64,000 bases of DNA from Scyliorhinus canicula (taxonomy: Eukaryota), in the NCBI RefSeq assembly GCF_902713615.1, contig NC_052169.1, forward strand, positions 3,994,915 to 4,058,914, read 5' to 3'. The notes under the pieces were generated by a model, which did not search any database, was not told the DNA's origin, and saw only the letters and a program-made list of their open reading frames with translations. This document shows positions 1 to 64,000 of this stretch, piece by piece. The position numbers and the translations under genes are program-made. Position 1 is the stretch's first letter; each line of letters starts with the position of its first letter.

Positions 1-425
1 AGCACTTCATGGTGATGGATGTCAGAGCCACTGGACGATAGTCATTAAGACACGCTGCTTGACTTTTTTTTGGTACAGGGAGGATGGTCGTCTTCTTGAA
101 GCAGATAGGGACCTCAGATTATTGTAAAGAGAGGTTGAAGATGGTCTGCGAATACCCCCGCCAGCTGATCCACGCAAGACCCGAGTGCTCGTCCGGGTAC
201 CCCATCCGGGCCAGTTCTGACGTCTGCAGTGGTGATCTCAGATACAAGTGCATCTGGGGTGGAGGGAGCTCGCTCTCGCTGACCTCTTGCTCAAAGTGGG
301 CATAGAATGCGTTGAACTCATCAGGGAGGGGTGCGTTGGAGCCAACAATTTTACATGCCTTCATGTTGTAGCCCGTTATATCTTGCAGACCTTGCCATAG
401 ATGGCGGGGATCCGTGTGGCTAGCC
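1..425 (-). mobile_element. Rex1/Babar-type LINE fragment
   Basis: Minus-strand peptide DPRHLWQGLQDITGY...LPDEFNAFYAHFE and IFNLSL, typical of the region before and at the start of Rex1 RT. Confidence 0.7.
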
Positions 426-569
426 GTTCGATTCATGTTTTCAGCTGATGGATTCACAAACATTATTTAGCATAAAACACATTTTCATAACTGTCCTAGG
501 TAGTAATGCTACAGAACATGAGGGAGAGTGTCATTCATTTGATTTTTTAAATATTTAGAATACCCAAAA

Positions 570-1730
570 CCGAGTGGCCTAATTCTGCTCCTATGTCTTA
601 TGTTCGGCTCGGTGTGGACTCCTTTCCGGACCTTACAGAGTTTGCAGACTGTTACAGATAGTTTGAGTGAGTGGGCAAAAAACCTGACAGATGGAATATA
701 ATGTGGGAACGTGAAGTTATTTAAACGCAGAATGACTGTGTTTGAGGTGCAGAGGGATTCAGGTGTTTTTGTGCATGTGTCACAAAGATTAGTGTGCAGG
801 TGCAGCATATAATCAAGAAGGCTAATTGAATGCTATTCATTACTAAAAGAATTGAACATTAAAGTAAGTATGATGCTTCAGTTCTATAGGGCATTGGTGA
901 GACCGCATCTCAAATACTGTGCAGTTGTAGTCATCTTGTTTAAGGAAGGATAGAACATACAGCGGAGAAGGAGGCCATTCGGCCCATTAAGTCTGCATCG
1001 ACCCACTTAAGCCCTCACTTCCACCCTATCCCCGTAACCCAATAACCCTTCCTAACCTTTTTGGACACAAAGGGCAATTTAGCATGGCCAATCCACCTAA
1101 CCTGCACGTCTTTGGACTGTGGGAGGAAACTGGAGCACCCGGAGGAAACCCACGCAGACACGGGGAGAGCGTGCAAACTCCACAGACAGTGACCCAGTGG
1201 AGAATCGAACCTGGGACCCTGGCTCTGTGAAGTCCTAGTGCTATCCACTGTGCTACCGTGCTGCCCATGTAAATACGTTTGAGGCAGTTCAGAGGATTAT
1301 TACTAGATTGATACCTGGAGCAAATGGGTTGTCTTGTGAGGAAAGGTTTCCACAGAGTTTAGAAGAGTGAGGGGGTGACTTGATTGAAGTGTGTAAGATC
1401 CTGAATGCTATTGACAAGGTAGACGTGGAAAGGATTTTCCTCTTGGGGTGAGTCCAGAACTAGGGAGCACTGTTTTAAAATTAGGTAGCACTCTTTTAAG
1501 AGAGATAAGGAGAATTCATTTCTCTGAGGGTTGTGCGACTCTGCCTCAGAAGATGGTGGGGTCACTGAATTTGTTTTCAGCAGTGGTAGATAGATTCTTG
1601 TTAGGTGAGGAAATCAAAGGAAATCGGGATAGATGAGAATGTGGAACTGGAAACACAAACAGACCAGTCATGATTTTATTGGATGACGGAGCAAGCTTGA
1701 GGGGCTGAATGGTCTACTTCTCCTAATTCA
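570..1730 (+). mobile_element. Degenerate CR1/HER1 LINE 3' fragment interrupted by a SINE
   Basis: Similar to the CR1 copy at 56975-57845 (gcattggtgagaccgcatct and 3' UTR gagcaagcttgaggggctgaatgg). Confidence 0.7.
951..1266 (-). mobile_element. HE1-type tRNA-derived SINE with CR1-like tail
   Basis: Head GGGCAGCACGGTAGCACAGTGG with A/B boxes (GGTTCGATT), HE1 body, and CR1-derived 3' end. Confidence 0.85.
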
Positions 1731-2449
1731 TAGTTTCATGGGCAGACAGATTGGTGAGGATTCAGCCAAGTAGATTCCTAATTCATGTTGGTATTCTTGC
1801 CACCTGCCACAAACCAGCTGGCAGTTATGTCTTTCAGGACTCGGTAAGTTGTGGTGCGACTGAGCCACTTTTGATGATGGACATTGAAGTCTCCCACAGC
1901 ACGTTCTTTGTCCTTGCTACATTTGATGCTTCTTCAGTGGAGTTCATCATGGGAGAATACTGCTCTGGCTGAGGGAGTGTGGTAATTAGCAGGTTTTGTG
2001 CTTGTGTTTGATCTGATTCCATGAGACTTTCTCAGGTCTGGAATCAATGTTGAGGACTCCAGGGACCACACCCTCCCAACTATACTGTGGTGATACAATA
2101 CTTTCTCTAGGGACAGGGTCTTTACTTCATATCTCTTGACACCTGTACTAAAATAATTTATCAATCTGAGGCTTGAAATAGCTTGTCTGTTGTAATAGTG
2201 CTATTTCCTGCCTCAAAGAAATTGTAACATAGTATCACAATTGTGCTGGAAAGAGCAGTTCTTCTATTAAGATGAAATACGGCCGATTGAACAAAGTATT
2301 GGAGTGATGCCAGGACCAGTACGTTCAGCAGAGGGAAAATGTGCAGGTTTATCATTGAGTCATTTTATGGTCCACTCTAGTCTTGCAGGTCAAACTGAAC
2401 CCTGTAGAACTCTTTCCATCTAATTAACTTTGTTTCAGCTTTGTTTCAG

Positions 2450-2683
2450 GTGATGGAACTGTTTATTTCTTCGGTTTTGTTCGTGGTTGCCCTTGGCATC
2501 AGGCGAGTACGAGTAACCAAGGCCACCAAGGTTGCACAGACATCCTGTCCTCTGAGAAATATTTGCTAATGTTATGGCAGGACAGAGTGGAATGCTGGGA
2601 TATCCAAAACCTTTACACTGGAGAGGCCGTTGGTGATGTGACTTGGACAAAGAAGTTGAAGGAGGAAGAGGAGCAGTGTTCAG
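2450..2683 (+). CDS. RCCD1: RCC1 domain-containing protein 1, internal coding exon (first one in window)
   Basis: tttcAG acceptor and GTataa donor; 234 nt open, phase 1-1 (DGTVYFFGFVRG...SEKYLLMLWQDRVECWD...EEQCS). Splices in frame to the 5241 exon. The start exon lies upstream of the window. Confidence 0.8.
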
Positions 2684-3904
2684 GTATAAATTAAAATGCA
2701 ATGCAGGATCTTTATCAAATCCTAATCCCACAGCTCTCGCAGCTTCTTATTACCTAATGTTGTCTGCCATCCTGGCTATGTTTCCTTGCTGTGTATGTTT
2801 GTTAAGGTGTCACTTCTTCACTCGACCCATGTGACACAGTGTCAATTGGAGATGTGAATTGTCCCGCAATTACTTTTACCCTTCTAGACAGTTACTGGAT
2901 TTGCAGCAGGTGCCCTGACCCTATTTCTAAACACGCCTATTTCTTCCCGCCTATAGTTTAAGGCAGTTGCCATAACCCCTACCAACTGAGACCAACTCCA
3001 GTCAGCAGAGATAAGGCTGAGCTTTTGAGTGTGAGTAGCTTAGCTCCTAATTACTGTAACTGAGCTAATAGAGCTTTGCAGTCAGAGCTTCTTGCCTTTA
3101 ACCAAGGTTTCCTTCAGCATTGTGGGTCTCCAGATGTTTTTTTACAATACGAGTTATACACATTTAGTTAGTCTGGTGGAGAGATTGTGGTGGGATGATG
3201 GTCATTAGAATTGGATAGTGGTGGTTCACATTCATATTATCTCAAGTTTATTTCATTGAAGTAATAAACTTGGTGTTTGCAGTATGGCAGTCAGAAGACT
3301 TGCTGCTCCTTGTGTCTCTTGGTCTCCATTCATTACCATTGAAACTTTGGTGTGCTGCTCAAGCTTAAGATCTGACATTGTTCCCTCACCAGCAAGAGGC
3401 AGACCTGTCCCAGTATCTGTACAATGAATGAGACTTCCCCTTTTAAACTGACACTGTGTAACTGAGCTATTTATTTTGGCTTTTCTCTCTTTTTGTGTGG
3501 GGAAGGTTACTGGCATCATCTGGAAAACCACACGGACATACCTATGTCCTGTTATTTGTAATAATGCATTTGATGGTGCAGGTCTTGAGTAAGACCTTGA
3601 TAAGATTGTGACTCTTAGCGCTGCTAGTCAATAACATTGCTCTACAACAGTTGTTCCACCCACTGAACAAGCTAACTTTTTGTTGAGTGCTTGTAACTAA
3701 AACAATGTGAATGCTTTCCGACTGAATTAATATTAATTGGTGTGGTGCACATCAAGACACTAGGAAAAACAGTTCCATCTGAGAGTGTAGTATGTCAATT
3801 ACTGTAGATGTAAGCTGTACTGTGCACTGTACAGCAGCCAGCAGAAAATCCTACTGCTGTGAACATTTAAATTCTGAATGTGATTGAGGAATGGGCATTC
3901 TCTT

Positions 3905-4206
3905 AATAATAATCTTTACTGTCACAGGCCTACATTAACACTGCAATGAAGTTATTGTGAAAATTCCCTAGTCGTCACATTCCGGCGCCTGTTCGGGTAC
4001 ACAGATGGAGAATTCAGAATGCCCTAATTTCCTAACAACACGTCTTTTGGGACATGTGGGAGGAAACCGGAGCACCCGGAGGAAACCCACGCAGACACGG
4101 GGAGAGCGTGCAGACTCTGCACAGACAGTGACCCAAGCCGGGAATTGAACCTGGGACCCTGGAGCTGTGAAGCGACAGTGCTAGCCACTGTGCTACAATG
4201 CCGCCC
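3905..4206 (-). mobile_element. HE1-head SINE with the alternative TTATT-ending tail
   Basis: Same head as other copies; tail ...cacaataacttcattgcagtgttaatgtaggcc...aaagattattatt. Confidence 0.8.
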
Positions 4207-4769
4207 ACTTGCTTATAATCTCATAGTGGAGCAGCTGTATAAACATGCTCCACAATGACAATGAATTTAATTCTGCTGTACAAGTCTAATACCCTATACA
4301 GTCCATATTGCAGAGTTAGCTTTTCTGTTGAAAGTAAACAGAGGAAATTGAATGGGAGCTTTTGAGTCAAGGAAGCACTGAGTGGTGATGTGTTTGTATC
4401 CCAATGTAAATCAGTAGTAGGTGAGTTAATGCTCCCCTCTCATTGCCCAGGGTGTATGACTGAGTTACACCATCTACATTAATTTCTTTGTCAAAAAGAG
4501 AATTGAACCTGACTGGGGCTTGCAGTTTAACATATATGGCTGAGATTAATGACAGGGCACATAGGCCCTGACAGTCTCTGATGCGATGCCAAGATGGTAG
4601 GGGTGCTAAATTTAGCTTCAATCTCCCTAATTTAGGAAGCAAGAGTAAAACTGGATCATGCTGGAAAATGTAGCAGGTCTCCCAAGTATTTTTGAATAGA
4701 CTACCCAATGCAGTAACTTAACTTTGTTTTGCTGTTGCTGATGGACCTATCCATTTCCAGCTTTATCAT

Positions 4770-4980
4770 AGTAAGAAGTCTTACAACACCAGGTTAAAGT
4801 CCAACATGTTTGTTTCAAACACTAGCTTTCGGAGCACTGCTCCTTCCTCAGGTGATTCACCTGAGGAAGGAGCTGCGCTCCGAAAGCTAGTGTTTGAAAC
4901 AAACATGTTGGACTTTAACCTGGTGTTGTAAGACTTCTTACTGTGCTCACCCCAGTCCAACGCCGACATCGCCACATCAT
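4770..4980. mobile_element. Palindromic Penelope-like non-autonomous element with hammerhead motifs
   Basis: 86-bp inverted arms (4770-4855 and 4857-4942, 2 mismatches); 11-bp TSD AGCTTTATCAT at 4759-4769 and 4981-4991. Confidence 0.8.
4858..4892 (+). ncRNA. Minimal type I hammerhead ribozyme motif (mirror copy on minus strand at 4820-4854)
   Basis: CAC-CTGAGGA-A-GGAGC-TGC-GCTCC-GAAA-GC-TA-GTG: conserved core, 5-bp stem II, palindromic AGCT stem III, CAC/GTG stem I. Confidence 0.65.
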
Positions 4981-5240
4981 AGCTTTATCATGTGTTGAGA
5001 ATGGGATTGTTGGATAGTGACCAGGAGAAGGAAGTTGGGCTGGTACTGCTCTCTAGGGTCACAGAGGCCATCGGAAACATCTTCTTGTTAATCCAGATGA
5101 ATGCGTTAACTCGCCGTAGACCCTGAATCAAACTTTGGATCTTCTCTACTCACAGCTACTTTTCTTTAATTACCAGCGAAGGTAAAATGCCAAGATGGTA
5201 GGGGTGCTAAATTTAACCCCCTCTGTTTTCTCCCTCTCAG

Positions 5241-5394
5241 CGCTTCCATTGATCCCTGATGGCTATGTTACAACATCTCCTCCATTTTACAAACCATTGT
5301 CACCACAGCTCCGTGCAAGAAAGCTGGCACTCGGCACTGAGCACGCTCTCTTACTGAGTATTGATGGGACACTGCATTCCTGGGGCTCAGGACG
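5241..5394 (+). CDS. RCCD1: RCCD1 coding exon
   Basis: Pyrimidine tract plus cAG, GTaaga donor. LPLIPDGYVTTSPPFYKPLSPQLRARKLALGTEHALLLSIDGTLHSWGSGR resembles recalled vertebrate RCCD1 ([25 protein letters not shown]). Confidence 0.95.
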
Positions 5395-7015
5395 GTAAGA
5401 TTAATTCAGTAGTTGTGTATGTGCGAGCACATTAATGAACCATGTTCTGGATTGTAGGCTCAAGATATACATTTGTTAAAGGATTCAATAGCAGTCAGGT
5501 TTGTGGTTTGAAACTTGTCACTCAAATGTGCTTTTGTATCTAATCCTGAGGGATCGGTGTGGCACCCATGTGGGTTAAAACATTGTTTTTCACCTCAGTT
5601 TGAACAGATGATTAAATTTCATATCTCACTGCTGCTCATAACAAATTGATGCAAAATATAAAAATATTTTCCTTATAAGGCTGGGTGTCAGTTTCTGTCT
5701 CTGCCATTTAATTACATAAAATGTGCTACGTAAATACATGTTGTCATCTTGGAGATTAAATTTTCTAATTAAGTTTTAAATTCAGTAGTTGTGCTTTTAA
5801 TGTCTTTAAGATCAGTTCTGCTTTATCTTTTAAATCATTATTTCAGTCCCTAATAACTCCAGATTTAATCTTTGATATTATATGATTGTATTATGTTTTT
5901 CTGTACATTACGCACTTTTTGATATTTGACCCAGATCATTTTGACTGGATCTCTGAAAATATGGTCATGCCCTAACCTCAGCAGCAGTAACGTCCAAGTT
6001 ATATATTGATTCGGATTAGCAATGGGACTGTATAGCTTTGACTGGAGCAAGCTTAAAATTAGCCACCCCACAATTGTTTCACGTCTGAAATGTGCAGATA
6101 ATTTTACATAAAGTGGCTACAATGAGTATTTCTGATGGCCCATTAGATCACAAAAGCCATAAAAACCAGAAGGCCTAATTTGATTGCATGCTTTTGCTGA
6201 GTTGTTGAATCACAAGTTCTGTTGGATGTTACCATTGGGATGACTGCCCTTGGGCCGATAAGAATAGTACCAGCCGAGATTCCAGCTGCTGCTTAATATC
6301 CACTGATCCTTTTGGAACACATTTTGGCAGCATTAAACTTGGCTATTAAAAAAATCCCACAAGTAAATACAGTAACCTGCCATTATTAGTTGTACAGCAT
6401 GAGTCGCTGGAGGGCAGTGAGCACCAGTTGCAACTTCAGGATAGAGAAGAGAATATTGGCGGGGGAATCCTAGAATTCACAGTGCAGAAGGAGACCATTT
6501 GGCCCATCAAGTCTTACCGGTCCTTGGAAAGAGCTCCCTACTTAAGCCCACACCTCCACCCTATCCCCGTAACCTAGTCACCCCACCTAACCTTTTGGTT
6601 AGGTTAGCGAGTAATTTATAGCACAGCCAATCCACCTAACCTGCACATTTTTGGAATTTCTTTCATTTGGGAAAATGCTTTGCGGCTGTTGACATGGAGC
6701 TAATTTGACATCCCTACAGGTGTTGTGATTTTTAAAATATTTTTGATAGCACCCTATGATGCATTTGAGTACAAATCTTCCTTCATCAAACTCCCATCTG
6801 TTTTAACCCTATTCTATAAATACCCCCACCTTTCCCTCTTGCCCAATTTTAAAAGCATCCTCAATATCAAGCTTTTGTCTTATGCTGCCCCTCCCACTAT
6901 TGTTTGTTTCTCTTCTCTGTGAACCCTCCTGGGACCTTTACTTTGGTAAAGAACTGAGGTGGTAAATATCCAAGTACTGTAGTGCTTGTTTTTCAGCAAT
7001 GTGATATTTTTACAG

Positions 7016-7137
7016 ACATGGTCAGTTGGGACATGGTGGTGTTGAGGATGAAGCAGAGCCACGCATTGTGGAGGCGTTACACGGGCTGGCAATGGCTGAA
7101 GTAGCAGCTGGGAGCTGGCATTCTGTGAGTGCAAGTG
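7016..7137 (+). CDS. RCCD1: RCCD1 coding exon (RCC1 repeat)
   Basis: tacAG...GTaaga; [40 protein letters not shown]; phases 2 and 1 fit the flanking exons. Confidence 0.95.
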
Positions 7138-8272
7138 GTAAGATCCATCACTGCAGCGACATTGTATATAGGGATATATTTACTAACACCTGATACTCCT
7201 CTCCAACACTGGGTCTCCTGCTATACTGGAGGCAAATAATACTGTGGAGTTTATCTTCTTCATTGGGAAACTGCATCCATATCCTCACGACTGCCTGCTG
7301 ATAAATAGATCAAATAGAACAGTACAGCACAGAACAGGCCCTTCGGCCCTCGATGTTGTGCCGAGCATTGTCCGAAACCAAGATCAAGCTATCTCACTCC
7401 CTGTCATTCTGGTGTGCTTCATGTGCCGATCCAATAACCGCTTGAAAGTTCCTAAAGTGTCCAACTCCACTATCAAGTGTACTTAATTCTATACCCTGGA
7501 GGCAGGCCCTGCTGTTAATTGTTTAAATTAAATCTTGCTTCTACTCAGATGGTGGGCTTTAACTGGGGGCTCACCTGTTCTCCTATTTATAGGAGCAGAC
7601 TGAAACAGTGGTTGTTGCATTTCATTCCAGTTCCATTCTTTACTGCATGGCGGTCTGAGATTGAGCGACTGTTGCATCTACTTGGCTGTGCCAAAGCAAC
7701 CTTTCCTCCAGTTTCTCCTCTTTGCCTCATACTGGGGCATCACATGCACCCAATAAATTGTCCAAATAGCCATTTTTTGTGAGCCTAAACATTGAAGGAG
7801 AGCAGGTTATTCAACTATCACAACTGAGCCTGATCTTATTCTTATTCGAATGTCCAGGGATGGGCATTTTCTCGCAGTAGTTTTAGGATAAATAATCATG
7901 AGCAGAAACACTGGCTCCTTTTTCTTCTGAGATCACCTGATGACTTTACTGGGATCAGCTAACTTGGGACAGAGCAAGGAACAACTATGGGGCTTCCTGC
8001 TGTGTACTCTAGTACAACAACATGCATGTATCCAATTTTGGCAGCTTCTAATAGTATTTTGTTGAGGACACATTAATGGCCCACTGAATGAGACATTATG
8101 GTTGTTTAGAGCACTCAGTAAGTGAGAAACCACAGGGATCGAAAACACCACTATGATAAATGCTAAATCCACACCTGCCATGAGTTAAATATACAAGTCT
8201 GGTTTAGCAATGTACTTCATAATAATGTGTCATGATTAGAGCTTATATCTTCTTTTTTTTTTAAATCCTTAG

Positions 8273-8395
8273 CATCGGGAGACCTGTATGTGTGGGGATG
8301 GAATGAGTCAGGACAGTTGGGACTGCCAACAAAGTCATGTTCGGAGGAACATCAGAATCCCTCTCAGCAGAAGGAGCTGTCTGCAGAGGGAGAGG
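8273..8395 (+). CDS. RCCD1: RCCD1 coding exon (RCC1 repeat)
   Basis: cttAG...GTaagg; [20 protein letters not shown]... Confidence 0.95.
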
Positions 8396-9139
8396 GTAAG
8401 GAGATGTTGTGTTCCTTTGAAAAGTAAGAACATTTGCAACAAGAATTAAGTTGCAGGATTTGTCCTTAAAAGTCATCGAGGTTTCCAGCATGAAAATGTT
8501 GACTATCTATGCCCCTCATTATTTTCTAGACCTCGATAAAATGGGATAGCTTGATCTTGGTTTCGGACAATACTCGGCACAACATCGAGTGCTGAAGGGC
8601 CTGTTCTGTGCTGTACTGTTCTATGTTCTATAAGATCACCCCAAAGCCTACGTGACAAACATATATGGTCAGTTGTCACATGAGGGTGAACACTGCAACT
8701 TGTAATTGAAAAAATATTTGAATGTGCTTCATATTTCCTGGTTACATTGACACTCTGCACCCTCAATAAATACTAGTGTGTGTAGTGCAGAGACTGGCTG
8801 ATAGTTTAGAAGAGTGTTAACTCACACAAGCTGGGCTATATTTTGCTACTTTGACAATGTTAGTGATAAAATTTGTGTGAGTTCTTCACTAACAGTAGGC
8901 AGAGGAAAATACTACCTCTTTGACTGTGTTTCATATTCCCCTTTCCCTCTTTGAAACAAGTGTATGGTGGTCTCTTGTTACAGTGTGAAAACTTTGTGAA
9001 CATAGATTGCCCCTTTGCTTAAACGATCATACAGAAAAATGGTATATGTTTGTTACGTGACCTTTGATCATATCAGAAATACCTTGTTATCGTTTTTAAT
9101 TTTTGTTGAAAATGCTCTTTCAAACTTTGTTGCAGTAGG

Positions 9140-9672
9140 TTTGGCACAGTGGTTAGCACTGCTGCCTCACAGCACCAGACACATGGATTTGATTCCCACC
9201 TTGGGTGACTGTGGAGTTTGCACATTCTTCCCATGTCTGCTTGGGTTTCCTTTGGTTGCTCCGGTTTCCTACCACAGTCCAAGTATTTTTTAAAATAAAT
9301 TTAGAGTACCCAATTATTTTTCTCAATTAAGGGGCAATTTAGCGTGGCCAATCCACCTACCTTGCACATCTTTGGGTTCTGGGCATGAAACCCATGCAGA
9401 CACGGGGAGAATGTGCAAACTCCACACGGACAGTGACCCAGGGCTGGGATTCGAATCGGGGTCCTCAGCGCCGTAGGCAGTGGTTACACTGTGTCACCAT
9501 GCTGCCCTCCCACAGTCCAAAGATGTGCAGGTTAGATGAATTGGCCATGCTAAATTGTTCCTAGATTGGTTTACATGGATAGGGTGGGATATTCGGGTGA
9601 TGTAGGGTGCTCTTTCAGAGGGTTGGTGCAAATGATGGGCTGAATAGCCTCCTCCACTGTAGGGATTCTATC
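9140..9672 (+). mobile_element. HE1 SINE with an antisense HE1 SINE nested at about 9285-9507
   Basis: The host SINE resumes after the insert; TSD CCACAGTCCAA at 9272-9282 and 9510-9520. Confidence 0.8.
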
Positions 9673-9835
9673 ATTCCAAGGTGTTTACACTATTATGGAA
9701 TGCATAGCACCACTGTGTTATGTTGTAATCATAATAAGAAACAAATAGTCCTTACTAGTAAATGGCATTTTAATTATGCCAATTCACAGTATTGACTTTT
9801 TCACCACTCTTCTCTCCTAAAAAACACAGTATCTT

Positions 9836-10027
9836 GGGCGGCACAGTGGTTAGCACTACTGCTTAATGTGCCGAGGACCCGGGTTGATCCCGGCCCCGGG
9901 TCACTCTCCATGTGGAGTTTGCACATTCTCCCCATGCCTCCGTGGGTCTCGCCCCCACAACCCAAAAGATGTGCAGGATAGGCGGATTGGCCACGCTAAA
10001 TTGCTCCCTAATTGGAAAGACTAAAAA
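9836..10027 (+). mobile_element. Short HE1-type SINE
   Basis: GGGCGGCACAGTGGTTAGCAC head and body shared with other copies. Confidence 0.75.
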
Positions 10028-10847
10028 GAAGTTTGCATTTCAGCAGTTTGGCTTTGTGACACAGCAGAGCTTACCCTGATCCTGCCCTGATCTGGTGTAC
10101 ATTTACATTTTCAAGAAAGGCTGAGCACAATTGCAACATCCTTACTATGATTCCATTAACTCACTACAATTGACTGACCAATTCTGAAACCTCCCTGGTC
10201 AGTGTGGCTCAGCTACCTGGTGTCTTAACTGACCAAACTATCCATGTTCAACTGTTTTAAATATATGCTAATTCAGATTTTATCAGATTTTGTGTTACAG
10301 TATTGTCTGTAACAGTAAGTCCAGCATCAGAGGCAGTTGAGACATTTATGTCATTGGAAGTGGCAAATCTCTCCCAGAATGCTCTCTGTCTTGAACCAAA
10401 AGCTCCCAATAGCATTTTTTATTGTGCCAACATTTTTGGAATTCCCCGCATGTATCCACAGGACAACAGTGTGGATTCCTCGCAGATAGTGCAAAGTTGC
10501 AAAATTGGTTTTGCGCTAACTGCCTGTGTGAGATTAGCACGCGTAGAATAGTGTTATGAGTTATTCAGAGCAACTAGATATCTGTGATCCTTATACTCGG
10601 TCTTATACTCGGATAGTTGTTGCAGAATCTGCCCTAGTATAGAATGGAGACAGGTTGAGCATCAATGGAACCAGCAAATTACTCCATTTCATTGTTTCAT
10701 TTAATGTGACTCATTAAGTAGCCATCACTGTTAATGATAGCAATTATTTTAATTTAAATAGCAATAAAAAATTCAGTGTTTGTAAGGGTTAGCTGGTGTT
10801 TACATATTAATATTAAATTTAATCTCTTAATTTGATTTTACACACAG

Positions 10848-11027
10848 ACTCACCGTCGCCAAGTGATGTACGTGACACCGTTATAAAATTCAAAAGTAAA
10901 AAAGCAGCCGAGGGAGATTTGAATGTGTTCATCTCAATCCAGGCATTTCCTGCATTGCTCGATTTGCCAGAAGAGTCAGAGGTCAGCAAGGTCAGCTGTG
11001 GGTCACGACATACTGCGGTCATCATCA
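10848..11027 (+). CDS. RCCD1: RCCD1 coding exon
   Basis: cacAG...GTacgt; ...VFISIQAFPALLDLPEESEVSKVSCGSRHTAVII. Confidence 0.93.
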
Positions 11028-11339
11028 GTACGTAACTGAATAACAGTTAACATTTTTCTTGGTAAACTGGTCTGAATAAAACAAATTTTGTTTTGATGGT
11101 TTCTCAGTGTGTAACCACTAAACTCCATTATATAATAAGTCCCTTTAATGCTGTGCTAATGTGGAATTTTTAACAGAAATTAACAGTCTTGCCCTTTCCT
11201 CCCACACTGTCTAGATGGAAAACTCTGGAGGGTGCCTTACATTGTTCTTATCTGGGATTTGGGTGTCCTAGTAAGCTCTCTCAAACAGCAATGTGATAAT
11301 TACTAAATAGTGTGTTGTGATATTAGTTGAGGGGATAAA

Positions 11340-12264
11340 TTATATTAATGTAAATATTTTAATGACTTGGAGGAAGGAAGCAAATGTACTGTAGTCAAAT
11401 TAGCAGACGACAAAAATAGGTGGAAAGGCAAATTGCGAGATGGATACAGGCAGATTGCAAAGAGTTAAATAAGTGGGCAAAAAGTTGGCAAATGAAGTAT
11501 AATGTGGGAAAATGTGAAGTTTACTTTGAAAGAAGACCAAAAGAACAGAGTATTATTTAAATGGAGAAAAACGCGCGAAAGTCACAACACAAAAAGTCTT
11601 GGGGTACTTGTGCATGAAACACAGAAAGCTAGCACACGGGCAGCAGGTAATCAGGAAAGTTATTGGAACGTTGGCCCTTATTTCAAGCGAGTTGGAGTAT
11701 AGAGTCGGGAAGTCTTGCTGCAACTGTACAAGGTACTGGTGAGACCACATCTAGAGTATTGTGAACAGTTTTGGTCTCCTTATTTCAGGAGAGATATTAT
11801 TTCATTGGAGGCGGCTTAGAGAAGGGTCACTAGGATGATCCTCAATATGGAGGGATTGTCTTATGAGCAAAGGTTAAATAAGTTTGCACTCTACTCATTG
11901 GAATTCAGAAGAATGAGAGATGATCTAATTGAAACATAGAGGACTCTGAAGGGGCTTTGACAGAGTAAATGCTGAGAGGATGTTTCCCCCCTCATGGGAG
12001 AGTCTGGGACCAGAGGGCAGAGTCTCAGAATAAAGGGGAGCCAATTTCAGACTGAGATGAGGAGGAATTTCTTCTCTCAGAGGGTTGTCAGCCTTTGGAA
12101 TTCCTTGTCACAGAGAGATCTGGGGGCAGAGTCCTTGTGTCTATTTAAAGCTGAGATAGATTCTTGATCAGTCAATGAATCAAGGGTTAGGGGAAAGGAT
12201 AGGAAAGTGGACGTGAGGAATGTCGGATCAGCCATGATCCTATTGAATGGCGGAGCAGGCTCAA
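11340..12264 (+). mobile_element. CR1/HER1 LINE 3' fragment
   Basis: Degenerate RT C-terminus ([23 protein letters not shown]) and CR1 3' UTR. Confidence 0.85.
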
Positions 12265-12392
12265 TGGGAGACCCATGCAAACATGGGGAGAATGTGCAAA
12301 CTCCACACGGACAGTGACCCAGGGCCGGGATCGAACCCAGGTCCTGGATACCGTGAGGTATCAGTGCTAACCACTGTGCCTCCATGTTGCCC

Positions 12393-13300
12393 CTCCATTT
12401 GCCTTCCTAATTACTTACTGTACCTGCGCACTAACATCCTGTGATTCATGTACCAGGATTCACAGACCCCACTACACCCAATATTCAACATTTGAATAGT
12501 ATACTGCTTTGCTATTTTTTCTGCCAAAGTGGACAAGTTCACATTTTCCCACATTATACTCCATCTACTATTTTTTTTTCCACTCGCATAACGATCTACA
12601 TCCCTTTGTAGACTTTATAGGGGCTGTTTAGCACACTGGGCTAAATCGCTCGCTTTGAAAGCAGACCAGGCAGGCCAGCAGCACAGTTCGATTCCCGTAA
12701 CAGCCTTCCCGAACAGGCGCCGGAATGTGGCGACTAGGGTCTTTTCACAGTAACTTCATTGAAGCCTACTCTTGACAATAAGCGATTTTCATTTTTTCAT
12801 TTTCATTCAAACCATTGCAAACAGGTCCTAGCATTGATCCCTGTGGCACTCCACTAATTATCGCTTGCCAACCCAAAAAAGACCCATTTACCGCTGACAA
12901 AGAGTCACCCAGACTCGAAACGTTAGCTCCCTTCTCTCTGACCTGCTGAGATTGTCCAGTTTTTACTGGTTTTGTTTCAAATTCCAGCATCTGCATAATT
13001 TGCTTTTATCCCTGACCACTGCTCCCTGTTAGCTAACCAATATTTTATCAATGCTAAAATGTTACTCCCTATACCACAAGCTCATATTTAGTGCAGTAAC
13101 CTTTGATATGGTAACTTATCAAGTGTTTTGTAAATCCAAGTAAACTACATCTATAGGTTATCCTGTCCACCTTGCTTGTTACCTTCATCAAATAATTCTA
13201 ATAAATTAAACATGATTTTCCTTTCATAAAACCATGTTGACTTTGCTGTATCCCATTATGATTTTGTAAGCATCCTGCTATTACCTTAATAATAGATTCA
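12393..13300 (-). mobile_element. CR1 LINE fragment with nested SINE (12619-12808) and hammerhead-bearing insert (about 12894-13010)
   Basis: Peptide WQAIISGVPQGSMLGP on the minus strand; two inserts interrupt the alignment. Confidence 0.7.
12619..12808 (+). mobile_element. Second tRNA-derived SINE family (GGGGCTGTTTAGCAC head, ATTTC-repeat tail)
   Basis: Near-identical minus-strand copies at about 24066-24250, 26117-26301, 33514-33689 and 54808-54987. Confidence 0.8.
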
Positions 13301-13332
13301 GGCATAACCCTGTCATTTTCCCTCTTTTCCAG

Positions 13333-13362
13333 GAGGAGGTAAACTCTTCACCTGGGGCTGGG
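13333..13362 (+). CDS. RCCD1: RCCD1 30-nt coding exon
   Basis: ttccAG...GTaagt; (R)GGKLFTWGW; phase 1-1. Confidence 0.92.
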
Positions 13363-13588
13363 GTAAGTATTAATCAAATTGGCAATTGAAACAAGCTTTA
13401 GTGTTGATTTTGGTGGTCTTCTATGGACTAGAAAGTTGTGAGTTTGAGTTCTTAACCTAACTTGCCAATCATGTAATATTCAGCTTTGTTCTAGATACTA
13501 TTTTTAAATCAGTTTCTATCTTGCAAATCAGTTTCTATGGATAATAGATGTTGAAGATGTCATGATTATTTAAAGAGTGTGCACCTCT

Positions 13589-13786
13589 GGGCGGCAAGGT
13601 GGCACAGTGGTTAGCACTGCTGCCTACAGTGCTGAGGTCCCGGGTTCGATCTGTGTGGAGTTTTCACATTCTCCCCGTGGGTCTCATCCCCATAACCCAA
13701 AGATGTACAGGGTAGGTGGATTGGCCACACTAAATTGACTCTTAATTGGAAAAAAAAATAATTTGGTACTCTTTTCAAAAAAAAAA
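13589..13786 (+). mobile_element. Short A-tailed HE1-type SINE
   Basis: HE1 head plus ...cttaattggaaaaaaaataatttggtactc and a poly-A end. Similar copies at 22615-22801, 25407-25633, 38780-39003, 46605-46824, 52755-52945 and 60075-60300. Confidence 0.8.
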
Positions 13787-13981
13787 GAATCTCCTCGTGT
13801 CCTTCAGCCCAATCATCACCAATTCAAGCTGACTAATTAAACCAACCATCTCAGTGATGGGCTCTGGGATGTTGCTGATGTAGAATGGGGACTACGATTT
13901 CCCGTATAACAGTCACCGTGCTTCAAAAACAATTCATGGATCAAGTGTCTTCAAACTTTCCCGTATGGATGCAAGTAGATC

Positions 13982-14664
13982 AGGCAGGATTCACACATCG
14001 CGCGGCTAAGTGTTGACGCCGGCATAAAAATGGGAGTGTTTTACTCCGGCATCAACAGGCCTTTTGGCGTCCGATTCTCCGGGCCACAGGGGGCCAGCTC
14101 GGTGCTGGAGCGGCCCACGCCGGCTGCTGACCCCGGCGTCAACTGGGTGGCCACGGGGTCCGCGCATGCGCCGTGGCACCGGCGCTAACGCGCGCATGCG
14201 CAGTGGCTCACTTCTCTGCGTCGGCTCCAACGCCAAATGGCGTAGGGCGACAGGTGCCGGCGTGGAAAAAAGGAGGCCGCCAGCCTGCGAGGCCGGCCCG
14301 CCGATTGGTAGGCCCCGATTGTGGGCCAGGCGACAATGGAAGCCCCCCACCCCACCAGGGTCGGACCCCCCTCGCCCCCCACAGGCTGCACCCGGACCCT
14401 TCAATGGCGAGGTCCCACTGGCTCAGAGCATGTTAAAACGGCGCTGGTGGGACTCTGGTTTTTTGTCACAGCCGCTCAGCCCGTCTGGGCCGAAGAATTG
14501 CGCGGGCGGGGGGGGGGGCGCTCCCAACCGGCGCTGCGCCGGCCTCAATGGCGCCGATTCTCCGCTCTGTGGAGAATCACATCCCGGCGTCGGGGTGGCG
14601 TGGCGCGATTTGCGCGGCACTCCGCCGATTCTCCGACCCGCCATGGGGTCGGAGAATCACGCTC
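13982..14664. mobile_element. GC-rich hairpin-ended non-autonomous element (MITE-like)
   Basis: Abrupt CpG-rich block in an AT-rich intron; terminal 13-bp hairpin GATTCTCCGACCC/GGGTCGGAGAATC at 14627-14658; related to 62174-62757. Confidence 0.65.
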
Positions 14665-14711
14665 GTTATTTTCATAGTAAATTTTACAGAATGTTTGTTT
14701 ATATTTTCCAG

Positions 14712-14854
14712 GTACCTATGGGCAACTTGGCCACGGACATACTGATAGTTCTGATCTTCCACAGCTTGTTGAGTACTTTGTACAAAACCATCTTTCTGTT
14801 CTGGATGTTGTCTGTGGACCGTGGAACACTTTTGTGTTTGCACGACAGGAATAA
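14712..14854 (+). CDS. RCCD1: RCCD1 last coding exon
   Basis: ttccAG; GTYGQLGHGHTDSSDLPQLVEYFVQNHLSVLDVVCGPWNTFVFARQE, then TAA. Confidence 0.95.
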
Positions 14855-15056
14855 TTTTAAACGTTGGATGAATTGTGTTCTGTCAATCACTGGAATAAGG
14901 GTGTGTACGATCGTGTGGCAATTAGCTCAGTGGCCTCATGAGTAATCATGTACTGAGTCACATTAACTGGAATTGTTGTTTTTTGATCCCCAATCAATGC
15001 TGTTATTACCTGTCCAAGGGCACTGGTTGGCATAGTCATGGGTTAGGAAGGAGGTA

Positions 15057-15062
15057 AATAAA
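15057..15062 (+). terminator. Candidate RCCD1 polyadenylation signal
   Basis: AATAAA about 200 nt after the stop codon, followed by T/GT-rich sequence. Confidence 0.5.
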
Positions 15063-16613
15063 CTTTGTTTCCTGCTGCTGATTTATTATCCATTGATCTG
15101 TATATGAAGCTGTACATATGCAGGCATCTGATAAGGACAGAATTGTGGTTACTCTTGTGATAAAGTTAGTCTGCTGATGATTTTTATCTAGACTTTGAGA
15201 AGAATGATCACATGGATGAAGTATTGGAGGAACTAAAATGCTCATGGGACTCTGAACCTGCAGGAGTTAGCACTTTTGGGAAAAGAAAGTGTGGCCAAAT
15301 TTAAACCTTTGGTGTCAGAACAACATGTCTGATCTGGAATGGAGCAACTGACTAGGATCAGAAAATATTTATAAAAGACAACAATAAGCTGGAGACTTTG
15401 GTAACTTAATAATTCCTATTGATGCAGCACGCACTGTGCACGAATCAGATTTCCTGCCATACTGCTTAGTTTCACATGTATATTGTTGCAACGTCTCAAC
15501 TCTGGTCTACTTTGATTTCCTCACTATCTCCCCCTCCAACCTGCCTCATCTCTCTAGCTTCAAAAACCCTATCTGATCACCTTGTCTTAAGCTGTTTCCT
15601 GACGCGCATACTCAGCTCATGGACATTATCTGAACCCTAATGTGCACCTAAATATTAACGCAGTATTAAAATTACATATTTCATATCAATGGAATCGTAT
15701 TTTTTATCAACACCTAACATTCAAGCATTCAAACTAAACTAACATTCGATTTTCAGTGGACTTAATTAACTTTTCTGTGAATTTGTTTGCAGGCATATTT
15801 ATGGAATCGCTCACTCATCACTTCTGTGGTGAGGGAGTGTCCAAGTTGATGGCTGTATCCATCCCCTGAGATCTTTTTACCCAGCCTATGATTCACTCAT
15901 TCCTTCTATATTTGTGCATAATGCTGATTTTACTGGACAGCCTAAAGTTTGTTGCCATTTTCACATCCTTTTTATATGGTTACTGGGATTTGCAGCATTA
16001 TTCTGACTGGGGAGTAAATTTAATTGCCATCGGCTTTGCTGGCTCCTGCTAAAGAATCCCTGAGATTAGATTGTTGCCAAAATCAGCACCTGCTGTAAAT
16101 GTGTAATTTTGCTGCCTTCCTCGATCAATATTGATGGTGATGGATAGTCCTTTCCTGGTGTATTTTCTCTGGACTAGGCTTTGCTTTGCATATGTTTTCG
16201 AGTCCTCTGAAGCCTTACCCCATTGTTTGATGTCGATAGATACTGTGCACATCCCTAATTGCACTTGAGGGGCAGTTAAAAGTCAATCTCATTGCTGTGG
16301 GTCTGGAGTTGCATATGGAGGCTGACCAGGATTGGACCAGTGTTGGCTTTGTATAATCTGAAGAATATTCTCCGGCTCCATTGTTCCACAGAGGATTTTG
16401 GTTTGTTCCATTTCCCCCCGACCCCCAGCGACAGTCTTCAGCAATCCTTAGTTCAGGTTGGCTAGCACTGCTGCCTCGCAGCACCAGGGACCAGGTTCAA
16501 TTTCCCCCTTGGGTGATTCTGTGCCAAGTTTGCACTTTCTACCCGTGTCTGTGTGGGTTTCCTCCCGCTGTCCAAAGATGTGCAGGTTCGGTGAATTGGC
16601 CATGCTGTGTATG

Positions 16614-16730
16614 GCTTTGACAAAGAGTCATCCCGACTCGAAATGTTAGCTCCCTTCACAGATGCTGTCAGACCTTCTGAGATTGTCCAGTATTTGCTCT
16701 GTGTTTCAGATCTGAGTAATTTGCTTTTAT
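16614..16730 (+). mobile_element. Penelope-derived short element with hammerhead motif (U3:A8 variant)
   Basis: GCT-TTGACAA-A-GAGTC-ATCCC-GACTC-GAAA-TG-TT-AGC; body shared with the 12894-13010 copy. Confidence 0.6.
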
Positions 16731-16934
16731 CCCCAGAGAATTAGCCCGAGCCTCGATTATTAGTCTAGTGACATTACCACAACATAACTGACTCTCCCCG
16801 ATCTCACAGTTGTCAATAACATTTAATACCTAGAACCATGGAATTCCTGCAGTGCAGAAGGAGGCCATTCAGCCCATCGATTCTGCACCTACCCTCTGAA
16901 AGAGCACTCTACCCAGACCCACTCCCACCCCGTA

Positions 16935-17140
16935 GATATAGAGGGATTGGCCATCCATGGTACAGAGGAGGCAGTTAGGGCCAGGGTGTATGGTATCGGA
17001 GGAATCGCGGATGTCGGTGGGAAGAGACTGGACAAGAGGAGAGAGTGTGGGGTCAAGATCGGAAAAGGAGTTTGATGGGGCAGGAGCAGGCTTACACAAT
17101 GGGCCAACCGGACAATCCCATCTGTGGATTTTGTGGATCG
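16935..17140 (-). mobile_element. Penelope-like element reverse transcriptase fragment
   Basis: KIH...DCP(G)RPIV(S)ACSCP / LSPLVQSLPT(Y)IRDSSD / PGPN.LL.TMD.QSLY, recalled as fish and shark Penelope RT motifs; frameshifted. Confidence 0.75.
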
Positions 17141-17282
17141 CACGACATTGGTTCAGATCCCACCATGGCAGCTGGTGCAATTTAAAGTCAATTAATCAAA
17201 TCTGGAATTTAAAGCTAGTCTCAGCAATGGTGACCATAATTGTCAATATTTGGCTCACTGATGTCCTTTCGAGAAAGAAAAG

Positions 17283-17618
17283 GGGCAGCAGGGTAGCATG
17301 GTGGTTAGCATAAATGCTTCACAGCTCCAGGGTCCCAGGTTCGATTCCCGGCTGGGTCACTGTCTGCACGTCCTCCCCGTGTGTGCGTGGGTTTCCTCCG
17401 GGTGCTCCGGTTTCCTCCCACAGTCCAAAGATGTGCGGGTTAGGTGGATTGGCCATGCTAAATTGCCCGTAGTGTCCTAATAAAAGTAAGGTTAAGGGGG
17501 GGGGGGTTATTGGGTTACGGGTATAGGGTGGATACGTGGGTTTGAGTAGGGTGATCATGGCTCGGCACAACATTGAGGGCCGAAGGGCCTGTTCTGTGCT
17601 GTACTGTTCTATGTTCTA
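17283..17618 (+). mobile_element. HE1-head SINE with a second CR1-subfamily tail
   Basis: Tail ggcacaacattgagggccgaagggcctgttctgtgctgtactgttctatgttcta, also seen at CR1 ends near 7310-7400, 8545-8630 and 28900-28970. Confidence 0.8.
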
Positions 17619-18642
17619 AATCTGGTTGTGAACTGTTGATTGCAATGGCCTAGCTGGCAAACCACTCCGTTCACGGGCTCATAGGAATGAGCAACAAATG
17701 CTGTCCTTGCCAGCGGCGTGAAAGCTTCAGATGATCAGTGAGCGCTGTGGAATTCCCAACATTCAGTAAAACCCTGGTGGAATGCGTTCCTTTTCACACC
17801 AGTTGTGTTCTCTGCCAGGAAATTCAAAATCCAATGAGCCCTTTAAGGATACTTTCTGAAAGCTGCTGCAAGGTAACCTCTAGTGCTTCCTCTCCTTAAC
17901 ACTGGTCAGGCTGGAGTGGAAGACCAATGTCCATGGGTCGTTACGAGAGACATAATGTGGTGACTTTGTCCAGCACCTACCCAGACAGCAGAGCACAATG
18001 TGGTTGGTAATCACAAGGATCTTTGTCTGATTTGTGGACCAGGTTTTACAATTTGTTTTATGCTTCCAACACCTCGGGAATTAGCCCAGCATCAACAGTT
18101 TGGTGAGTACCCCAGCTGCCAAGCACATTATTTCCCAAGTGCTTTCCTGAGCTTATATTTGGTGATGGGAGCCTCTCCTGGGGCTCTCCCATTCTGCAAT
18201 ACAGCAGCAACAACTACTTGGGCCAAGAAAACTGTGTTTGATTATAGTCCATTATTCTTTAGGTTCCTGACAAAATGGTTCTGGTTGTGCTGGCATGTGA
18301 AGGCATGCTTCCTTTTCCATTCCATAATTTTTTTATTACTTGGCTTGATGTGGTGAGGTGATCTTTGCAGTCTCAGCTTTTCCTAAGCCTGTCTCTGTAC
18401 CCAAGGTACAGTGTTGGTATGTTTCAGTGGCCTGTAGCATTGCATGGATCCTGCTCTTGTTCATACTTTTAGAAACATTCCAACTGTATTGATGTTTTGA
18501 GAAATTATCGGCTTCTTGACTGTTTCCCTATTTAGCTCGAGCTAACTGACATCAATTGGTAAAACACTTTGTAGAATGGGGATGGAATTTTAGATTTAAA
18601 ACCGATGCGTCTTGCACAGTGAATGGTTAGAATGAAAATACT

Positions 18643-18648
18643 TTTATT
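18643..18648 (-). terminator. Candidate CIB1 polyadenylation signal
   Basis: AATAAA on the minus strand about 310 nt after the CIB1 stop. Confidence 0.55.
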
Positions 18649-18959
18649 GCACAGTAAAAATGCTGAGTTTATCATTGGAAGCATTCTAGTCAAAAAATAT
18701 AAAAGATTCTTTTCTCCCTCCCTGGTGTTAATCAAACATTTTGAAACATTAATATTTTGAATACTGTAACTGTAGCTTTCGAAATTGATATCGATGCAAT
18801 ACAGATGTAAAATTCCTCGTCAAAGATCTCCCTCCGCCACTCCCAAAATATTAAAGGCAGAGAGTTTCTGGAATCGGGAGAACACCAATCTTGTCCCCAG
18901 GTCAAAGATTTCCAGGGAGGTAAAATGACTTTCCCCATCACTGATGATCCGCGATTATT

Positions 18960-18981
18960 TTATAGAACAATCTTAAAGGAG
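18960..18981 (-). CDS. CIB1: Calcium- and integrin-binding protein 1, coding exon 7 (last)
   Basis: tgttttcctttcAG acceptor; (S)SFKIVL then TAA, the typical CIB1 C-terminus. Confidence 0.95.
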
Positions 18982-19642
18982 CTGAAAGGAAAACAAACAA
19001 TCATCAAAATCAGTAAAGAAGGAAATCTGCACCTGAACTATTTCTATTTGGGTGGGTGGGAGGCAAGGCAGAGCTTTCTGTGGGTATAGGAGGTGGCATT
19101 ACTCTTCCTGGCCTCAGCTGGCTGTACAACACCTACAAGAGGATGAAAGAGTGCGGCTCACACTCCATTTGTACCTTAAATTGGAAACTGTTTTAGGTGT
19201 GCCATGTGACCCTGACTTGCCTATTACTGTAACAGACACCATGGCTACCCTGCTTTCATTCAGTCGATATATGATTGAATCAGGGTGTCAGCTTAGCAGT
19301 ACATTTACTGCTCCCACTTTATGCTGGACAGAGCGAGTTAAAATTAGTTGCGTCCTAGCAGCTAATTCCCTTATACACACACACATTCTTCACCAGAGAC
19401 CAATTACAGTTCTTGAACTGTTGGCCCAGTTGTGTTTGATGAATCACTGACTAGAAATCAAACCTGGTCCCTTGATCAATTTAGATTTAGTATTCGCAAT
19501 AGCATTTCATTTCTCAGAAACCATATATCTGACTTAGTGTCCCTCTCTGCTCCTGCTCAGGTTATAGATATGATTAAATCGTGTTTCAGTTAAAGTGTGC
19601 GTTAGTGAAAGAAGAAGAGCCATTAAATTCTGTTCACCATAC

Positions 19643-19731
19643 CTCACAAAGTCAGGCGATCTGGAGATGACATGCTGAAATTCTGAGAGATTCACAGTCC
19701 CATCTTTATCAATATCGGCTTCTTCCAAAAT
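19643..19731 (-). CDS. CIB1: CIB1 coding exon 6 (EF-hand 4)
   Basis: 89 nt, AG/GT; ILEEADIDKDGTVNLSEFQHVISRSPDFV. Confidence 0.97.
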
Positions 19732-20055
19732 CTGGGTGACACAGTAAGTATATTTAAAGTATTTTTAAAGTGGGTCAGGCATACACCCATGTCACTCCCA
19801 GATGCTAAAGTGACAAAACCATCTTAAAAAAGGAGAATGAAAGCTAGTCATTTAATTCTGGATTTTTCCAACCTGGATCTTGAAATTTATAGCTAGCGAC
19901 AGTTAACCTGAATGTGTTCATTTGCTAGTGGCCTTAAAAGGGTCAAACCAGATTAGCATTGAAACATCACAACCATGCACTGATCAGTAATAACAGTAAT
20001 AAACTAGTACTTTAAATGTGCTAAAGTCAGCATTTTATACATAGAAATTGTTTTT

Positions 20056-20390
20056 CATAGAATTTACAGTGCAGAAGGAGGCCATTCGGCCCATCGAGTC
20101 TGCACCAGCTCTTGGAAAGAGCACCCTACCCAAGCCCACACCTCTATCCTATCCCCATAACCCAGTAACCCCACCCAACACTAAGGGTAATTTTGGACAC
20201 TAAGGGCAATTTAGCATGGCCAATCCACCTAACCTGCGCATCTTTGGACTGGGAGGAAACAGGAGCACCCAGAGGAAATGCACACACTGGGAGAACGTGC
20301 AAACTCCGCACAGACAGTGACCCAAGCCGGGAATCGAACCTGGGACCCGGGTGCTGTAAAGCAATTGCGCTAACCACTATGCTATCGTGT
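20056..20390 (-). mobile_element. HE1 SINE with CR1 tail
   Basis: Full head, body and tail as at 951-1266. Further copies at about 20695-20920, 44298-44585, 49370-49645 and 54378-54697. Confidence 0.85.
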
Positions 20391-21838
20391 TACCCAATAT
20401 TCACAGAATATTGATTAGTTACACACACACACAAGGCAAACTGCCTCTTGTTTCTAATTTTAATATCTGCCCTTTGACACTTGCCACCAATCCTCCATTG
20501 GTCATGAAGCTTGAGATGGTATGGCAAATCACACAGCCACTGTCTATGCTAGTAGGCTTATTACATAGTCACGGCAGTGGTTTTCATGTGGAAATAGACA
20601 AAATCTCAATGGCACATACAGAAACTTTAAAAAAAAATACAAAGCCCCATAACTCCATATAATGGAATTTATCAGTAACATTTTGTTTAAAAAACAGCAC
20701 CCCACCTAGGCTTGTATCCCCACCCTATCCCCATAAATGCACCTAGCCTTTTTGGACACTAAGGAGCAACTTAGCATGGTCAATTCACCTAACCCGCACA
20801 CTTTCTGGACCCTAGGAGGAAACCGGAGCACCCGCTGGGAGAAAGTTCAAACACCACACAGATAGTCACGGCCAGAATTGAACCCAGCTGTGAGGCACAT
20901 TCTTAACCGCTGTGCCGCCCCTTAACATCAGTAACATAAGTCCTTGGTTTTGAAGCTATAAAATCACGGTCAACTACTTGTGGAATCAAGGGTATCAGAA
21001 TTAATATCCTACTAGCTGCAACTAAACTAAGAGACCAGACACAGTAGCCTCACATCAACCAGAGGCTCTGTTCCTCGTCACTGATGTTGCCAGATATTGA
21101 GTGTTTCCAACATCTGCAGTATTTTACTTTTGTTGCAGTTTCTAATGTGAGGGAGGTCGAAACCTTGAATATACCAAGGATCCAACCATTAGAATATATT
21201 TAATTCTTGGGAGGACTGAATTCATATATAAAATTAAAATTATTTTGCATCAAAGTAACCCACTAGGAACTCCCATGAAATGAACTGCTTACTGTAACTT
21301 GTGAAATCCCAGCTGATTTTCTTACTGAAGCAGTGAATGATTTGCTGAATTCTGTCCTTCACTACCACAAACCTCCGGTAGGTTCCATAACAACTGCCTT
21401 TGAAAATTACTGTCCGACGGGTATAAAGAAAGTTACTTATTCCTGTACAACTGTTGTTCATTATAAAACAGAAATTTATCTCCAGTTTAATATGGTTATC
21501 AGTCATTCATAGGCCAGTGACTCCTGTTGAAAGTGTGCATGTTGTTTGGACATGGACCTAGCTTGGTTGGTGTGCTTCTTCTACTTAGCTTGTGAATGTT
21601 AGCAGACTGCTCACAAAGAATGGATACCTGGGCTAGGTACTGGAAACTTGTGTACCCATAACCCAGCTACAATATGTATTGCAGAAGAGAGGAGAAGATT
21701 CAGACAAAGGTGTTTGGGGGGGGTAAGGAACTTAATTTATGCACAGCAAATAAGAATAAGCTGACAAGCCTATGTTTGTGGCTATTTGAAAACACTCACA
21801 CGAGTGCCTTATCTGAGTCGTTACGTGGTTCATCCACA

Positions 21839-24500
21839 TTTTTTAAACGTCTAGCATTGCCACAGCAAGGAGGGGCTATTCCATTTATGTTGAGGACAGG
21901 GGTGGTAGGAATCACTGGAGTCACAGATTTGGGCTGACTCTGCCGAGGTACCAGGCTTGTTGTTCAGAGGGACACTGGTTAGGGCCGCATCTTCAGTGTT
22001 ATCAGGCGTGTTGTTCAGAGTTTGGAGAAGCACCTAACTGAGCACCGCCTCGGTTAGTTGTTCAAAGACTTTTACCACAAATCTCATCATTTGAATGTGC
22101 CGTAACAACGTCCCGCCACCAAGTAATTAACTGTGCACCAATTATTTGCAAGTCTTCTGCCACCATTTTGCCCCCTGTGTAGGTGCCCACCACATGCTTT
22201 CCTTGATCGGAAGACCACACCTTGGCACCGAGGGTTGGTTTGCCACAACCAGCATGAAGCTGGGCTAGAGAGATGGAATCCAGCTTACTCACCTGTTACT
22301 GAAGATTTGCAGCATTTCAAGCGTCAGGGATATTGAGAGTCTGAAGATTTGCTGGGTGGTTAGCATTGCTGCCTCACGGCACCGAGGACCAGGTTCAATC
22401 CCGGCCTCGGGTCACTGTTCATGTGGAGTTTGCCTTGTTTTAGTCTTCGTACCAGACTGTGACATTGACCAACGCAACTTTGATATTTCCTGGATATGAT
22501 ATTGGGTTTCCATAAGGAACATCTTTGGCCACGAGCTTCGGCTTCTGGTATACTGTCCAGATTAGGGAATTACTGGCATAGTTGTTCCATATCTTGTTTA
22601 ATCCTGACATTATTGGCGCCGAGGTCCCAGGTTCGATCCCGGCTCTGGATCACTGACCATGTGGAGTTTGCACATTCTCCCAGTATTTGCATGTGTTTCG
22701 CCCCCACAAACCAAAGATGTGCAAGGTAGGTGGATTGAACACACTAAATTGCCCCTTAATTGGAAAAAAATTAATTGGGTACACTAAATTTTTTTTTTTT
22801 AAATCCTTACATTATTTACACACGGGCAGCAACCAAAAATGTGAGCGAGAGTTTCATTTGGAGCCTCGCACCTCTGACATGATTGACAGTATTTTATTGG
22901 CCCCTTGTAAGGGTCATCCGTGTGGAAATAGATTACATCAAAGTAATAGACTATTGATTAGGCAAAACCAACAGGTTCTGTTCATCCCGACGGGAGGATC
23001 ACTTAGAAGGGCAATGTCATCCGCGAAGGCCAATCAGAGCGGTTGACTCATCTGCGGCCCCAGGATCATGGTTGCTCTTCTCCGGGGAGCATACCAGAGG
23101 ATCCCATGCAATGTTAAATAGTATTTAAAAATTTTTTTCCTGTCTTTTCTTTGCACCGGTGTAACTATTGCACTTCTGTCTTGTTATTTATTTTCTGACC
23201 TCGGGGATTGGCCCCTGCTCATCAGTGATACTCTCCACTAGCCCAATGCCCTGAGCCCGGCTGTCGGGGTTGTCCTTCGTGTCCATGAGGACCTCGGATT
23301 GAGTGAGCTGATCATCTACGACCCAATGTTTCGGGATGGTAGCTGGAGGTCTTGTTGGATGTGGGCCCAACCAGTCAGGGTTGCTGGTCTCTCCTTGTGG
23401 CTCGGTTTCTGCGAAATCTGGAGTTGTTACTTGGGCCTCCATCTGGGTGTTCTTCAGGTTTCTGTGTTTATCTGAGATTTGCTTTGTCGTTTTTGTTTTA
23501 AGGACACTTGTAATTTCCTTGTTAATATACTGGCGTAGGGGGGCATCCTCCTCCTCGGATCACTTGTAGTCTCTCCTCCCTGGCTCGGACATGGTTTCAA
23601 GGCTTTGAGGCGTTTCTTGTTTCATGGACTGGCATGTCTATGCCTTTCATGCTGGCCGAGACTAATCTTGGTTGTGAACTGTTGTTTGACTCTCTGCATT
23701 GATAGGCCCCTGGTGGAATGGGTTGCCTTTCGCTTCTATATTTAGCGTAGTGGCAAGAGGTAGCGTGGCATTTTTCAGTTTTGCCGCAGCGTGAACGTTT
23801 GGTTCCAAGGTTCTTGACCTGGTGTATTGGTCATATGGATGTTAAATAAGCCGACTGAGGGGAGGAGGGTGTTGTGTAGCCTGCAGAACAACCCGTCAAT
23901 GGGGTGGTGGATAATCACCTGCCTTGATTGTGACCCCTTCAATGAAGGTGGCCGTCTCGGATGTTTCACAGCGTAGTGTTTTGTCGACCTCATTGGTCAT
24001 AGTAATTCTTCTCACGATCAAATTGTTATATTTCTTGTTATAGAAGGTCTGTGTTGTCACATAGGTGAAATGAAATGAAAATCACTTATTGTCACGAGTA
24101 GGCTTCAATGAAGTTACTGTGAAAAGCCCCTAGTTGCCACATTCCGGCGCCTGTTCGGGGAGGCTGGTACGGGAATTGAAGTGTGCCGCTGGCCTGCCTT
24201 GGTCTGCTTTAAAAGCCAGCAATTTAGCCCAGTGTGCTAAACCAGCCCCTTGTCCCAGGTGGCTTGTCCCAGTGGGTGGGCGGCCCACTCGGGCTCTTCT
24301 GTAACAGTGTCCATGTCTTATACTTCTGGTCCTTCTGGCCTGGCATTGGAACTCCGATCCCAATGGGGTCGGTAAAACTGTCTGATGTCCTCCTCCTCGG
24401 TCTGCATGGTGGCAGAACTTGTAACTAGCCTGGCTAATTACACGTTTGTGGCTACTTAATGACCCTCTATAGTACTTCCTTGAGGTAACTGTTGTCCAAC
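21839..24500 (-). mobile_element. Decayed, internally deleted R2-clade non-LTR retrotransposon in CIB1 intron 5
   Basis: Motifs in colinear order on the minus strand: 3 zinc fingers (23918-23605), Myb (23570-23455), RT ILFNIA.DPL and LAFADDIALLSD (23124-22998), CCHC CQRC..ETLAHIFGCCP (22879-22805), RLE KP(D/N)II...V(D/N)VTV.YE (22512-22446). Interrupted by 3 SINEs. Confidence 0.8.
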
Positions 24501-25151
24501 TGTATTTTGATATTTGGAATAACCTGTGCAACGGTGCAGTTACACTAGAAAAGATCATTAAATATTTAAATACATTACTGTCTAATCGCTCCAGCTCTCC
24601 ATTGACAGTGATATTTTCAGAGACCAAGAAGCAGGTTACTGGCCTGCAATATCAGGGGGAAGTTGATGCATGAAGAATGATGAAACCAGACAAAATTATA
24701 GATGAAATAAATAGAGCGAGCTTAATTTAAAACAGCACCTTTCATGACCTCAAGACATAAAGCACTGCGTGGCTGATTGAGGTACTTTAAGTGTAGGCAC
24801 GATTTTAATATAGAAAATGCAGCAGCCAATTTGTGCAAAGCAAATTGGGATTAATATTTACCTTAATATCTCCCTCTAGTGCTCTTCTCTAAACTCTCAC
24901 TGAGCTCATTCCATTGCCTCCGATTCTAATTATTTCCCAGCACCCAGTAACTCTTTCCTTCCTCCTACATCTGCGGGCTTGGGAGGAGGAAGAGAAGACT
25001 GAAGGAAGCACTTCCACAGTTGATATCACTATCTTCTCACTCTGTGGAAAGTCAGTGTTCTGGCTTTGTATCTAGATTTCCAATTTAAATTAAGGACGCT
25101 GTTAGTTTTTAGTGTTAAAATGTGCAGTTTTTCAAGAAGAGTTTCCCTTAC

Positions 25152-25270
25152 GTTTTGAATCAGCTGGTTCATTTCTGCCTCTGACAGTTGAGTATCAGAT
25201 GTGCCTCCTGTCAGACAATTCACCAAGTTCTTCAAATCCTCTTTGTCTAAAGTGCCGTCATCATCAAAAT
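25152..25270 (-). CDS. CIB1: CIB1 coding exon 5 (EF-hand 3)
   Basis: 119 nt, AG/GT; DFDDDGTLDKEDLKNLVNCLTGGTSDTQLSEAEMNQLIQN. Confidence 0.97.
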
Positions 25271-26641
25271 CTGTAAGCAAGTGTCAAAAGAATGAATGTT
25301 TTAAACACATGTTCTACATTAAGTCAGTATCAGTCACAGACCACAGCTACAATCTTTTCTCATGGAGCTAACTCTGAAACATTCCCATCATGCTGTGCGG
25401 CATAAGGGACAGCACGGTGGCACAGTGGTTAGCATTGCTGCCTACGGCGCTGAGGACCTGGGTTCGAATCCCGGCCCTGGGTCACTGTCCGTGTGGAGTT
25501 TGCACATTCTCGTGTCTGCGTGGGTTTCACCCCCACAACCCAAAGATGTGCAGGGTAGGTGGATTGGCCACGCTAAATTGCCCCTTAATTGGAAAAAATA
25601 TTGGGTACTCTAAATTTTTAAGTTTTTTTTAAATGCTGTGCGGCATATAGGTGGGCTCATACATGTACCCATGTGCTCTCCATCTTAATCCACTGTGCAG
25701 AGGTCAGACAGTTTCCCTGCAGGGACAGGATCAGAGAGCGATAAAGATCTGTATGTTTCTACTGAAGTCCTGGACTTTGATGTGATACCAGCCATCCCCC
25801 AGTGCCTTCCCACATGGTCAATTCTACATTTTGAGCTTACACAGCGAGTGTTAACAGATGATATGGAATTTAGTGAGGAAGGTCACTTATCCAGTATGCA
25901 CATTGCCAACAAAAATCATTGTATGGCAATCGGAGCGGGTGTTATGAAGATGTCCAAACCATATCCCACTTCCTAATGTGCCCAATCATTGTTCCCCATC
26001 TACCATATTGGCTGAGAACAATTAATTCAGCTACTTAACTTTGCTTTAACCTTTTAATAGAGGGCAGTCAGTTGGTCCCTAAATACAACATAGGAATTCT
26101 CTTATTTTTCCTCTTATGAAAATGAAATGAAATGAAAATCACTTATTGTCACAAGTAGGCTTCAAATGAAGTTGTGAAAAGCCCCTAGTTGCCACATTCC
26201 CGCACCTGTTCGGGGAGGCTGGTACGGGAATTGAACCGTGCTGCTGTCCTGCCTTGGTCTGCTTTCAAAGCCAGTGATTTAGTCCTGTGCTAAACCAGCC
26301 CCACTCTGGGAACACAGGGCTCAGCACTGAATCTGAACTTTGTCAGGAACCCACAGAGAAACAGACCTACGTATAGATGCTCAGAGACGTGTCTACCAGG
26401 GTGGCCTGCAAGTGGACCTCATTGTATTGCAGGAGCACTGCACTGAATGTCCTTTAGGGAAGGAAATCTACAGTCCTTATGTGGTCTGGCGTACATGTGA
26501 CTCTAGACCCACATCAATGTAATTGACTCTTACCTACCCCCTCAAGGGCAATTAGGGATGGGCAATAAATTCCCAGCCTGTGATGCCCACGTCCAATGAA
26601 TGAATAAAAAGGTCTAACCCCGCCTAAAAGATCAGACTAAC

Positions 26642-26795
26642 CAAAAATCCTGAAGGCGTAGTGAGACTTTATCTCGAGAGTTGCCGAATCACTAAAAGCA
26701 CTGAGCATGTCCAAGAAATCCTCGAAGGATGCACTGCCATCCTTTTCAATTGCAGTCGAGAACACCAGACAGATTCTCTCTCGAAAAGGGTTAGC
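26642..26795 (-). CDS. CIB1: CIB1 coding exon 4
   Basis: 154 nt, AG/GT; ANPFRERICLVFSTAIEKDGSASFEDFLDMLSAFSDSATLEIKSHYAFRIF. Confidence 0.97.
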
Positions 26796-26999
26796 CTAAA
26801 ATCAAAATACAAAAATAAAGTAACTTAAAATAGTTTACTGCCTTTGTGACTCATCTATGCAATTCTGGTCTTGACTGAGTGGTGATTGGCTACCCGCCTG
26901 GAGGTTATTCACATCCAAGACAAATTCTGTCCTAAATCATCAGAGGAAAATCCAGCAGCCATTCTTTGCAGTTCAGAGAAAGTTCACTAAACTAACACC

Positions 27000-27430
27000 A
27001 GGAATAGACAGGTTGTCGTATGAGGAATGGCTGGACAGGCTGCTGGGGGTTCTAAGAGTGAGAGGCGATTTGATTGATCCCGAGGGGTCTTGACAGGGTA
27101 AATGTGGGAAGAATGTATCCTATTGTGGGAGACGCTAGAACTAGGGGTCATTGTTTAAAAGTAACGAATCACCTATTTAAGACCAAGATGAGGAGAATTT
27201 ATTTTTAAGAATCATGAGCCTTTGGAACTCTTCCTTAAAATTTGATGGAAGCAGTCTTTGAATATTTGTTACGGCATAACTAAATAGATTCTTGCTAAGC
27301 AAGGGGGTGAAAAGTTAATGGGGATTAGGCAGGAATGTGGAGTTGAGATTACAATCAGATCAACTATAATATAATTGAATGACGGAGCAGGCTCGAGGGG
27401 CCGAATGGCCTGCTCTTAGTTTGTATGTTC
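27000..27430 (+). mobile_element. CR1 LINE 3' fragment
   Basis: Similar to the other CR1 3' ends in the window. Confidence 0.7.
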
Positions 27431-27569
27431 TCTATAGGAGAGTCAAGACCGCAAGTGCATTAGGGCCAACACAGCCAAAATCAATCCTCTTCTCAGTGTC
27501 TAGAGAGGCATATTCCAGCAGATAATGAGAAGCAATCAGGACATTTCCTCCTCTTGAACCCAGAAAACT

Positions 27570-30500
27570 TTCAACACTAACTCCAGTAAGCCTGATGTCG
27601 GTAATGGAGAAAATTCTAGAATCCATTAACTAAGATTTTATACAAACTGTTGGACTTTAAACTGTAAGACTTCTTACTGTGCTTACCCCAGTCCAACACC
27701 GGCATCTCCACATCATGGCTAAGATTTTATAGCAGAGCACTTCGAAAATAGTGGCAGGATCAGACAGAGTCAGCATGAATTTATGAAAGGGAAATCATAC
27801 TTGACAAATCTGGAATTCTTGAGGATGTAACTAATAAGAGTTGATGAGGGGGAGGCAGTGGATATGGTATATTTGGACTCTCAGAAAGCTTTTGACAAAG
27901 GTGGAATAAGACATTAGTGTGTAAAATTAAAGCACATAGGATTAGTGGTAGTGTATTGAGATGGATAGAAAACTGGTTGGCAGACACGAAACAAAGTAGA
28001 AATTAACGGGTCTTTTCAAATTGGCAGGCAGTGACTAGTGGGGTACTGTTGGGATCAGTGCTGGGACCCCAGCTATTCACAATATATATTAATGATTTAG
28101 ATGAGGGAACAAAATGTAAGATCTCCAAATTTGTAGATGACACCAAGTTGGGTGGGAGTGTGAGCTGTGAGGAGGATGCAGAGATCCTTCAGTGTGATTT
28201 GGACAAGTTGAGCGAGTGGGCAAATGAATGGCAGATGCAGTATGATTTGGAGAAATGTAAGGTTATCCACTTTGGTAGCAAAAACTAAAAGGCTGACTAT
28301 TATCTGAATAGCCATGAATTAGGAGAGGGGAATGTGCAACAAGACCTTTGTGTCCTTGTACTCCAGTCACTGAAGGGAAGCATGCAGGTACAGCAGGCGG
28401 TAAAAGAAGGCAAAAGATAAGTTGGTATTCATAGCGGGATAATTTGAGTAGTCTGAGATAATGCAGAGATGTCTCGCTGCAATGATACAGGGCCTTGGTG
28501 AGGCCACACCTGGAATGTTGTGTGCAGTTTTGGTCTCCTTATCTGAGGAGGGATGTTCTTGCTCTCGAGGGAGTGCAGCGAAGGTTTACCAGACTGATTC
28601 CAGGGATGGCGGGACTAACGCAAGAGGAGAGATTGAATCAGTTAGGATTGAATTCGCTGGAATTTAGAAGAATGAGGGAGGAATCTCACAGAAACTTATA
28701 AAATTCTAACAGGACTGGATGGACAGGGTAGATGCAGGAAGGATGTTCCCAATGGTGGGTGCGTCCAGAGGATATGAGGTAGACCATTTAGGACAGAGAT
28801 GAGGAGAAAGTTGTGGAAAAAATATAAAATAGTTTAAAAAGAGATGCGCATAGACAATCAATGCTACGGTAGAATGATGGGGTGTAGATTAATTTGTTCT
28901 TAATCTAGGACAAAAGTTTGGCACAACATCGTGGGCTGAAGGGCCTGTTCTGTGCTGTATTTTCTATGTTAAATGTCTTCACCCAGAGAGTGGTGAGCCT
29001 GTGGAATTTGTTACCACAGGAAGTAGTTGAGGCCAAAACATTGTATGTTTTCAAGAAGCAGTTAGATATAGCACTTAGGGCGAGGGGGATCAAAGGATAT
29101 GGGGGGTCCCAGTACACCTGCAAGGGGGGGGGGGGGGGGGCAGCACTAAAGGGGCTGCCGTTCAAACAAGCCCGACACAAATTCCGCTACCTGGGGATCC
29201 AAATAGCCCGTGACTGGAAAGGGATCCACAAATGGAACCTCACCAGTCTGACGGAGGAAGTAAAAAAGGACCTGCAAAGATGGAACACACTGCCCAGGTT
29301 CCTCTTCCTGTTTACATCCATTCTGATCTCCATCCCCAAGGCCTTTTTCAAAGCGCTGGACAAACTAATCATGGCGTTCGTATGGGGGGGGGGGGGGTAA
29401 AAATGCTAGGATCCCAAAAAAGGTCCTACAAAAAACAAAATCCGGGGGGGGGGGGGCTAGCCCTCCCAAACCTACAATTCTACCACTGGGTGGCAACAGC
29501 CGAGCAAGGGGATGGATCCAGGAGCCAGAAGCCGAGTGGGTGCGTGCGGAGGAGGCCTCCTGCATGGGAACCTCCCTCCGGGCCCTCGCCACGGCAGCAC
29601 TCCCATCCCCACCCAAAAGACACTCCACCAGCCCAGTGGTGACAGCCACCCTCCAATCCTGGAACCAACCGCGGCAGCAATTTGGCCTGACCAAAATGTC
29701 GGACAAGGCTCCCATCTGCAGCAACCATAGGTTCACACCAGCACTGACTGACGCCACCTTCAAACGGTGGAGGCAGGACGGAGGGACACTGACAGTCAGG
29801 GACCTATACACGGATGGCAGGATCGCTACACTGGACGAACTGACAGAGAAATTTCGGCTAGCTGGGGGGAACGAGCTACGGTATCTGCAGCTCAAAATCT
29901 TCTTACAAAAGGAGACAAGGACATACCCACAACCGCCACGACAGACACGACTGGAAAACCTACTGGATGCAAGCATCCTAGATAAAGGGAACTGTAGCGA
30001 CATGTATGACCGACTGGTAGAAAGGGACGACAGCGTACTGGCCGCAACAAGAAAGAAATGGGAGGAGGACCTGGAGATTGAGATAGGGTGGGGACTCTGG
30101 AGCGAGGCACTGCATAGGGTCAACTCCACCGCCACGTGCGCAAGGCTCAGCCTGACGCAGCTAAAAGTGGTACATAGAGTCCATTTAACAAGAACCCGTG
30201 TGAGTAGGTTCTTCCCGGAGGTGGAGGACAGATGTGAACGGTGCCAAAGAGGCCCGGCCAACCACGCCCACATGTTCTGGTCTTGTCCCAGACTTGTGGA
30301 ATACTGGACAGCCTTCTTCGAGGCTATGTCCAAAGTGGTGGGGGTGAGGGTGGAGCCATGCCCGATAGTGGCGGTCTTCGGGGTTTCAGACCAGCCAGAT
30401 CTATTCCTGGGGAGGAGGGCAGACGCCCTTGCCTTTGCCTCCCTGATCGCCCGCCGTAGAATCCTGTTTGGCTGGCGGTCAGCAGCACCACCCAGAGCTG

Positions 30501-31373
30501 CAGACTGGTTGTCCGACCTCTCGGAATCTCTCCAAATGGAGAAAATAAAATTCGCCATCCGAGGGTCAGACGACGCCTTCCACGGAACGTGGGAGCCATT
30601 CATGCAACTGTTCCAGGACCTGTTTGTGGCCAACGAACAAGAGGAAGAATAGCCTGACGGCCAAGAATCAGGGGAAAATGGTCGGGGGAAGGTAGCCGGG
30701 GCATGGAGGGGAGAGACGGACTGGGTGGGAGGGAAGGGGGGGAAACGGCTAAACCCGAGGAGGGAGGGGCGAACCACGGGGGGGGGGTGGAGACAGCTAA
30801 AACCTGGGGAGAGGGAGGCGAAGTGTGGAGGGGGGGGGGGGGGGGGGGGCAGGGAAGCAGGAGCTGGAGGGAGGACACGGGATGCCAAAACGTGCATGAC
30901 ATCTCCAGGAGCGGGGAACGAGGAAACTGGAGATGGAGGACGGGAGGAGCGGCAGAAGCGGGGGCAAGCATGGGACGGCAGCGAGACCCGTCCGGGAAGG
31001 GCGGGAGACAGCAACACACAGCACAGCCAAATATCGCACGCTGTGATTTTCTCCCCGGCACCCAAAGGTGTGCTTGCCCCCCCAGGCAGCCGCCTACTTC
31101 TGTGGGGTGGGTAATTTTACTAGATGTACAGAGATGCTGCTGTCGAGCTGGTGCACAATACCCCACCAGTTATTCCATTGCATATGTTATTGTATTTTTT
31201 ATATATATATATATGAAAAAAAACAATAAAAACATTTATTTAAAAAAAGGATATGGGGTGGGGGGGGGGAAGAATTAGTCTTTGGAGTTGGATGATCAGC
31301 CATGATCATAATGAATGGCGGAGCAGGCTCAAAGGGCCGAATGGCCTGCTCCTGTGCCTATTTTCTGTTTCTA
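27570..31373 (+). mobile_element. CR1/HER1 LINE (RT plus 3' UTR) hosting three nested insertions
   Basis: SGV..GSVLGPQLFTIYINDLDEGTKCKISKFVDDTKLGG and VRPHLECCVQFWSPYLRRD; the 3' UTR resumes after 31258. Confidence 0.85.
29105..31245 (+). mobile_element. 5'-truncated L1-clade LINE inserted in the CR1
   Basis: FRYLGIQI, GGLALPNLQFYHW and CERCQRGPANHAHMFWSCPRL (ORF2 C-terminal Cys-rich region); G-rich 3' UTR, AATAAA and A-tail; 13-bp TSD AAAGGATATGGGG at 29092-29104 and 31246-31258. Confidence 0.9.
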
Positions 31374-31554
31374 ACCCGTTTGCTTACACAGAATCAATTT
31401 CTGTGCCAGCACTACAGATGCCAGAGTGGTAACATTAGTGCCCTTGCTGAAGAACTTTCCAGTTGCAAACTATTAGAGCAAAAGGAGAGTTGTCCACAGA
31501 CCGACCATCTCACATTACTGGAATTCTAGAGACTGCATTGGGATCTTTCCATAC

Positions 31555-31654
31555 CTTCAGTTCTGGTAACTCGCAGAGTCTCTCCTTTGAAATTCGTGTG
31601 TTTTGGAAGTCAACCAAATCTTTTGAAAGCAGTTCCGTGAATATTCGATAAGCA
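31555..31654 (-). CDS. CIB1: CIB1 coding exon 3
   Basis: 100 nt, weak taAG acceptor, GTatgg donor; AYRIFTELLSKDLVDFQNTRISKERLCELPELK; phases fit. Confidence 0.9.
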
Positions 31655-32400
31655 CTTAGTGGATAGAAGAGTTAAATGGACATTACTATGTTAAACTTTG
31701 TCTTTGGAACATTACAAAATAATCTATGAAAATTTTTAAACCAGAACTGCCAGTCACAATGCAATGCACTTGAATGTTTAATGCAAAGCAGAGAGCTATT
31801 ATTCTTCAGCACTTGTGTCCACGGGAATATGCATTGATTCAGTTGAAAAAGCTGCTGATGAAGAGGAGGAAATCATGAAGTGATCACCATCATTACAAGC
31901 AGCTGTATTTATTGTCCATCGCTCCGAACCTGTGGCGTTAACTCCTTTCTGAGGTATAGTTCCACAGGTACAGAAATTGATCTGTTACCTCACCCAAGCT
32001 ATTCTTGTGTAAGCCTGGACAGTGAATGGTGATGGTTATTTGACTATTGAGGCCTCATGCTAAGCCTGTTATACTCACCGTACAGCTACACATGTGCAAT
32101 GGTCATGATAGAGCAAAGAGGAGCAAGAACTCTGGCTGATGTTTCTTCCTCCTTATTGAGGAACAAAGCAGCCAATTGCATTGTCATAGCTGCCAACTCT
32201 GCCGAGAGCAGCATAATTCAAGGACTGAATCTTTGACTATTACTGTTCTGGAAGAGCTATTGCTACAGTAGGAAGTGTATTTAGCGAGTAAGCCCGCACC
32301 ACAGCGCTTCAGCAATTGCTGAGATGTCAAATCCCACTGTGGTGATTTGATGAATATTTTCAATATTCTCCAGGAACAAAATATAAAATCCTCTACTTAC

Positions 32401-32435
32401 TGCAGAATGTCTTGCTTTGTTAGAAACGTTAGTTC
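32401..32435 (-). CDS. CIB1: CIB1 coding exon 2
   Basis: 35 nt, ttttAG/GTaagt; ELTFLTKQDIL(H). Confidence 0.95.
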
Positions 32436-33176
32436 CTAAAACAAAGGGAGAGAGAGAAAAAAAATACTTCAACATTGCTGCCACAAACATTAACCATTGT
32501 TACAGTCTGAGTCACTCGAGCAAGTCAAGCTATTTATGATCCAACAACTGACTAAAGATGGATGTTCTCGGTCTTTGCTGCACAAGAGAGAAAAAGGCCT
32601 TGTACACACTCCTATCACAATTCAACCCAAAGATGTGCAGGGTAGGTGGATTGGCCACGCTAATTTGCCCCTTAATTGGAAATAAAATAATTGGGTACTC
32701 TAAATTTTAAAAAAAAATTGTCAGTTTGTTTGGGTGAATGCAAAAGGTCCTGCAGAACTATCACAAAGAAAAATAGGGAGCTCCAGTGACCTGGTCAACA
32801 TTGCTCCACTCTCCTCCATTGATAATTGAAAATACATTAACTGATATTAATCTCATGTACTATTTGTGAAATATTACCATGTGCTGCTTTTACACCAAGT
32901 ACTGTGTTTCAAAGGGTGTGATGAGATGCACTTTGGGATGTCCTATTTACCTTCCAAGGGAATCTTTTCTGCTCCTGATTATTTTAATGATGCTGTTGCT
33001 GCAAAGCCTAATTCTCTTGGCTAAGACACTAATAGGAACCAACATCTCATATTTGGGTTAATGAGACTTTGATCCAATATTGAAGTAAGACTGGAATGGC
33101 CACCGGCTGCCATCCAGACTGGCTTAGCCATTATTGAAAGAGTTGGAATAAAATACTTTGGAAAGTAAAATTTCAC

Positions 33177-33227
33177 CTGATATTCAGAAAGTTGCTCCTT
33201 TGAGAGGTGGCTGGCCGATCCCCCCAT
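33177..33227 (-). CDS. CIB1: CIB1 coding exon 1 (ATG; Gly2 myristoylation motif)
   Basis: MGGSASHLSKEQLSEYQ then GTgaaa donor. The seven exons sum to 570 nt (189 aa plus stop). Confidence 0.95.
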
Positions 33228-34782
33228 ATTTCCACTTTGACACAAATGACTCCAAACTTGGAGCTTCTCCTGTGGCACCTGCAGTCTCTCTGAACCCTTG
33301 GTAACTTTTGAATTAAATTTGGAGCTGAAAGGAAAACAGACAGGTTAACATGTCTTGTGAAGATCTTTGTTCTTACCTGGATGTTGAATAAAGGGAGAGA
33401 ACCGTTATTGGGTGGAGGGCAACAACAGGTTAAAGTGGCACGAAGGTTGCTGACTCTAGTCACAGGCAGTTACTGGGTTTAATGAATTGCAAACAAATGT
33501 TTTGAGACGCGAGATGAAATGAAATTAAAATTGCTTATTGTCACAAGTAGGCTTCAATGAAGTTACTGTGAAAAGCCCCTCGTTGCCACATTCCGGCGCC
33601 TGTTCGGGGAGGCTGGTATGGGAATTGAACTGTGCTGCTGGCCTGCTTTAAAAGCCAGTGATTTAGCCGAGTGTGCTAAACCAGCCCCTGAAAACTGGCA
33701 AATAAAAGAAAATCATCTGATGTAATGCAATGGAATTAGATTCATTTAAATCCATTACCACTTTTCACAAAGATTCTCAAAATGCTTCACGCACATAATT
33801 AAACAATGCCGTTATTGTTGCTGTTTGGACAAATAAGTGAAATCCATCTACAGCAGATGAATGATCAGTTAATCTATTTCTGGTAAATTTGACTGGGAGG
33901 AATGTTGGCCAGGACCCTGGGAGACTCCCCTCCAAGATGGAGAGAGATTAAATAATAGTAGAAATGGCATGAAAATGAGCGTCACTGTCTGAAGTTGAAG
34001 GTGGTGGTCAGAGATGTGTAGGGTGCTCAGGAGGTTGACGAGATTCCTTTTTTGATCTACATTAAGCTTGGTTGCGCAGGGGGATTTGAAATGGTGAGCT
34101 GTAGGGAGGGTGTGATCAAATTTGGGGGCAGAACAGATTTGTTCTTGTCCAACCAAATCACCTGATTTGCACAAAGAGAAATTTAGGGCAATTCTGATAC
34201 TTCACATTGAAACATTAATTGGAAATTCTGGGTTTGGAATGGAGGGGAACAAGATAGATAAGGTAAAGCTCGGACTCCTAACCATTATGCTATACATATC
34301 TTCATGCATTATAAATCAACCATTAAAGGTCTGGCGTCTAATGTTACTTCTTCCGATAAATGCACTGTGCTGAAATAGCTCATCTTAACTGAAATGGAGG
34401 CCATTATGATATAATTAGCTTCAGTGTCTCAACAATGTAGCGGGAGGGGAAAACAGCTGAGATTCCTGTACCTGACAACCCGTGTGTATGTTTATTTAAT
34501 TTTGTTTCAAAAAAATAGTTGGAAACAGCGAGGAAATAATCCGCTGTAGCTTTAGTCCAGTGAAGCCCACCCTCCTCCACATTAAACATCAACTGACATC
34601 AGGAGTTAATTGAGTTTTGATCTTTTTTGTTTTTACTGACAAGTCAGATATGGATAAGGAAAATCATTAGGTTATTTTAGCACATCAATCAATAGAATCT
34701 TCAATTGCATCATCCAAGGTGCTTCTAAATGAATTAAGGGTGTTTGCTTGCACTACCTTACTTAGAAACTTATCCCATATGT

Positions 34783-35814
34783 ATTTTTTAAATAAACATT
34801 TTACTGAGGTATTTTTTGGTATTATAACAACACAATAAACAATGTACATGAAACTATAAACATAGTGCAAAAGCCGTCTCCCTCCCTTATAGTCCCACCT
34901 TTATTAACCCCCTACTCTAAGCTAAACTAATCCCCCCCCCCCTCCCCACCTTCTGCTGACAATTAATTTTCCGCGAAGAAGTCGACGAACGGCTGCCACC
35001 TCCGGGCGAACCCTAACAGTGACCCCCTCAAGGCGAACTTGATGTTCTCCAAACAGAGAAAGCTAGCCATGTCCGATTGCCAGGTCTCCGATTTCGGGGG
35101 GGCTTTGAGTCCCTCCAAGCTAATAGTATCCGTCTCCGGGATACCAGGGAAGCAAAGGCCAGAATGTCTGCCTCTTTCTCCTCCTGGATTCCTGGGTCTT
35201 CCGACACCCCGAAAATCGCCACCTGTGGACTCAGCGCCACCCTTATTTTTAACACCGTGGACATGACATCTCCAAACCCCTGCCAAAATCCCGTAAGCTT
35301 CGGACATGCCCAGAACATGTGGACATAGTTCGCTGGTCCTCCCGCACATTCTGCACATCTGTCTTCCACCCCAAAGAATCTGCTCATCAGGGCCGCTGTC
35401 ATATGAGCCGGTGAATGACCTTAAATTGTATCAGGCTGAGCCTGGCACAAGTTGTGGACGCGTTGACTCTACTCGACGTGGTCCGCCCATAGACCATCCT
35501 CTATCTCTCCTCCCACTTGCGCTTCAGATCTCAGTCTGCATCTCCTCCGACCCCATAAGTTCCTTGTAAATGTCCGAGACGCTCCCTTCTCCTACCCACC
35601 CTCTGGAAATTACCCTGCCCTGAATCCCCCTTAGTGGTAGGAAGGGGAAGATTGACACCTGTTTATGTAGGAAGTCCTGCACCTGCAGATACCTGAATTC
35701 ATTTCCCCTCGCCAACCCAAACTTCTCCTCCAGCGCCCTCGTACTCGGAAAGCTCTCCTCTATAAACATATCCCCCATCCTCTCAATCCCTGCTTTCCGA
35801 CATATCCGGAACCC
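34783..35814 (-). mobile_element. 5'-truncated L1-clade LINE
   Basis: CAECAGGPANYVHMFWACPKL...LAFASLVSRRRILLAW, homologous to the 29105-31245 copy; 14-bp TSD CTTATCCCATATGT at 34769-34782 and 35815-35828. Confidence 0.9.
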
Positions 35815-38800
35815 CTTATCCCATATGTTGATCATCCTGTATATTATTTTTTTTTCTCTAGCTAATTTGAATCCCAAATGTTTTACCGTCAGTCCTCTTT
35901 AATTGAAGTTGGGAGATTTAGTGTATGGCTTTAAGAAATGTTTCTTTGACCTGTTTCTTCATTATTTAGGTACTGAATAAAAGGAAGTCTGGTGCAGTGG
36001 GTAATGTCCCTGCCTGGGAGCCAGAAGCTTCACGTTTGAATCCCACTTCAGAACTTGAAGGCCAAGGAATAATGTGGCCAAACTAGCAACTGACAAATTC
36101 TTCCAGCAGTTGCTGATGAAAGGCAGTAAGAGCGGGAGAGATTCCTGGTCAGTCTGGTCAGTGATGGAAAGGACATTGGAGCTTCAACTTATTATTTATA
36201 ACTCTGGACCACTGCACATTGCCATAGTGATGCCTTGGTGTTTGGCTGGCTGGACATCCTGTCTTGGATTACAGAGATAGTTAGGTAGAATATAGCTATT
36301 AGGTAGAATTCATAAATAATTACAACTATAACTTTAAAATTGATGAAATGGTGAGTGGCAGAAAATGGGCCTTTTTACCCAGAAGCTCTCGCACAACTGC
36401 ACCAGGACACGGGCACACACACACACTGGGGGTTGGGCAGGGGGGGGGGGGGGGGGGGTGGGGGGAGGCACTGATTTTAATTAAAGACAGATGAACATTA
36501 ATGTGCGTTTGTACAATCCACTGGAATGTTGGAAAGGCCTTTTTTGGACACAAGTATTGATAAGGACTACCTTTTCACAATTTTAAATACTTTATTCTTT
36601 ACCAAAGGAATGTTAAAAAGGTGGTGGTAACATCTGATAATCATAATTAGATTCTAGTAGAAAGGGTTCTAGCTCAGGATATGAAAGGTTAGTGGGCTTC
36701 CAAGAGTATGAATTGAACATTATCTGATATCTTTTACAAAAGGATAGATGCTGTAAGAGTAGCCTTTTTTTATTCGTTCATAGGATGTGGGCGTCGCTGG
36801 GCCAACATTTATTACCCATCCCTGAGGGCAGTGAAGAGTCAATCACATTGCTGTGGGTTTGGAGACACATGTAGGCCAGACCGGGTAAGGACGGCAGATT
36901 TCCTTCCCTAAAGGACATTAGTGAACCAGATTGTTTTTTACAACAATGATTTCATGGTCATCCTTAGAGTTTTCATTCCAGATTTTAAAAAAATTATTAT
37001 TGAATTCAAATTGCACCATCTGCCGTGGTGGGATTGGAACCCATCTCCCCAGAGCATTGCCCTGAGTCTCGGGATTACAAGTGCAGCGACAATACCATTA
37101 CACCACTGCCTCCCCAGTGGATCTAAAAGGAAACAAAATCATTAAAAATTATAATTTCCCTGTTCAAATTTAAAAATCACTATTGAAGTATAGAAACAAG
37201 TGAAATGAATGAGGGTTGAGATTCGAACACATTGCAAACATTTATTGACCAGATCAATGCTCACAACGTTTACATAAGGCAATATTCAAGCAATAAATAA
37301 TGATCAATAATAGTGAATGATAAAGGTTAATCAAAAAAGAAGCTTAAACAATGAAGCAACATCCATAGCTGCTAAGGAGGATGTAATTTAGTTCAATGGG
37401 ATACAAGATTTGCACGGAAACATTAAACCAATCCAGTGCTTCTGAAGCTGTTGAAGAGCTTGGCCAGGTTAATAGAGCGGTTTCCGTGTCCTGCTATTCA
37501 TTCAGACAGCTAAACTACTCAGGATTTAAGGCAACACTTTGCTTTAAATATTTGATGGTTACCCCACAAGATTTTTTATTCATTTACGGGATGTGGGAGT
37601 CGCTGGCTCGGCCAGCATTTATTGCCCATCCCTAATTGCCCTTGAGAGGATGATGAGCTGCCCTGTGCAGCATTAGACTTTTTACTGGATTCTATATTAA
37701 AACCAAGATAATATTTTCTATCTTTGTAGTTTTTAATGTTGCGATATCGTTATCCACTTTGAACAGAATTGCATATTACAGTTCTTTAGTAAACTTGAAA
37801 ATAATTTAGTAAAATATAACATCTCACATAGTATACTGTGTGCAACTTTGAGGACCCCCTCTTGTATCCTCCTTTTTAAGAAAGAAAATTTCCAATTCAG
37901 GGGCAATTTAGCATGGCCAATTCACCTACCCTGCACATCTCTGGGTTGTGGGGGTGAGGCCCACGCAGACACGGGAAAAATGTGCAAACTTCAGATGGAC
38001 AGTGACCCGGGGCTAGGATCGAATCCAGGTCCTCGGCACGTGAGGCAGCAGTGCTAACCACTGCGCCATCATGCCTCTCGTATGCTTCCTGAAGTGGAGA
38101 GTTACAATGTTTTGAAGAGAGACCTTCCACCGTTAAAATACCTGGATCAGCATAGTTAGCACTGCTGCCTCACGCAACCAAATACCCAGGTTTGATCCCG
38201 GCCCCGGGTCACTCCATGTGGAGTTTGCACATTCTCCATGGGTCTCACTCCCAAAACCCAAAGATGTAGGTGGGTAGGTGGATTGGTCAAGCTAAATTGC
38301 CCCTTAATTGAAAAAATAATAATATCTGGATAATTATATGCACCCTGGCTGATAATAATTCATAAAGGGTATCTGGAAGAAGGTAATGTGCCTTGAGGGA
38401 GAAATGGTTCACTTGCTTAGACCCAAATCAAGTGTCTGCAGCAAATTACTCTTTTAAACTCAGGTGAAGGTGATTATTAAGGGGGTGCTTCTGACCTGGG
38501 ATGGCTCCAACAAGGAGTTAGGGATATAATTCACTTCAAGACCATGTAGATGAGATTGGTGCCACTGAGTTTGATCCCTATTCCGGTGGGAGTGGATTCG
38601 GGACATGTCTTCTGCCCCTAACCAAGGTGGAGATTTTGGTGCTGTGGGATCTGCCTTTGGGCCGAGAACTGAAGATGTAAGAAGCTGAATAAAGTTCTCT
38701 ACTTGTAGAACTTTCACAAATAAACACCAGCCCCACTGAAGAAACAAATAAGGTGCTGAATTGATGTTACTGAAAACATGTTTTTTAAAATTTAGAGTAC

Positions 38801-40929
38801 CCAATTCATTTTTTCCAATTAAGGGGCAATTTAGCGTGGCCAATCCACCTACCCTGCACATCTTTGGGTTGTGGGGGCGAAACCCAGGCAAACACAGGGA
38901 CAATGTGCAAACTCCACACGGACAGTGACCCAGAAGTGGGATCGAACCTGGGACCTCGGCACCGTGAGGCTGCAGTGCTAACCCACTGCGCCATCCTGCT
39001 GCTCTTATGTTACTGAAAACATAACTTGCATCAGCTGAAGTATTAAAGAGTGGCTTAAGGGAAGACATTGTCTACAAAGATTGCAAATATCTTCCTTGTG
39101 AGGAACTGGCACAAACCGAACAATATTATTTTTATAACAAAATGCTGGAGAAACTCAGCAAGTCTTGCAGCATCTGTAGAGAGAGAGAAGCAGAGTATAT
39201 TTCCAGTCTACATTTGGAGAGAGTAAATGCTCATAGCTAGGAATTAGGTTCAGCAAATTAAAAGCCAAACACAACCAATGTTTATGGTTAATGAACAGGA
39301 TGGCAGGAATATTAGATTAATTACTGGATGGTTCTCTCAAGGTACATAACAGCAAGTAACTAAAACGCTGGATTGAACCAGAAGGAGCTCCCCTTCTATA
39401 CACTTGGACTTGCCAGGTTAAAACTTTAAAAAGGTCGGAATAGGAATGTTAAGGCAGAACTTCAAAGAAGGACCGAGGAAACAGCCCAATAAAGGGACAT
39501 GAAATTTAAAACCACAATTCGCACAAAGCAAAGCACAGCGTAAATAAATCAACCATTTTCCCAAAGGGAAATACAAGTGCCCAGGTGTTACAAAAGCTCA
39601 AGTCAAAATTCAGCTCAACTCATTTATAGGAGCCAGAAATTCAATACTGCAGGGAAACTCACCGAGAGAGAAATATGGTGACACCAGCTGAAAGGCAAAA
39701 GGATCGTTCACTCTGAAGTAAGAACTGCAGGAATTAAAGGACTCCAGGCAAAGCCAAGTTGGAACAGGAACTGAAATACCCCAAACATCCGAGTGAAACA
39801 GATCATGCTCGTCTGTTTTTCTCAGATCCCCGTGCAGGAAACATCTCCGAGGACAAACAGCGTCAGTAAACCGAACCGAAATTCACAAAGGCAGAGAAAG
39901 TTAGGAAGGTTGCAGCCAGCTGAGGAAATTGTCGCTGTCCTCGTCAGGAGCAGCCTGGGAAGCTCCTCCCATCAGAGGGAGGGTTCACATTACCAAAACC
40001 TCAGGGTAGGACCAGCACCAATATCCACCATGTGATGACACCTGGAAATATTTTCTCTAAAAGAGGATCACAACTAAATGTAGACCAGGAGTTGAATATT
40101 CTGACTGACAACAATCCAATGTGTCACAAAATTGACGCAAATACCCCAGAAAAATAGAGGGAGAGCTCAGGGGGAATATCAACACCAACTGGCACCAAAC
40201 GTCAGATAAACCCCGCCTGATGCATTTCCAAAATATTTTGCAATCCCAAGATTGTAAACATGCTGGAGGATGCAAACCAATACAGGTTAAGAGTAAACAC
40301 TGAGACAAGAGTCAAGGAAAGCACAAGAAACTATATCTAAAGGATAGGTCCAAATCACTCCATGTACTGATGGCAAAATCCAAGATATTCCCAACAGGTA
40401 AGCCACAGAGGGAAATCTATTAAAATGAAACCATGTTAAAGATATCTGGTAATGAATAAACCCAAGGAAAGTTAGGTGGTGTCTTTGAATTTAGAGGCAC
40501 ATGATTGTCAGTTTTCCAGCAAGAACATTGTTTCCTATATCCTATTATTTCCCGGGATAAGCCTTCTGATACTGTGTCAACACCTTCATTCTTGATTTTA
40601 CTCTTTAGCAAATCCCCATTTGCTGGACTCTGTAAACACTTTGCTTCAGGTGAAAGTTTTTTTCGTTGTTTGAAATCTCACTCCAATGACCCAAGAATGT
40701 CAATCTCTTCTCCTCTTGTGCTACAGCCAAGGGCTGCCCTTCATAATCTTCCTCTACTTAACCTGTGCATTATGTGGCACAGCCCCTATCCAGAGATTAC
40801 CTTCCTTCTGGCCTTATTTTTCAGTCCATATAACGCCTTAAATTTCCCATGGAAGTCCTCTCGGAGCATGCTGATGTTATTTGGGAGGGTATCCTAACTT
40901 GGAAGACTGGTTCATGGGGGTGTATAGAT

Positions 40930-41608
40930 TTAGTACAGCACAGTACAGGCCCTTCAGCCCACAATGTTGTGCTGACCATTTATCCTAATCTAAGATCAAC
41001 CTAACCTACACCCCTTCAGTTTACTGCTGTCCATGTGCCTGCCAAAGAGTCGCTTAAATGTCCCTAATGACTCTGACTTCACCACCTCTTTGCTGGCAGT
41101 GCATTCCACACACCCACTACTCTCTGTGTAAAGAACCTACCTCTGACATCTCCCCTATACCTTCCTCCAATCACCTTAAAATTATGTCCCCTCGTGACAG
41201 TCATTTCCACCCTGGGGAAAAGTCTCTGGCTATCAACTCTATCCATGCCTCTCATCACCTTGTACACTTCTATCAAGTCACTTCTCTGCCTTCTTCGCTC
41301 CAGTAAGAAAAGTCCTAGCTCCCTCAACCTTTCTTCATAAGACATGCCCTCCAGTCCAGGCAGCATCCTGGTAAATCTTCTTTGTGCCCTCTCCAAAGCA
41401 TCCACATCCTTCATATAATCCTTCATATAATGAGGCAACCAGAACTGAACACAATATTCCAGGTGTGGTCTAACTAGAGTTTTATAAAGCTGCAGCAAAA
41501 CCTTGCGGCTCTTAAACTCAATCCCCCTGTTAATGAAAGCCAACACACCATATCAACCTGGGTGGCAACTTTGAGGGATCTATGTACGTGGACCCCAAGA
41601 TCCCTCTT
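40930..41608 (-). mobile_element. CR1 LINE 3' fragment
   Basis: [35 protein letters not shown]...RFFTQRVVGVWNALP. Confidence 0.9.
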
Positions 41609-42704
41609 TTGTTTTGGTGTTTGGAGACAAGTGAAACTCCAGTGAGAATAAACAGCCCAGTCGTCGTGTAGCAATCATTAAAAGACTGATTATTAAAGAA
41701 AAGACAAATACACACACAAACAGGACCACTCCACTCTCATGCAATTAAGATGTATAAATTACTAAACATACAGTTTCTATAGAATGTACCCTTGTTACAA
41801 TATACAACACCTGAACTCTGTAGGACTTCCCCTGTTTCCCAAACAACATCCAAATTGAATAACCAGCTATAGTTACCACAATGTAGGGAGAATACCCAAA
41901 TCTGGGAACTGTCTTTTTCCTGGCCCAGCAAAGATATTTTAAAACTGCTGTTATGAAGGTTTTCTGCACTGCCTTGGATCTAAGCCTTAGAAGCTTTTTT
42001 GTTTGCTGTAAACTTGGCCTTCAGGCTTGGTGGCTGGAAAGTGGCCTGTCCGCTTTCTGAGACTGCTAGATGATAATTGCCTCTCCTAGCTTCTCAGGGT
42101 CTGGGCAATTATACCTTTGTTGCACTTTGATTATGCCATCTGTGTATTTGGCCGTCAGCCCCTATCAACTTCCTTAACTTATATTAACATATGTATATCT
42201 CAGGGACCTTCCCAATTGTCTATAATCTGTTTCTCATCCGCAAGATAGTCACACTTATTATCTAAACTGCCTTTCTAAACTCATTACCGAGAGAGACGCA
42301 GTCCAATTAAGGCCCTTTGAATACTCTACTGTGGTCGCCAGGCAGATTCATGATTCTTGACTCCTCAAATAAACTTAATTTTATTGGGTTCAATGTGTGC
42401 TTCTTTGGCTGCTCTCCCTTGTATCATGGAAAGATTTTCTGCCAGTTCTGTAATGTCCTCCACCCTGGCAACATGGGAAACATTTTATTTTCATTTACGG
42501 GATGTACCATTCAGCACTCTCAATGACCACTGAAAAAGGCTGCATATTCTACTAACCACAAATCTTTCCACTAATGCCATTCTCTTGTTAATGTAATCCA
42601 TCCACAGTCATAGCTCTGCTGACAGCACTCTTAACTCTGAGGTTTTGTCCCTTAATTGGAGGGGAAAAAAATAATTGGGTATTCTAAATTTATATTTAAA
42701 AAAA

Positions 42705-42962
42705 AACTTACTTCACAGTGTCAAGGACCCGGGTTCGATTCCCGGCTTGGGTCACTGTCTGCGCGGTGTCTGCACGTTCTCCCCGTATCTGCGTGGGTTT
42801 CCTCCGGGTGCTCCGGTTTCCTCCCACAAGTCCCGAAAGACGTGCTTGTTAGGTGAATTGGACATTCTGAATTTTCTCTCAGTGTGGCAACTAAGGGATT
42901 TTCACAATAACTTCATTGCAGTGTTGTGTCACTTGTGACACTAATAAAGATCATTTATTATT
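42705..42962 (+). mobile_element. HE1-head SINE with TTATT tail
   Basis: Same subfamily as 3905-4206, 50107-50385 and 55997-56280. Confidence 0.75.
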
Positions 42963-43749
42963 GCTGGGTACAAGGAGGGGAGGCTGTATTGAACTGTTGA
43001 AGCCTCGTAAGGGAATAAACACGCAGGTGCTGACCTACCCTCAGCTCTACTCAGGTAACTCGTATTGCAAATGATTGCTGAACTGCTGAACGTTAGGAGG
43101 AAATCTCAGCAGTCATCCACTTTTAAACCTTGTGAATCTCCTCTCACCTACTAACAGGATATATGATTCTTGGGAACAAGACCAATAAAACATTTTTACT
43201 AAACTATAACTAACCATACTGTAGTCTGAAGTCTACAGCAGTGTTTCATCATGAACTGAGCTTTCTGGGTGAGTGGCTATTCAAACAAAAGGGACAGAAT
43301 TGTTGGGGGTTGGGGGGGGGGGGGGGGGGGGGCAGTCATAGACAATCGCAGCCACAGTTTGGATTCATACACGCAGATTCTCTTCTCACTAATTGTTCAT
43401 GAAGTTGCCATAATTGATACTAAATCCGGATGTGTTTTATAAAGCCTATATCCTTAAAGACACAAGATGGGAACAAAGAACATATGGAATAGAGGCATGA
43501 ATTGGTCTCACGTCTGTTCTATTCAAAAACTATCCCGAATAGTTGAGCTGCAGAGAGACAGGAGGAAGGAGCGAATGGATGCAGTAACAGGAGTGCGGTC
43601 ACTAGCTCCCAGATGTGGGTTTCATTTATCTCTGGGGGATTTATCAGAAAAGTCTCCAAACCGTAAAGAGCAGAACTGGGGAAGCGACATTTCAGAGAGA
43701 TGTTCCTGTTACTCTCCCCTGGTTCCTGTTCCTGGCCCCGGACTTTCAG

Positions 43750-44080
43750 CTCCCCACCCTGTCTGTCTGGCTGGCTGGCTCATCTGAACATTTCCCCAGC
43801 TGGGCTGCGGGGTGATCACCGGGGCTGCTCCTTTTGAAGGGAGTGCCTGGGCCGGTGGCCCGGAGCAGCAGCAGCTCCAAGCTGGGCAGAGAGAGTGGCC
43901 CAGCCCGGTCACTGGGAGTGGGAGACATTGAAGAAATAAGAAGCAAGTTTTTAAAAAAGTTTAACGCTTAAAATAAAACAAGCTCCAAAACTTTACTGAC
44001 CTGAGCACAACTTACACGGAAGTAGGGGCGAGAGAGAGGTTCCGGAAAGTTGCTCTACAGAGCCGCCTGTTGCTGCAGTT
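43750..44080 (-). promoter_or_regulatory. Candidate CIB1 promoter and non-coding 5' exons
   Basis: Local GC/CpG enrichment and ETS-like CGGAAGT/TTCCGGAA motifs (44017-44048). On the minus strand there is a CAG|GTCAGT donor at 44001/44000 and a long pyrimidine tract with CAG acceptor at 43912/43911 (89-nt intron). The CIB1 ATG exon has a strong acceptor at 33325/33324. Confidence 0.5.
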
Positions 44081-45649
44081 ACAACTTCACATGAAGCAAA
44101 CTGACTCACTGCTGAAAACAATCCCGAAACCCCATCATGGGAACATGACACCAACTCAGGAGGAATCAGGGCAGGACAACAATCACCTCCATCCCAACAA
44201 CAGCAAGACGATTATCACATTCGAGAGGCCACAGAGGGGATTTCCAGGCATGTTGCCAGGAATGGAGAATTGTAATATTAGGAAAGGGTGGATGAGAGTC
44301 ATAGAATCCCCACAGTACAGAACGAGGCCATTCTGTCCATCGAGTGTGTACCGACCCTCCAAAAGAGCACTCTACCCAGGTCCACACCCTGTAACCTAAC
44401 CTGCATATCCTTGATATTAAGGAGCAATTTTACCACGGCCAATCCACCTAACCTGCACATCTTTGGACTGTGGGAGGAAACCGCAGCACCCGGAGGAAAC
44501 CCACGCAGACACGGGGAGCAAGTGCAGACTCCGCACAGACAATGACACAAAGCCGGAACTGTACCCAGGTCCCTGGAACTGTGATTTGCCATTTTATTTG
44601 AAACTGAGGAGACACTTAAATGAGGTGTATAAAGTTATCCAGGCTTTAATGAGGGGGGGGGGGGGGGGGGGAGGGGGGAGAGGGAGGGGGGAGGGGGGGG
44701 GGGGAGGCCACTGGAGCCTTCGGAACGCACCTGAACCCCAAAAATATCACCCATGAGTGAAGAGCGATCTTGAAGTGAGGAAAGAAACACTCAACCAGGC
44801 AGTATCAGAGAAAGGTAGGGTGAACATTTCAGGTCAATGTCCTTTCCCCAGAACTGAAAAAAACCCGTGGGGTCTGAATCATGAACTGAGTTTCATCCAC
44901 TCTCCACACATGTTGCCCGACCTGCTAAATGATGCCAGCATTTTCCATTTCAGATTTCCAGCACCTTCAATATTTTGCTTTTAGTTTTAAAGAAAGGTTT
45001 GAAGGCTGTTGCCCAGTTATGGAGTGCCAGTTGTGGGACACATTATGAAAAGTTGAAAGTTTCAGCAGTAATAAAAAGTTCATGAAGGTAAGTTTACAAG
45101 AGAAACAAAATGCCAAGGGAACCATCCAGATGGCATAGCTTGTGACCAAATCAAATTGGCACAGCAGAATTAATTGGAATTCCAACATAATTTCTAATGG
45201 GAAAGCGTGTGACCAAAAATAGTAAATTTCATTTATGGAGAGGAAATTCAGACCTGATGCAATACTTTGATATATGAACAGACGACAGAATCTACAAAAC
45301 ACTGAAAAGCGTGGGATCCTGATGCAGGTTATCTGCACAGCAAGTTTCTTTAAGTGGACAAATAAATACATCAACTCTCATCGTAATTCCATGATAGTGC
45401 CATGACTGGCGACAGGGGCCTCAGCAAAGGCAGCATGGTGGCACAGCGGTTAGCACTTCTGCCTCACAGGGGCAATTTAGCATGGCCAATCCACCTAACC
45501 TGCACATCTTTGGGTTGTGGGGGCGAAACCCACGCAGACACGAGGAGAATGTGCAAACTCCACACGGACAGTGACCCGGGGCCAGGATCGAACCCGGGTC
45601 CTCGATACCCTGAGGCAGCAGTGCTAACCATTGAGCCACCATGGCGCGC

Positions 45650-46545
45650 TAAATGCTTTTTAAATGTTGTGCGGATTTCCCCTCTACCACCCTTTCAGGC
45701 AGCAAGTTCGAGATTCCCACCACCCTCTGGATGAATAGGTTTTTCATCAGATCCCCTGTAAATCTCCTGCTCCTTACCTTAAATCTATGAGTGATTGACC
45801 GCTCTACTAAGGGGAAAAGATTCCCCCTATGTATCCTTTCTATGTCTTTCAATTTTATACACCTTGATGAGGACCCTACCTTCTCTGCTGCAAGGAAAAC
45901 AACCCCAGCCTATTCAGTCTCTCTTCATAGCTGAAAAGCTCCAGTCCAGGCAACGTCCTGGTGAATCTTCTCTGCACCCTCTCCACTGCAATCACACCCT
46001 CCTTATAGCGTGGCGACCAGAACTGCACTGTACTCTAGCTGTGATGTAACAAGCGTTTTATCCAGCTCCGTCATAACCTTCCAGCTCTTGTATTCTATGC
46101 CTCAGCTAATGAAGGCAAGTATCCCATGTCTTCCTAACCACCTTATCTACATATCCTTCAGGAATCTTTGGACACTCACTCCAAGGTCCCTCTGGTCCCC
46201 TGTACTTCCTAGGGTCTTATGTTCATTGTATATTCCCTTGACTTCCTCGTTCTCCCAAAATGCATCACCTCACTTTTCAGGGTTAAATTCCATTTGCCCC
46301 TGTTCTGTCCATCCAAAATCATCCTGTAATCTTAAGGCTTTCCTCCTCACTACCACACCACCAATTTGCAGGTCACCTGTGAACTTACTGATCATGTCCA
46401 CCACTGGACAGACTTCCAGTCACCAAACCGATCTTTGACCATCACTCTCTGCCCCCTGCCAGTGAGCCAATTTTGGATCAAATTTGCAAAATTGCCCTGG
46501 ATCCCATGGGTTCTTAGCTTCTTCATTAGTCTCCCGTGCAGGACC
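45650..46545 (-). mobile_element. Degenerate CR1 LINE fragment
   Basis: LFIQRVVGISNLLPERVVE, with nucleotide similarity to other CR1 copies. Confidence 0.75.
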
Positions 46546-49500
46546 TTGTGCTCCTAATTCATATGTACGTATGCATTTTTGTAAATATAATTCACTCAGT
46601 TTTATTTATATAAATTTAGAGTACCCAATTTATTTTTTCCAATTAAAGAGCAATTTAGCGTGGCCAATCCACCAATCCACATTTTTGGGTTGTGGGGGTG
46701 AAACCCACGCAGACACGGGGAGAATGTGCAACCTCCACACGGACAGTGACCCAGAGCCGGGATCGAACCTGAGACCTCAGCGCCGTGAGGCAGCAATGCT
46801 AATCACTGTGCCACCATACTGCCCATTCACTCTAACTATATAATAAGAAATTGTAGCAGTAAACATCAGTTCATTTAATTTCACACAAAGTTGAGAACAT
46901 CATACAGAAAAGTGCGATTGAAGGTACCCAGCCCGACTACATTTTGATTCCTTTAATATTTTTCAAGTATTCATCCAGTTTCCTGGTCAATGTTGTGGTA
47001 GATTCTTTGGTCTTTTCGACTGTAAACCAGGTCTTTTCTCAGGTGGGGGTATCCACTGTTGAAGACGAGCAGGAGCGATCTCCCAAATCTCCTGAGCTAT
47101 TATTGAACATGCAGCAAAATCACAACGGACGAGCAGACCAATAGCGGAGTGTTGTTTCTGGGCATCTCCGCTGTGAAAACTGGCAGCTGCGTTTCCAACG
47201 TTGCAACAATGCCCACAATTTAAAAGTACTTCATCTGCTGTAAAATGCTCCGTGACGTCCTGAGGTTGCGAAGGGCACCATAGAAATACAGGTCTTGCTT
47301 TCAAGGTCCCGCTGGTGGAATGTATTCCACATCCGAACAGCATCGGACAGGAATTTTCTTTCTAATTGTCCATCATTGTTATTTTCTCACGTTGCAAAAA
47401 CTTAATGTGACACAAAACAGAAATCAGCGATTCAACAGATGGCGCAATAGTTCAGAGTCACATTTCAAAAACAAAGTTAACACGAGCCTTCCTTCCTCTG
47501 GAAGATCGGAATGATTCATCTCTTCTGAAAACAGTTTGTTTTCCCATTCTCCAGTTTTTATGTAAACTTCAGTCAGTGATGTTATTTCCCCAACCGTGAC
47601 TGCAAGCAACTCATTGAGATTTCAGAGAAATGACCACACAGGTGGCTTCTTTCTGCTGTCATTGGAGTCATCCACCCCAACTCTTTATCTGCTCTGTGTT
47701 CTACAGTTTTCCAATCGATGTTGAAGCACAATTTTCCAAACAAGATCCAAAAGTCACTCAGTGTACCTCGTTGTTTCAGAGTCACTGCAAAAAGTTATTA
47801 CACATCAGGAAGCGTCAACAGGTGGAGCATAGAGCTCATCGCCTGAACACAGAATTCCCTCTTTCCCTCCAAACACACCGATTCATGCTGGGAATCTGTT
47901 TTTCAACTTCAAGCTGCGCTTCGCCCACAACTGACCACTCAAGCAGGAGCTTAAATCATATTGCGAGGCTGTTCAACAATGGGGAGCAGGGTTGCCGTAG
48001 TGCTGAGGTCATCCAGCCTCCACCCATCAGATGTCCACATGCATGTCTTTTCCAAAAGAGGTCAATAGATAGATGAAAAACTCAGAGGGCCGTCACGATT
48101 TCTGTCCTTGGTAAGCATTTAGCCACCCAAGCACCACATATGTCTTGATCATTTAAAGAAAACGGCACACTTGAGTTCAAAATAAACGTAAACACAAAAG
48201 GTCCAGCCAGTATTTTGCTATTTTTCCCATAATCCAGAAGGAGGTTTGCACATCAATGGAGTGAGAAACAGGATGAAAGGGTCGGGAGCAAAATATCACG
48301 GATGCTGAACTATCAGAAATAAAAACAGAAAATACTGGAAATATTTGGCTGGTCTTAGGAATGTTTGTGGATCTATATTCAGGAGTCGAGAAGAACGAGA
48401 GATGATCTCAGGATTCTGAAGGGGCTTCAAAAGAGGTTCTTTTGCCTTTGCTGGGTTATCTCGAACACGAGGGAACAGTCCAAGGATGAGGGGCCAATCA
48501 TTTAGGACCGAGGTCCCGTCACTCAAGGGTTGTGACTCTTTGGATTTCTCTGCCCCAGATGGTTGTCGATGCTCCATTGTTGAATATATTTAAGGCTGAG
48601 ATCGGCAGATTTCGGTCATTCAGGGAATCAAAAGAACAGCGAGAAAGTGGATTTGAGACATGATCATATTGAATGAAGGAGCAGGCTCATGAGGACATAA
48701 AGTCTGTTCCTGCTGTTAACAGAGTTAAGGTTCCAGATTTATTTCTCTCTGCAGATGCTGAATGTTTTCGGTATCTGCTGCTTCTATTTCAGATGTCCGT
48801 CAGCCATAGCATTTAAGTGTGACATTGCTGTCTGGCTATGTCCAGAGCTGGTGAGAATAGCATCTGTGCAAGATTAGTGCAAACGAGAAGACAATATAAC
48901 AATTGCTGCATTTTAAAGCTGTTCGTTATTCGGCGATAGCCAAGATGGGCTTGATCAAAATCTTCCTTGGATGTTTTAATTGTCTTTCAGATACTTATTT
49001 TTGACAAATTGACCTGAATTTTCTACTTTTTATGCTGTTAGTCAAATGTTTGAAGATATTACACCTTGTTGGATGAGGTGTAAATAGACTTTTACGGTTT
49101 ACTCTTGTTTTAGTGAGCACCTGATCAATTTTCGAATCCAATCTACGTTTTGCTACAAAGGCAAACTACGGTGGATGCTGGACATCTGAAATAAAATCAA
49201 AGAGTGCTGGAAAAACTCAGCAGATCTGGGAGGCAACTGTGGCGAGAAAGTGGATTCCAATAAGACTCTTCTTTGGAACACTGAGGGAGCAGTTTTCATT
49301 TCCAGACTAGGCATGCACCTTAGTCATCAAATGAATAGATTCATTTTAGTTTAAAATGCACCTTATACATTATAGAATCCCTACAGTTCAGAAGGAGGCC
49401 ATTCAGCCCATCCGGTCTGTACCAGCCCTCTGAAACAGCACCCTACCAAGGCGCAGACCCCACACTATCCTCGTCACCCCAAATACGGACAATTTATTAT

Positions 49501-50678
49501 GGCTAATCCACCTAACCTGCACATCTTTGGACTGTGGGAGGAAACCCACGCAGACACGGGGAGAACGCGCAAACTCCACAGTCACCTGAGGCCGGAATTT
49601 AACCCAGGTTCCTGGCTCGGGTGAGGCAGCAGTACCACTGTGCGTCCCAAACCAACAATGATTTAAAATACATCTTGGAGAACAAATGAATGGTCACAGA
49701 ATCATGGAATCCATATAGTACAGAAGGAGGCCATTCGGTCCATCAAACCCACACCCACCCCCCTCCCCGAAGGAGCAGCCCACCCAGGCCCCATCACCGT
49801 AACCCCACTTTGGACTGTAATTGTGATTTATCACAGATTTAAAATGCACCATACACAAATGAACAGCGATTTCTTTTAGATGTAAATCGAAAAGGTGATC
49901 TATTCCAGCTTCAAATGCATCTTAGACAACAGATGAATGGCCATAGAACCCCTGCAGTACAGAAGGAGGCATTCAGCTCATCAAGCCTCCACCCCCACGA
50001 AGCAGCACCCCAGCCAGGCCCAGACCCCATCACCGTAACCCCACCCAAGCTTTTCTCTTGGACATGAAAGGCAACTGAGCATGGCCAATCCACCCAACTT
50101 GTACACAATAATACTCTTTATTATTGGCACAAGTAGGCTTACATTAACACTGCAATGAAGTTTTACTGTGAAAAGCCCCTAGTCTCCATACTCCAGCACC
50201 TGTTTGGGTATAATGAGGGAGAATTTACTGTCCAATTCACCTAACAGCGTGTCTTTCAGGACTTGTGGGAGGAAACCGGAGCGCCTGGAGGAAACCCATG
50301 CAGACTTGGGGAGAACGCGCACAGACAGTGACCCAAGCTGGGTCCCTGGCGCTCTGAAGCAGCAGTGCTAACCACTGTGCTACCTCTTTGGACTGATAGT
50401 GATTCATTTTAGATTTAAAAAGCACCTCGGACAAAGTGATGTATTCTAGCTTCAAATGCAAGTCAGGCCAACAAATGGATCATTTTGGATGCTGTGCCAA
50501 GAGGTCTACAAAGCGGTCAGGTCAATAATGGATTAGTGAGGAGAGCCTCTGGATATTATCACAGTAACTTCATTGCAGTGTTAATGCAAGCCTACTTGTG
50601 ACGATAATAAAGATTATTATTCACATTGCGGAGAGTGAAGCGGAGTTAGAGGTAGTTCCGATGCAATGAGCTGGGATT

Positions 50679-51866
50679 TTACTCCTTCAGCATCTGGCTG
50701 ACATCCTCCAGGAGTTGGGAGAATTGCTCCTCAGGCAATAGGTGGGAGCCGAGGGCATCCAGCACCCTGGCCTCGGTCAGGCTGCGGTAGTCCTGGGGGT
50801 TGTTGACGGGCAGGTGGCCGGCCAGCTCGCACAGAGCCACGGCGAAGGGCTGGCTGAGCGGCTTGGGGCCGAAGAGGGCGGCACGGGGCCAGAGGACGGC
50901 ACGGACGCCGAGGCGGCAGGCAGGCTGGGCAGGCGGCAGGCCGGGTGGGCAGCCCCGGCACAGGAAGAGGTTGTGGGCCAGCGAGCGGTGCAGCAGCAGC
51001 TGGCACAGGGCGTGCAGGGTGAGGGCGGCCCGCGCCAGGTCACCGCCATCCGTGTAGAGGAGCAGGCCGCGGCCGGGCGGCTCGCTCAGCAGGTGGACAG
51101 GGAGGAAGCGGCGGCCTCCGGCCTCGGGGGGCGCCAGCAGCGGGCTGCTAGGCGCCGACTCCAGCCCCAGGCTCTGGTCCAGGTAGTAGGCGTGTAGGTG
51201 CAGGTGGTTGACCGAGGCCGCGGCCCCCAGGCTGTTGAAGCCGAGCCGCAGGCCGGGGTCCGCGCTCAGGAACAGCAGCTCCAGGGCCCGCAAGGCGGCC
51301 TCCTGGGTCAGCAGCTGGGGCAGGCCGCGGGCCGCCTCCGGCAGCAACAGGACGTGGCCCCGCTCCAGGGGGCTGACATTGATGACCAGCACGGCCTCGG
51401 CCTCCCGCCCGGCCTGGGCCTCAGCCCCTGCCTCCCGCTCGGCCTCAGCCCCGGCCTGGACCTCAGCCCCGGCCTCGCCCTCCCGGCGGAGCCGGAACAC
51501 CACCTCCCGCGCCGGGATGCGGGTGAAGTTGAAGCGCTCGGGCTCGAAGGGCTGCCGCAGGCTGCGGATGTCCTGCGGCGGCCGGCGCTCGGTGGCCCGC
51601 TGTGGGTTGAGCTGGGCCAGGAAGCGCCGCGGGCCCGGCAGCCGGCGGCTGGGCAGCCCGTCGCTGGGCAGGCGGTAGCGGAAGCAGCCGGCGGACACCC
51701 GCTGGTCCCAGGCCGAGCGCAGGGCCGCGTCGAAGGGCGAGCCCGCGGCGTCCCCCCAGCGGACCCCGCTCCGGATCAGGTCCCGCTCCGAGTAGCTGAA
51801 GACCGGGGCCTGGGCCCAGGGCAAGGCCGGGCCTCCATCCGGGTCCTCCTCCATGGGCGCCGCCAT
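50679..51866 (-). CDS. GDPGP1: GDP-D-glucose phosphorylase 1 (HIT family, homologue of plant VTC2), intronless CDS
   Basis: 395-aa ORF with FLAQLNPQRATERRPPQ, INVSPLERGHVLLLP, GFNSLGAAASVNHLHLH (HIT motif) and ALCELAGHLPV; good Kozak context (aagATGg); neighbours are CIB1 and TTLL13. Confidence 0.97.
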   Translation of the reverse strand: MAAPMEEDPDGGPALPWAQAPVFSYSERDLIRSGVRWGDAAGSPFDAALRSAWDQRVSAGCFRYRLPSDGLPSRRLPGPRRFLAQLNPQRATERRPPQDIRSLRQPFEPERFNFTRIPAREVVFRLRREGEAGAEVQAGAEAEREAGAEAQAGREAEAVLVINVSPLERGHVLLLPEAARGLPQLLTQEAALRALELLFLSADPGLRLGFNSLGAAASVNHLHLHAYYLDQSLGLESAPSSPLLAPPEAGGRRFLPVHLLSEPPGRGLLLYTDGGDLARAALTLHALCQLLLHRSLAHNLFLCRGCPPGLPPAQPACRLGVRAVLWPRAALFGPKPLSQPFAVALCELAGHLPVNNPQDYRSLTEARVLDALGSHLLPEEQFSQLLEDVSQMLKE

Positions 51867-52300
51867 CTTGCTCTGACGTCAGCGCCAACCCACGGCCCGT
51901 TTCCATGGTTCCCGGAGGCGGCCCGCCCTCCGCCTGAACCACCCACCCCTGTGGGAAACCCGCCGGCAAAGCGAGGCAGCAAATCCCGAATGAAAGCTGA
52001 ACAAAGGCCATTAAATAAAAATTATTCCAATCCCCTCCCCCTTCATTATCCTGGTTTGTCGTCGGCCAGCCAATCAGAAATAAAGATTCCGCCGGCCAAT
52101 CGAATCGCGGTCCCTTCAGCCAATCGAAGCACGGGCGGCCTCCTCCCAGCCAATGGGTGCCGACCGAGAGCCTTACAGCCAATAATCGCCGACCGGATGT
52201 CACTATGCGGCCAATCAGCATCACGAGAGCCGGCCGGCCAATGGGAGGCCTGGACGCCCCGGCCAATCAGCGCCGGCTACAGGTTGTCATGGTGACAATG
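51867..52300. promoter_or_regulatory. Bidirectional promoter of GDPGP1 (-) and TTLL13 (+)
   Basis: CRE TGACGTCA at 51874-51881; YY1-type AAGATGGCGGC overlapping the GDPGP1 ATG; X-box-like GTTTCCATGGTTCC at 51899-51912; 8 GCCAAT boxes at 52070-52267; RFX X-box GTTGTCATGGTGAC at 52283-52296. Confidence 0.8.
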
Positions 52301-52345
52301 CCGCCAGAGCCGTGTGCGCGGCCTGGCCGGGCGGGCGGGCGCCAG
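52280..52345 (+). other. TTLL13: Probable first (5' UTR) exon of TTLL13
   Basis: Consensus donor CAG|GTGAGT at 52345/52346 right after the CCAAT array and X-box. The transcription start position is approximate. Confidence 0.6.
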
Positions 52346-53099
52346 GTGAGTGAGTGAGGTAGGCGGCCGGGGCAGCGGGGAGAGAGCGGCGGGGGGGAGG
52401 AAGGAAGGATCTACCCGCCGGGCGCCGCTCGGCGCGGGGAGCTGGAGCCACCCGCGGGGCCCCCCGCGGCCTTTCCCCCCTGTCCGCTCGGCCTGGCCGG
52501 CCCCCTTGCTGTCCCCTCGCAACGGGAGGCGGCCTTAGCAACGGGCCGGCCCGCCCACACCCTGAGCTGGTTAGCCTGGTTAAACTGGTTAGCCGGGTTA
52601 GTGAAATCTGGTAAACCCGCATTGGTCAATGCATGGTTGCTCCGGATCTCCCTGGAGCCTGTGTTGTTGTTGCTATACAAACGCAAGTTGTTGTTGTACT
52701 GGATCATAGGTGGCGGGGTACAGGATCCCCTATCGTATTTTTAATATAAAGTATCTAATTATTTACTTTCTAATTAAGGGCCAATTTAGCCTGTTTAATC
52801 CACCTACCCTGCACATCTTTGGGTTGTGGGGGCGAAACCCACGCAGACATGGGGAGAATGTGCAAACTCCACACGGACAGTGACCCAGAGCCGGTATCGA
52901 ACCTCGGCGCCGTGAGGCAGCAGTGCTAACTGCCGCATACCCATTAAAACATCCGGATAAAAACAAATCACCGCGGGAGAAGGGAGCTGACGTTCCGATT
53001 CTGGATTACTCTCTGTCAGAGCTGGCGGACCAGGTTAAAGCAGACGTCCAGGTTCTGGGGTTCATTTCCCGCTCCAGGGGTGCGGGTAGAATTGGAAAG

Positions 53100-53845
53100 C
53101 ACCACTTCACAATTTGCGGATGATACGAAACTCGGAGCTATTGTGAACTGTGTGGAGGCGAGTGACAAGCAAACTTGGTCCAGTGGAATGGGTGGACAGG
53201 TGAAATTTAGAGAAGGCAATTTACTTTAGTCAAAAGGACCGAGGAGATGTAAAGGGCAGCAGAGTGACCTGGGCATTTATGTGAACAGGCATTGATGGTG
53301 GCAGGGAAAGCTGTTCATGAGGCTCATAAGTGAAGAGACAGAAAGGTATGATTAATCTCTATAAATCACTGGATCAGCTTCAGCTAGAAATTGTGTCTAG
53401 TTCTGGACACTGCACTTTTAATAAAGGTGTAAGGGCGTTAGAGAGGGTACAGAAATGGTTTACCAGGATGGTTCCAAGGATGAGGAATTTCAGTTGCGTG
53501 GATAGATTGAAGAAGTTGGGCCTGGTTCTTGGAGAAGAAAAGACTAGGAGGAGATTTGCTAGAGTTGTTCAAATCTTGAGGGGTCTAAAGAGAGAGGAGA
53601 ATTGGTTCCCGTTGGTGCAAAGATTGGCAACCAGCGAACACCCATTTAAGCTGATTGGCAAAAGAAGCAACAGTGACATGAGCAAAGTGTCTTTTACACG
53701 GTGATTGTTTAGGGTCTGGAATGCACTGTCCTGAGAGTGCGGCGGGGACAGATTCAATCAAGGCCTTCAAAAGAGAAATTTGAAGGGCTACAGGAAAAGG
53801 AGGGGTTGGGAGTGGGACCAGATGAGTTGCTTTTGCAGAGAGAGA
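53100..53845 (+). mobile_element. Degenerate CR1 LINE fragment
   Basis: FADDTKLG motif near 53113-53137 and ALERVQKWFTRMVPRMR. Confidence 0.75.
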
Positions 53846-56276
53846 AACATTAAAGGATCACAACCATTCCAGCCTTTGGTTTGGTATCAAAATGATTGCC
53901 TGCTAACCCTCCCATAAAGTGCCTTGGAATGTTTTACCATGTTAAAAGTGTTTTAGAAATGCATTAGTTTGAATCATTCTCCATAGTATGATTTTGCTGA
54001 GGTTTATAAAAGTGCAGAACTCAATAGTTCTTCCCCCAAAAATCAGTAGATTTTAGAAAAACAATAGAAAATCAATAGAATCTTGTGTCCTGATGTAAAG
54101 CTGATGTAAACAGCCCTCTAGAAGTTTGTGTGATAGAAGCTTGGAATATTCATCTGTGATTTACCCTTCTTAGTCTGTTGTATTAATCTTTGACGATTGT
54201 TTGGACCAAATCAGAGTGCCAGTCTCCGGGGGGTATGGGCATGAGCGCACATCCTGTCGATCACTGATGCATCATGCTGGTGGAACCTGCTGCTGAGACG
54301 ACACTCACAACAGCGCTGCTGAACAACAGCCATTAATAAACCCCAAATTGCTGGTGCTTTGATCAAGTGAACATTAGCATAGAGTTCCTACAAGGAAGAA
54401 GGAGGCCCTTCTGCCCATCGTGTCTGCACCTATCATCTGAAAGAGCACCTTACCTAGGCCCACTCCCCTGCCCTATCCCTGTAACCCCACCTAACCTGCA
54501 CATCTTTGGACACTAAGGGGCAGTTTATTCTAGCTAATCCACCTAAAATCTTTGGACTGTGGGAGGAAACCGGCGCACCCGGAGGAAACCCACACAGACA
54601 CGGGGAGAACATGCAGACTCCACACAGACAGTCACCCAAGGCTGGTATTGAACCCGGGTCCTCGGTGCTGTGAGGCAGCAGCGCTAACCACTGTGCTGCA
54701 GAGGGACAATGTTACTGGTGTCGTTCCGAGGGCTGGAGTAATGCTCTAGGAGTTCAAATCCCATCACTGCAACTGGGGAATTTAAATTGAATTAATTATT
54801 TAAATCTGGAATGAAATGAAAATCGCTTATTGTCACAAGTAGGCTTCTAATTAAGTTACTGTGAAAAGTCCCTAGTCGCCACATTCCGGCGCCTGTTCGG
54901 GAAGGCTGTTATGGGAATTGAACCGTGCTGCTGGCCTGCTTGGTCTGCTTTCAAAGCCAGTGATTTAGCCCTGTGCTAAACAGCCCCTGGAAAGCTAGTT
55001 TCAGTGATACTGACGATGAAACTATCGGATTGTCGTAAAGTTCACTCACAGTTTCTGGGGCGAAAGTCTGCTGCCCTTACCCGGTCTGGTCTACATGCAA
55101 CTCCAGACCAATGGCAATGTGGTTGACTCTTAACTGACCTCTGAAATGGCACGATTTTGAGAGCAATTAGGGATGGGCAATAAATGCTAGCCTTGCCAGT
55201 GGAGCTCAAACCCTTGGGGGCATAGTCTCGTAAGGGGTCTGAGATGAGGAGAAATGTCTTCATTCGCGGTAGCACAGTGGTTAGCACTGTTGGTTCACAG
55301 CTCCAGGGTCCCAGGCTCGATTCCCGGCTTGGGTCACTCTCTGTGCGGAGTCTGCACGTTCTATGATGAGTCTAAGATTCAGAGGGGTGTGAATTTTTGG
55401 AATTGTCTATCTCAGTGTGCTGCACATGGAGTATTTTCAAGGCTCAGATTGATAGATTTTTTGGATACTAAAGGAATGGAGGGATATGGGGTTAGTGCAG
55501 GAAGCTGTTGATGATCTCATTGAATGACGAAGAAGGCTCGAGGGACCATCTGAGCTGTTCCTGCTCCTGTTTCTTACTGGCCTTGGGATCACAGTGGCCT
55601 TGGGATCGCAAATACAATGTTAAAAAGACCTGTTATGCTCATGTGAGGTCTGAAATTGCTGGAAATAGACAGAGGTCAATTAGTCTGTGGCGAGAGCGGC
55701 AAAAGTTATGGTTTTGGATGCAGTCCTTGTTAAAAGATTTTAGTTGAGTTAGAGGGAGTAGGAAGCTGAGTGGCCCCACTATAGCATCCATCTATCTGTG
55801 TTGTTTTTTTATCAAGTTGTTCTGGCTGCTGCAGAAACATCACAACACAAACGGAAGATACAAGTTTGAAACAAAATGCTCCAAATCTCTGTCGCAGATC
55901 GGAGAGGGGAAAAGACAGATTAATTTATCAGGAGCAAGAGGAAAGATCCTTCGTTGGAAGTGCAAAAGGTAGGTGAGTTCCTTTATGGAATTGATACGGC
56001 CACGGTAGCACAGTGGCTAGCACTATTGCTTCACAGCACCAGGGATCCGGGTTCGATTCCTGGCTTGGGTCACTGTCTGTGCGGAGTCTGCACGTTCTCC
56101 CCATGTCTGCGTGGGTTTCCTCCCACAAGTCCCGAAAGACGTGCTGTTAGGCGAATTAGACATTCTGAATTCTCCCTCCGTGTACACGAACTGACGCCGG
56201 AGTGTGGCGACGAGGGGATTTTCACAGTAACTTCATTGCAGTGTTAATGTAAGCCTACTTGTGACACTAATAAAGA

Positions 56277-56750
56277 TTTTTTTAAAATGTTTTTTATTGG
56301 GTTTTGTACAAATTATTAATATAGGTATAAACCTCGCAAAACAAAGCACATAGGATCTAGGAAATATAACTGGAAGGGGGGGGAATCTTTCCTCCCCTCT
56401 CTATTCCCTCCTTTTTACAGATCATCTAACTGGGGTGGAGGTGCCCCTAAAGCTTTTTAGATTCTTTTGTGTAGTTGCCTCGGCCATTGCTCGTTGTTCC
56501 TTGCCGTTTTTCTTTGCGTTCTCTCGCCGTGCTGTGGTTGCTGCCACTGTTGTCTTCCCCTGTGTTCTCCTCCTGTTTTTGTTCTCCTATCTCTTCCGCT
56601 TTCTGGCTCCCCTTTTTTGTTCTCTACCCCCCCCCCCCCCCCCCACCCTCCTTCATTGCTGCCCCCCATTCTTTTTTGTTGGGTTTTGTGACCTCACCTT
56701 GCCCCCCCCCCCCCCCCCCCCCCCGCCAACGAATTGCCCAAATGTTTTGA
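56277..56750 (-). mobile_element. L1-type 3' end fragment
   Basis: On the minus strand: A-rich tail with AATAAA, G-run-rich 3' UTR, and ORF2 terminal residues. Confidence 0.55.
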
Positions 56751-56974
56751 GTCTAGACGGTGAATGATGGTAATCACACAGATCACCATAGAACATCTGA
56801 GGCTGTCCCTCCTCATTCCATTTTAATTTCAGGGGGGAGCCTGGCAGTGATGAATTCAAGTGTCAAACAGCCCAAAGGGACCCTGGGAGCTGTGATACTA
56901 TAAAGATGCTGTTTGTCCAGTAAGCTGTGATACTGTATCTCCAATAAGTACTGATGTGGCAGTACCTGCTTTCA

Positions 56975-57845
56975 ATCATGCAGAGATCCTTCAGAGTGAT
57001 TTGGGCAAGTTGAGCGAGTGGGCAAATGAATGGCAGATGCAGTATAATTTGGAGAAATGCAAGGTTATCCACTTTGGTAGCAAAAACAAAAAGGCAAATT
57101 ATCTGAATTACCATAAATTAGGAGAGAGGAGTGTGCAACGAGACCTGTGTGTCCTCGTACACCAGTCGCTGAAGGTAAGCATGCAGGTGCAGCAGGCGGT
57201 AAAGAAGGCAAATGGCATGCTGCCGTTCATAACGAGAGGATTCGAGTACAGGAACAGGGATGTCTTGCTGCAATTATACAGGGCCTTGGTGAGGCCACAC
57301 CTGGAATATTGTGTGGAGTTTTGGTCTCCTTATCTGAGGAAGGATGTTATTGCTCTCGAGGGAGTGCAGCGAAGGTTTACCAGACTGATTCCTGGGATGG
57401 CAGAACTGACGTATGAGGAGAGATTGAATCGGTTAGGATTGTATTCACTGGAGTTCAAAAGAATGAGAGGGGATCTCATAGAAACCGATAAAATTCAAAC
57501 AGGACTGGACAGGATTGATGCAGGAAGGATGTTCCCGATGGTGGGTGTGTCCAAAACCAGGGGTCACAGTCTGAGGATACGGGGTAGACCATTTAGGACA
57601 GAGATGAGGAGAAATGTCTTCACCCAGAGAGTGGTGAGCAAGTGGAATTCGTTACCACAGGAAGTAGTTGAGTCCAAACATTGCATGTTTTCAAGAAGTA
57701 GTTAGATATAGCACTTGGGGGGAAGGAGATCAAAGGATATTGGGGAAAGTGGGATCAGGCTATTGAGTTGGATGATCAGCCATGATCATAATGAATGGCG
57801 GAGCAGGCTCGAAGGGCCGAATGGCCTCCTCCTCTCCCTATTTTA
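56975..57845 (+). mobile_element. Young CR1/HER1 LINE 3' fragment
   Basis: About 240 open codons (LQSDLGKLSEWANEWQMQYNLEKCKVIHFG...[20 protein letters not shown]); very similar to 28178-29104. Confidence 0.92.
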
Positions 57846-58078
57846 TCAATGTTGGCTTTGCTGGCTAGGCCAGCATTAATTGCACATCCTTAATTGTCCC
57901 TTGAGAAGGTGGGGGTGAGCCATCTTCCTGAACCGCTGCAGTCCATGTGATGTAGGTACACCCATGGTTCCATTAGGGAGGGAATTCTAGGATTTTGACC
58001 CAGCGACATATGGAGCGGGAACATCGGCATCATTGAAAGTCAGGATGGTGTGTGATTTTGAGGGAAACCTGCAGGAGG

Positions 58079-58245
58079 TGATCTTCCTATCTGCCCACTG
58101 ATCTTCCTATCTGCCCACTGATCTTCCTATCTGCCCACTGATCTTCCTATCTGCCCACTGATCTTCCTATCTGCCCACTGATCTTCCTATCGGCCCACTG
58201 ATCTTCCTATCTGCCCACTGATCTTCCTATCTGCCCACTGATCTT
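58079..58245. repeat. 20-bp minisatellite (TGATCTTCCTATCTGCCCAC) x about 8.3
   Basis: Eight consecutive units; one unit carries a T>G change. Confidence 0.95.
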
Positions 58246-58606
58246 GTCCTTGTTGGTGGAGATCGTGGGTTTGGAAAACTCAATGGTATAATTCACAAAA
58301 CTTTTGAAAGGACTTTGTGAGAAGTTGAAAAGATACCAGCTGAGGACGAGTTGGAGCTCTGTAAATCTCCCTCAACATGACACGCTGTCCTGACTTGGAA
58401 AGATATCACTGTTCCACAAATGTCTCCAATTGAGGAGTAGGCACATGGGGCAGGCTGCTCTATTCCTACTGAATTTGAACAATTGCAGCGTTAATAGGCC
58501 CAACCAAACCACTATGCCAGCCAACTAAATTATTTTTGTTCTCAGTCAATCTGAAACAGAGGATGCTTTCCTAACTCCCTTTCACCCAATCTCTACATTG
58601 CACAGA

Positions 58607-58911
58607 ATGAATGCTTCTGGGGGTGGGAGTGATTCTGAGGAAGAGTCCGCTGATGAGGAAGCAGAGAATGAGGAGGAGAGTGCAGTTGAGGAGTCTGATG
58701 ACGAAAATGAACCAGTTCAAAAACAACTGAGTGCCCTGAAAAGGAATGTAGCAACTAGAGCGCCAGGACCGCATATGAAACAGAGTAAACTGGTGGGAGA
58801 CCGTGAGGCACTCCACAAACAAGAGCTGATAATATCCAACCAGAAACCCGAGGGAAGCATCAATGCCATTAAAGATGAAATGCTCAAGAGGAAAAAGAGG
58901 AGGAAACGAAG
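58607..58911 (+). CDS. TTLL13: Tubulin polyglutamylase TTLL13 (TTLL6/13 subfamily), first coding exon
   Basis: cacAG acceptor at 58605, ATG at 58607, acidic N-terminus then KRKKRRKR, AG|GTaaaa donor. TTLL13 is preferred over TTLL6 because of synteny with CIB1 and GDPGP1. Confidence 0.85.
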
Positions 58912-58951
58912 GTAAAATCGGAGTGAACCTTTACGGCCCTCCTATCATTTT

Positions 58952-59411
58952 TTTTTAAAAAAATAATTTTTATTGAAAAATTTTGTATTTATACAACAAC
59001 ATGGAACCATAATAAAATACCAACAATAACAATAATAATAGCAATCATAAACATTCACCCCTCCTCAATGAACAACACAACATATTAACAACAACTTAAA
59101 TTAACACAATGTTAAGTTACATAACCATAGAAAAAAAAAATAGAAACTACAATAAGGAACAACCCCCCCCCCCCCCCCCCCCCCCCCCCCACCACCACCA
59201 CCACCCTGGGTTGCTGCTGCTATTGACCAAGATACCTATCTTTGAGCCAGGAAGTCCAGAAAAGGCTGCCACTGTTTATAGAACCCTTGTATTGATCCTC
59301 TCAGGGCAAATTTGACCCTCTCCAATTTTATAAATCCCGCCATGTCACTGATCCAGGTCTCCACACTTGGGGGCCTCGCACCCTCCCATTGCAGCAAGAT
59401 CCTCCGCCGGG
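58952..59411 (-). mobile_element. Short 5'-truncated L1-clade insertion just downstream of a TTLL13 exon
   Basis: Poly-T start on the plus strand and ARRRILLQW-like ORF2 end; 18-bp TSD CGGCCCTCCTAYCATTTT at 58934-58951 and 59412-59429. Confidence 0.85.
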
Positions 59412-59463
59412 CGGCCCTCCTACCATTTTAACATTGCTGTCTCGATACTTCCTCAACTATTCC

Positions 59464-59612
59464 CCAGTGTCCCTCACTCCCTCACTCCCTCACTCTGACC
59501 AGTGTCCCTCACTCCCTCACTCTGACCAGTGTACCTCACTCTGACCAGTGTACCTCACACTGACCAGTGTACCTCACTCTGACCAGTGTACCTCACTCTG
59601 TGTATCTCACTC
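59464..59612. repeat. Compound minisatellite (CCCTCACT 8-mer and CACTCTGACCAGTGTACCT 19-mer)
   Basis: Directly visible tandem units. Confidence 0.85.

Positions 59613-64000: not shown

Follow-up and report, generated by a model that had tools for sequence, protein, structure and literature searches.

A probable off-target insertion of an A-lineage R2 retrotransposon in a shark CIB1 intron

R2 retrotransposons are defined by homology together with insertion in a conserved 28S site (PMC13188248), and the remains of such an element in a CIB1 intron of Scyliorhinus canicula raise the question of how they came to lie there. We analysed a stretch of 64,000 nucleotides around them (the window), for which the first-pass annotation had left two alternatives, a rare ectopic insertion or a shark lineage that had lost its target specificity. 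The former gained support from a 28S-like site, a duplication at TAGCC and low copy number, and the latter lost ground. Our best explanation, with a probability of about 0.8, is that the relic is a dead, internally deleted shark A-lineage R2 copy that arose by off-target insertion.

Identity and lineage of the relic

The relic lies in sense orientation between two matched exons of CIB1, one at about 25150-25280 on the minus strand (residues 107-150, E 5e-13) and the next at about 19640-19740, also on the minus strand. Rfam searches of 21400-24800 and 21560-21830 detected no LSU, ribozyme or R2 element, and the placement outside rDNA, in a CIB1 intron, thus stands. The sole Rfam match, to SNORD94 on the plus strand, reached 20 bits against a gathering score of 60 and was taken as chance.

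All peptides quoted at first pass were found in the minus-strand translation at the positions given for them, and tblastn with shark R2-A relatives showed the pieces to be collinear with those proteins (sum E ~1e-27 to 1e-31). The peptides are not chance open frames, because the alignments of the relatives P0004 and P0012 stay collinear over the frameshifts of the window, a 123-aa Myb/spacer piece matches shark proteins in billion-sequence libraries (E 1e-14 to 1e-23), and R2 proteins take the top three places among the PDB matches of the CCHC piece. Single pieces scored weakly: Pfam on ten of them returned only zf-RVT below the cut-off (E 0.001), four of the five pieces searched in PDB gave no R2 match, and phmmer yielded nothing useful for the RLE, zinc finger 2 and Myb/spacer, the decayed pieces being too short. 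Full-length relatives were aligned in their place, and the following features were delimited, listed from the 5' flank to the 3' end of the element.

24455-24479, minus: host flank 5' of the nick, GGAAGTACTATAGAGGGTCATTAAG, resembling 28S -25 to -1 (GGAAGTA at -25..-19 against GGGAGTA, 6/7, T-20 kept)
24444-24454, minus: 5' copy of the target-site duplication TAGCCACAAAC (28S from +1: TAGCCAAATGCC)
24418-24443, minus: 26 nt of 5' junction sequence, filler or diverged R2 (homology search negative)
24273-24416, minus: N-terminal ORF remnant corresponding to P0004 residues 57-109, without 5' UTR, ribozyme or the first ~50 codons
24066-24250, minus: tRNA-derived SINE inside the N-terminal region, at very high depth
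23832-24060, minus: pre-finger N-terminal segment and zinc finger 1 (P0004 159-197; P0005 65-109)
23574-23830, minus: zinc fingers 2 and 3, split by frameshifts (P0004 201-274; P0003 4-37)
23143-23559, minus: Myb-like domain, interrupted by a 9-residue gap, then spacer as far as the first large deletion (P0012 5-181, E 1e-25)
22977-23124, minus: RT motifs 4 and 5, ILFNIAWDPLV and LAFADDIALLSD (P0012 472-489 and 506-524)
22802-22961, minus: end of the linker and CCHC knuckle CQRCEAPNETLAHIFGCC (alignment to P0012, PDB matches to R2)
22615-22801, plus: 5'-truncated SINE with a 15-bp target duplication at 22802-22816 and 22600-22614
22447-22614, minus: RLE endonuclease region (SLWKPNII ... ALVNVTVWYE), catalytic D replaced by N (L004 13349-13434)
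22352-22435, plus: SINE fragment replacing ~210 nt of the C-terminal ORF
22294-22342, minus: last ORF codons (L004 13646-13694)
21785-22293, minus: 3' UTR with terminus ...GACTCAGATAAGGCACTCGTGTGAGTGTTTTCAAA (homology to bamboo-shark copies)
21774-21784, minus: 3' copy of the target-site duplication TAGCCACAAAC

The three fingers and the Myb domain match residues 159-334 of P0004 in the same order, and that segment aligns to residues 220-392 of the A-clade protein R2Tg. Several zinc ligands are mutated in the relic: finger 1 has lost its second Cys and last His (CRLH...HM), finger 2 its first and last Cys, and finger 3 retains FTTKISLGQHERHRH. Motifs 4 and 5 are all that is left of the RT, between deletions of ~290 residues before and ~298 after them; the FADD block is 79% identical to P0012, and the RT matches L004 DNA at E 6.5e-25. 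The RLE also aligns to P0012 877-918, and its catalytic Asp to Asn exchange leaves a recognisable fold without activity. Some 60% of the ORF is gone and, with its stops and frameshifts, the relic encodes nothing. The three SINE pieces reported inside it are real, as depth is extremely high in the bins that match their intervals and the middle one has its target duplication (14/15 identical).

With an RT bearing R2-type motifs, a CCHC knuckle and a PD-(D/E)xK RLE, the relic has the features of the R2 superfamily, and its three N-terminal zinc fingers and Myb domain are those of the A lineage. It is ~42% identical in protein to retrievable shark R2s and too broken for a tree, and its position nearer the A-clade than the D-clade is read from the relative P0004, which itself has three zinc fingers, Myb and RT and matches R2Tg at E 3e-107 (362 bits) against 1.6e-38 (136 bits) for D-clade R2Bm. 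The P0004 contig (L001) is an R2 in genuine 28S at the exact canonical site, TTAAGG/TAGCC, a position that the relic in its CIB1 intron does not occupy. The 3' UTR ends in a family-specific terminus adjoining TAGCC, which is an R2 feature: homology with the 3' ends of four bamboo-shark copies brings together ...GGCACTCGTGTGAGTGTTTTCAAA/TAGCC in the window and ...GGCACT..GTGTT.CAAAA/TA.. in L004, L126, L127 and L128. The 5' HDV-like self-cleaving ribozyme, which often uses 28S from -28, is absent from the relic, which has no 5' UTR. As far as sequence comparison goes, membership in the R2 A lineage is supported, in agreement with the first-pass annotation.

Boundaries, age and insertion site

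The insert spans 24443 to 21785, with an exact 11-bp duplication, TAGCCACAAAC, on both sides. Both ends had to be corrected. The 3' end had been placed at an A run at 21839-21844, which is off by 54 bases, as homology with the four bamboo-shark termini extends to ...GTGAGTGTTTTCAAA at 21785; the interval had been drawn out to 24500, of which 24455-24500 is host DNA. R2-derived sequence begins between about 24443 and 24418, and homology to the N-terminal ORF sets in at 24416.

Copy number and flanks had been proposed as a check. At a threshold of 80% identity the relic occurs once or in few copies, its non-SINE parts having the depth of the unique flanks, and the flanks are not 28S by Rfam and only mimic the target. 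The same relic was found at the same locus of a second species (organism C). It had reached its present decayed state before organisms A and C split, and had rightly been called old. It is apparently absent from this site in the more distant organism D, of which one low-depth contig passes from 21787 to 24492 over 32 intervening nt, so that a stretch about as long as the host flank is present there. This fits a host-borne flank plus a single repeat, for which 34 nt are predicted. That the empty allele is one low-depth contig with its 32 central letters unread counts against the best explanation.

The host site has GGAAGTA at -25..-19, where 28S has GGGAGTA (6/7, background P = 0.0016), TTAAG directly before the nick and TAGCCA at +1..+6, and it is the most 28S-like among the 69 TAGCC sites of the window. 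The direct repeat begins at the nick position, exactly at TAGCC, and an exact repeat of at least 11 bp at such box spacing has a background chance of 0.00085. The 28S likeness of the site alone is modest (13/28 ungapped, P ~0.01 to 0.03): the reconstructed empty site scores 132 against the 28S consensus, a value reached by 84 of 2122 background windows, the core ranks only in the top 2% under stringent scoring, and T-6, which in R2Bm counts among the four key RASIN positions, is unmatched. Similarity to a 66-locus 28S consensus was not significant outside -25..+11, and no further 28S sequence was found in the flanks within the window. We do not claim a 28S pseudogene fragment at the site, since extended flank likeness is not significant beyond the core.

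Similar copies exist outside rDNA in other sharks, at no fewer than six loci on large scaffolds of the bamboo shark Chiloscyllium punctatum and at several in the cloudy catshark. We compared five bamboo-shark loci (L003, L004, L126, L127 and L128), all of which carry parts of the 28S-like signature of the window. The upstream motif is kept at 6/7, 5/7 and 6/7 in register and at 7/7 with a 3-nt offset, the 3' flanks start TA(G)(C), and 18 of 25 positions in these copies and the window match TAGCC (P = 1e-6). Similarity among the copies is 80-89%, and nothing points to a recent burst. Like the window copy, they belong to one family by protein and 3'-terminal homology, lie outside rDNA and show the signature at -25..-19 and from +1; unlike it, several are full length with an RNA-borne 28S leader from -28, whereas the window copy is 5'-truncated and leaderless. 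The leader at -28 begins L003, L004 and L126, in which its ribozyme fold is putative.

Origin of the insertion

The evidence favours ectopic insertion at a 28S-like site over a lineage with lost specificity, because the relic is single or low copy, its duplication starts at TAGCC and its flank mimics the 28S recognition positions. An R2 protein, normally specific for 28S, would have bound the look-alike site in the CIB1 intron, with GGAAGTA at -25..-19, TTAAG before the nick and TAGCCA after it. It would have nicked the bottom strand at G/TAGCC, where reverse transcription of the R2 RNA could have been primed. The copy was probably joined without its 5' UTR and first ~50 codons, and a break of the top strand 11 bp downstream would have left the TAGCCACAAAC duplication. 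A non-canonical second break is needed here, since the canonical second-strand nick of R2 lies 2 bp upstream and gives no duplication. R2 has gone astray in this way before, in the silkmoth and in experiments on human cells.

It appears quite unlikely that the relic stems from a shark R2 lineage whose 28S specificity was lost or greatly loosened and which spreads in ordinary chromatin in the manner of the flatworm R2NS families. The recurrence of ectopic copies in two sharks speaks for such a lineage, as do the ribozyme-forming 28S leader of the full-length copies, which in principle could permit processing from any host transcript, and the sense orientation of the relic within a Pol II intron. 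However, all examined ectopic copies occupy sites that keep the 28S recognition positions, which indicates that specificity was exercised and not lost, and a close relative sits in the canonical 28S site. The low copy number of the relic and the lack of a recent burst among bamboo-shark copies point the same way; many similar copies with flanks unrelated to 28S, as in R2NS, were not seen for the relic, judged from depth at 80% identity or more.

It is very unlikely that the R2 RNA itself brought the 28S-like letters of the two ends to an arbitrary site, as a ribozyme-cleaved leader from -28, an earwig-type 5' duplication of downstream 28S and a 3' read-through into 28S. The 5' end of earwig R2s does bear 22 bp of 28S from downstream, with -28 as the commonest cleavage site (PMC3774820), the bamboo-shark ectopic copies start with an RNA-borne leader at -28, the 5' 28S-like stretch of the relic begins near -25, and TAATTAG after the 5' repeat is the same in 28S. 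RNA-borne ends would nevertheless predict ~9 nt in the empty allele of organism D, where ~32 are present, and would require an extra deletion of ~300 nt starting exactly at the leader end. Both TAGCCACAAAC copies depart identically from 28S (TAGCCAAATGCC), which argues for duplicated host DNA and against two independent decays. In the bamboo shark the leaders are intact at 23-26/24-26 positions; the flanks next to them agree with 28S at only 11-15/28 and are therefore not decayed leaders.

An orphan rDNA fragment that already bore R2 and moved at the DNA level would account for 28S-like sequence on either side of the element, but this is extremely improbable, as the Rfam LSU model finds 28S easily in L001 and nothing in 21400-24800, the likeness stops at about -25 and +11, and the empty allele has the upstream stretch without the element. 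Just as improbable is an origin of the pieces in another RLE clade (NeSL/Utopia, R4, Hero) or in chance open frames, which the weak scores of short pieces alone might suggest, given their collinearity with unambiguous R2-A shark proteins, the Myb domain and a 3' terminus common to copies with the 28S leader.

As an off-target insertion, the relic is by itself junk DNA, and its worth is that of a dated natural record of an A-clade R2 missing its target, at a host site that keeps positions named by structural and cell-culture work as R2Tg off-target determinants. R2 outside rDNA need not imply lost specificity. A-clade R2 proteins are under development for site-specific transgene insertion, and an independent off-target logo could come from a census of such natural errors in shark genomes, which evolve slowly. 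We tentatively raise the idea, on balance rather unlikely, that the genomes of several shark species together preserve an archive of natural off-targets of A-clade R2, with GGGAGTA at about -25..-19, TA(GCC) at +1 and, in full-length copies, a ribozyme-forming 28S leader. In that case shark R2 may survive in part away from rDNA, transcribed together with the host introns around it and cut free by its own ribozyme, and the archive would supply an evolutionary off-target logo for a protein family used in RNA-templated gene insertion.

Comparison with known R2 systems

The closest known systems are the vertebrate A-clade R2s (R2Tg of zebra finch and R2Pm of turtle; PDB 9dou, 9nl3, 9nl2) and, grouped with them, the chondrichthyan R2s (Genome Biol 2026, PMC13188248). 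They share with the relic the architecture of three zinc fingers, Myb, RT, CCHC and RLE and a 3' end of ...GTGTT..AAA followed by TAGCC. The relic differs from them in lying outside 28S and in lacking the 5' UTR, the ribozyme, ~60% of the ORF and all catalytic integrity. R2-type proteins with copies outside 28S are also encoded by R2NS-1_SMed and R2NS-1_CSi (PMC5035012) and by R2-homologous elements of sponges. The flatworm R2NS families are rich in copies, of which some exceed 98% identity to the consensus, with unrelated flanks (PMC5035012); the relic, in contrast, is solitary and at a 28S-like site.

The non-28S insertion of R2Bm in Bombyx mori is likewise a natural R2 copy outside rDNA (Xiong et al. 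1988; PMC10499050). Its site resembles 28S to a limited extent overall, but the motif at the insertion point is kept, as is an upstream recognition motif in the right spacing (PMC10499050). The silkmoth element, a D-clade insect R2, has a single zinc finger, and the upstream motif of its site lies at -34..-22, whereas the relic is an A-lineage vertebrate element with its block at -25..-19. In human cells, R2Tg off-targets match the 3' homology (TAGCC) over 4-5 nt downstream, match 28S at -25..-19, most strongly at T-20, and have a T/C-rich and then a T/A-rich stretch just upstream (PMC12222951). The window site shows all three of these features. Those events came from engineered donors in cultured cells, while the relic is a germ-line insertion fixed in a shark lineage, 5'-truncated and flanked by an 11-bp duplication.

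Identity and structure of the relic

All peptides quoted in the first-pass annotation are present, in the order it gave, in a three-frame reading of the minus strand between 21700 and 24700. When the pieces of the relic were searched singly, Pfam matched the CCHC piece alone, to zf-RVT (E 0.001), and the RLE, ZF2 and Myb pieces had no match in the PDB; for the CCHC piece the three highest-ranking PDB entries are R2 proteins, matched at the correct position near their C-termini. The Myb/spacer piece (123 aa, 23191-23559, minus strand) matches a cloudy-catshark protein, and a profile of the two sequences retrieved ten further proteins from the 1.8 billion searched (E down to 5e-23), most of them annotated as 'hypothetical proteins' in the bamboo shark Chiloscyllium punctatum, where their scaffolds measure 0.1-11 Mb. 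One of the hits, P0004 (779 aa), encoded on metagenome contig L001, matches the A-clade R2 of zebra finch, whose structure is solved, across the three zinc fingers, Myb and RT (E 3e-107), versus 1.6e-38 for the D-clade R2Bm and ~1e-19 for L1 ORF2p. L001 starts with genuine 28S (Rfam LSU model, E 4.7e-26), 43 nt being identical to 28S and ending at the canonical R2 site, ...CTCTTAAGG|T. Together with the A-clade match of P0004, this makes the relic's family bona fide R2 of the A lineage, and the original R2-A reading is upheld. A Logan contig (L005:1-4132) encodes P0014, an intact R2-like ORF of 1231 aa in which CCHC and KPD...D are preserved and which shares 30% identity with P0004; the contig ends in a 22-nt poly(A), and 28S is visible at neither of its ends.

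Five related proteins (P0004, P0012, P0003, P0005, P0010) are collinear with the window across frameshifts, and the tblastn sum E was 3e-31 in a pooled database of window plus loci and 6e-27 for the element region alone.

Features of the relic (by protein alignment, except the last two, by DNA alignment to the full-length bamboo-shark copy L004 9689-13985)
24416-24273, minus strand: N-terminal residues 57-109
23948-23832, minus strand: ZF1
23824-23690, minus strand: ZF2
23684-23574, minus strand: ZF3
23559-23143, minus strand: Myb and spacer
23124-22977, minus strand: RT motifs 4-5
22961-22802, minus strand: linker end and CCHC
22614-22447, minus strand: RLE
22342-22294, minus strand: last ORF codons
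21824-21803, minus strand: 3' UTR end

Relative to the catshark protein P0012 (921 aa), ~290 residues (RT motifs 0-3) and ~298 residues (RT 6-7, thumb and linker) are missing, and a SINE fragment stands in place of ~210 nt of the C-terminal ORF. The zinc ligands of ZF1 and ZF2 are mutated, and the RLE aspartates have become Asn (SLWKPNII, ALVNVTV; L004 has SLWKPDLI, VVVDDTV). The relic is without function.

Ends, host intron and age of the insertion

The 3' end had been placed at an A run at 21839, which is wrong. The termini of four bamboo-shark copies (L004, L126, L127, L128) read ...GACTC.(A/G)AAAAGGCACT..(C/T)G.GTGTT.CAAAA and that of the window ...GACTCAGATAAGGCACTCGTGTGAGTGTTTTCAAA, with homology continuing to the last base, 21785, so the A run is internal to the 3' UTR. 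Immediately after this end follows TAGCCACAAAC (21784-21774), and the identical 11 letters recur at 24454-24444; when boxes of the same spacing were placed at random in the window, 0.085% of the placements had an exact repeat of at least 11 nt. The upstream repeat is separated by 26 unassigned nt from the first codon with R2 homology, and the 5' UTR and ~50 codons are missing. Judged from its sequence, the relic has the look of a target-primed insertion that was truncated at its 5' end and duplicated 11 bp of its target. A SNORD94-like match across the 3' junction on the opposite strand (21701-21821, plus) scored 20 bits against a gathering score of 60 and was taken as chance.

One exon at ~25150-25280 (minus strand) corresponds to CIB1 residues 107-150 (E 5e-13) and the next (...DIDKDGTVNLSEFQHVISRSPDF) lies at ~19640-19740; the relic is thus inside a CIB1 intron, as first annotated, in sense orientation. 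The three SINE intervals already marked within it stood out by their enormous depth in every run, and the middle one is bounded by 15-bp target duplicates that agree at 14/15 positions. Two more very high-copy SINE pieces of the same families flank the region (20667-20833 and 25343-25500), and 24675-24952 of the same intron is moderately repeated in three species (depth 300-1400 versus ~12 in its neighbours).

At 80% identity or more, depth over the non-SINE parts of the relic matches that of the unique flanks and is raised 2-5 fold over the conserved RT/CCHC segment only, which indicates that the genome has a small number of other R2 copies. Organism C, a second species, shares the relic together with its SINEs and deletions; its divergence from the window is 3.7-4.8% in the flanking intron versus 7.6% inside the relic (22802-24062); CpG decay of the then-young insert is one guess for the excess. 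In the more distant organism D, whose flanks differ by ~12-14%, the site appears to be empty. The insertion therefore dates between those two splits, unless organism D lost the relic by inter-repeat recombination. A 265-nt low-depth contig of organism B joins 21371-21489 directly to 23558-23703 and is identical to the window in both stretches; an assembly chimera is its probable source.

Insertion site and ectopic copies in the bamboo shark

The 28S target, ...GGCGGGAGTAACTATGACTCTCTTAAGG|TAGCCAAATGCC..., was taken from oligonucleotide tables (10.1101/2024.11.11.623112; PMC13000458) and verified against the consensus of 66 eukaryotic 28S loci. The window site reads ...GGAAGTACTATAGAGGGTCATTAAG|TAGCCACAAAC..., identical to 28S at +1 to +6 and, in fixed register, with GGAAGTA for GGGAGTA at -25 to -19 (6/7, T-20 kept; background P 0.0016); its upstream match of 13/28 is the best that any of the window's 69 TAGCC sites reaches. 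We favour an off-target insertion, with a probability of about 0.8. The first-pass annotation had offered two alternatives, and the 28S-like site speaks for its ectopic insertion, while descent from an R2 lineage that lost its specificity is improbable.

The 28S-like flank could instead be an RNA-borne part of the element, as in the earwig, where the 5' end of R2 includes 22 bp of downstream 28S (PMC3774820), but three observations argue against this. In organism D, 32 nt separate 21716-21787 from 24492-24842, close to the 34 nt predicted by a host-borne flank plus one repeat and not to the ~9 of an RNA-borne leader, in a single contig of depth 3.3 where the 32 nt were compared by length, with the letters unread. 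Both repeats carry identical departures from 28S, and an RNA-borne flank requires an additional deletion beginning exactly at the leader end. A 28S pseudogene at the site is not claimed, since the likeness of the flanks outside the core is without significance and Rfam finds no 28S on relic and flanks.

The off-target reading can be compared with the bamboo shark, where copies 66-89% identical to L004 occupy six loci on separate large scaffolds. The 5'-complete copies L003, L004 and L126 have unrelated flanks followed by a nearly perfect 28S leader beginning exactly at -28, where R2 ribozymes cleave most often (PMC3774820), and these copies are thus retro-copies of processed R2 RNA. These leaders stop early, without AAGG in L003 (9118-9141) and L004 (9686-9709) and without GG in L126 (~9114-9140), a pattern that suggests a uniform small 5'-junction deletion in rDNA-resident source elements. 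In L128 (C. punctatum BEZZ01000052.1, 8780-8900), a perfect 24-nt 28S stretch, GGAGTAACTATGACTCTCTTAAGG, passes directly into an RNA-type leader from about -26; such tandem leader duplications have been described for rDNA copies, but this one is located outside rDNA, with CCDC92-like and CCDC74-like gene models on either side.

Host flanks of bamboo-shark copies at -25 to -19, compared with GGGAGTA
L004: GGGAGGA, 6/7
L003: GGGCATA, 5/7
L128: AGGAGTA, 6/7
L126, three bases further out: GGGAGTA, 7/7

With the window included, the five-site product of single-site background frequencies is ~6e-11, the frequency allowing a ±3 shift being applied to every site. The leaders are intact (23-26/24-26) while the host flanks match 28S at 11-15/28 only, so decay of duplicated leaders does not account for the flanks. 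The 3' flanks, again with the window included, start TAGCC, TAGCA, TAGTC, TATAG and TAAAC, with 18/25 matches to TAGCC (P = 1e-6), or 8/15 at positions 3-5 alone (P = 0.017).

Relation to known off-target insertion

The interest of the relic lies in natural evidence on the target rules of A-clade R2. In human cells, R2Tg off-target sites have 4-5 nt downstream matching the 3' homology, a 28S match 19-25 bp upstream in which T-20 is strongest, and a T/C-rich then T/A-rich stretch just upstream (PMC12222951). Such insertions are described as rare in PMC10499050, which cites Xiong et al. 1988, and there the only characterised natural non-28S insertion of R2Bm likewise kept the insertion-site motif and a correctly spaced upstream motif. 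The window site fits both the R2Tg features and the R2Bm description, and the phenomenon is thus already known; new here are a vertebrate A-lineage example in the germ line and a small comparative series.
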